Shown piece after piece: positions 1 to 64,000 of a stretch of 64,000 nucleotides of DNA. The stretch is from Salpingoeca rosetta (taxonomy: Eukaryota; Protista; Choanoflagellata): assembly GCA_033442325.1 (NCBI GenBank), contig JAWQFM010000001.1:1246745-1310744 (forward strand), in the 5' to 3' direction. The position numbers were made by a program, and so were the translations under genes. Below the pieces are notes generated by a model. That model did not search any database. It was not told the DNA's origin and saw nothing but the letters and a program-made list of their open reading frames with translations. Position 1 is the first letter of the stretch. The number at the start of each line of letters is the position of its first letter.

Positions 1-1121
1 GTCGTCAACTTGGATGACGAGGACGATGAGGAGGACGAGGACGAGGACGAGGATGGGGGCGAGGAAGGAGGCAATCGAGAGGGAGACGACGGAGTAGCTT
101 CCGGTGTGACAGGGAGCTCTGAGCAACCGCATGAGGCCACGGCCCAGGGGAGCGCCCAACACACCGCTGAGGATGGTGGCGCGAACGCAGCTGCAAGTGA
201 TCAGCACCTGGACAGCACAAGCAGCAATGCCAGCAACGCCAGCACCAGCAGCAACGCCAGCGCAGCACGCAGCAAAGCGAGCGCCCACGCAGCACGTGTG
301 CCCCTCCTGCCGGACCCGTGCTTTGAGGCGCGCGAGTACAGCCAGCGGCTGCCATCTGCGTCGGCGTGCGCCGCCATCCTGCACCACGGCACCGTGGACG
401 ACCGTGCGGGTCTCATGGAGGCCATCATGGTGCGCTGCGCGCAGGAGGACGACTTTTGCACGTCCTTCTTCACCGACGACCTGCTGAATGTGATGGTGCG
501 CCAGGCTGCTTGCCGCGACGTGGCCACGAGCAAGCGGGTGGGCAACTTTGCCATGCGCGCGCTGCTGTATGCTGCAGGAAACATCCACCTGTACCCGCGC
601 CTGCTCAAGCACGCGGGCTTGTTTGGCGCCATTGAGTGCCGGATCCAAGGCAGCGACGTACAGGCGTCTCGGGACGCTGCGCGGCTGCTGAATCAGCTGG
701 CCCGCATCGACCCGGGCACTGGCGACGCCATCATCACCCACAGCAAGAACATGGCGCGCGCATGCGTGCTGCTGCTGGTGCGCGCGGAACACACGGCCAC
801 GCTGCAGCTGTGCTCTGCGCTGGCGGCGCTGCGCCGCAACACGCTGGACCTGAGCCCCTTTGCCGCCAACGAGGAGCTCCTGGCCACCCTTGTGCAGCTG
901 GTGTGCAGCCCCGTCACGTGCTACGACGTGCAGGTGGCGGTGGCGCATGCCCTCAATAACCTCGCCTGCGTGTGCCAGAAGGCGCGCAGTGTGCTGTACA
1001 GCATGCTGCAGGATGCCCCAGCTCCACCACGCGACATGTCCCCAGCCCACTCCTCCGTCCCTCCCAGCCCGAGCCGTGGTGCGGCTGCGAGGGGCGGCAC
1101 AGACACGGGTCCACAGCAGCC

Positions 1122-1160
<39 letters not shown>

Positions 1161-2469
1161 GCAACAACAACTCCCCAGTGGCGGTCACAGCGCTCTCTTG
1201 CGCGGCCGCCGTGCATCCATGCCGTCATCAGCCATGGCACGCGGCAGCCCCCAGGCGTCTCCTCCGAGTGCCGTGCCGCGCATGCCCTCGTCGCCACCGC
1301 CGATCGGCTCGCAACAGGAGGGTCAGGGACAGCACCCAGCACAGCGGGCAGCGCAGCGGTTACGGCGGCGCGGGCAGACGTGTGTTGTGCGCACGGGCGC
1401 ATCGTCCTCCATGGCCATTCCACCAGCTGCACAGCACCTGCTCAAACTGCTTCAGGAGACGCCTGGGAACGGCCAGCAGTCGCTCTTTGGTGGCGGGCTG
1501 CAGCAACACCAGCAGCACCAGCACCAACCGCACGGCCGGACACGGGCCGCGTCTCTCAGCTTGAACTTGCTTCGTGGCATGGCGACTCACTCCTCGGCGC
1601 TCGCTGGCCGCCACAGCTCGTCGCCGTCGTCACCACGTGCGCAGGACGGCAGTGGCATCGGTGGGCATCGGCAGCAGCACGAGGGGCAGCGCCAGCGGCA
1701 CCACAGCGAGCGTGTGCACTCCACAGCAAGCCATGCTGCTGTAATGGACGCGGCAAGTGCCGGGGGCCGCAACATGAGCGAGGCGAGCGAGGAGAGCGGG
1801 AACGGCAGCAGGGAGCACGTCCCACGCCGCGACACGCCAAGGCCCGTGGCGTTTGGCGCTGAGGGTACAGGGCGCGATGACGCGTGGTCCGGCTCGGACA
1901 GCGTCGATGTGGATGAGTATGGTGACGGGGATGATGGCAGTGATGAGGAGCAGCAAGAGGAGCAGGGTAACGCTGCCCGGGGTGGTGCTGCAGATGTGGA
2001 TGACGCAGGTGCGGGCACAATGCAGGAAGGCACATCCTTGCTTGATGAGCCGCCAGTGGCGGTGCCGGCCGATACGGGCCGCCGCCGCGCCACCTCCATG
2101 GGCGCACACGCCATGGTGCTTCAAGCGGCGCGGGAGAGGCTTCTGCAGCAGCAGTGGCACCAGCAGCAACAAGAACAACAACAGCAGCTGCAGCTGCAGG
2201 CGGCCAAAGGGCGGAGAAAGGCCAACACGCTTGCTGCTGCACCCGACCCTGCTCTGCTGTTGCAGCTGCAACGCATGCAGGAGCAAGAGCGGCAGCAGCA
2301 GGGACAGGGACAGGAGCACCCAGGGGGTGTGCAGTCGAGTGCGACCCAGTTTTCGCGCGTCCCTGCGCCCACACCGCGACCTCACCGCCAGCTTCCCACC
2401 CCTGGCCGTGCTCGTGCCCAGACCCTCAGCACCATATCCCGCCACCACAGCGCGCGTCCGCCATCATGA
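1..2469 (+). CDS. ARM/HEAT-repeat protein with long disordered C-terminal tail (5' end lies outside the window)
   Basis: Open frame from the window edge to TGA at 2467-2469. An acidic linker leads into helical ARM-like segments (e.g. ASRDAARLLNQLARID, VQVAVAHALNNLAC), followed by a Q/S/P-rich low-complexity tail. A (GT)n 3' region follows the stop. Confidence 0.7.
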
Positions 2470-2962
2470 TCCCCTCTGTGCACATGTGTGTGTGTGTGTG
2501 TCAGTGTGTCAGTGTGTGTGTGTGTCAGTGTGTGTGTGTGTGTGTGAGTTAGTCTGTGTCTATGTCCTTGTCTTTGTCTATGTGTGTGTGTGAGTTAGTC
2601 TGTGCCTATGTCCTTGTCTTTGTCTCTCTGTGTGTGTCTGTGTGTCTGTGCCGCGTGGCTTCTTTATTGTGCTTTGTTTGTTGATGTCTTTCCGTATCCC
2701 TTTCTGGCCTTCCGTTTCCTCGTGCTCTTGCTTGCTTGCCTGCTTGCACCGTGTGCACTTTCTCTTCGCATCTCATTGTTCACCTTACTTGCTGACTTGC
2801 GTACTTGTTTGCCTGCTTTTGTTGTGGTTGCTTGTCTTTTGTCGTTTGCTGGGATGGCGTGACTGTGATGATGAATGAATCAAATGAACCACTCCTTGAA
2901 CATTGCGACACCGCTGGTTGTTTGATGGCAACCCCACATGACATCACATCACTCACACGCAC

Positions 2963-3053
<91 letters not shown>

Positions 3054-3266
3054 GATGCGGTGTTGGCAGTGTCTGCCCAAAACCCCACACAAAACCAAAA
3101 AGAAGGCACCAACACTTCGCTACCTGCCTTGACAGTCGTCCCACATCGTCGAAAAATGCCGTCACATGACGCGAGCAGCAAGAAGGAAGAGCAGCAAGAA
3201 GTGGCGTGCCAGCGCCACCGCTGCATTTTCCTTGTTTCCGATGACAGAGCAGCGTGTGCATGCACG

Positions 3267-5298
<2,032 letters not shown>

Positions 5299-6054
5299 CG
5301 TCGTAGTCCACGTGCCTGTGCCAGTGCTTCTGCCTCCCGTCTCTTCTATTTCATGTCAATACTTTTGCCTACGCTCTTCTTCACTGTATACGATCGAACC
5401 ACCGTGTTATGACCCTTTGCCCTTCCCTGCCGTTACCTACATTGGTGTGTGTGTGTGTGTGTGTGTGTGTCTGTGTCTGTGTGTCTGTGTCTGTGTGTCT
5501 GTGTCTGTGTGATTGTGTGTGTGTGTGTGTTCAAGTCACCACACCATTGCATTTCATCTCATGACATCACCACTCGCACCCCCATCGCACGACGCCGTTG
5601 TTTGCACACGCTCGTGGACGCGGTGTTCTTCCTTTGTTCTTACGTTAGCTAGGGCTGTCCTCTGCTCTCTCTCTCTCTCTGCGTGTGCATTGTCAATGTG
5701 ATATGACGTGAGCCCACCCCACCACTGCCTGCATTGCTCATTGCTTGTGTGTGAACAAGAAGGCGTTGAGGCCATGGAAAGAGGATGGATGAACTAGGAG
5801 GCACTGAGGTGGGGCGTAAAACGTGTAGTGTGTGGTGTTATCATTAATGAAGTTGGCTCTGCAATGGAACCGAACTGTGGGCATGTTTGTGGGCGTGTTT
5901 GTGGGTGCTTCCTCGAGACATACCATCAACGTACAAGCAAAGCAAACAAGCACATGAGCACTGCCGCAAACGGCAAGTCAAGTCTCAACGCACGGGCTGG
6001 TGGAAGCTGTTGGGCTGTTTGGGAGCATGCCAGACACATCTCTGTCGGGATCTG

Positions 6055-6055
6055 C

Positions 6056-6148
<93 letters not shown>

Positions 6149-6149
6149 C

Positions 6150-6184
<35 letters not shown>

Positions 6185-6235
6185 CAGTGTAGTGTGTGTG
6201 TGTGTGTGCAGTGTAGTGTGTGCGTGCGTGCAGTG

Positions 6236-6307
<72 letters not shown>
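6055..6307. repeat. Long (GT)n microsatellite, representative of dozens of (CA)n/(GT)n tracts in introns and intergenic DNA
   Basis: Direct reading. Similar tracts occur at 2485-2545, 2953-3050, 6940-7100, 8500-8608, 10011-10112, 11630-11848, 42620-42705, 48131-48237, 62376-62478 and 63151-63255, among others. Confidence 0.95.
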
Positions 6308-6309
<2 letters not shown>

Positions 6310-6624
6310 TTGTGTACAGAGTCACAACGGCAAGAGGACCAGTGAGTAAAATGAATGGGTGGCACGGCACGTGTCGCAAGTCAACACATCACGCAGCACA
6401 ATCAGCAACAACAGCAGCAACACAAGACTGGAGCACAGGCAGCACCAGCACCACCACCACCACCAGCAGCAACAGAGAAATGAAGGACATCAAATGGAAT
6501 AGATGCCAGCCAGGGTGAAAACGAGTTGACTCAAACACAATGATAGAATGATGATGCCACATACAAAGGCGAGGCAGCACGCAAGCAATGACGCAAAGCA
6601 CGAGACACAAGGCCAAGTGCTCGG

Positions 6625-9618
<2,994 letters not shown>

Positions 9619-9827
9619 CGCGGTGCTTGGCCTTTGCTTCTTGCTTGCCCTGTTCGCTTGCTTGCTTGCTTGCAGGCAGAAAGAGAAACGGACCGAGAAC
9701 TGAATTCAGTTTACACATCCAAGCACACACAACGACAACGACCAACACCGACAACAACAAAACAATCGCCTCCTCGCCTCCTTGTTGTCGCCTCTGCTTT
9801 CCTGCCTTCCTCCCACCCAACACAACC
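9619..9827. promoter_or_regulatory. Probable bidirectional promoter (sulfotransferase / MOB3)
   Basis: Divergent ATGs only 209 bp apart. The interval contains a (TTGC)n run at about 9657-9672. Confidence 0.55.
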
Positions 9828-10009
9828 ATGTTCCGCGGCGCAAAGGTGTGGAGGTGGTGATGATGGTGGAGAAGGAGGAGGCGGTGGCTGTGATGGAGGA
9901 GAAGGTGGTGGTGCATGACACAGTGTAAGCTTGGTTTATGCAACGCACACAGGCACAACCAAACACACTCAGTCGCTCATTCGCTCATGCCTTCATTCAT
10001 GCCATTGTG

Positions 10010-10073
<64 letters not shown>

Positions 10074-11689
10074 ACACACGCACACACACACACACACGCA
10101 CACACACACACACGCATGCATGCACATCAATAGACGTTTCGGCCCAAGAAGAACTTCAAAGAAGGCACGCTTCGCTATGAGCTGCACAAGAAGGCATCGG
10201 TATGTGGCACGTGGCTATGCAAACCCCGACAGGGAGTGAGGGGGTCGAGTCTGCATGGGTGTCGTTCTTTTCATTTGGACATTTGACTTTCAGCTGGGTG
10301 AGGAGCTCACAATCTTGCTTCCCCCTGTTGCGCGTGTACCTCTATAATTTGGGGCGAGCATAGGCGTCCCTCAACGCCGGCATGGATTTGAAGGGTTGTG
10401 TGCAGCTTCCAGAGGGCGAGGACCTCAACGAGTGGCTTGCCATGCACGGTGCGGCAACTTGTGCGGGTGTGCCTGTGTGTGCCTGTGTGCGTGTGTGTAC
10501 ATGCGGCTGGTTCTGTGCGTGTATGTCTGTATCTGTGTCTATCTTTCTATCTTACACACACACACACACACAATTTCTCTCTCTCTCTCTCGGCTATCTT
10601 CGTGCTTTACCTCATGTCGTCCTTCGCACAATTGTGCCACTCACCACTCCTTTCTGTTTTGCGCATCACAGTGGTGGACTTCTTCAACCGCATCAACCTC
10701 ATCTACGGCACAGTGTGCGACGACTGCACAGACGAATCTTGCCCCGTCATGTCCGGCGGCCCACAGTATGTTCAATGTTCACACACACACGCACATGCAC
10801 GTGCATGGCCACCTTGGTTCATAGCACTCCCCTTTCCACATCATGGACGTCATCCTCTCCCATGTACACACATTCACACAATCGTCGCACCCACAAATGC
10901 AAACACACACGCACACGATAGGTATGAGTACGCGTGGAAGGATGACGTGCACTACAAGAAGCCCACAGTCGTATCTGCACCAAAGGTGAGCCGCCACACT
11001 TCCACGTCGTTGTTGGGCAATATCAACCGCAATGTCCCCTCGATGGTTTCCTTTTGTTGCACAATTTCTGTCGCCTGCCCTCACCCATTCACGCACACAC
11101 TGGTGCACACTTGCCATTCACCGATTGTCATTGCGGTGCTTCCCTGTTGCTACTCAGTACATCACGCTGCTGATGGAGTGGATCGAGACCCTCATCAACG
11201 ACGAGAAAGTGTTTCCACCAGAAGCTCGTGCGTGTGCATTCGTGCATGTGTCTGTGTGTGCGTGCGTGTGTGTTGATGTGCGTTGATGTTGTTGAAGGTG
11301 ATGCTGAAGGTGCTGTTGTTAATGACAGCGTGTGTTGTGTGTATCTTCGTGAGCGGGGCGCTGTTCATGCCATTTCATCAGTGCCTGCACAACCAAAACC
11401 ATCCTCATTATCGATATGCCACAAGGCTGCACATGGACACTGTATTGTGACCCTCACGGCTGCGTCGTTGTTCGATGTGTGCTTCTTGCTGTTTTGTTCA
11501 ACGCAGACATCCCCTTCCCCAAGAACTTCCACAAGATTGTGCAGCAAATCTTCAAGCGCCTCTTCAGGGTGTTTGTGCACGTGTACTACCACCACTTTGA
11601 TCGCCTCACCACCATCGGCGCGGTATGTGTTGTGGTGTGTGCTTGTTTGTGGTGCGTGTGTGGTGTGTTGTTGTGTGTGTGCGTGTGTG

Positions 11690-11724
<35 letters not shown>

Positions 11725-12201
11725 TGTGCGTGTGTGGTGTGTGTGTGGTGTGTGCGTGTGTGGTGTGTTGTTGTGTGTGTGTGTGTGTGGTGTGTGTGTG
11801 TGTGTGGTGTGTGTTGTTGTGTGTGTGTGGTGTGTTGTTGTGTGTGTGTTAACCGTCTCTCGGAGGAAGAACTGTTGTTGCAGCTACATCCTTTTGTTTC
11901 TTTCACGACCTCAATACGATGCGCAACCAGCTCCCATTGTATGCGCTCTGCCTGTCCACGATCACGTGTCATACTTGACCCGCGAGCGCAATTAGTTCTC
12001 ATGCCCTCCTTGTCTTCGCTACCGTGATTGCCGGTGCTATCCTGTGGTCCACACAGGAGGCGCACATCAACACGTGCTACAAGCACTTCTACTACTTTGT
12101 GCGGACGTTTGACCTCGTGCCCGAGAAGGAGCTCCTGCCCCTGGTGCGTCATTCTTTCTCCTCCCTCTCACTCTGTCTTCACACACACACGCACACAACA
12201 C

Positions 12202-12287
<86 letters not shown>

Positions 12288-12542
12288 CTCTGGCTGTGGT
12301 TGTATTTGTTTGTTTTTGTGTCTGCGTTTGGGGCATTATGTACTCCCGTGCACATTGTATGACCAATTGGCTGCTTCCTGTCTCTGCCACGATACGAGCA
12401 ACGCACACTCATGCAAACCCTTGTATCGACCCCACCCTGACCACCATCACGCTGACACCCCTCTCCATCTTGTGTGTGCTTCGTGTCCTTTGCACAGAGA
12501 GAGCTGACGAGACAGCTTCTTCCCAAGGAGGACGCGCTATGA
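9828..12542 (+). CDS. MOB3: MOB kinase activator, MOB3 subfamily; 9 exons
   Basis: Exons 9828-9845, 10134-10199, 10364-10448, 10672-10765, 10922-10985, 11158-11227, 11507-11622, 12057-12143 and 12498-12542 give [107 protein letters not shown], matching MOB3. Confidence 0.95.
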
Positions 12543-13412
12543 ACAACAACAACGACAGCGCACACACACACACACACACACACTCTCTCTCTCTCTCACG
12601 CACACGCGCGCACACACTCACACTCACACACCTGCCATGCCCTGCCGATCCTGCTGCCCAGTCATTGTCTTGTTCTTTTTCGCCTTGCTTTGCGCGCATT
12701 CCTTTCATCCTCATCGCGTTTCCAGAAGCCCAGCTGATATGTGTGGGTGTGATCTGCTTCCTCCCCAACTGCTGTACACGTAAATTCCTTGCCTCTGTGT
12801 GCGTGCGTGTCTTTGTTTGTTTCCTATTGCTGCTGCCTGGTGTCTGCTTTGTGGTGCAGTGCTTGAGGCCTCTGTGTACACCCACGAATACATGCGTACA
12901 GCCGACGCCAGCACGATTGCGCGGATTGTGCCTGTTTGCACGAGATGAGCTCGGTCGTGCGTGCATTTGTGTGGCTGTGAGTGCGTTTGCGTGCATGTTT
13001 GCACGCGCTTTCGCGTGCACGTGTGTGCATACTTGAGCAAGCTACACTCGTTCAACAATCAACGTCACACGAGTGTGTCCTTCCACCCACGTCAAACAAG
13101 GGTGTATTGGGTCGTAATGTAACTAACAGCGGCGGCCTCGCTCGTTTCGCGGAGCTGCCCTAGTTCCAGAATAATGGCTGGGAGTGTAACAACAACAACA
13201 ACAACAACAACAACAACTTCATGAAGCAAGGAAGGACGAAAAGGCTCGTCCAAGGAATTAATGTAACCTTTACAACACAACACACGGGGTTGTGCTTTCT
13301 TTTTTCACCCACAACAAGACACGCACACACGCACACACACACACACATACACACACACACAATACGTTCTTACACACACGCACACACGCACACACACACA
13401 ATACGTTCTTAC

Positions 13413-13457
<45 letters not shown>

Positions 13458-13458
13458 C

Positions 13459-14682
13459 TCAATAAATCTCCATGAGTTCGCGGAGGGACTGCTCGATGCC
13501 GCACATGCGCTGGCGATGCTCCGTCTTGTCGAAGATGGCGCTGATGCGATCCTCCTGCAGCAGGTGCTCCACCACAAAGTCAAACCGGTCAAGCGTCTTC
13601 TCGGAGACGTTATGCTGGAGGATGGTTCGCCACACGCTGGTGACGTAGGCGATGGCCCGCAACAGCTCGCTTGCGTCCACATCAGATATGACGGCCTGGC
13701 GCTGCGTGGCGTCTTGTTCGGACGGCGCAGACAGCTCCACGGCAAGCTGCCGCTGCTTGGCCAGACGGCGATCCCGGCTGAAGCGCACATACAACTGGCA
13801 GAAGGTGATGGTTTCGTCAAACAGGGTTGACGTGTCGAGGTTTGCGGGCAGCGCGTTCTCATGCACGATGATGGCGACGCGGGACGCGAGATCGAAGATG
13901 TATGTCTCCATCTTGCCTCGCACAGATCGCCCGGCCTCGGCCTCAGTGAAGTCCAGCACGTGCGAGATGAGCGCCCGCGCAGCGTCGTCGAGGTACCGCC
14001 GAATCAGGTGCTTGCCAAGCGATGACGTGGCAAATGCGCTGGCCAGCGCCGACTTGAACCTGTACATGCCGCCTGGCGCGCGGCGCAGATCGTCGTCGTC
14101 GTCCTCCGGCAACCTCAGCGGTGGGCGTGCGACGCCGTTTGCCAGCGCAGCCAGCCAGGATCTGCGCTCGTTCTCGGTCCTGACAGCGAAGCAGTGTGAT
14201 CTGGGTTGGTCTGCCCGGCGAATGGCAATGCCAAACCCGGACGGCGCATCGCACGGCTCCACGCTGGCCCCGGCAACGTCCACAAACAAGCGGACGGGGT
14301 CCGCCTTGGCCTGCGTGTGGTGGTAGAAGATGGAGCCGCTGCATAACATGAACCAGCGCCGCTTCCAGGGGCGATCGTCGCCGTTTCGCCTGCACTTCTT
14401 CAACACAAACCCCTCCATGTCTGGTGCTGACAGCTGTCGCTTCACGGATGCGCCATTGGTGTCGGCAGCGAGGTCCAAGTCCAGACCGCGCTCGCTCTGC
14501 TGTCTCGATCGCACGCCGCTGCTGCTCCTGCTGCTGCTGGTGCGGCTACTGCCGTTCACAAGCTGCAACGTGTCTCTTTTCTTCTTTGAAGCCCCTTCTT
14601 TCCTCCACCCTTTCCTTGTCCCCTTCTCTTCCTCCTTCTCCGCCCCTACCGCTGCCGTCATCACCTTCTTCGGCTCACTCAT
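13459..14682 (-). CDS. Intronless PH domain + TNFAIP8/TIPE (DUF758) domain fusion protein
   Basis: PH domain: EGFVLKK..WKRRWFML..FAVRTENERRSWLAAL. The C-terminal ~190 aa align by eye to TIPE (KHLIRRYLDDAARALI..RVAIIVHENAL..DASELLRAI..ILQHNVSEKTLDRFDFVVEHL). ATG at 14682 chosen; the frame is open to 14919. Confidence 0.8.
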   Translation of the reverse strand: MSEPKKVMTAAVGAEKEEEKGTRKGWRKEGASKKKRDTLQLVNGSSRTSSSRSSSGVRSRQQSERGLDLDLAADTNGASVKRQLSAPDMEGFVLKKCRRNGDDRPWKRRWFMLCSGSIFYHHTQAKADPVRLFVDVAGASVEPCDAPSGFGIAIRRADQPRSHCFAVRTENERRSWLAALANGVARPPLRLPEDDDDDLRRAPGGMYRFKSALASAFATSSLGKHLIRRYLDDAARALISHVLDFTEAEAGRSVRGKMETYIFDLASRVAIIVHENALPANLDTSTLFDETITFCQLYVRFSRDRRLAKQRQLAVELSAPSEQDATQRQAVISDVDASELLRAIAYVTSVWRTILQHNVSEKTLDRFDFVVEHLLQEDRISAIFDKTEHRQRMCGIEQSLRELMEIY

Positions 14683-15563
14683 GCTGTGGCCGCGTGGATG
14701 TGTGTGGGCGTCGACGAATGGAGAAGAGCGTTGTCGTTGTTGTCGTTGTCGTTGTTGTGCTCGTGGATTGTGGTGGTCGTTGAGAGGAGGAACAGCACAC
14801 CACAAAAAGTAGTTTCTGTTCTGTGGTGGTTGTGGCGACCCGTTCACGATTCGTCTCTGCTGCTGTCTGCTGTTGCGCGAGCGCGCTTGCGGATTTGTGC
14901 TTAACTGCCAGGCAAGCAAGCAAGCAAGCGTTCACTTGATGATCGTGAAGACTCGCTGGCAAGCAAGTTATTGCTTCAATCAATCAATGCCACGCCAATT
15001 GGCCGTCACTTTCCCTCCGGCTTGATCCCAAAGCAAGAGACACACGCTCCCTGCCACTATTCAGCTGGCTAGCTCGTTGAACGGCGTCAGGGAATCCCCT
15101 ACCACTGCAACCACAACGACAACCTCAAACCACCCGAGACTTCACACGCATCAGCCCTGCAGCATCAGCACCGCATCAACAGCACACCCTCGATCGCTGC
15201 CGCGCATGTTACTGTCGCGACAACCATATCGCCAACCACCGCGGCCGATTTAGCCCTGGTGATTCCACCCGCCTCGTGCGTGCGTGCGAGCGAACCAACC
15301 GCGCCATCCCTGCACTGTGGCGTGCACGTGGGAATCTGCTTGCTTGTCGACCGCACAGCAACGATCATAGCGACAACAACGACTTGTACAACCCCAACCA
15401 ACAACCACTGCGACGACCAACAACCACTGCGACGACCAACAACTATCAACCAAGAACCAACCACCAGCATACAGCGCCTTCATCTGCATCTGTGAACGGC
15501 TGCCCTCTCCCACCCCTGACCTCAGCACCATCATTCTGGAGCCTGGCAGATAGATAGGGCAGC

Positions 15564-15787
15564 ATGGAGGCGGTGAAGCTGACTCCCAAGGGGCGCCAAC
15601 CCCTGCCACTTCACCGTGCTGTGGGTTTACACCTCCATGCTGACACAGACCGAAACATCTGGCTGGTGTCCTCAGACACGAGTGGATTTTGTCCAATCTC
15701 CATACCCGCGTCAGCATCTCACGTACCTGCACATGACAAGAACAGCAAGGACAGCCCAGCACGCGCCGCGTCTGCCGGCCATCACGC

Positions 15788-15877
<90 letters not shown>

Positions 15878-16107
15878 GCAGCAGCAGCAGCCTTTGCACG
15901 CCTTGGTGGAGGAAGCGAGAAGACGACTAGCGTGTCCATTGCCTGCACCCATCGCAACTTTGCCAAATGCATGCATGCGGGCAACCTACCTCAACTCGTG
16001 TGGTGCGGTTCTCGTGCAATCCCCGAGCCAAGTCAAATGCATCCTCCCAGACACAACCACCTATCCCTGTCACAACATCTTTCCATCCCAGGTACGTGAA
16101 CTTGCGC

Positions 16108-16172
<65 letters not shown>

Positions 16173-17422
16173 GGTGTCTGTGTCTGTGTCGGTGTCGGTG
16201 TCTGTGTCGGTGGGTGTGTGATTGCTGACCCGTCCACAGGTGCGTTCGGCCGTGCTTGGAGCTGCACAGCCATCTAGTTTTTGCAAAAAGGCAGAAGTGT
16301 CTTAGCTGTCGCTCACCCCGTTCCATCATTCAACATGCACATGCACTCGTGTGCACACCCATCACCACGTCACGTACTGGACAATGTTTTCCAGGATGTG
16401 GAAGACGAAGAAGCAGATGTTGTCTGCTTTGACTTGTCTGCACAAGACTTTGGCTGCCTGCTGCATCATCTCAACTGGAGCCAACTCGAAGCGAGCATGG
16501 TATGTGCTGGGGGAGCATGGGCCTGATGTCAACTTTGTCGCTACCATTTCAGGCAGCACTGAATGGCCTCGTCCACACCTCTTTGCAATGCTCATCACAC
16601 TCACTCATCCAACTCACTCATCCAACACACTCACATCACACTCACTCATCACACTCATCACACACACACTCACTCATCACCGCCATCACGCAGCGCAACT
16701 CTACGCAGCAGCAACGACAATCGCTCACAGCATTCCTCACCCAATTCCAGACCATCCAATCTGGGTATGTAACACGCCTGCATCTGTGCAGCTGCGCGCT
16801 TGCCATCGATGGGTTGGTTCTCCGGCTGTTGATTGCCCAACGCCTTGTTCCCGCCTCCAGTCCTCTTCACACACACACACACACATACACACACTCTCTC
16901 ACACACACTCTCTCTCTCTGATCTGCCGTGTCCACCCAACACATCCCCTCGCTCACTCACACGCACTCACGCCCACACACATACACACACATATATTTAC
17001 GCACACGCCATACACGCAAATGATACACACAACCTCCACATTCCCCTGCCGGCGGCGACAGGGGTAGCGAGCGTGTGGAGCGCGTGGCTCTCTCCTTGCG
17101 GGCGGCAGAAGCTGCCTGCTTTATTGCTGTGTCGAGCCGCCTCGCAAGCATGGGTGATGCTGCATTGGCTCACCCTCCGTTGTGGTGCGCGCGGGTGCAG
17201 AGCGTGCTTGCAGGCATGGAGGACAAGCTGCGCCAGTCCCAAGCAGGGTTTCTGTTCCACACCACACCAGAAACGCGCATGCAATCGTGTCTACAGCGTC
17301 TGCACACCTTCTCTGCGTGGGGGCATCCAACGCTGTCACCATACGTGCTCGCTGATGCCGGCTTTGTGCACGCGCCAACGGATTCACAGCCGCATCGCGT
17401 GCGCCACTACACCGCCATGTGC

Positions 17423-17459
<37 letters not shown>

Positions 17460-18555
17460 GCGCTGCCACCAACGCACCCAACGACACCCACGCCACGTTT
17501 GCGTGTGACTCCCCGGCTTCCATCGCTGCTCTCCTCCAATACATCGAGCACAGCTCAACGCGCAGCGCACTTCCGGATGCGGGCTGGACAAGCATGCACG
17601 CCCGCAACATCCCCCTGCACACGGCCATCAACAACCTGCCTGGGCGCACGTACCCGTCGCACACACGCACGAGCGAGAGCGGGGCTGGCGGATGGTACTC
17701 CTGCGATGACTTTGACACAGACGAGTATGATGATGACGACGACGGGAGAGAAGAAGAGCGTGACAGCGATGAACATGATGATGATGATGATGGTCACGAC
17801 GGCGACACCGCTGTACGTGGCGGAGCTGGAGACAACGCGACCTGGACAGGACACGCGAACGAACCGCACTCCTATCGTCTGCACCACGGCTGTGACCATG
17901 GAAGCAGAGGAAGCAGTCGTGAACGGTCAACGGATGGCATGGATGGTAATGGTGGTGCGTTCGACGTGAATGCTGCTGACATGCAGTCTGGTGATGATGA
18001 CGATGATGACTATGATGATTATGATGATGAGGAAGACGATGAAGATGGTGCTGCTTACGATGCTGGTGATGGTGACGATGCCAGAGAGGGTGAGCCGGGG
18101 AGTTGGGTGTATGACAGTGACGCTGTGAGCGATGGTGAGCGAGCCCGAGCTGATGAGAGTGATGACGCCAGCGCTGACTCGGAGCAAACGTGGCTGCACA
18201 ATCAAGCCGCTGCGGCGCTTGCATTGTCAACGGCGTCGGCAACACCGCCTTCCATCCCGCTTGTTGGCGAGAGCAAAGCGTTACACACGCTTGTCATGGC
18301 GTGTCCTGACTCCGGCACTGTGTCGGTGTGGGGTACGAGCCCTGAACTTGCCCTGCTCACGCATTTCAACACGCGCACGTGCGACGTGGGCTCCCTGCTT
18401 TGCTCGCCTGTACTATTGCAACATTGCAACCGACGCAGCAGTGCTAAGCCCAGCAATGTCTTGGTCGTCAGGCAAGACGGCGGTGTTTCCTCATCACCAC
18501 CGGCCTCCGCCCGAACATCGAACGACAACGACGACAATGATGCTGATGCTGATGC

Positions 18556-18614
<59 letters not shown>

Positions 18615-21600
18615 CGAGCGTGGGCGATGAGGCTGGCATGTGGCCCACTGCGCGCCGTCCCTTGATTGACCATGAGGCTGCAGCGCTGCTGGAAGCAGGC
18701 CTGCTTGAGTTTGGCGAAATTTTGCATGTGGGTGTGATGGGACAGCCGCTGCCTTTCTTGCCGCTCTTCGTGCACGTGCTGTTCTCTGCGGGCTCCGAGG
18801 GCTCGCTGGTTGCCGTGTTCCGCGTCGACTCTGCACTCGCTTCATTCGCCGAGACGCCAGATGGATACTTTGTGTACGTCCTCGCACCCTGTTTACACTT
18901 GCTGGCTCGTGTGCCACACCGAGACGGCTGCACGATACCTACTACACGCAAGTCTCAATCACATACTCACACACACACACGCACGCGCGCACGCACTCAC
19001 TCACTCACTCACACATACACTTACTCACTCACACATACACTCAATCTAACACTTTTTCCACGTAGTTCGCCCGTGGATCACCTGGAACAAGGACTACGCT
19101 TCCCAACGCTGAGTGCAACTGCATCGCACTTGCAGCGCCGACACGCCGAAGTGCTGCAGTTCTCAGACAAGCGCACGCTGGAGCACGCTCAGTGCGTAGG
19201 CGGGTTTGCTGTGCCCCTTGCACAGGTCTTCGCCTGCTGTGAAACTTGCGACGCAGCAGATGGTAACAGCACAGCTACCAGTGAAGATGGTGATGATGCA
19301 TTGCCGCGTTGTGTGATTGCCATTGGCAACCACGATGAACACGGCCCCTGCGCGGCAGTGATTTCGCTACGCGATGCTCTTCTGCGCAACACGACTGCAG
19401 GAGCAAGGTGGTGCAGCGCGCAGTGGCTGGTTATTCCGCTTCCGGCTGAGTTTTCAGACCCTGCAGAGGGTGTGCGCATCACTCCGACACCCACAGGCTG
19501 CATTGCCCTTGATGCGGCCTCAGGTATTGCCGTCCACGTGCACGCACGGAAAGCGGCATGCCACCGACTCAGCGTTGCAGACCCATCGCTCCGCCTCCCT
19601 ATTGGCGCCGTTCACTTCAACGCTCGCACCTCCGAAGTTGGTGTTGTGGACGCCACGCCCCAGCTCACCACGTTCGCTGTGCCCCCATACCTCCTTTCAC
19701 CAACACGCCGGCACCAGTCCGAAGAGCCCCTGACGTCCCTTGCACCGAGCATTGACCAGGTGCCCTCGCTGATTTCGCCGGTTCAGCTGCTCCCGAAGCA
19801 CGCGAGCGCCCCTCACATCATCGCCACCACATCAGCGCCTCTTGCACTGGCGCATACCTGTGCGACCGATGCCGCGAGCAACACCGAGCCTGCTCTCGAT
19901 GCCGGTGTCTCGTCGTCCCTGTGCCTGCACGACCTGCCGCCCGCGTGGCCGCCGCCTCTGCGTGCCGGCATGGTCTGCGTTGGCGGTGATGCTGTGGTTT
20001 CTGCGGGTGCAGGTGTTGAACCGCCACGTCAACCGCCATCACCGCTGTCCCTGCCACCGCAATCATCGCCATCCCCTTCATCTGCCTCTTCTTCGACGCC
20101 TGTGCAGGCTGTGCAGACGTTTGCCGCCCCTGTTGAATTCGTCTTGAATGGCGACAACCCCTTGCGTGTGCGCGCAGCACCATCGCTGGACGCAGAACCG
20201 CTTGGTGTTCTTCGAAAGGGCGGGGTGGTGCACGCCGTCGCACGTGCAAGCGGGGACTGGCTGCAAATCCAATATGCTGCCAAGACCAAAGGCAAGAAAA
20301 AGAAGAGCAGGAAGAAGACCAAGGCCCAGGGCACCGAGGAGCCCGTGGCCCTGGCTTGGGTGAAGCAGTTTGCCATCACACGACAGGGCCTCACCACCAA
20401 GACGCTCAGGCGCACCAATGAGCCACGTGAGTCCTGTCTGCCTGCCTGCCTTGCACATGCGTTCCCTCTCATTGTCACATGTGTTCCCTCTCCTTCTCGC
20501 CTGTGTTCACTCTCATGCTCACCTGCACACACTACACAGAGCAAGACGATGTCCGGTTGTGTGAAGGCGAGGTGATCGCGAGAGTCGGCCACGTTCCAGC
20601 CGGTGATGCCGTGTCCGCAGCGTTCCACGTCAAAGCGCGTGGCCAAGTTACCAGCTGTCGCGTTCACGTCTCTGTGAGGCGATTGCTGGCCTGCTCCGAG
20701 GCACAGGATGTTGCTCGTGTGGAGCAGAGCTCCGTTGTACTTGTGTTTGAACCAGCATCTTCAGCGCCAACACAGCCAAGCGTCCTTTGCATTCCTCTGC
20801 AAAAGTGCCAGCTGCTTGATGTACGTAGCAGCTCTGTCGATCCCAACACTATGTTTCTGTGTGTGCATGCACTTAAAGCATTTTGCGGTGTGCAATCGCA
20901 TCAGGCGTGCGCCCAGTGTCGCCCTCTTGCATTCTTCCCCAGTTGCCCAACACACACACACACACACACATACACAGGCACACGCACACACACACACACT
21001 CTCTCCCTACACACACACACACGCACACACGCACGCACACACATACACACATACAGGCACGCACACACACACACGCACCTACACACTCTCACAACACACA
21101 CACACGTACGCCTTTTTTAACTGCACTGTGCATCGTCCCGTGATCATCCCTGCTGACGCCTTGTGTTTCGGAATGATGCTGGGAATACAGGGTCCCGATG
21201 ACACGTGGATGGCGGACGTCCTGTTTTGCCCGCTCGAACATGGCGTTTCGGCCTGCACCCGGGTGTTGCAGGTGCACGTGTGCGGGCCTGCTGCGACCCA
21301 GGTTCGCGACGTTCGCCTCGGTCTCCTTGCTGCACAACGCCCCCTGCCACAACCGTACGCTGCCGACGTGTCCACGCTGGTTGGCGATGGTATCCTTGGC
21401 ATCACAGGCCTGACCTGTGACGCCCCGGCCCAGCTCTCCCACGCCGCGCGTATAATGAAACACAGCCTTCACCTGTTTGTGTGCGCGCCACGTGTTCTGA
21501 TGCAAGAAAGCGCGCTTCGGCGGCTGCTTCGTGATGGGTTCATCACCAACCCTCACCCCGGCCTCAGCCCCGTGCCAGCGATAGCCCGCTGCGCCGTCCA

Positions 21601-24600
21601 CGCCGCCCCTGCGTCCTCCAAGCAGGCACGCGATGCCATTGCGGCGCAGTTGCTTGCGCTGTTGCCGGACATGCAGCAGCACGCTGCCACTTGCACACGT
21701 CTTCAGGAGGCACTCGATCTTCTCTTTGAGTTTGGCAGCGCCAACCCGCGTGCGCTTGTCTGCGCGGCGATGCGCGCCCTTCTGCGCGTCGCACACGACA
21801 TGCTTGAGAGGCACAGCGCCAACGCCGCCATGTATCATGCGCTCCATGGCATGTGCGGCAAAGCTGCGCCCGTGCTCGAGCCGATGCTCTTCTCCCTGGA
21901 CCGGCTCACCCTGCCCCTGATCACCACAGATGACAAAGAACCTCACTCCCCGTCAACGCCAACCGCACCAACAACAACGACAACGAGCAACAACACTGCC
22001 GACAGTGCTGCTGGCCAGCGTTCACACCAGTACCACCCAACGCCGCATCGCACCAGTAAAAGTGTTGGCTCGGCGTGCCCGCTGCCCCTGCGCGTGTGCT
22101 CAAGCCTGTCCACGCAAGGCGTCACCGCAAGCGCCCCAGAAGGCCTCGACGCCACAGTTTTCCAACGCTACAGGGTGGATTTCCCCGGCGCACATCGGCA
22201 AGCATCGGCGGTGGTTGAGGTTCCACACGCTGTCGTGACTGGCCTCGTCATATCGCTGGCTGCAAACGACCGCACCCTGCGCATCACATGCACCGGCGGC
22301 CCCACGTTGACCGAGATCACGCTCGTGCACATTGGCACATTCACGCTTGATGAAGTCGACAGCACAACGATCAACGCCGACCTCGCGTTGACGTGCCGCT
22401 TTCTTCAATTCCAGTGCGATACCGTCACCCCTGCAGCCCAAGGCGCTGCCGGCGACGACGTGGGCAGCCCGGACCCGTACCGCACGCCCCCAGACCGTGT
22501 GTCCTATGTGCATGTTGGCAAGGGTTCTGATGGCTCCCTCACCGTCACGCCTGTACGCGCTGCGTCATCCAAGCCGAACATGCACCAGAACCTTACCCAG
22601 GAGCAAGAACGCCAGACACGCAGCCCGTCGCAGCAACAGCGGCAACAACACCAAGGGCTTGATGGCGTCTCAGCTGCTGGCATCGGTGCGGGATTTGGCA
22701 TGCACGCTCCCGGCGCAAACTTGCCCGGGCTACCTTCCCTGTTCCCTGCAAAGGCTGAGGATCCACCGTTTGCGCTGTTTGTGTCCGTATATGGGCACGT
22801 GCTGCTACAACCAGTGCCTTCTTCTGACCCGGTGCCTGACGGTGGCGAAGAAGAGCACAGCAAAAGCAGCAGCAGTAGTAGCACCAGCACCAGCAACAGC
22901 AAGACTCGGCCGCGTTGTCCAGCCGACGGCGGCGCCCCACGGGACGTTCACCTGGCAGAAATAGCCCAGGGTGTTGCTTCAGAACTCGAGGCTCGCGTGC
23001 GGGCTGCACAAGCCGCGCTGCAGCGGAGCCAAGCCAGCCTCTCCTCTGTCATGCTTGCTGCTTCACGCGCCCCAACCAGCAACGAACACGTGCAGCTGGA
23101 GGAACACATGCACATGGGCAAGCTGGCATACACAGCGTGTGTTGAGCGGCTAGCGGACGTGTTTTGCCTCTCGTCAACCCTGAAACATTTCCTGCGCAAC
23201 CACCGCAACCTGCTTGCCGCAAGCACCAAGGCAAGGCTGGTGCTGCCCACACCTGCATTTGATCGCAACTCTCGCTTCGCACACGCTGTGCTGGATCGCC
23301 TGCTGCAGCTACTGCCGGCACGAGTGCAGCAGCACGACGAGAGCTCACGACGCCCCACGGTTCCTGGTGAAACACAACGGATCTCACCCGACATGGATGC
23401 CGACACTGCTGAAGGCGGCGCTTTGTGCACGCTTACCGTTGATGAGGCGGTGCAGCTGTATTTTGGGCTGTGCTTGCAGGCATCGTCGGCAGTTGGACAA
23501 GCTGTGGTGGACGTGCTGGTGCGAGCCGTCTCCTTTTCCGTTGCCGAGTGGAACAGGCTGGTCCTTAACATCTTGCAGCAAGCACCAAACCACAGCCTGA
23601 GCCGCCGCATCGTCAACGACGCCGTGTGCTTGATGCAGGCAAGAGGCCTCGCTGACACCTCCGTGCACAACCGCCTTCTCCAGGATCTGCTTGATGACGT
23701 TGAGCGCGCGGGCGTCTCCGCTGCACGCCGATACCTTCCTGGTGCACTGTACGCGTTCACCCAGGCCATGCCGCGGCTGGAGGGGCGACGACGCTCACGA
23801 CCCGACGCTACGCACCCCTTGCCTGACAAGCATGCCACGCCGCACTGCGGCAACCTGCCCTGCGTCGTTGTCACTGAGCAGAACACCCACCGCCGTGCTG
23901 CCCTGTACGCTGCGGCGCATGCAACCGTGACAGATGCGATGGCTGCGCTGCGTAACATTTGGGAGGTGAACGACCAAACCACCGTATCGCTGACGATGGC
24001 TGACGAGCACGACCTCAAAGGCGACGAAACAGTGTCGTTTCTGCTGCAGCGACAGCACCAGCAGGCGCATGCGCAGCACGCAACCCACAGCGATGGTGAT
24101 ACACACGGCCCGCTGATGCTGTTCCTTCGTGCTCGCTGCCATGTGGCCATCCCAGCTGCTGCGACTCACTCACCAGCAGCCAAAGCGGCCGCAGCAGCAG
24201 CGTCAACCATGGTCGCCTCGGGCATGGGACGAGCCACGACCAAGGGCGCCGCATCAACACATGGCCGCGCTGGTCGCATACAGCCCGCCACAACCCTGCG
24301 TGCACGCTATTCTTTTGTGGGTGAGTCAGCCATTCCCCTCTTCAGGGCCGTGCCCGCCGCTTCTTTACGTGGCCCTGCACTCAATGCGCCATCAACCGCA
24401 TCATCATCGTCATCCTCTCCCTCCTCCTCCTCCTCCTCCTCCTCCTCCTCCTCCTCCACGGCGCCAATCGTTGGGCAAGTGGAACCCGGCGACGTGCTGC
24501 GTGTGCTTGTGTGTCAAGGGTCATGGATGCGCGTGGAAGTCAAGCGCGCCACAACGCCAGGGCTGGTTGACGGCTGGCTGCCCATCAGCACGGCAGCGCC

Positions 24601-27600
24601 CATGCTTCGTGTCGTTCACACGCGAGAGCGCATGCAGTGGTTTGTCGTCACGCAAGCCGCTGCACCCGCGCTTGAACTGAGGAATGCTGCGCGCATCACG
24701 GCGCCAGTGCTTGCTCGCATGCTGCCGGGTGATATCCTGCATGTTCGCCGGGTTGTGTCCGGCTGGGCCGAGGTACCCTGGGGAGCACGCACGGCATGGG
24801 CGCCCCTCGCCTTGGAAGCGGTCCAACAACGCAACAAGAACGCTTCCTCTGAGGAGGCAGCCACACCTGCAGACCTGACTGTCGGGGCGAGCCGCTCCGC
24901 CACCAGCAGCATCGGCAAAAGCGGTGGCAGTGGGAGCACAACGACACGAGGCAGCACGCCGCTGCTCAAGCCCAGGTCAAAAAGCACGGATGCTGCCGGC
25001 TCACTGTGGTCAACGCACCTCGTACTGAAGGTGTGTCTGACGCGGGAAAGCGGTGCAGCCCGCCATCGCGTGCCCTCTAAAGCTTCCGCCAACACACCAT
25101 CGGCCACCGGCCCATCAGCAGTGAACCCGCAGGACAGAGACACGGCCAGAGACAGGACAGAAGCGCCACCCTCCGCGTTTGAGCACCCACCTCGCCCTCA
25201 CGAAGAGCTGCACGAGACGTGCGTGTCAGCGTTGATGACTGTTGCCGCGTTCTTGTTGAGGCTGTGCGCTGCGCATGGGCTGGACGTGGCGAATATGGAG
25301 GTTGTAAACGAGGGCGGGCGCGTGCTGCCCGGGTGGCTGACGTTTGGCATGCTGCGTCTCGCAACAGGGGATGTGCTACACGTGCGTCCCCGCCCGGCCA
25401 TCCGCCAACAGGAAGCGATCGTGGATCCGTTTGTTGCCGTCATCCTTGCAGTTGATGCTCCAGTGCACAGCGGTACAGACGCGAGTGCCACCGGGCAACC
25501 CCGCAACGGCGCTGCTGGCCCGCTCTCTTCCAGTGAGGAGCATGGCATGTACGTGGTGCGCCTGCTTCGCACCGCGTGTGTATACTCCGCGTGCGACTTG
25601 CTGCAGTTTGCACACGGTGATGCATTGCCTGCCGCCGTCCTGACTTGGCGTGGGCGCGTGCTCAACGCACACGACACGCCGGCCTCCCTCGACATGTGTG
25701 ATCTTGCTCTCGTGCACGTAACGCGGACCGCCCCCTCTGACAGGAACGTCATTCATGGTTACGACAACCTGAAAATCAGCAACAAAACAGCAACAGCAGC
25801 AGCAACAACAACAACAACAACAACAACAATACCGGGTCATGTGTACGGTCGCCATGAATTCCGTCGCACACGAGCCCCAATCGCTGACGAAGAAGCCGGC
25901 TCTGGCCTGGCCCATGCCGCCGATCGCGTTGGCAGCGTTGGCAGCAGTGACAGCGCCATTGTTGCTCCTGCCACTGTTCCTGACCAAGCCGAAGCTGGTC
26001 CTGTGCGCGTGTTTGCGTTGATGGCATCAAGCGCGCTCTTGCAGCCGCTATCTCGAGACGTGTTGCTGTTGCTGGCGGACCTGCTCCAGCGCATCAGCGG
26101 TGGGTGCTCCTGGCGATCCATCATGTGGGTGCTGACGCATGATGCCATGCCACGGTTCTTGCGCGGCATTGCACAGAGCGAGGACGAGGATCTGCAAGGG
26201 GCAGTGGCCTCGTTGCTGTCGACCCTCTGCCGCGCCGTGCAGCCGCCGCTTGCTGACCCGCGGTGCAGTGACCCTTCGGTGGTGCAACTCCTACACCCGG
26301 TGCCGCTGCACACGCACTACGCGCTTGTGCAGGATGTTGTGTACCAGTACCTCCGGGCCTGTTCCCACTCGCGCCTGGTGTCGACGAGCGCGCTGCCGTT
26401 CCTGTTGAACGTGCTCATGCCTTTGCACGACCGAGGCGCGCCACTGCGCGTGGACTGGCACGAGCACACGCTGCTGCCGTCCAAGCCAACACAGCAGCAC
26501 CGGCCGTGGACGTGCATCTCCTGCCGCAGCGAGCACTCGGGCCTGGCCCGCGGCGTGCCCCGGTTCAGTTGCGCCAAAGGATGCGACTTCCACCTCTGCC
26601 CCAGCTGCATCCCGTACGGCCCGCCCGACCGCCCCGGACCCGTCATCTCCGCCGGTGCCCTGGACACGCTGTTTGCGGCGCTGTCGCAGAGCACCGCGCG
26701 CCTGAATGCGCCAACGGATCACCAGCTGCGCATCATTGCGTTCAGCCTGGCACAGCGCGCGGACCCTCAGGAGGTCGCCCGCAGCCGCGCCTTTTGGCAG
26801 TGCGTGATGAGCTGTTGCCAGTCCCCGGACGAGGCGTTGTCCCTCCACTTGCGGTCGGTGATCCGCACAGCTGTTGTGCGCCTGCTTGGGGTACAGGTGA
26901 TTTGCCTGCAGGCAATGCAGTCGCTGCTGCGGTGCGTTGCCGAAGCTGTCCGGCGCCTGCAAGACCGCGGCTCCATGCTGCTGCTTGACCTCGTTCACTG
27001 CGTGACGCTGCCTGCGTCCACACGCGTCCTGCTCACGGCGCCACCGCTCCTGCGCCTCGTGGTTCGATGCGCCGTGGCCGTGCTTGCCACCCAGTCGCTC
27101 GCCGTGGAGACCACCTCCGACACCTTTGCGAGGTGGAAGGTGGCCCTGCTGCAGAATGTGCACCAAATCCTGCGCAGCGTCATGCAACGCGCCACCACCA
27201 CCTTTGTTCGAGACCTTTGGACCTGTCAGCGGTGGGCACCGCCGCGCGATGCACCCGCTGGCGATGGTGCTGGCGATGACGTGGGTGAACCTCCCATGGA
27301 CATGTTCTCACCCACGTCTTCACCAGTGCCCTTCAGCACCGAATCCCCAGACCGGCATCAGAGCTACAATGGCGCTTCACGTGCCACGTTCCTGGAGAAG
27401 GTGCAGTTCTTGCTCACGTCCCTCGTGTACCTGAGCCCGCCACCGGCCCACGCTGTGCATCGCGCCCTCACCGAACACACGGCCGCGTCGTTTCCACAAC
27501 ACCAATCGCGCGCTTTTGCTGTTGGATCTGCTGCTAGCGCTGCCGGGCAGGTGGGTGCAACCCTATTTGGGATGGGAGCACCAAGTGCGCAAGTGTCGCG

Positions 27601-30600
27601 GCGCGTGTTGAAGTCCCTCACCGCCAACCGACCTGGTGCGCAGCAGCAGCAGCAGCGGTCGCGGCAGCCGCTGGCAGCCTCCATGGCGAACCTGCAGCAA
27701 TTGCTTCGCGGTGGGCGCGGTGATGGCGGCGAAGGCAGTGCCGGTGCGAGTGCTGAGGATGACGACCTCAGTGGCGTGCGTGCATCCTGGGTGAGGCTTG
27801 GCCTTGGTGATGGCCTTGATGAGGATGAGCCAGGCCAATCATGGGCGACAGACAAAGCAGGCACCGCAGACAGCACGAGCCATGGCAGCGCTGACAGCGC
27901 TCGCCGTATCAGTCTTGCAGGTCAGCGCGTGGAAGTGCCGAAACTGCACGCGTACTCGTCACTTGTGGAAGCAGCACACGCTGCCGCTGCTGCAGCGCGT
28001 GACGCAGACCAACATGGCGCAGACGATACGTCTGTTGGCAACAACAGCAGCAACTACTTGGACGTGCTGCTGTTTGACATGATCCTGCAGCTGATTGGCG
28101 AGGATGAGGCTGCGGCAGCAGCCTGTGTTGGAGTGCTATTCCAGGTGGCCAACGCTCGATTGGTGCAAGTGATGGAGTCGCCGCTCATGTCACTTTTGCT
28201 GCTGCTCCTGCACAAGGACCAAGCTGTGCTCAGCTTTGTGCAACAGCACCGCGGCCTTGAATATGTGCTGTCTCTGCTTGAAGCGGTGCCCGTGGATGCG
28301 ACGTGCATGGTATGGCAACCAGGCACAAGCACCATGGCCGTGCGCCTGGCAGACAGCTTGCAAGCCATCTCTCTGCCAGCGTCCGAGGGCTGGAGGAGCG
28401 GTGAAAGCGCACTGAAGCTGCTACTCTGCATGACAGACCCCGCACGCACGTCAACGACAGCGCGCGATGCCGTTGCGCACAGCCCGTTGTTTCCACAGCT
28501 CCTGCGCCGTGTGTTGTCCCTGGTGCCTGTGCTGCCCCAGACAGCCGCGCGAGCGCTGCAGCAACTGTGCATGTGTTCCCAGTATGGCGCAGCTGAGCAA
28601 GCCGCGTCCGCCTTGCTCACCCGCCCACTCACTGCAACCAACGTCAATGCTCTTCGAGTAATCATGCTGCGGCCGCGTTGCGCGGGACCCGACCCAGGTT
28701 CAGGCGTGCAAGGCTCATCAGCGCCGTCAAAGCAATCAACCACAACGCCCATGCCAGCGGCGGCAGCAGCAGCAGCAGCGACAAACGGCAGCACAGCCAC
28801 CGTGACCACCACCACCACCATTACCACCACAACGCGTCAGTGGCTGCAGGAAGTTGTGTACGCCATTGTGCACAGCGACACGCCGCCATCGGCCAGGTCT
28901 CCACCGTCGCCGACTCCTTCGACAGCAGCTGGCGGCGTGGAATCCCAGCTTGAGCTGTGTCGCGTGCTGCGGGCTGGCATCCACCAGCTGCGCAACACCG
29001 CTGAGGACGTGGCTGCCCTTCGCACCCAACTCCCTCCTCTGCTGCTGGACCCATCAGCCCTGGCCAGGAAGCTCTTGTCGTGGTCTCTCGAGGCCCTTTC
29101 CAGCGCTGGACTTGTTGGTAGGGACGATGTTGAGGCCCCTGGGGATGATGCACGCATGCTCGATGATGCTGCTGATGCTGCAATTGCAGCCGTGTGGACC
29201 ATGCTGACCGTTTCTAGCCAGCAGTCCGCCCCGCTTCCTGTCGAGGGCGAAGCACCACCGCCTCCATCACGCCCATGTCACAGAGGCACAGCCTGCGAAC
29301 GGGACTGTGCTGGCTTGGAGACTGTGTCTGATGCCATACAGTCGTCATTGCTGGCAGCAGGCGCGCTGCACCGCGGAAGTGCGCCCGCCTTTGCCATGGG
29401 TGATTTCGCGTCCGTGGTTGATTATGAAAGACATGTGCGCGAATTGCTTGTGCCGGGGATGCGGGTGCGGCTGCTTGGGTCGGCTCGCACCGCCACGTAC
29501 GAGGTGCCCACGGGCACCATCGGCACATTCGTCTCACACAGCACAGGTGTGCTGTTTCCAGCAGCCACCCGCAACAGCGACAGCCACGGCGACGGTGGTG
29601 AGAGCGTGGGGCGCACGGTGGTTGTGCATCGCGCGTCGATGGCTGACCTTGAAATTGTTCATGCACCGCAGCAGCTGACAGTTGGCGATCAGGTGTTCGT
29701 GGAAGTGTCTGCCATGTCGGACGCGCAGCGGCTGGGGTTTGTATGGCGGCCCTGGTACCACTCCCTGCTCGGCAAGCTGGCCACCGTGGTGAGCATTGAC
29801 CCTGGAAACAGCGTGACCGTCACAGCCGGTGGCATTCGCGCGGTTCTGCCTCCCCACTCTGTGACATTGCTGCCGCAGGAACGCACAACAGGGGTATCGG
29901 CGGCGTCGCTTCACCTGGCAGCCCTGCGTGCATACGTTGGTGCGCTTGCTGCCCTCGCTCAGCTTCCAGTGCATGCTGTACCTTCTTCTCTGCCTGGATC
30001 ACCTGTGTCATCCAACAAGGACAGCGCGTTTGCCGCCTCAGTTCCTGTGGCAGAGTGGCTCGTGGTGACTCTGCTGCATCCCTCGGCGACCGAGAGTGCA
30101 GCAAGCGCGTGCAGGCGTGCGCGGGTGCTCGCAGCCCTGTGCACGTGCAGCCGCGCAGTGCTGGACGCGCTGCTTGATGAATCAAGGCCATACATGAGCA
30201 CGCTCTTCCTGGACTTCGCCAGTCTGTGTCGTATGCATCCTCAACCAGAGAATCACGCTGCGCCCACAGCCACTGACAACACTACAGCAGCACCAGCATT
30301 GGCATGGGAAGAAGAGGAGGAGGAGGAGGAGGAGGAGGAGAAGGAGGAGGAGAAAGTAAAGGAAGGGAAAAACGAAGAACGCGAAGCAGAAAACGACGAA
30401 AGGGATGAGGACGCACTAGCAACAACTGTGACAGGACACCGAAGCGCACAACCCAAGGAGGAGGAGCAAGCGGAAAGACGAGGGGGAGGAGAACGGCCCG
30501 CGCGTGCAGTGTTTGCACTTTCGTTCTTCGCAGCTCAGTGCAGTGCAAATGCACGTGTACGAGCATTGCTGCTGTCTCACTTCTCTGGCGATGACTGTGC

Positions 30601-33600
30601 ACGACTGCTGGTGACAGCGCCCACGCCGGTGTCCCGCCTGCCCTGGCCAGATAGGGCGCGTGTTGTGGCCTTGCTGCCACTGCTTGTGAGTGCTCTGTGT
30701 ACGGCATCGCCCAAGTTTGCACGTGAGCTTGCAGGCAGCCGCCACATGCAGCTTCAGAAGTGCACGCCGCTCGTCCTGGATCGCCTGCTGAGCCTGCGCG
30801 CCTCCGTGCGCGTTGTACTGCACATTGCCCCCAACGCTCCGGCTGTGGCGGCGCCGCTTGTGCCGCGAGAGTGGGTTGTGTCGCCACCGGAACACGGCCT
30901 GTGGTCTGGGCTGCAGCTTGCCGTGCCGGCATCGTTATCGCTTCAGCGAGTGGGCGTCATCCTTTTCCCCGCTGCGCAGTCTACCCTGGCAAAGCGGGTG
31001 GGCTGCTGTGGCACACGCCTGCGCATTGGTGGCCTCGAGGTGCAAGTGGGCGACCGCGTTGTGGTGCGGCGTGCCATGTCGGATCGCGCACAAGTTGGCC
31101 GCGTGGTTCGCCTGGAAAAGACGTTTGTCTGGATCCAAACAGCAAGCGGGCTTTCAACCGTGTTCGTTTCTGATGTGGCAGTGGGAGCAGTGTCCATCCG
31201 TAGCGCAAGCTCGACGGACAGCGATGTGTGTCACAGCGACGGCGGCCGCAGTGGCAACGACAACGGTGGTGGTGCTCATGGCCATGACGGCAATGGCACG
31301 GCTGCCGGTTCTGCTGGCAAGACGACGAAGGCGAAGCAGGCACCGGAAGCGAAACCAGTCGGCAGTCCCTCACTGGCGCATCTGCCACTGGGAGACTTGG
31401 CGCAGATGTCCCCAGCTGATGGGGCGCTGGTGCTGTGGTGCACGCTTGACGTGGATGCCAACACTGGGCGCCCGGTGCTCACACCACGGCTGCCCTCGAC
31501 ACCGCCCAGCAGCACAAGCACATGTGTTGAAGACACACCAGAAACCGCAGACCGCCAACACCCTCAGCGGCCACTTCCAAGGGGCTTGTTTGACGAGCTT
31601 GCTGCACACGACAAGCTCTACGAGCTCGTGCAAGCGGCTGCGTCCACGTTTCCCCCAGATGCACGCCTGTTTGAGGAGGCCACAGGTGCTGATGAGACCG
31701 TGGGTCTGACAAGTGCCCGTCAGGACACGCAGGCGTTTGTGCGTCATGTGCGCGTGCTGGCTGACATTCCGGGCTTTCTTGCCGCCGCGCTTGAGCACCG
31801 TGTGTTCCGAGCGCTGCTGGTTCGCCTTGTTGGAGCCGGTGTGTCGTCTGCGGATGCTGAATACTTGCAGTCGGGGATGCACATGCCAGACCACGTGCTG
31901 CGTGACAGCGCCGTGCGTGCGACAGATGCAAGCGCGCTGCTTGACGGTGTGCTGTACAACCTGCTCATGACCAGCAGCCGTGGCGCCGCCGCGCGTCCTG
32001 TTCAAGAGCACACGGAAGCGATGATGCGCACGCTCCTGAGCAGCGGAATTGTGTACCACTACTGCGTGAGCGCAGTCTCTGCTGCCGCCGGCGGGGCAGA
32101 GATGGAGGAGGACGCCGATTCCACACATTCGCAGACGTTTGATGTGACACACCCTGCTGTCAAGAGAACCAACGCTGTGCAGGGGGAGGGCGCTGAGTTT
32201 GCGTTTTTCCTCGGCGTCACCTCACGTTCCACAGAGGAGGGCACTGCCAACGTTGCTGGGGCGCCGCCCTCGCTGCACCCGCAGCACTCATCGTCAGCGA
32301 CAGCAACGACGACAGTCATCGGTTTCCCGACACCTGGCGGCACAATCGCAGCCGGTAGTGGTGATGGTGGTGGTGGTGGTATCGGACGAGGAACAGCAGT
32401 GGGACGGGGGAGGGGGATCAGCCCCCGCCGAGGTGGAGCACTCCCACTACAGGACGCCGCGGTGCTTCTTGGGCGCAGCGTCAACGATGCCACTTCTGGT
32501 AGCAGCATGCGCACCCATGCCACCCCGCTGCCGTACTCGCTTCCAGGGTGGACCTCGGTCAGCCCCGGGTCCAGCCCAAGACAAGGGCGGCGCAACACAA
32601 AGGCGCGGCGAAAGCCGGACAGGGCGCCCCCGGCGCAGCGGCTGTTCCATGAGCTGGTGGACCAGCGAGCACGCCTGCTTTCGGAAGCGAACTTGACGGT
32701 GGTTGGTGCGGTGACGACCGCCAAGCCGCTGCCGGCATCTGCGCTGCGTGACTTCTACTTTGAGGTGACGCTGGCTGAGGCGCGCGAAGCATTTGCCGCG
32801 ATTGGCGTGAGCGCGTTGCCCACGCTGACAAGCATGGTTGGCTTTCAAGCCGGCACTTTTGGGTTTCACGCCTTTGACGGCTCGCTGCGGGCTGGACAGC
32901 TGCACTACATCGCTCCCGGCCCGGACTCGTGTCCGCCGGGCACGGTCATGGGCTGCGGCTTCAAGGCAGATGAGCGGCTTGTGTACTTCACCCGCAACGG
33001 CTGCATTGTTGGCGGCTACTCCGACCCCAGCGTGGCCCGGGCACGCTACCCGGCTGTCACAGGCCAGCTGGCGACGCTGGTCCTGCTCAACTTTGGGCAT
33101 GCTCCATTTGTGTTCTCCAACCTGAACCGGCAGCTCATTTCACGGGAGTACCTGGCGGAACGCGGCCTGCTGCACACGGTGGCGTCATCACGGCCACATT
33201 CGGAGCCAGACCTGTCGCTGTTTGAAGGCGGCAGCGGCAGCAGCGACCCCGGCGCGCTCTCGGGCATGCTGCCTGCTGCCGGCTTGGGCATGGGCATGGG
33301 CGCGCACGGGCAGATGCCCAGCTGGCGTGTGGACTTTGCTGCTGCGGAGCACGCAAAGTCGATTGAGTCCCTGGTGTCGCACATCCGCATTCTCACGGCG
33401 TGTGCGAAGCAGGCACGCGTCAGCAACAACCGTAGGGTGCAGCGGGCGTTTGTGATGGTGGTTGAGGAGAGTGGACTATTGCAGGTTGTGCAGGAGTGGC
33501 TGCACAACGACAGCATCAACGACCTGTTCCGCTACCTCAACGTGAACAAGGCGTTTGTGCTGTTTGCACGTGCGCTGTGCGCGTGTGACGACACAAACGT

Positions 33601-33992
33601 GATGGCGCGGTGGCTGGAGTCGCCCCTGTCCATGCTGCGCACGCTTGTGCACGACTACGAGCAAGTTGGAGCGCGTTTTGCCACACGGCCACAGCGCCAA
33701 CTCATGCACCTACTGCGAGTGGCTGCGGAGGAGGTTGAGTCTGCGCTCCGACACGCATCGTCGTCGTCATCGTCGGCACCGGGCAGGACACGTGACAGGC
33801 GCGGCATGCCTGGCTCCGGCTCCGGCTCTGGCTCTGGTGCGGCCTCTGCGTCGTCGCTGTCGTCCTCGTCTGGGGCATCGGCGTCCTCGGGTGTGGTGTC
33901 CCCGGCACCACTCACCTCGGCAACGTCCCTGCTCAGGTCGCCCTTCACAAGGCCGCGAGATCACGACGGTGGTAACGACGACGACGACGACC

Positions 33993-34063
<71 letters not shown>

Positions 34064-36038
34064 GATGATGATGATGGTGGTGGTGCTACCGAGCAACGGC
34101 AGGATCGGCGTGTGCATGGGGAGGGCTCCACAGGCCAGCAGCAGGAGGAGTCTCATGTCGAAGTTGACGCCTTTCGGAGAGTCGAGGCACCGGCAGCTCC
34201 AGAACGCGTGCGGATGACTCCTGAGGTCGCGCCACCTACAAGTGAGCGCGATGATGGGCACGGGCCTGCGGCACGCGACGAGCAAACAACAACAGAGTAC
34301 AAGGGCACGGATGCAGCCGGGAACGAACGTGGCGACAGACAAGTTGCAACACCTGCAACAACTGTGCCAACGACCACAAGACCTGCTGTTTCCACCACAA
34401 CGTCAGAACCAATGGCAACGAGCGATGTGCCGGCAACTGTGGTTGCCGATGCTGTCGAGTATCGCCAACGTCTTGGACGGCAGCGCCTGCGCATTGAGTC
34501 CAAGTTTCCCTCGACGTTCTCGCTATCATCTGGCGAGCAGCGGTCGGTGACGTCGCCTGCACTTCCGCGCCTTGGCCGCGAGCTGACAGACGCCAAGCGC
34601 ACGCTGCCCTGTGACGCAACCAACGCCATCTTCGTGTGCTGTGACGAGAGCAACTTCCACCGCATGCAAGTGCTGATCACCGGCGCCCGTGGCACCCCAT
34701 ACGCCAACGGCTGCTTCCTCTTCGACGTCCTTTGTCCGCCCAACGTGAGTGACCTCTTTGTGCTGCTGTGTTGTGTGTCTGTGCATGTGAGTGCGTGTGT
34801 GTCTGTGTCAGTGTGTGTGTGTGTGTGTGTGTGTTTGCCCGTGCTATTGTTTGTTTGGCTGCTTGGCTGCTTGGCTGCTCGGCTGATTGGTTGTTTTCTG
34901 TTGTCATTTTGTTTTGTTGTGTCTGTTCGTCATCTGTTTCGTTCATGGCGTGGCCATTTATGGACTCATCCACCTCTTCTGTGATGCTCATCACTGCCTG
35001 TATCATGCCTTCCTCGCTGGTGCTATTTAGTACCCACACAAGCCTCCAACTGTGCGCCTGGTAACTACTGGCAACGGCAGCATTCGTTTCAACCCGGTCA
35101 GTAGTACATGCTTGTGTCTGTGCTTGTCTGTGTGTGTATGGTCTGTGTGTGCGTGTCTGTGTCTATGTCTGTGTGTGTCTGTCTGTGTGTGCGTGTCTGT
35201 GTCTATGTCTGTGTGTGGGTATTGGTCTGTGTGCATGCAAGTGCGCGTGTTTGAATTGGTGTGCGCTTGCGTGGAGGCGTTATGCTAGCACGATAACCAT
35301 TTATTTCGCGTCCTCACCATGCCTCTGTGTGTACGTTCCATGGTGCAATTTCTCTGGCAGAACCTGTACAACAACGGCACGGTTTGCCTGTCGCTGCTCG
35401 GCACGTGGCGCGGGGACGGTGGCGGTGAGGAGTGGAACACGAGCAGCACGCTGCTGCAGGTCTTCACGTCGATTCAGTCGCTCATCATGACGGATGACGT
35501 GTATTTCAACGAGCCCGGCTTTGACCACTCACGGCAGGCGCCGGATGTGCAAGCGGTGAACATGGGCTACAACAACATCGTGCGCTACGGCACGGTGCGC
35601 TATGCGATGCGACAAACGCTGGAGTCCCCGCCCGAGTGCTTTGAGGACATTGTGAGGCAGCATTTCTACATCAAGCGCCATGAGATTCGAGCCACTTGCC
35701 AGGCTTGGGTGCAGGACGCGCACGCAGCAGCAGCTGCTGCTGCAGCCGCCTCTTCGTCTTCTTCCTCCTCGTCGTCTTCGGCGACCGATCCTGGACGGCG
35801 AGCACGGACGGTGGTGGCGGCGGCGTATGCTGGGCTCACGATGCAACACAATCCTTACCTGAGCCAGCTGTTTTCGAGGTCGCACGCTGCATATGCCGAG
35901 TACCTGGAGCAGGAGGTTGGGCTGCTGCTTCAGGCGCTTGATGTGCTGGAGCATGAACTTGGCGAAGCGTTTGGTGGCAGCAGTGGGAGAACCGGCCCAG
36001 CCACAGGCCCATCCACATCCAAGAAAGAGCACCAGTAG
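15564..36038 (+). CDS. BIRC6: Giant BIRC6/BRUCE/Apollon-like E2/E3 ubiquitin-conjugating enzyme, ~6,200 aa, multi-domain
   Basis: Exons approx. 15564-16091, 16278(?)-16499, 16694-16764, 17062-20426, 20540-20820, 21191-34744, 35031-35096 and 35361-36038. C-terminal UBC is BIRC6-type ([74 protein letters not shown]) with the catalytic Cys intact. N-terminal similarity to BIRC6 ([21 protein letters not shown]) and a BIR-like segment at about 17270-17423. The exon-2 acceptor is uncertain. Confidence 0.85.
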
Positions 36039-36063
36039 AATGGGATGATGGGAATAGCCGTGG

Positions 36064-36113
<50 letters not shown>

Positions 36114-36957
36114 CTGTGGCTGTGGCTGTGGCTGTGGCTGTGGCTGTGGCTGTGTGTGTGTGTGGCTGTGGCGTGTGTGTTTACGTATTTGCGTGTCTAT
36201 GTTCACGTGTGTAGTTGTGCGTGTCTATGTTCACTTGTGTATCCATCCACAAGTATTTGTGCGTGTTTGTGTTCCTTGTGTTTGGACCCCCTCCATATTA
36301 TCACATCATTCCCCTTGTGGTGGATGACATCCTTGGTTTTTTCCATGTCGCAACATGTGTGACAAGTTGCAGCAGCGCCCTTTACACCTTGTGTTACAAT
36401 GTACTTGCAGTAGCAGTAAACGACATTCATTCAAAGCATGTGACCGCATCCAGCACCCACGTGCTCACATTGTGTGTGCTATTTTCGTCAAGCATCCACG
36501 ACCAAGCATACGCATGCACGTGATGTGAGAACAGCAAACGAAACAGCACCCACTGAACACAGCGCGTGCACCGTCTCAAGTGGCGTTCGTGGGCGTGTTT
36601 GTCGTGGCAAACGACCAGTTGCTCGTGCGAAAAGTGTGTGTGTGTGTGTGCGGTGGTTTGCGTGGGTTATTTTTGGCAATGCTGCTCGACAAAATTCGTA
36701 TGTGTCGCGCGAACCCACGCTGAATCACCATTTTCATCGTCATCGTTCGGCGCGCAAGACCCCACGACCAAGACAACCAAGGCAAGCAAGGCAAGCCAAC
36801 CGAAGCAAGACGAACAACACAAAGGAAAGAAAGAACCCAGCAAGCAAGCCAGAACAGCGACTGCGTGTCAGAGCGAAAGCACGGCAAGGCCAACGAACGA
36901 ACGAACGAACGAACGACTGCCTGACTGACTGCGATAACCAAACAAGGAACACCAACC

Positions 36958-37126
36958 ATGGCTGAAGTTGACTGGAAGAACATCGAGCTGCGTGAGGACG
37001 AGCTTGAGGAGAGCCGTGAAATCTTCAAAGAGGTGTGTGAGTGTGTGTGTGTATGTGTGAGTGTGTGCGTATGTGTGTGTGTGTGTGTGGTGTGCGTTGT
37101 TACAATTGACTGAGTGTGGTTTGAGT

Positions 37127-37188
<62 letters not shown>

Positions 37189-39600
37189 CCTTGTGTTTGG
37201 TGCCGTCTGTTGCTTTGGTGTGGTGGCGTCGCTATGCTTGCACGAACGCTTTCAAGCACCTTCAGCACCTGAAGGTTGTGAGTTCACCTGTTGTCCTGCT
37301 TGCTCGCTGTTGTTTCCTCCCCCCCCCCCACCTGCGTTGTGGGTGCACAGTTTGACCAAGATGGCAACGGCAACGTGACGGTGGAGGAGCTGGACGCCCT
37401 GTTCAAGCGCCTCGGCGAGCCCGTGCCCGGCTACCGCCTGCGTGAGATGATCGCCGAGGTGGACACGGACAAGAGCGGCACTGTGGACTTTGACGAGTTC
37501 ATCAACATGATGAAGAAGGCGCGCGCCAGTGGGGGGAAGTCCGCCTCCAGCATGTACAAGCTCACCGGCAAGGTCAAGAAGCTCAAGAAGGTATGCTTGG
37601 CATCGTGGTATGTGTGTGTGTGGGTGTGTGTGTGTGTGTGTCTTGTGGTATGATTGTTCTGTGTGGCTCGTGATGCATTGCAGCTATTCCCAAACTACAA
37701 CAATGATTTGTCAGCTCACGCATTCATTTCCTCATCACTCCTCGACCCGTTTCTGCTTCTCGCTGTGGCACCCTGACATAACACACACACGCGCGCGCGC
37801 TCTCTCTCTCTCTCATCTCCCGTCTGCAGCTTGGTGGCAACTCCAAGGCCTCGTCAGCAGAAACCACCCATTCCTTCAGCGAGGAAGAAGCCGTACGTGC
37901 TCGTGCAGAGGCGTGTGCGTGTGAGTGTGTGTGTGCGTGTGCGTGTGTGTGTGTGTGTGTGCGCGCGCGCGCGTGTGTGTGTCTGGTTGCCTTCTGGCCT
38001 TGTTGTTTTCTGTTCGTGTTTCCTCATGGCACTGTCGCGCGTGTGCGTTTGCAGATTGCGTTTGGCGACTGGATCAACTACTCGCTGGGCGAGGACGCCG
38101 ACCTCTCCAAGAAGCTGCCCCTTGACGTCTCCGTAAGTGCCTCGTGCATGTGTGTGTGGACGCTTTCGTTGTGTGTTTAATCGTGCGTGCATGCGCTGCA
38201 TGTTGAGTGCACTTCCTTTGACCCTCATTCTCCTTTTCCTTTTCTTGCACAGACGGATGCTGGCGTGGAGAAGCTGTTTGAGATTGTCAAGGACGGGATT
38301 GTGCTGGCCAAGCTGATCAACAGCGCGGAGCCAGGCACCATTGACGAGCGCGCGCTCAACAAGTCCAACCTCAACAGCTTCCGCATTGGCGAGAACCAGA
38401 CGCTTGTTGTCAACTCCGCCGCGGCCATTGGCGTCAACATCACCAACATTGGGCCCGAGGACCTGTCGTGCGGCACCCCGCACATTGTCCTGGGCCTCCT
38501 GTGGCAGATTATTCGCATCGGCCTGTTCAACAAGATCAACATCAAGGAGTGCCCGGGCCTCTCGGCGCTCCTCAAGGACGGCGAAGAGCTCAAGGAACTC
38601 CTCGCCCTCAGCCCAGAGGTGCGTCACCATGATGATGGTGGTGATACTGTGTGGGTATGTGTGTGTGCGTGTGTGTGTGTGTGTGTGTGAGTTTGTGGGG
38701 GTATGTGTGCATGTCTTTGGTTGCTTTCACTTGTTTGTCTGGTTTAGTTGCTCGCTTGCTTGCTCGTTTGAGATACACATTGCGTTTGCCAACCCACAAC
38801 CCACCTACTCCCCCTGCTCCTGCACACGTGCGCGCCTTCCCAACACCACAGGAGCTGCTGCTGCGCTGGGTCAACTTCCACCTCGCCAACGCAGGCTGCT
38901 TCCGCCGCATCAACAACTTTGGCTCAGACATTGCTGACTCTGAGGCCTGTAAGTCTATTTCTCAACAAGCATGCATTGCGCGCTCTGTGTGTGTGTGTGT
39001 GTGTGTGGTGTTTATTTGGTCAGTGTCATGTGTCGTCTTTTCTGCGCTGCTGCTCACATGTGTTCCCCCGCCCCCGCCCCCCCCCCCTTTTTTTATTCTT
39101 GCATGTGTGCAAATCATACAACAACATCAGACACGTACCTGCTCACGCAGATTGCGCCCCGCGAGTACGGCTTTGATCTCTCTCCTCTGGATCCGGTGCG
39201 TTGTGTGCTCCTTGTATGCGCATGTATGTGTGTGTGGTTATGACAAAATGAGCTGTGCTTTGGGGTGGACCCTGCGAACGAGTAATGTTGCCGTGCCCGA
39301 GCCCTAACACGAGGAAATGCCCCTTTGTTTGTTGGCTGCGTGTCGCTTAGACGGACCATGAGGAGCGCGCGAGGCGTGTGCTGGACGAGGCAGCCAAGCT
39401 CGACTGCGCCAAATTTGTGCGGCCCAAGGACATTGCAAAGGGCAACCGCAAGCTGAACCTTGCCTTTGTTGCGAACCTGTTCAACACGTGGCCCGGCCTG
39501 GAGACGGCAGACGAGATTGACCCGTTTGCAGAGGGCGACATCGAGGAGACGCGCGAGGAGAAGAGTGAGTGCTGTTGTGTGCGATGTGCTTGTATCTGTC

Positions 39601-39646
<46 letters not shown>

Positions 39647-41026
39647 TGTGTCTTCACAATCACACACTTTTACAGCGTTGCGACGCTGTGGCAACGTATT
39701 TGTCCTGCGTTGGATGGGTTCCCCTCTTCTCACATGTGTCCACCACCACCACCACCATTTCGGCGTGCCAGCCTTCCGCAACTGGATGAACAGCCTGGGC
39801 GTGAACCCGCTTGTGCACCACCTGTATGCGGACCTCAACAGCGGCCTTGTTCTGCTGCAGCTCATCGACAAGATCAAGCCCGGTATCGTGAACTGGGACA
39901 AGGTCAACAAGCCCCCCTTCAAGAAGCTGGTACGCGATTGGGGGTGTGTGCGTGTTTGTAAGTGGGTGAATGTGTGTGTGTGTGCGTGTATGTAGGTGGG
40001 TGTGTAGCCGGGTGAATGTGTGCGCGCGCGTGTGTGTGTGTGTGTGTGTACGTGCACAGCTGTGCAGATGACATGGTCATTCTGTGGGACTGCCCCCCTT
40101 GTTCTCCCACGCCCTTCCGATTTACGCTTGTCTTGGTATCGTTTCACACCCATCTCCTCATCGACCCACCTCGCATGTTGACGGTCACGCCCTTTCCTTG
40201 GTTGGCAGTTTGCGCAAATGAAGATGATTGAGAACTGCAACTACGCTGTTGAGCTTGGGCGCCAGCTTGGCCTGTCGCTTGTTGGCATTGCGGGCAGCGA
40301 CATCTACCAGGGCGTGCAGAAGCTGATTCTCGGCTTTGCGTGGCAGCTCATGCGCGCGTACACACTCAAGATCCTGCAGCAGCTCTCTGGCTCGGACAAG
40401 CCCATCACGGACGAGCAGGTGCTTGAGTTTGTGAACCAGCGGCTGAGCGAGGGCGGGTACGACACCATCAGGAGCTTCAAGGACGACTCCATCGCCACGA
40501 GCCGCCCCATCCTCAACCTCATCTCCACCATCCGGCCCAACGCCTTCCGGGAGGACATGGTCACCGCTGCGGAGACGGACGAGGACAAGCTTGCCAACGC
40601 CAAGTACACCATCACCATCGCCCGCAAGATTGGTGCCGGCGTCTACGCGCTTCCGGTCAGTCGCGCCTGCAGTGCCGTGTGCTTCGTGTGTGTGCGTCTG
40701 TGTGTGCATCTGTGTGTGCATCTGTGTATCTGTGTGAGCATCTGTGTATCTGTGTGTGTGTGTGTGTGCGAGCTGCTGTTTGTGACTTTGCATGCCCGTC
40801 CTACCTCTCTCTTGGTCGTCAGACCTTCTTCGATTGCACACCATGCACAAGAGATACTTGAATTGCATCGGCAACAACAACCTGATTCGCAACGCTCACG
40901 CACGAACCCTCAACCCCACGCCCAACCGCCAATACGCAGGAGGACATTGTGGAGGTCAAGCCGAAGATGCTTCTGACCATCTTTGCGTGCTTGCAGGAGC
41001 TCTGCATGCGCCTCCAGAAGCAATGA
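36958..41026 (+). CDS. Fimbrin/plastin actin-bundling protein (2 EF hands + 4 CH domains); about 11 exons
   Basis: EF hands FDQDGNGNVTVEEL and VDTDKSGTVDFDEF. CH motifs AFGDWIN, DGIVLAKLIN..TIDERALN, ENQTL..NIGPEDL..HIVLGLLWQIIRIGL, ELLLRWVNFHL, GNRKLNLAFVANLFN, FRNWMNSLGV, ENCNYAVELG, NAKYTITIARKIGA..EDIVEVKPKM. Confidence 0.97.
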
Positions 41027-41582
41027 TGACCATTGTTTCCTCCTTGTTTCCCCATGTCTCCTTGATGTGAAATGATGGAATTCCTTCCATGTTGACTGTG
41101 TACTTTCGTTTTGTATGTTGTATGCTTTGCCTTGCGTCTTTTCTTTCTTTCTTTACATTACCTAGCCTTCTAACAATGTCACAGTGGTCTCTTGTGTGTT
41201 TCCTTGACTTGCTTGCTTGCTTGTTTGCTGTCCCTTGGAAGAAGAAGAAGAAGCGGCCAAACCCCTGCTTTCTTCAACCCTTTTTTTTTTTTTTGCGTGT
41301 TGCTTGTTTCTTTTCTTTCTTTCCTTTTTTCCTCCGCCCTCTCTCTCCCTCCTTTCCAATGGAGCCCCCTCCACAGTTGCATTCCTGAAGGGCCGGCCCA
41401 ACTTGTTATGCCCTGTGTGTGCGCGCGTGAAACAACTGTCAAACAAACAAACCAAGAAGCCAAAGAGAGAGTCAGCACACAAGAGGAAGCCAACCACCAC
41501 AAGTAGTGCAACTGCGGTGCTGAGAATTCGCTGAAAACATTGTCCATTTTTCCACAACCAAAAGCAATCCAAACAAAACACG

Positions 41583-42111
41583 ATGCAACGCGCAACAAAC
41601 GTGTCAGTGGTGCTGCTGGTGGCAGCCGCGATGGTGGCTGTCGCTGCAGCCGGCACGCCATGGATGGATCTCAGCGTAAGTGAAGCGCACCAGAGCTACG
41701 TTAACGTCTCTGCTGTGCATGTTTGTGAGAGCGATTGAGTGATGTGTTCATTGTTGGGGTGTTGTTTTGTCTGGAGGCTGGCACAAACCGCAAAACGCAC
41801 GCACGCAATGTTTCCCCCCACGCACGCACGCGTTCCTCTTTCCATTCACACACTCACATGCCATCCCGTGCTGTGCACCCTGGCAGGCAACGCCAGAGTC
41901 CCGCGCAAAGGCGCTGCTGAAAGAAATGACCTTGGATGAGAAGATCACCATGCTTCATGGCAGCACAGGCCCATACGTTGGAAATGTGCCTGCCAACACC
42001 CGCCTTGGCATCCCTGCACTCAACCTCAACGATGGTTAGTTCAGCACTTGCAAGCACAACCCTCGCTCATGCGTGAGGGTGTGTGTATGTGTGAGTGTAT
42101 GTGTGCGTGTG

Positions 42112-42142
<31 letters not shown>

Positions 42143-42616
42143 CTCGCACACATCATGTGCATGTGCGTGATAGTTGGTTAAAGGGTGCCTTGGAGTGTGG
42201 TGTACGGCGTCGCTAGGGTGCGTGTTGTGTGCTCGCTGCTCTCCACGAACCGCGGAGGCCGTTCACTCACCCCTCTTGCACGTTTGCTATGATGCTGGCC
42301 AGGCCCACAAGGTTTCCGTGACAACGCGCACCCGGGCACGACCACGTGCTGGCCAAGCGGCCTCACCGTTGCAGCCACTTGGGACCTCAACGCCATGAAG
42401 GACTGGGGAACCGCCATGGGCAAGGAGGTGCGTGGCTGTAGTTGTCTGATCGGAGAACAAGCGCGATGTTGACACTGGCTTGCGCTCCCTTGACCACGTT
42501 CTTGATACAGCAGGATCGGGGCTTTATGCCATGTGTGGTTGTATTACTTGTTATGCTTTGTGGACCTCGTTGGGTCTAGGCTCTGCACTCTAAACAGTCC
42601 GCGATCCCTGCAGACC

Positions 42617-42706
<90 letters not shown>

Positions 42707-43333
42707 GCGCGCGCGCACGCACGCACGCACATGCACCCCCCACTCACTCATTCACTCACACACACTCACACATGCACACGCACGCACGCACGCACGCACA
42801 TGCACCCCCCACTCACTCACTCACTCACTCACTCTCACACCCGCTATGAACATGGTGCACAGTTTTACGACAAGGGTGCCAACATTCAGCTTGGCCCTGG
42901 CCTCTGCGTTGCCCGGTATGTCACCTGATGGTGTCACGTTTGTGCTCTGTGATGCAATGGCTTTACGCTTTCTGTGAGGTGGTGCGACTGAGGCTGCTAG
43001 TGTCATCGCAAACGCTTGCCGCCTGCCAGCTGGGCTCATTTTTTTTTCTTTTGGTTGCCTGTGGTGTTGTGCCTTTGTCGTTTGATTCTTCTTCTTCTTC
43101 TTCTTTGATTGGCAGCGTGCCTGTGAATGGGCGCAACTTTGAGTACCTGAGCGGAGAGGACCCGTTCCTTGGATACACGCTGGTGCAGCCTGTGATCCAG
43201 GGCATCCAGAGCCAGGGTGTGCTGGCAAATGCCAAGCACTATGTGCAAAACAACCAGGAGACCAACCGCAGCGGTGTATCCGAGAACGTCGACGAGCGCA
43301 CGCAGTTTGAGATCTACTACCCGCCATTCCAGG

Positions 43334-43405
<72 letters not shown>

Positions 43406-44180
43406 CGTATGTGTGCAAGTGAATGTGTTCGTATGTGTACGTGCGTGTGTCAATGGATATGATTTTCCGTCGATGCCCAGCTCACTCACGCCCTGTGACA
43501 CTTAAACTATCGGTTCCAACACAGGGGGCGCTGGATGCAGATGTGGGCAGCTTCATGTGCTCCTACAACAAAATCAACAACGTCTACTCCTGCGAGAACA
43601 ACCAGACCCTCAACGTCGACTTGAAGGTCTTCACTTTCACGCACCACACCCATTGGTGTGAGGGGTGACACGAGATGCAGAACCTGACCACACACATGCT
43701 AAACACTAACGCTCAAATCTTCCCTCGCACGCCTTCATAACGTCCCATCCGCACCCATTGACCTATCTACCCCGCCCACTCGCCTCACCAATGTACACTT
43801 CTACGCAATCCACACACACAAAACACCCATGTTCCTTGCATTTGTGCAGGACCGTCTCGGCAGCGGGAAGCGGTTCTTTGTGATGAGCGATTGGGGCGCA
43901 ACACACAGCACATCCATCAACGAAGGCCTTGATCAGGAGATGCCTGGTGGAACATACATGAGCACGAAGCTCAAGACGGCAGTGCAAACGGGCGCTGTGT
44001 CGCAGGACACGCTCGACAACTCTGTTCTCAACGTCCTCACGCCGCTGTTTGCAGTCGGGGTGTTTGACAGCAACAACACAAACTCCATTTCAAACAATGT
44101 CACCTCGGATGCGCACAACAAACTTGCTCGCCAGCTCTCCGCCAAGGTTTTTGCATGCACGGCGTTGCCAATGGATGTTA

Positions 44181-44213
<33 letters not shown>

Positions 44214-45101
44214 AAGGGGGGGTGGACGGGTGTGCGCGCGTGCGTGTATGTATGCGTGCGTGTATGTATGCGTGTGTGTGTGTGTGCACGTGTGTGTGTG
44301 TGTGTCTGTGTGTGTCTGTGTGTGTCTGTGTGTGTGTGTGTGTGTGTGGGTGTGAGAGTGAGAGTGAGAGGGGTTGTGTATTTACGTGCTGTGAGTGGGT
44401 TGGATAGGAACAGGTGTGCTTATTTCGTCGTTGACATTGGTTCCTCTCCCTCCCATGTACCCTTGTCGCAGTCGCATGTGCTGCTGAAGAACGATGGCAA
44501 CGCGCTGCCCCTGAACAAGACCATCAAGAACGTCGGCATCTTCGGTGCCCAGGGCGCGTCCAGCGTCACTGTCCACGGAGGGTAGGTTGTGGTGTCGTGC
44601 AAGCGTGGCGGTTCAGAAGATTCCCGCACTTCTCTTGCTCCTGCTACTCGTGCTGTCATGTATGTGTGCGTCTGTATTTGTATGTGTGTGTGTGTATCAA
44701 CATTTGAATTGTCCCCTACAACCCGCATGATTGTGCGTACACCCATCTCCTCTCATTCACAAACGCACCCTTCCCCCCAACAAAACGCACACGTACACAC
44801 AACTCAACGCTGTCACAACCATGCCACCAGCGGGTCTGGGTCTGTTGTTCCGCCATATGTGGTGACGCCAATGGAAGGCATCCTCGCCAAGATGGGCCTG
44901 CCCCCGCCCCCACAGCCAAGCAAGCTCCCCTGCGATCAAGTCGACATCTTGGTTCGTGGTGTGTGTCTGTGTCTGTGTCTGTGTGCGTCTGTGTCTGTGC
45001 GTGTGTCTGTGTGTGTGTGTGTGTGTGTGTATTCGTGTCGGCCGGTTGTTGCCATATTCAACTGCCTTGCTCTTCGATACATGGTTTGTACCCACACCCA
45101 C

Positions 45102-45147
<46 letters not shown>

Positions 45148-47729
45148 TCACCTACACACGACACGCTGCCCACCTGCACACCCCCCCGGTATGCTTGCTC
45201 TCTGGCACGTCTCCTTCTGGTACGCATGTGCAGAAGAACATCGACTTCTTCCAGCCGGGCAACCCTTCTGCCTCTGCCAACGACGTCAACGAGTGCTGCT
45301 CGCTGTGCCAACAGCGCTCGGACTGCAACATCTTCACATATGTTGATGCCGACAAGACGTGCTGGTTTAAGGCGACGGCAGCCGGCAAGACATCGTCCAA
45401 CGGCCGCGACTCTGGTGTCCTTCGCAACCCGAACCCGAACCAGTACGTCTGCGAGAACAACCAGGTACGGCGCTCCCTCGATGACTCCTTGCTTGCTCAT
45501 TGCATGGGGCTCGAGTGTGCTCATCTGGCTGGCTTTGTATCCGTCCCTTTGTGTCCATCTCTGTCTGTTTGCCTGTTTGTTTGTTTGTCTGTTCGTCTGT
45601 TTGCCCTGTTGTCTGCGCATGCATGTGCTGCTTCACTTGGACCATCGCCTTCGCATTCCCGTCGTTCTTTGCTGCAAACACCCCTCCCCGTGTGCCCGGC
45701 AATGCATGCTGTCACACCTCGTGCTCACCCTGTCACTTGTTGCCAATCAGTGCGTGTACTTTGCAGACGGCACCAACCAGACGGAAGTTGTCGACATTGC
45801 GTCCAAGGTGAAGTGAACGTGCATTGCACGTCGAATGAACAAAACGTGGACGCGAAGCATGCTCAGCCGCTTGAGTCTTATTGAGCTCACGCGCCAGCAC
45901 ACAATACACACACACACATCATAGGTGGACGTTGCGCTTGTGTTTGTGTCCACGACGTCGTCAGAAGGCTCCGACCGGCCCAACCTCTCCCTCGGCAACG
46001 GCCAGGTGAGGAAACTGCACACACAACGCACACAACGCACACATGCACTCACACACACACACACTCACACACACACGCACGCACGCACACACGCGCAATA
46101 TGTGACTGCTACATTTACCCGCATTCTCCACTTTCCTTTCGGCCCTGCCTCCGCCCCATGTTCACCATCACCATCACCATCATCATCATCACGGCTGCAG
46201 GACGAGCTGATTGACATTGTTGCGGCGCGTGCGGCCAAGACGGTTGTTGTTGCCACTGTTCCTGGCGCCATCCTCACCCCCTGGCGCAACGATGTGGATG
46301 CCATCCTCGTCAACTTCATGCCGGGACAGGAGCTCGGAAACGCCGTCGCCGATGGTGCGCTGTTGTTGTTGTTGTTGTTGTTTAAGTTGTTGTTGCCGCT
46401 GCATTTGCGCTGACTCTTTTGCAAAGCTGACCCAACTGCTGTCCCTCGCAACGACACACGCACGCACGCATGCACACACACACACGCACGCATGCACACA
46501 CACACACACGCACGCATGCACACACGCAATGCACGTTTGAACAGTTCTGTTTGGTGACGAGAACCCGGCTGCTCGCCTTCCGCTCACGTTCCCGAACATC
46601 GACAACGAAGTTGGGTTTACGGAGCGCCAGTACCCAGGCCTCGACAACGCCGCCCAGGCCTACTATGACGAGAAGCTGCTGGTTGGCTACAGGTGCGGTT
46701 ACAATGGCTGCTGCTGCGCCCTCTGCCTGGCTTTGTTTGTTGCCATGAGGCCGTGCAGATGGGAAGTGGGTGATGCTCTTGGGGTGCTCGCATCGTCCCT
46801 AACCACCATACATGCGTGCTGCTGCTTGTGTGTCTTGTGTGTGTGTCTGTGTGTGTGTGTCTGTGTCTGTGTCTGTGTCTGTGTGTGTCTGTGTGTGTCT
46901 GTCTGTCTGTCTGTCCACATGTGTGCTTGTGCCTATCTCTTTGCAGGTGGTACGATGCCCGTGGTGTGACGCCTGCCTTCCCCTTTGGGCACGGCCTCTC
47001 CTACACCACCTTCAAGTACGCCAACCTGCGCTCCACTGGCAACGCCGTGTCTGTTGACATCTCCAACACCGGCAGCGTAAGTGCCCATTGCGCGTGTGTG
47101 AAGCTGGACGAGCTGATATCGTCTGGTTGAAACCTGATGGCCACCTGATTGCCATCCCTGCGTCTGTGCGGACACAGCCCTCATCTATACATAATGTACG
47201 TGTGTGTTTGTGTGCGGTTGCTGCAGCGTGATGGCGAGGAGGTTGTGCAGCTCTACCTTGGTTTCCCCTCTTCCGCAGGCGAACCACCCAAGCAACTCAA
47301 AGGTGTGTCTGTCTGTCTGTCTGCCTGCCTGCCTGCCTGCCTGTCTGTCTGTCTGTCTGTCTGTCTGTGTCTGTCTGTGTCTGTCTGTCTGTGTTTTGAA
47401 TGCATGATTGTGCGATTGTGCGATTGTACGATTGCAAACCACGTTTCCGTGCCGTATGCCTGCACCTTCCTTGTCTCCCACTTCCTCTTCGCTTCACTCT
47501 CTCCCTCACTCACCACCACACTCACGACCACCAACATCGATCAGGCTTCTCGCGAGTGCTCGTGTCGCAGGGCGGCGCGCGCACGGTGACGTTCAACCTG
47601 ACGGACCGCGACTTTTCCATCTGGGACACGTCCTCCCATGCCTGGAAGAAGGTGAAGGGCATCTTCAACGTCTATGTCGGTGCTTCCTCTCGCGACATTC
47701 GTCTCTCGGGAACCCTGACCGTCGCTTGA
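41583..47729 (+). CDS. Secreted glycoside hydrolase family 3 (beta-glucosidase-like): GH3_N + GH3_C + FnIII-like, with an inserted PAN/apple module; many exons
   Basis: Signal peptide [24 protein letters not shown]. Motifs [49 protein letters not shown], nucleophile motif [21 protein letters not shown], acid/base [49 protein letters not shown]. Confidence 0.95.
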
Positions 47730-47779
47730 TCTGCGTTTACCGGCTGTGTGCCTGCCTGTGTGTTTACAGGCGTCTTTGT

Positions 47780-47854
47780 TCTTGTTGTTGTTGTTGTTGT
47801 TGTTGTTGGTTGTTGTTGTTGTTGGTTGTTGTTGTTGGTTGTTGTTGTTGTTGG

Positions 47855-47889
<35 letters not shown>

Positions 47890-47890
47890 G
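47780..47890 (+). repeat. (GTT)n imperfect microsatellite downstream of the GH3 stop codon
   Basis: Direct reading of the sequence. Confidence 0.9.
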
Positions 47891-48128
47891 GAGGGGAGGG
47901 ATTGCCCCATTTTGTCTTTGTTGCTTTGTTGCTCCTCTCTCCCTGTTCCCGTCCCGTTCTTCTTGCTGTGCGCTGTGCCAACGCTGCACCTCTGCATCTC
48001 TCCCCCCCCCCCAATGTTTCACGTGTCACGTTTGTCCTCAATCTCCAATCCAGTGTAGCTTTCCCTCCGATTTTGTAGGTGTGTTGGGGGAGTGAGGGTG
48101 CGTGGGTGTGGGATGCCTTGTGCCAAAG

Positions 48129-48242
<114 letters not shown>

Positions 48243-49140
48243 TCGCCCCAACCCAACGAACAAAGAAGTGCTGCCGATTCCATGCCAGTTTATTTGAGCG
48301 TGAATTTTCGCTGAAATCTTCCCACAAAACCCGTGAATAAAACGGCAGGTGAGGAGAACCGCTGGTGCTGCTTGCTCTGCTGTCGCTGACTGACGGGTAT
48401 GCGTGAGGAAAGAAAAGGAGAGCAAGAAGACGGATGATGGTGTTGGCTGTTGTGAGTGCCTGGGATGGTGATGGGGGAACAGACACAGAGGGATGAATAG
48501 AGGCTAAAAGAGGGAGAGAGAAAGGCAGTGTTGTTGTTGTTGTTGCTAGTGCTATGGAGAACACCACATTGCTTGATTCTCCTTGTTGAAAGGATGCAAG
48601 TGCTTGTTGTTTGTTTGTTTTTTTTGTTCGGTGTGGTTGGCTCCACGATATGATGGATGGGTGTTTGTCGATGAGCACATGTCACATTGCATCACATGTC
48701 ACATCACTACCAGCGAATCTTTCCTCCCCTCCCTCTTTCCCTGCTCCTCTTCTCCGCCGCTTCCTCTCTCCTAGACACCATCACCCTGTCGCAAATCCAC
48801 CGCCTGAAGTAGCCTCCTGCACACCGCCCACTCACCCTGTTTCCCCTTTTTGTCTGTGATCGCTGCGTGCGTGGAAGTACAGGACCAAGGTGTGCCTCAA
48901 GACCACAACCAGGGAGCTTGATTGATCGATCACAAAGGACGTGTTGACATCAGCTCTTGTTCATACACACACGCGCGCGCGCTATTTCTTCACGGCCACT
49001 TTCTCGACAAACGCCCGCCCGCCGCCTGCATCAGCGCCATTGTTTGTGACCCGCTGCTGCGTTCTGGGAAAGTACCCATCCCCATCTTCTGAGAGGAGCC
49101 CTGCGTTGCACGTGTGTGGCTCAGTTCAAACACACCAACC

Positions 49141-49278
49141 ATGAGCATGGACACGAGGAACGATTCGGGCCTCAACGTGGAGCAGGCCAATGTTCTCATC
49201 AGACAAATGTGTGACGAGGAAGTCGAGGTGCGTACATGTGTGTGTGTGTCTGTGCTGCGTGTTCTTGGGTATCCTTGC

Positions 49279-49351
<73 letters not shown>

Positions 49352-50097
49352 ACGTCAGTATGGGAACGCCTGCATGATTTACCACGTCCCTGTCCGCTCG
49401 CCCCAACACACACTCACGTCTCTGCGACTTTGTTGGTTCATGCTGCTTGCTCCGTGTGATGGCTGCATCCTTCAGGCACGATTGAGCGCCCTGCGTTCGC
49501 TGCCGTTCATTGCTGCCGCTCTCGGTCCAGAGAAGACCCGCACAGACCTCCTCCCTTACCTTCAAGGTATGTGTGTGTGTGTGCGCATGGATGTACGTGC
49601 GTGTGTGTTGAGTGTATGTGTTGAGTGCACTCGCTCAGCTTGCTTGTGGTGTCGAACCCGCATGTTGCTAAACAGTGCACGTGTTTGTACCTCTATATGC
49701 CCCTCGGTGCATCTCTCTGTGGGGATTGTGCAAGTGCAATTGCATGACTGCACCGCTGCGAGATTTTCGTCTGCATGAGTGCGTGCTCACGCCTCCCTCA
49801 TCCTGTTTGCCATGTGACAGCGACCATTGATGATGAGGATGAAGCCATGTCTTTGATGGCGGAACAGCTGCCGACGCTGCTGCCACACCTCGGCGGCAAC
49901 GACTTTTCAGAGCAGCTCCTCCCCATCCTGGAGGAGCTCGCGTCGAACGAGGAAGCTGTCATCCGCTCAAAGGTGCGCCGTGCTTGCCTTGCCTTACATT
50001 GCTGTTTGTGGACCGTGTGCGGTGGCCCGTGCTGTGAACGTCAATGCACTTGCCTTCCGGCTCTCCGCCTCGTTGTTGTTGTTGTTGTTGTTGTTGT

Positions 50098-50131
<34 letters not shown>

Positions 50132-50767
50132 GTCGTGTACAAGCACGCCGGTGCTCTGCTTATGCTTCAATGGTGCTCATCAACCTCATGCGTCCCTCCT
50201 CCGCCACCTGCCCGTTTGCACCTGTGATGCAGGCGACAAAGAGCTTAATCCAAGTTGCCGAGCAGCTGTCTGCCGAGGCCCTTGAGCGCGCATATGTGCC
50301 CATGGTGGGCCGCCTCGTCTCAGGTCCGTTCATCTCCGCCACCACACAGCCAACTCCTTCCTCGCTGCCTGGCTTTCCTGCTTGTGCATGTGTGCATTCC
50401 CGTGATGCGTTAGTTTTAAGTTGCCACGACCCGCCTTTTCGACTCTTCCATGTCTGCCTTAACTCACATCTTCTTGGTTTGGTTTGTTTTTTCCTTGTGC
50501 TTTGTCCGCTTGTTGCTGTTTATGTGCTTCTCTGCGCTCCGTGTCACCTTTGCAGCGCACTGGTACACGCTGCGAGCGAGCTCGTGCGCGCTGCTTCCGT
50601 CCCTGTGCACGCTGCTGCAGACAGATGCGTTTCGCGACTCCATCATCGAGTCTCTCACCATCCTTTGCCGTGATGACACGGCCATGGTCAGGCGAGCAGC
50701 TGCCGAAGCCCTCAAGGTGCGCGTGCCACGCAACGGCACTTGCTTTGCTCCTGTGCGCACGTTTGTG

Positions 50768-50799
<32 letters not shown>

Positions 50800-53281
50800 G
50801 GTGTGTTGGGGTTTGGGCTGCTCAGCACACGTCATCTGGCGTCATTGCGTGGGTTGCCATGTTGGAGTTGACGCCGCTCGCCTCGCTGTTTGATGGCGAA
50901 ACTCTGGTTTGGTTGTGTGCTTGCCAACGCAGGACATGTTCCAAGTGGTGGATGCCAACACAGCCGTGACCACTCTCAAGCCCCTTTACCTCCAGCTTGC
51001 ACAAGATGATCAGGTGTGTACATGGCGCTGTCTTCTCGCGCGTACATTCGTTTGCGCATGTGTGTCTCTCCCCCCCCCCCCGTTTTTTCTTTGTTTGACA
51101 ACGATGAGTGTCCTCGCTGACTTGCCTGGCTTGTTCTGATGCCCACCACATCTTCTTTTTTTTTTTTTAATCTTACACATGCACTCACACACGCACGCAC
51201 ACGCACGCGCACACACACACTTTCTCTCTCTCTGTCTCGCATGCGCACACACACACACCCGTACACCGCATATTACATCCCCCGCCAGGATTCGGTGCGT
51301 CTGCTCTCTGTTGCTGTGCTGCCTGCGATTGCCAAGCTGACGAGCAGTGAGGCGGAGTGCCGCGAGCTCGTGGTGCCGGAGCTGCAGCGGTTTGTGCGGG
51401 ACGTTGCCTGGCGCGTGCGCTACATGCTCGCCGACACCATCACGGACGTCGAGGCCAACATGCCGGTCCGCATGCGCACGGACGAGCTCATTCCCGTCTT
51501 TACGCAGCTGCTGCGCGACTCGGAGGCGGAGGTTCGGCGCTGCGCCGCTGGAAAGGTATGCGCAGCGCGCCACAACACGCTGTGCCCTGTGCGAGCACTG
51601 CTGTGGTGTACACATAGTAACTCTGTGTGTGTGTGTATGTGTGTGTTCTTTACGTCTACGCGTGCTCATGGTTGCGTGCACCCTCTTTCGATTGTCAGGT
51701 GTACGATTTCTGCCTTGCGCTCGACCCGGAGACGCGTGTGCGCACGATTGTGGATGCGATTGTGCCATGCATCGAGAGCATATCGCAGGACCCAAACGAG
51801 CACGCCCGCGCCTCGCTGGCAAACGTCGTCATGGGCCTCTCCAGTGTGGTCGGCGCCGAGGAGTAGGTTGCTGCCGTGCTCTCGTTGCCGTGCTCTCCTG
51901 TGTATCATACCGTGGTCTTGAGCATTGCTTTCCTTGCCATGTGATGCTGCTGCTCACCTTTCTGCTGCTGCTGCTGCTACCACTGCTGTTTCTCGCCTTT
52001 GCACGGCCTTGTTCTCGTTCATTTTCGTGTTTGGCAGGACCGTGCGCTGCTTGCTGCCGACATTCCTTCGCCTGTTGAGGGACGACGTGAGTGAGCATGC
52101 CCTTTGTTCTTGTGGTCCTGATCAGCTGCTGTTTGTTTGTTTGTTTGTTTGTTTGTGTGTGTGTGTGTGTGTGTGTGGTGTTTTGTTTTTGTTTTTTGCG
52201 TGTGTGTGTGTGCGTGTGTGTTTGAAGCTGTGTGAATGCTGCCGGCATCTGCGTGCCACCTCACGCCTTTCGCTCATGTGCCATCTACCGTCAACCAGGA
52301 CTCGCAAGTGCGCCTGAACGTGATTTCGCGGCTGAGCGAGGTGAATGCTGTGATTGGGCTGGGTCACCTCTCAAAACCGCTGCTGCCTGCCATTGAGAAG
52401 TTGGCCAAGGACGCAAAGTGGCGCGTCCGCCTCGCAATCATCGAGTACCTGCCAACCATCGCAGAGCAGCTGGTGCGTGTGAGCATGTGTATGTGTGTTC
52501 GTGTGTCAGTGCGTGAGTGTGCGTGCGCACTTGTGTGTTGGTGTCTTGCCGCTGCGTTGTCGCTTGTGCTCTGCTCACAATTCTTCGTTGCTGCGTGCGT
52601 TTGTGGTTGCTGTTAATCTAGGGTGTGGAGTTTTTCAACTCAGACCTGAGGCCGTTTTGCACGGAGTGGCTGCGTGACAGCGTGTACGCCGTCAGATCCG
52701 CAGCAGTCGCAAACTTCCAGAAGCTCACGAAGATCTTTGGCGAGCCTTGGGCAATTGTGAGTTGCACAGGGATGGCTGTTTCAGCGTGAATTCCGTGTGG
52801 CTTGCGTGCTGTGGGTGTGCACGTGTGTGTGTACGTGTTTGCGTTTTGTGTGTGTGTGTGTGTGCGTGCGTGTGTGTGTGCGTGCGTGTGTGTGTGTGTG
52901 TGTGCGCACTCGCTTAACTTGTGTGGCGCTGCTTCCTGATTTTTGCTTCGCGTGCGTCTGCCTGTAGTCTGTTGTGCTTCCCGCCTTGGAGGAGCTTTCC
53001 GAATCATCCAACCACGTCCACAGGCTCACTTGCCTCTTTGCCCTCAAGGTGTGTGTGTGTTGTATTGTGTTGTGTTGTGTTGTGTTGTACAAAGTGCGCG
53101 CACACACACACAACACAACACATGCCCCGTTGAATGCTGCCGAGTGAAGCCTTTGAACTGTGTTTCGCTGTCTACGACTGGTTGGTCAGAGCTGCTCTCA
53201 CGACAGGTCATGAGCCCTCCCTTGCGCTCCTCCACCTTCTCATCTGGTTCCGTCATGGACATGTGTGTGTGTGTGTGTGTG

Positions 53282-53315
<34 letters not shown>

Positions 53316-53806
53316 CCAGGCCCTGACACGGGACCTGACACCAGACATTGTTGCCGGCAAGCTTGTGCCGATGACCCTGTCGCTCTCAAAGGACAAGATC
53401 CCCAACATCCGCATCAACGTGGCCAAGACGCTGAGGGTGATTCTGCAGCGACTCAAGCACACGCCGCACCTGCGGCCGGAGGTGAAGACCACCCTGGACA
53501 CGCTGGCACAGGACCCGGATGTGGACGTTTCGGAGTATGCAAAGGAGGCGCTCTCCTGTAAGTTCCCTCGTGGTTTGCCTTGCATTCCTTGTCTTGCATC
53601 GCATCTGCGTGGTGTCTGTTTGTGCTGTATTGTGCTGTGCGTGCGTTTTTCGTGTGGTGTGTAGTGCTACTATCTGAGCCACCTTCTGTGCCGCCTGTTG
53701 TACGTGTGTGCTTTTCTCTGTGCTGTGTGCTTGGCTTGGCTGCATCCTCACGCGAGGCTTTGTTCTGCTTGCACGGCCCGTTGCAGCCATGGATTCCTTC
53801 GTCTGA
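49141..53806 (+). CDS. PPP2R1: Protein phosphatase 2A scaffold (A/PR65) subunit, HEAT repeats; about 14 exons
   Basis: Motifs IAAALGPEKTRTDLLPYL, IDDEDEAM, LCRDDTAMVRRAAA, LAQDDQ|DSVRLL, DVAWRVRYMLAD, LLRDSEAEVR, DSQVRLNVIS, DAKWRVRLAIIEY, WLRDSVYAVRSAA, IPNIRINVAKTL, DPDVDV. The last micro-exon (53787-53806) is tentative. Confidence 0.93.
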
Positions 53807-54265
53807 GGAATGCTTTGTGGTGTGGTGTGGGGTGCGGGCGTATTCTCCTCCCTCTTTCCCCGCTTGTCTGGTGGCGTGTGGTAGGTTAATTGGTTGCTTG
53901 TCCGAGTATGGTGAGCGTGAGTTCGACAGCGGCGTGGGCGATGCATTTGGGCATTGTGTGCAGCTCGTGATGGGATGGTGAGCGCCATGCTCCGTGTCAC
54001 GTGTTCGCCGTCCTGGCGGTGCAGCAACAGTGTCCAGTGCGTTTGCTGAAACTGTTGTCTCCTGGTGTTCCTGTTCATTTTCCGTGCTTTGTGGTTGCGT
54101 CGTGCGTTCACACCCCTTCTGTTGCTTCGACATCCTTCCGAACTTGCTTCTTCGAGTCGTCGCTGCTTGTGTAGTTGCCACTTTACTTTCTTTTTCCTCC
54201 TTTCTGTCTTTGGTTGTTGTTCTTCTTGTTATTGTTCCTTGGTGTGCGTTCGTCACTCGTCGTGT

Positions 54266-54298
<33 letters not shown>

Positions 54299-55083
54299 TA
54301 ACGGATGTGTTTTCGCTTTGCCTGCTTACTCGTTGCGTGTCCTCTACATGTGTCTCGTGATTGGCTCTTGTCCAGTTACAAAACCACATAGCGAAGGGTG
54401 TGCGTTGGTCTCACAACCCCGTCACATGCATGAAACAGAAATATCACAAATAATGCGCATGCGCACGCGCGCATGTTGGGGTGCCACGCCTACGCAATAG
54501 GGTGTTGGTGTTGGTGTGATGTGATGTGAACCAGTATGGGTGGGGAAGGCTGGATGAAACGAGGTTGTGCGAGGGGAATAACAACAACGGAGTGGTTCCA
54601 CCAACCAAAGAAAAAGGAAAAAAAAAAAACATTAAGCAGCCCGATGTGAGATACAACCTGTCAAGGTGCGTACCAACAACACTAACAACAACTAAACCCC
54701 CCCCCCCCCCGCACACACACACACAACGACGCCTCGTTATTTCACAGCTGGATTGCACTTTTCAAGCATCTCACACACAGCTTCAATGACGGTGGCGGTC
54801 AGGTGGTTTTACTACTCCCCGATGCAAATGGCAAATCATTGCAGACAATACGATATGACCTACACGCCTTTCTCAAAGCACTGCATCTGCAGATGCCTCG
54901 AGGAAAGTTGTACATCTGCATGTTACTGGTGTTATTATGACTCTTTCCTCCGTGGCCTGGTTCCCATCAACCATCCTTGTCGTCAATGTGCATGCATGCG
55001 TGCATTTCCAATACAAAACAAAGCAAGCTGGCGCTACTGCACGGCACTGGCAGTCGTGCCCATATCACAACAGCATGGTTGCC

Positions 55084-55582
55084 TCACGACCTGTCCACTG
55101 CAGATCGGGCCAGCACTGTCATCAGCTGCGATAAAATGTTATGCGACCGAACAGAGGCTGGACACACCTCCCGTTCAATGCCAGACAGAAGCTGGTTTGC
55201 CTCTCCAACGGCACTCTTCAGACTGCAGTGGAGGGGAACCAAAAAAAAAAATGTGGCAGAGGAACAGCGGTGAGCGGCGAAGCATCAGCGTATGAGTGCG
55301 AGAGCAGACAAAATGGGAGTCAGCCCACAGCAAGTGTTGCGACAGCACACGGTGTGACGTCTGCACGTACTCGGAAGCGTATGCAATGAACGCCAGGTGA
55401 TCGTGTGCCTTTGGGTCCAACGGAAGCAGCGTCGCACCCGTGCTCTGTGTGAGACGCTGAAGGCCCTGCACCCTGCAGACACAACCCAGCAAGCAGACAA
55501 CTGCGTTGAGGGCTGCAGAAAAGAAACAAACAGCATATCCACACAACGAACAACACCCTGGAAGTGCACACACACATGCACG

Positions 55583-55613
<31 letters not shown>

Positions 55614-57889
55614 TGCACACCTGAGGAGCTGATACAGCACGGCAACGTTCACGGGCGCAGCGTAGACAAGGTGAACAGTGTTGGCAGCAATCACAACTTT
55701 GCCGGGAATGAGGGCAAGCCGACGCGAGCCAGGGGGCGGCAGGAGAGCAGGACGCGATGATTCTGCCGTCAGCGACGACAAGGAAGCGGAAGAGGATGAC
55801 GATGAAAGCAGAGGCCCCCGGCTGCCTTCGGCGCCACGGGGAGGCGTGGTATTCTGTGGCGGTGCGTCGCCATGTGGCTCGCTCTCAAGCCCACCAGCGC
55901 CAGCGCCACGCTGCGGGCTGGGCGTGCTTGCAGGCATGGCATGGAGCCAGCGAGCACACACATAGGGATCCGAGGCACAGTCAAGCACATGGCAGACGGT
56001 CACGCGAGGCCCGTCCACAACGAAGCGGATGGACGCATGGCCAACGACGTGTTTCTTGGCCATGTTAGATGCGAGGCGCTCTGTGATTCGCTCCACACTC
56101 GAAACAACAGACTGCGGCAGGTCCGCTGGCGGAGACACAAACACTTTGGCGACATCACCCGTGGCTGCATCCTCCACGCTCTTTTCATGCCACGCACCAA
56201 GCAGCGACCACGAACCACAAGGGTCAATGACCACGTCAGCAACGACAAACGTCGTCTCATCCTCGGCTGCACCTCCTGCCAACGCAGCTGCTGTTCCCGT
56301 ATCGCCCTGAGTGCCCTCCTCTTCCCCTTTCTCCTTCCCCTCTTCACTCTGCTCACTTTGCTGCTGCTGGGAGGCGGGCATGCGTGCAGGCACGGCATGC
56401 GGGCCGGCTGGAGCCAGATGGAACGGGTCACCAACCAATATCACACCACCGCTCTCCACAAAGAAGGCGAGAAACTCTGGCCACCCCTCAGGAACACTTG
56501 CGCGCGCCTTCCACTGCTTGGGCGTCCGCGTGTACAGCTCTGGCAGACGCGTGCGAAGCTCCTTTCCAACGCGGATGATGGAGCTTTGCTGCAGTGTGGG
56601 TGTGTGTGGGTGTGGTGTGAGTGGGCGTGGGTGTACATGTGCATATTGGTGTGCGTGGGTGTGACATGATATGTAAGTGTTGGGGCAACGCGTGTGAGAA
56701 GAGGTGTTCGTGTGCCTGAGCAAGGCTCGCCTGCCATTGGGCGCCTGAGCAAGGCAGCAGTTGCATCGGCGGGAGAGTGCATGGAGGCGATACACCTGCA
56801 CACACGAACGAACAAGTGCGCCAAGTTCTACTGACCTGGACTTTTGATCCTTTCTTCCAGAGACGTTGATAGTGCTCACGCTGTGTGCGCACGTATGACA
56901 TGGCTGCGATGCTGTTGCGTGTCTCGATCACAACGGCGCCAAAGCGCTCAAAGGAGTCGTCCACCATAAACGTCCATCGCACATACCCCTCATTCTCAAC
57001 AATGAGGCGAGCAAAAAGCTTGCACACGACCGCAAGGGAAGATCCGGGCTGAACCATCACATGACCGGGGCATGGCACCTGCAGGCACAACAAGCGGGTG
57101 AAGATACACAGGCACACGCAGTTAGTGATGCGTACAGAAGGGCGGACGGCGCGTGAAGAAGCAACAAACTCGCAAGGGAGGATTTACACATGCAAAGCGA
57201 AAACAGACAGTAACAAGTAAGGTTCCAGCAAAGGTCACACGCACATACGCACACAGACATATGTGCACATACGCACACAGACATATGTGCACATACGCAC
57301 ACAGACATATGTGCACATACGCACACAGACATATGTGCACATACGCACACAGACATATGTGCACATACGCACACAGACATATGTGCACATACGCACACAG
57401 ACATATGTGCACATACGCACACAGACATATGTGCACATACGCACACAGACATATGTGCACATACGCACACAGACATATGTGCACATACGCACACAGACAT
57501 ATGTGCACATACGCACACAGACATATGTGCACATACGCACACACGAACAAAGGACAATTTGTTGCACCTTGATGGAAGCGAGATAGTGGAAGAGTTTAAT
57601 CTTCGAGCGGAGGAACGAAGTGACGGTTGGATCCGAGGCAACCACGGTGGCGCCCAGCTGCTGGGTAATGACCAAATCAGCGCCGTCAAGCAGCGCTGGG
57701 ATTGCGACGCAGGCCTCCACGCCGCGCGCATGTGGCTTCTCAGCCAGCTCCAGCAATGTGCACGGGCTGAGGGTGGGTGGCGGGTGGCGGTGTGGGTCGT
57801 CGTAGTTGGAGTGAGGTAGAACAAGGGGTGACGGAAGGTCGGAGGCGAGCTGGGGCATGAAGCGGCAGAGGATGCATGGACTTCAACAT

Positions 57890-57927
<38 letters not shown>

Positions 57928-59184
57928 TAATCCGTGCGGGCTGCTGCTGGCCAAACAGAGTCAAATCAAGCCAGGAGTAAGACGCACCTGTACAGGAGCG
58001 TCTTGCTGAGGGGCAAGCGGAGAAAGGTGGGGAACTCAGCGTGGGCTGGCGGGAGAATCTCAAATCGCTCCATCGTCTCCGTGGTTGGCACGCCCGTGAG
58101 ATCAGACATAATCTGGGCGTACACCTGTGCGAAGTGCACCCGGCAACCAGCGTCAGTGAGCGGTATGCGCATTGCGCGGGGAAACAAGGTGATCGACACA
58201 GGCAGACAGACCCAGAAGAACCATGCTGAAGAAACACACACACATGCACACACGCACACCTGTCGAAATTCTTGTGGCCAATTCATGGAAGCGATGAGGA
58301 TGACGCGTGTGTTGGGTTGCAGTGCATCCAGCACACGCATGTTGTATCGGTGTTGGATGAACAAGAAGGACTGCCACCTGCCAAGAGAGAGAGGGGGGGG
58401 GGGTAGGTGAGGGGAAGATAATGTGATTCGACATTGCAAGAAGTACATCACAACCAATACCAGGCAACACACAGCATGGAACCTGTGCACGCGCGCAATC
58501 TCCGAAATGTGCACTCATCACATGCATCTTACGTACATGTGCCTGCACCGTTGGGAGAGGGCGACAGACGGCATGTGGAGGAGAAGCGTGTGCTTGAAGA
58601 CAGGCGCGAGTGCGGTGGAGCCGTCAGAGACAGACGCTCGCGGTGATGATGACGAGGACGGTGTGGGTGCTGGTGGCGGCAGCATATCTGGTGGTGGCAT
58701 GGAGGACATGGTCGATGACGACGCGAGCGATGACAGTGACATTGATGCCAGGGACGCGGACAGCGGCGCTGATGTGGCAGTTGAACCCAACAAGATATCA
58801 CGCCACGCCAGTGAGGATACGCGATGCAGGTCTGTGTTGTGCTGCTTGATGGCAATAGCTTGCCGCTTTCGTGCGCGACGAGCAAGCAATGCGCGTTGCA
58901 CCTGTGTGTGTGTGTGAGAGAGAGAGAGAGAGTGTGTGTGTGTGTGTGTGCGCGTGTGTGCATGTGTGTGTATGTGTGTAGATTAGAAAAACGAATGTAT
59001 CGGAAAGCGTAGTGAACATGTTACATCATATCTCATACCACAGCTCATCGCACACGAAAATCAAATCAAGTACAGAATTCCTTGCTCACCCGTGTCGCCC
59101 AGAGAGCAGAGATGGCGCTGACGGCGAGCGCCTGCGACTCGTCCACTGCATGACGTTTGCTTTGCAGCACGCGCCTATCGAGCC

Positions 59185-59226
<42 letters not shown>

Positions 59227-59514
59227 CAGGCACACACACACACACACACACACACACAGGCATAGGTACAGTGAAGAGGTGAGGCGGCTGAAGGGGGAAG
59301 GAGCACGTGCACGGTGCTGGCTGGGCTGACAAGGAGGTTCCACAAAGTACATGCGGGTGTGTTTACAACCGAACAACGATGCATAGTGCGCAATAATGTT
59401 CCGTGTCCAAGCGCAGCGGGCTCGCCACCACCACCACCATCATCATCATCATGGTTGGCATCACCTCCATCCGCGCTGAAGTACAGTGGCGGCAGCATGA
59501 GCACCGTGCCGCCC

Positions 59515-59581
<67 letters not shown>

Positions 59582-61722
59582 CACAGACACACAGACACAG
59601 AGGCATGTGAGCGAGCAGGACTGGGGTGTGCTGTGCACGGAGTGGCGAGGCACACAAGAATGCGAGTCTCAAATCAGACCATTTCTCTCCCGCACCTTGA
59701 ATCGCTGTCCTGGCTTTGCAATCAACGCTGCAAGCTGCTCCCGGTCGTGTGCACAGATGATGGTGAATCTTGGGGTGATGGTTGCGTAGCCCTGCCAGCA
59801 CACACGCATACATACACAAACATACACATACAGCCACAACCACCGGCGCAAAGCGGAGTCGAAGTGAGCGAGGGTGGTAGGAACAGCGACCTGAGCAGCA
59901 GTGGTCCAAGACAGCGCTTCATCATCACCACCACCATCACCTTGGCAGCGGTGATCATGCGGTCCCCATCCAGCTCGATGCGGCGCACAGCGTAATCCTG
60001 CAGTAGCTCATGCGCAGCCCTGACACACACACACACACCACACACATGCATACAACACACACACACATACACACACGCACATACACACACACATACACGT
60101 ACACATACACGCACATATCAGCGGTGACCAGTCGAGGAGGCGGCAACGCAAGATGACACATACATGCACACACGAAAACACACACACAACACGCACATGT
60201 GTGTGTACACGCTCACATTCCCTACCTGATGATGGTGTCCACACGCATGCGGATGCCTGGCGGCAAAGGCCGCGCCCATGCCATGTATTCGCCAAAGTTC
60301 TCAATGCCACGCTGTGATCATTGTTGGAGTGAGTGGCAGAAGTGAGAAAGCGAACGAACAAACACACAGACGTACATACATACACAGACACAGACACACG
60401 GACACAGACACACAGATACACACACACAACCAAGAAGCACAGACACACACAAAACTCTATCGAGCTGCTGAGATGGCACGTACGCGACGGAGGCGGATGA
60501 GTACGGGTTGTTGGTTGAACGCAGCGTCTGCATCGTCAGCTGATGTGAATGTGATGGCCGGCAAGCCCTCTTCGTCACCAAACACCCCAGATGGTCTCGT
60601 TCTGCGCGTGGATATGCTGTAGCGGGAGAAGGGTTTTGATGCGGTGCTGCGGCGACGGAGGCTCCCCTGCTGGCGAAGAGATGAGGTGCGAGCGGTCCCT
60701 CGCGTCTGCGGTGGTGTGCTGGTCGAATCTGGTGGACCGGACATGACGGACATGTGGCTGGGCCTGGACTGGGCCGACCACGGTGGAGTGGTGTCGAAGC
60801 CAGCAGACATGGCAGCGTCCGAGTAGAAATAAGAGGTTTGCTCGTCGTCTCTGAAACCATCATGGTACACCCACCGGCCAGCCTCCTGTGCACGCTCGTA
60901 CTGATCAATAGCAGCAAGGTCGTAGGTGGACATGAGCAAGGTCTTTGTGGCAGGGTTGGTGGGGTGGGCGAGCAGGTGCTGCCTGCGGGCCAGCTTTGTC
61001 TGCTCCCCGGGTGACAAGCTGCCTGGGTACTGGGCCCCGCGCCTGGCGGGCGCTGATGCTGATGTGGGGTGGTGACGGTGCAGCAGCCGGTGCACGGGGC
61101 TGCCAACGCTGCTGTGAATCACGCCGGGCGGGCTACTCGTGCTTCTGCTACGGAGCCGCAACCGGGGACCAAGGCGGGATGCAAGCGAAGCCGGGGATGA
61201 CGGGGGTGATGGTGTCATGGACACGTGGCGGCTTGGCTGTGGCCTTGCGAGCGAGGCCCGCGCAGGGGAGGTCACCTGGCGCTGGTCTTGTTCTGGAGCA
61301 GGCGATGTGCCTGAGGGGGACGTTGAAGGTGGCGCAGGGAGCAGCGGCGTCGGTGCGACCATCAGGTCCACTGCCGCCGGTGTTCCATTCGGCTCATCGC
61401 CATCAACCAGGCCAAACACGCTTCTGCCAAGCGGTCTCCCACTCCCCGTTCGGCTGTAGCTGCTGCTGCCACTGCTACTACTCCTTTTGCTGGTGGGAAC
61501 ACCATCGCTGATGCCACCGGCTCGGCTGATGCGGTCGAAGACGTGCGTGGGCGGTCTCTTGGGCGACGCCACGGAGCCCATCGGGGACGACGACAGCGAC
61601 GTTGGCCGCCGCCGCCGTGGTCGTGGTCGTGGCTGACTCGCGAGGCGAGGGGAAAGCGGGCGGTGCCGATGAGGCTGCGCACTCCCAGGGATCACGCCCT
61701 GCCAGCCTTCATGCTGTTCCAT
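55084..61722 (-). CDS. IQCH: IQCH-like protein (degenerate IQ motif + ATP-grasp-like C-terminal region) with disordered N-terminus; multi-exon
   Basis: Spliced segments LIAKPGQRFK, TLLLHMPSVALSQ, RVLDALQPNTRVILI, ERFEILPP..LSKTLLY, DLVITQQLG..SDP..SK, LIVENEGYVRWTFMVDDSF, WPEFLAFFVESGGVI and DLKSAV..IEREV parallel animal IQCH in order. The stop (TGA) is at 55084-55086. Confidence 0.75.
57241..57543. repeat. Perfect 24-bp minisatellite (GCACATACGCACACAGACATATGT) x12 plus a partial copy, intronic in the IQCH-like gene
   Basis: Twelve identical head-to-tail copies counted from 57241 to 57528, plus 15 bp. No spacers. Confidence 0.95.
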
Positions 61723-62036
61723 GCCAAACAACGACGTCCATGCGCCTGCTGTCCTCTGCTTGCTGCTGTTGTGGTCGTGGTGCTTCTTGTTGTTTGTCGC
61801 TGGCTCCTGTTGTTGTTTCGTGGTTGCTTTCGCTTTGCTTTGCTTTTTCCTTTGCTTTGCTTTGTGTCCGTTCGTCGTTCCTATGGCGAATTCGAGGGAT
61901 TCCATGCACATTTAAGCACTCGAGCGAACGGATACAACAGCGGATACAAAACAACAACAGCAGCGAACAACGAACGAACAGACAACAAACAGCACAGGCA
62001 GCGACAGCACAAGCAGCGCGAGCGCAGCGGACAGCG
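61723..62036. promoter_or_regulatory. Probable bidirectional promoter (IQCH-like / SAP30BP)
   Basis: Divergent ATGs about 314 bp apart. T/G-rich left half and A/C-rich right half, so each transcript leader is A/C-rich. Confidence 0.5.
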
Positions 62037-63046
<1,010 letters not shown>

Positions 63047-63154
63047 GTGAGGGGCTTTCACAACTATCCCACGCCTATGGGGGCCATAGACAGGCAATGC
63101 CAACAAAGTAGACTTGCCCGCAGCCGAGACATGCCCCCGCTCATGTCTACAACA

Positions 63155-63257
<103 letters not shown>

Positions 63258-63381
63258 CACAAACACACACAGCACACCATGGCAGCATGCGCCGGTGCAC
63301 GTGTGTTGGTTTTGAGTAATGGCGAAACAAAGCGAGCAAAGGAAAAGGGGACAAGGCACATCGGTGGTGGTGGTGTCGGTG

Positions 63382-63675
63382 TTAGGTGACGTTGCAGCAG
63401 CTGTTTGTCTTGCGAGCCTGTTTGTAGAACATCTTGGCCTGCACGCATGGATGAAGAAAGGGTGAAGGGGGGGGGGGGCATGGGATGATGGGCAGATGTG
63501 TTGGCGCTAGCAACGGAGACGCAACATCAACAGTGCACCCGAAGCGGCGTTCCGCAGACACACACAACAGACAGTTGGTCAGACGCAGACGCAGACACAG
63601 AAGACACACAGACAGACACACAAACACAGACAGACAAACACACACACACACACAGACACACAGACACACAGACAC

Positions 63676-63747
<72 letters not shown>

Positions 63748-63841
63748 TGGCGCGACGCACCGAAGCGGAGAGCTGGTCGGATTTGGCGACGAGGTCGTCC
63801 AACTTCTCGTCACGCTTCAGCACAGACTCCATCACCTTGTG
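63382..63841 (-). CDS. YKT6: Prenylated R-SNARE YKT6, last two exons (63841-63761, 63438-63382); the rest lies beyond the window
   Basis: [27 protein letters not shown]|[18 protein letters not shown], with the CCAAX terminus characteristic of Ykt6. Confidence 0.95.
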
Positions 63842-64000
63842 CTGTCGTTGTGTGCATGGTGGTGCGTCACACAGTCACATACAGTTGTGTGCGTGCGCAT
63901 GAGGACGTGCACAGGTTGGTGACAGCCCAGGTTGGTGACAGTGCAGGAGCATTCAAAGGCGTCATAGACGCGACGGCACAGACACTGCGAGCAGACACAA

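Follow-up and report, generated by a model that had tools for sequence, protein, structure and literature searches.

A predicted tandem of a divergent CPH domain and a Mind-bomb-REP-like barrel in a BIRC6-type E2/E3 of the choanoflagellate Salpingoeca rosetta

CPH (CUL7/PARC/HERC2) domains and Mind bomb REP barrels are considered components of animal E3 ligases and, to our knowledge, are known only there. A 64,000-nucleotide stretch of DNA from the choanoflagellate Salpingoeca rosetta (the window, to which all positions refer) encodes a tandem of two adjacent small β-barrels at 29396-29875 (+), which raises the question of whether both barrel types occur together in a choanoflagellate protein, what kind of protein carries them and what they might bind. 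A preliminary description, made from the sequence, had read the tandem as a CPH domain followed by a Mind bomb SH3 repeat inside a BIRC6-like protein, and had proposed that it forms a pre-metazoan module that targets p53-family proteins. The translation of 29402-29875 (+) is exactly as written there, and the CUL7 sequence pattern that it gave agrees with the actual CUL7 sequence.

The segment encoding the tandem lies within an uninterrupted open reading frame of 4758 codons (20708-34984), in a gene for a BIRC6/BRUCE-type E2/E3 of more than 6000 residues. The giant central exon of this gene was placed at 21197-34744 (+) from the open reading frame, collinear BLASTP high-scoring pairs and RNA-seq; its start is set by collinearity with the Barroeca orthologue, which runs from 21197, and its 3′ border by a GTCAGT donor directly after 34744. 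Strand-specific RNA-seq coverage is continuous and free of joints from 27200 to 32800, showing that the tandem segment is transcribed as one unspliced exon. Further upstream, a coding part of the gene at 17075-20572 (+) is collinear with Barroeca residues 287-1029, and an SH3_3 barrel is found at approximately 20162-20293 (+; Pfam, 30 bits). On the other side of the tandem, a SPRY domain closest to those of RanBP9/10 is encoded at 32753-33019 (+; Pfam SPRY E 1.6e-4; PDB RanBP9/10 E 3e-7) and is followed by a UBC domain spread over three exons. The N-terminal half of this UBC ends at 34744, a small exon of 22 residues running from an AG acceptor to a GT donor (35031-35096, +) was identified from the sequence and fits the alignment of the Barroeca and BIRC6 UBC domains, and the last exon (35361-36038, +) encodes the C-terminal half and the stop codon, as indicated by an open reading frame at 35319-36038, the sequence and the BIRC6 UBC alignment. 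The codon for the active-site cysteine lies in this last exon, at 35385-35387.

The UBC domain also identifies the type of host. A complete UBC was compared using the natural full-length Barroeca protein, while the S. rosetta UBC exons were compared one by one. The Barroeca UBC scored 207 bits against BIRC6 (E 2e-60) versus 131 bits against UBE2Z, and the N-terminal half of the S. rosetta UBC matched BIRC6 and Drosophila Bruce at E 1e-11. Together with the exon for the catalytic cysteine, found downstream in the window, these scores bear out the proposed assignment of the host as a BIRC6/BRUCE-type E2/E3, and the gene carrying the tandem ends in an intact BIRC6-type UBC with a catalytic cysteine. 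Like animal BIRC6/BRUCE/Apollon (PDB 8ATM, 8E2D and others; PMC10827748), the choanoflagellate protein is of giant size, with a C-terminal UBC of the same subtype, a BIR-like segment near the N-terminus and a ubiquitin-like domain inside its body.

Outside the UBC, however, similarity to the animal protein was not detected at the sequence level, and collinearity of the scaffold with animal BIRC6 was not found: when 4594 residues were searched against the PDB with phmmer, BIRC6 chains were matched via the UBC only. The BIR is degenerate in the choanoflagellate protein. Only its N-terminal half is recognisable (approximately 17297-17401, +; survivin-type BIR, E ~0.13), the Barroeca match (E 0.013) covers only positions 1-44 of the 70 in the profile, and the zinc ligands CX2C...H...C cannot be made out where the sequences align; a BIR-like alignment is on record for PTSG_00516 (PMC13159474). 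Conversely, the choanoflagellate protein features extra SH3_3 barrels, a zinc finger, a SPRY domain, a CPH domain and a REP-like barrel, whereas CPH is absent from the animal protein by sequence comparison and an SH3-type barrel has not been described for it (PMC10827748).

The first barrel of the tandem, in which an N-terminal helix precedes five barrel strands, is encoded at 29396-29662 (+; residues 2897-2985 of the open reading frame) and is predicted to be a divergent CPH domain, with support from four independent lines of sequence evidence and from structure comparison. Pfam analysis of the isolated segment returned Cul7 (PF11515) as the best and sole meaningful family, at 22.9-24.5 bits (E 3.5e-5 to 1.1e-4), which is 0.5-2 bits lower than the curated gathering cut-off of 25 bits. 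When the whole open reading frame was scanned, the score was 17.6 bits, and the Barroeca segment scored 15.9 bits. A six-frame search of the 55-Mb genome revealed this segment as its only Cul7 candidate (24.3 bits, genome-wide E 0.0017). The local Pfam alignment spans positions 3-47 of the 78 in the profile, and stops there because of an enlarged loop inside the CPH barrel (29570-29611, +). As judged from alignments, this loop contains approximately 13 extra residues and is 9 residues longer than in Barroeca; it was modelled with low confidence (pLDDT 58-65 at model residues 61-80). The possibility that it represents an unspliced mini-intron was rejected, as it is in frame, measures approximately 40 nt and is in part conserved in Barroeca, and RNA reads cross it without a joint.

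Profile comparison extended the match over the remainder of the domain. Using hhalign, a profile of the two choanoflagellate sequences was aligned with nine true CPH repeats at 95% probability (E 3.4e-8, 72 columns), covering template positions 12-84 of 86, which includes the CPH-specific N-terminal helix and continues to the C-terminal DLEIV strand. A phmmer search of 1.84 billion proteins matched a protein with ten tandem true CPH domains (E 9e-6), and these tandem repeats in turn match CUL7, CUL9 and HERC2 at 1e-18 to 1e-23. This exhaustive search also recovered the Barroeca orthologue. Three of its five matches (P0002, P0003 and P0005) were discarded as artefacts, being either translations of degenerate repeats or bacterial proteins with Ig repeats, with scores that sum 7-8 weak stretches. 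DUF4314, a neighbour of barrel 1 by ESM features (0.88-0.89), fell under the recognition threshold and was not used.

An alignment-based model of the tandem (pLDDT 82.9) yielded Z scores for barrel 1 of 10.6 and 9.6 with the HERC2 CPH domain, 9.2 with that of CUL7 (32% identity) and 7.8 with that of PARC, a structural match that is partly circular as the alignment used for the fold of barrel 1 contained true CPH repeats. The helix-plus-barrel fold is shared with the CPH domains of CUL7 and CUL9 (PARC; PDB 2JNG, 2JUF; PF11515), with 30-32% identity over the structurally aligned core, as are the motifs FAS..Y..VR..L.PGMRVR and ES.GRT..VH...LEI. The S. rosetta domain differs from these in two insertions, of 4 and approximately 13 residues, in a host that is not a cullin, and in lacking both the acidic motifs that bind p53, LDDYEE and DEGEF, and the three conserved tryptophans. 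The acidic surface (GD.G.F / DDYEE) and the tryptophans, which provide the ligand contacts in CUL7 and HERC2, constitute a functional signature and do not define the fold. Overall, the reading of barrel 1 as CPH in the preliminary description is upheld by the near-cut-off Cul7 match, the protein with ten CPH domains, the hhalign alignment and the structural matches to HERC2, CUL7 and PARC.

A short linker (29663-29671, +), delimited by the secondary structure of the model and by how far the structural matches extend, leads to the second small β-barrel at 29672-29875 (+), a sequence orphan whose confidently predicted fold is like that of the Mind bomb REP (SH3_15) domain. Its top structural match was the second REP repeat of Mind bomb 1 (MIB1 residues 332-400), with Z 11.4 and an rmsd of 1.3 Å over 66 residues at 26% identity. 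MIB1 chains covering residues 332-400/407 also scored Z 11.1-11.3, while the next family was approximately 3 Z lower at 8.1; small five-stranded barrels, which turn up in many unrelated contexts (for example KOW, Tudor and ribosomal L21e), reached Z 7-8. MIB1 ranked first in both of two independent structure searches, a Foldseek-preselected comparison and a comparison with 48,161 representative chains, and the part of the fold alignment covering barrel 2 contained two choanoflagellate sequences only and no Mind bomb sequence. Neighbours in the ESM Atlas were Mind-bomb-type RING E3s and N-terminal regions of CUL7/9.

Sequence searches with barrel 2 gave a different picture. SH3_15 (PF18346) did not match the S. 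rosetta or the Barroeca barrel at E ≤ 10, nor was a match found anywhere in the S. rosetta genome, and Pfam returned weak MSSS and KOW matches only. The two-species profile found no sequence relative in the PDB, with MIB1 not among the matches, and no paralogue in the S. rosetta genome; outside the orthologue, sequence-level relatives were found neither among the 1.84 billion proteins nor in the PDB. The sole lead from sequence features was a phage cluster with SH3_15 in 12% of its members (cosine 0.88). Pfam scans also found no ankyrin repeats, RING fingers or MIB/HERC2 domains (MIB_HERC2 was searched in both species). Barrel 2 therefore partly matches its earlier assignment to MIB REP/SH3_15: the modelled fold agrees with REP repeat 2, whereas membership of the sequence family is unproven. 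The profile search suggested in the preliminary description was positive by E-value for Cul7, just under the cut-off, and negative for SH3_15. The second REP repeat of Mind bomb 1 (PDB 4TSE, 4XI6; PF18346) is the closest fold to barrel 2 and, like it, forms a module within a ubiquitin ligase, but the S. rosetta barrel is single and paired with a CPH domain, unlike the REP1-REP2 pair, and has no SH3_15 profile match.

The two barrels together form a unit of 160 residues, whose flanks are immediately helical on both sides in the model. Between S. rosetta and Barroeca monosierra, the tandem is 46-54% identical, as compared with a mean of 32% over the 3616 aligned residues of the protein. The tandem is thus conserved as an island in a second choanoflagellate, which points to functional constraint. 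When the whole tandem was searched with Foldseek (approximately 179 columns), the best match was HERC2(2540-2700), with E 5.6e-6 and 1.3e-4. In this region of HERC2 (CPH plus INBD; PDB 9L8Y, 9L93; PMC12318192), a CPH domain likewise leads through a very short linker into a five-stranded barrel, in the same order and with the same spacing; the CPH parts are those that align at Z 10.6 and 9.6, and both hosts are giant ubiquitin-transfer enzymes. They differ in that HERC2 is a HECT ligase whereas the S. rosetta host is a BIRC6-type E2/E3 hybrid, and in that the client-contact tryptophan of HERC2 has no equivalent in S. rosetta. The barrel-2 profile retrieved no HERC2 chain at E ≤ 10 in a comparison with the INBD. 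In HERC2, the CPH domain and the barrel that follows it bind one client, NCOA4, cooperatively via a flexible linker (PMC12318192).

What, then, could such a tandem do within a BIRC6-type enzyme? We consider it rather probable that the CPH and REP-like barrels, placed in the helical body of the protein, act as a client- or adaptor-docking module that feeds the C-terminal E2 domain. The tandem is inserted into the extended, mostly helical body of the BIRC6/BRUCE-type enzyme. It would grip a client or adaptor protein by a short peptide or helix and offer the bound protein to the E2 active site of the same enzyme. Mind bomb REP domains bind Notch-ligand tails, and we infer the docking role by analogy with these, with the HERC2 CPH domain and INBD (NCOA4) and with the CPH domains of CUL7/CUL9 (p53).

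Alternatively, the barrels could be structural inserts that bind no client, and instead pack on the helical scaffold or dimerise the giant enzyme. Many insertions in the armadillo repeats of BIRC6 stabilise intra- or intermolecular contacts (PMC10827748), and this reading also draws on the helical flanks directly beside the tandem in the model and on the loss of canonical ligand-contact residues. However, the characterised CPH and REP domains are all ligand-binding modules on flexible tethers (PMC9507964, PMC12318192), while the strong conservation that sets the tandem apart from the scaffold fits either role and does not favour inserts. We regard a purely structural role as unlikely, with the docking role preferred. 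It also weighs against docking that domains inserted in animal BIRC6 are often there for dimerisation or for packing within the molecule (PMC10827748), and the missing canonical CPH aromatics could mean that an ancestral ligand-binding function has been lost.

A docking role leaves the identity of the client to be considered, and the preliminary description had favoured p53-family proteins. Under this proposal, the CPH domain would bind the oligomerisation domain of choanoflagellate p53-family proteins, making the enzyme a ubiquitin ligase for p53 that predates animals. Binding to p53 is documented for the CPH domains of CUL7, CUL9/PARC and HERC2 (PMC9507964, PMC6944118, PMC3365014), and the S. 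rosetta CPH is nearer to those of CUL7 and CUL9 (32% and 30% identity; PGMRVR and ESxGRT..VH motifs) than to other CPH repeats. The organism also encodes p53-family proteins, as the preliminary description had stated. It had held that p53-like proteins devoid of an oligomerisation domain would speak against the idea; in fact, two genomic loci, at approximately 792.1-792.7 kb of C20 and 911.4-913.5 kb of C11, each show a weak match to P53_tetramer immediately behind the DNA-binding domain (20.6 and 17.4 bits), and three S. rosetta p53 homologues have been reported, of which one carries the tetramerisation motif (PMC6981761).

The binding surface itself argues otherwise. In CUL7, p53 is bound by residues 376-400, which include the acidic motifs LDDYEE and DEGEF and carry a net charge of -7 over residues 386-400 (PMC3365014), and deletion of residues 389-404 abolishes TP53 binding (PMC9507964). 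The S. rosetta segment aligned to CUL7 386-400 (29474-29530, +) is neutral and 4 residues longer, with the insertion falling within the stretch equivalent to the p53-binding region; its net charge is 0, as compared with -1 in Barroeca and -7 in CUL7, and only one of the seven acidic CUL7 residues is retained. None of the three tryptophans conserved in canonical CPH domains is retained either; in HERC2, a tryptophan in this part of the fold, W2619, is a key client contact (PMC12318192). CPH domains also bind clients unrelated to p53, such as NCOA4 (PMC12318192). As the p53-binding surface of CUL7 is not conserved, a ligand other than p53 is more likely, and the p53-targeting proposal is not supported by the sequence. 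A p53 ligase is thus an improbable reading of this enzyme. We give equally little credence to the broader scenario in which the link between CPH and p53 is older than animals, with the tandem of this BIRC6-like E2/E3 recognising oligomeric p53-family factors and the modules of animal CUL7, CUL9, HERC2 and Mind bomb tracing back, through domain shuffling, to a pre-metazoan cassette of this kind.

Finally, it is very improbable that the barrels are ordinary SH3/KOW/Tudor-like folds with no specific tie to CPH or Mind bomb REP, as might be argued from the Cul7 score under the gathering cut-off, the lack of an SH3_15 score, the weak MSSS and KOW matches of barrel 2 and the many unrelated barrels at Z 6-8, given that barrel 1 is a genome-wide unique Cul7 match with a counterpart in the protein with ten CPH domains and a 95% hhalign alignment over the whole domain, and that barrel 2 lies 3 Z closer to MIB1 REP than to other families, at 1.3 Å and 26% identity, from an alignment containing no Mind bomb sequence.

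A survey of HERC2 had placed its gain of the Cul7/CPH domain at the origin of Metazoa, with choanoflagellate HERC2 proteins lacking it (PMC3673628), and among the papers searched, none describes this module. The S. rosetta locus represents a new architecture built from known domains, in which both barrel types stand side by side in a choanoflagellate BIRC6-type E2/E3. The presence of both in a choanoflagellate therefore pushes the origin of these docking modules back before animals, and suggests that domain shuffling moved them between ubiquitin ligases. The conserved 160-residue tandem is a tractable handle on what a pre-metazoan BRUCE-like enzyme may ubiquitinate, including a test of p53-family proteins.

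The preliminary description had read the first barrel of the tandem (barrel 1, 29396-29662, + strand) as a CPH (CUL7/PARC/HERC2) domain, and four sequence routes (Pfam Cul7, genome scan, phmmer and profile-profile comparison) agree with that reading. Pfam analysis indicated Cul7 (PF11515) as the only meaningful family on the Salpingoeca rosetta segment (E 3.5e-5 to 1.1e-4, 22.9-24.5 bits, just below the cut-off of 25 bits), covering positions 3-47 of the 78 in the profile, and likewise as the sole match on the copy from the choanoflagellate Barroeca monosierra (15.9 bits). The Pfam alignment stops early because of a 4-residue insertion and a loop of about 13 residues in the choanoflagellate domain. 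Scanned in all six frames with the Cul7 model, the complete genome (55.4 Mb) yielded a single place, barrel 1 (24.3 bits, E 0.0017). A phmmer search of 1.84 billion proteins with the segment as query retrieved the metagenome protein P0004 (E 9e-6), which comprises ten tandem CPH domains by Pfam Cul7 (586 bits). A profile built from both choanoflagellate copies aligned with the P0004 repeat profile at 95% probability (E 3.4e-8, 72 columns) across the entire CPH domain, including the terminal DLEIV strand, and a PDB search with the P0004 profile itself recovered CUL7, CUL9 and HERC2 (1e-18 to 1e-23). P0004 is a JGI protein of 1189 aa with ten canonical CPH repeats and nothing else, an architecture not known to us from any described protein.

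The tandem profiles are shallow, as they draw on only two orthologous sequences. The AlphaFold2 input alignment for barrel 1 combined the two orthologues with true CPH repeats. The resulting model of the tandem has a mean pLDDT of 82.9, with low confidence in the loop alone, and its residues 1-96 match the CPH domains of HERC2 (Z 10.6 and 9.6), CUL7 (Z 9.2, 32% identity) and PARC (Z 7.8). Since CPH sequences in the fold alignment bias the model, this structural match is supporting rather than independent. Judged by its sequence, barrel 1 is a divergent CPH domain.

The following barrel (barrel 2, 29672-29875, + strand), joined by a short linker, had been assigned to the Mind bomb REP/SH3_15 family (PF18346); the REP-like fold stood, with MIB1 as the best match, but membership of the SH3_15 sequence family was not supported. 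The SH3_15 profile gave no score on the S. rosetta or Barroeca barrel even at E <= 10 and was absent from the S. rosetta genome scan, and the Pfam matches are weak ones to MSSS (E 0.0015) and KOW. The two-species barrel-2 profile found neither MIB1 nor HERC2 among PDB sequences and no paralogue in its own genome, and the hits beyond the orthologue from the exhaustive search were repeat artefacts only. Barrel 2 was modelled at pLDDT 82-92 from an alignment that held two choanoflagellate sequences only in this part. Its best structural match is the second REP repeat of MIB1 (residues 332-400; Z 11.4, rmsd 1.3 A, 66 residues, 26% identity), which came top both in the Foldseek top-1000 chains and when all 48,161 representative chains were compared exhaustively; the next unrelated family is KOW6-KOW7 (Z 8.1), against a usual small-barrel background of 6-8. 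Shape neighbours in the ESM Atlas included Mind-bomb-type RING E3s, N-terminal regions of CUL7/9 and a phage cluster partly labelled SH3_15; a feature search likewise reached an SH3_15-labelled phage cluster (0.88). By its modelled fold barrel 2 is thus REP-like, and we do not assign it to the SH3_15 sequence family.

The peptide quoted for the tandem is the exact translation of 29402-29875 (+), residues 2899-3056 of an uninterrupted 4758-codon ORF (20708-34984) that makes up the central exon of a larger gene. Further upstream, the ORF at 17075-20572 aligns collinearly to residues 287-1029 of the Barroeca orthologue. The first ~160 codons of the large ORF are rich in TG repeats and look like a read-through intron; homology to the orthologue begins at nucleotide 21197. 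At its other end, the ORF breaks off in the middle of a UBC domain, with a GTCAGT donor directly after nucleotide 34744. The UBC domain continues in a 66 nt exon (35031-35096, +) and a last exon (35361-36038, +) encoding its remainder, including the active-site cysteine within a 12-residue motif; these exons were examined individually. Stranded S. rosetta RNA-seq covers 27200-32800 continuously, at low depth and in a single orientation, and no splice joints were seen over this interval, which places the tandem segment in the mature transcript. At 30455 (+), part of the RNA reads carry an A>G change in two runs (4/6 and 10/23 reads, which start at few positions); it was not seen in contig sets and may reflect either a strain allele or RNA editing.

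An exhaustive protein search identified one orthologue cluster, whose full-length member is a 5071-residue Barroeca EukProt protein collinear with that of S. rosetta (3616 aligned residues, mean identity 32%). PTSG_00516, for which a BIR-like alignment has been published (PMC13159474), is probably the same gene. Against human BIRC6, the complete Barroeca UBC domain reaches 207 bits (E 2e-60), versus 131 for UBE2Z and 121 for UBE2O, and no alignment to animal BIRC6 chains was found outside the UBC domain. The label BIRC6-like thus suits the catalytic end and overall design of a protein whose scaffold is highly diverged. Near the N-terminus, both species have a stretch with a weak resemblance to survivin-type BIR domains, confined to their first half. 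In S. rosetta (17297-17401, +; RLHTFSAW...), the zinc-ligand half is not recognisable and is broken by an asparagine run, and the stretch may be a degenerate 'pseudo-BIR' of a pre-metazoan BRUCE-like protein.

Pfam matches elsewhere in the host are to SH3_3 barrels, a RanBP9/10-like SPRY domain and a ubiquitin-like domain, along with a cysteine-rich stretch resembling a zinc finger. SH3_3 ('bacterial SH3') matches at 20162-20293 and 24449-24541 (+) score 30.0 and 34.4 bits (Pfam cut-off 27), so that this giant protein has five or more small barrels, not all of one type. A third small barrel-like segment, without a Pfam family (31034-31200, +), is kept in Barroeca from residue 3931. A cysteine-rich stretch (26507-26611, +; WTCISC...) is conserved in Barroeca, has weak C1_2 and IBR_1 Pfam matches, and its spacing is reminiscent of a ZZ-type zinc finger, the type found alongside CPH in HERC2 and alongside the MIB/HERC2 domains in Mind bomb. 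The body of the choanoflagellate protein holds one or two ubiquitin-like domains in its first half (25223-25700, +; Barroeca P0006 ~2390-2440; Rad60-SLD with E 1e-7 for Barroeca); animal BIRC6 has an internal UBL as well, but near the UBC domain. Just upstream of the UBC domain, a long run of aspartate codons (34150-34330, +) encodes a low-complexity tract with >30 D, and a similar acidic tract occurs within the ORF at 17075-20572.

As a unit, the two-barrel model found its best Foldseek match in residues 2540-2700 of HERC2 in a 2025 crystal structure (E 5.6e-6), a region in which a short linker rich in proline connects a CPH domain to a five-stranded barrel, the INBD (PMC12318192), in the same order and spacing as the choanoflagellate tandem. 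In HERC2, CPH and INBD jointly clamp the client NCOA4, and their mutual orientation shifts on binding (PMC12318192). The tandem is also a conserved island, with 46-54% identity between the two species versus the 32% mean, equalled or exceeded only by the SPRY (46%) and UBC (62%) domains. Beyond what is established (domain identities, conservation, transcription and co-linearity with an intact E2 domain), the roles of CPH in CUL7, CUL9 and HERC2 and of REP in Mind bomb lead us to favour, with some reserve, a docking site. By this analogy, the tandem would hold a client or adaptor by one of its peptides or helices, and the enzyme's own UBC domain would then ubiquitinate the bound protein. That the tandem is a purely structural insert seems unlikely. 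No CPH-like sequence was found in animal BIRC6; its structure has no described SH3-type barrel, but its armadillo repeats contain numerous flexible insertions (PMC10827748).

The preliminary description had gone further and proposed a p53-family-targeting module. Its premises are sound: the CPH domains of CUL7, PARC and HERC2 bind p53 (PMC9507964, PMC3365014, PMC6944118), and S. rosetta does have p53-family loci, on two contigs, each with a weak P53_tetramer match (20.6 and 17.4 bits) directly downstream of the DNA-binding domain, in agreement with PMC6981761. The p53 site of CUL7 (residues 376-400) contains LDDYEE and DEGEF, two motifs of acidic and aromatic residues, and peptide 386-400 (charge -7) binds with a Kd of about 5 uM (PMC3365014); replacing residues 389-404 abolished TP53 binding (PMC9507964). 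In the aligned choanoflagellate stretch the tyrosine, a single glutamate and the last aromatic residue remain, but the net charge is 0 (S. rosetta) or -1 (Barroeca), and the 4-residue insertion falls here. All three tryptophans conserved in canonical CPH domains are substituted; in HERC2, the beta-4 strand tryptophan W2619 is a key NCOA4 contact (PMC12318192). With the CUL7 binding surface not conserved, p53-family targeting is very improbable, even though co-evolution with a divergent p53 tail is possible.

CPH and REP-type barrels are known kinds of domain; what is new is their occurrence in choanoflagellates, placed within a BIRC6-type E2/E3. A survey reported that choanoflagellate HERC2 homologues have no Cul7 domain and that HERC2 acquired it at the origin of Metazoa (PMC3673628), and our genome scan agrees, as the only S. 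rosetta CPH domain is barrel 1. No description of this module was found in the papers searched. With a p53 link that is testable but currently weak, the tandem clearly exemplifies E3 docking modules of pre-metazoan age in another enzyme context.
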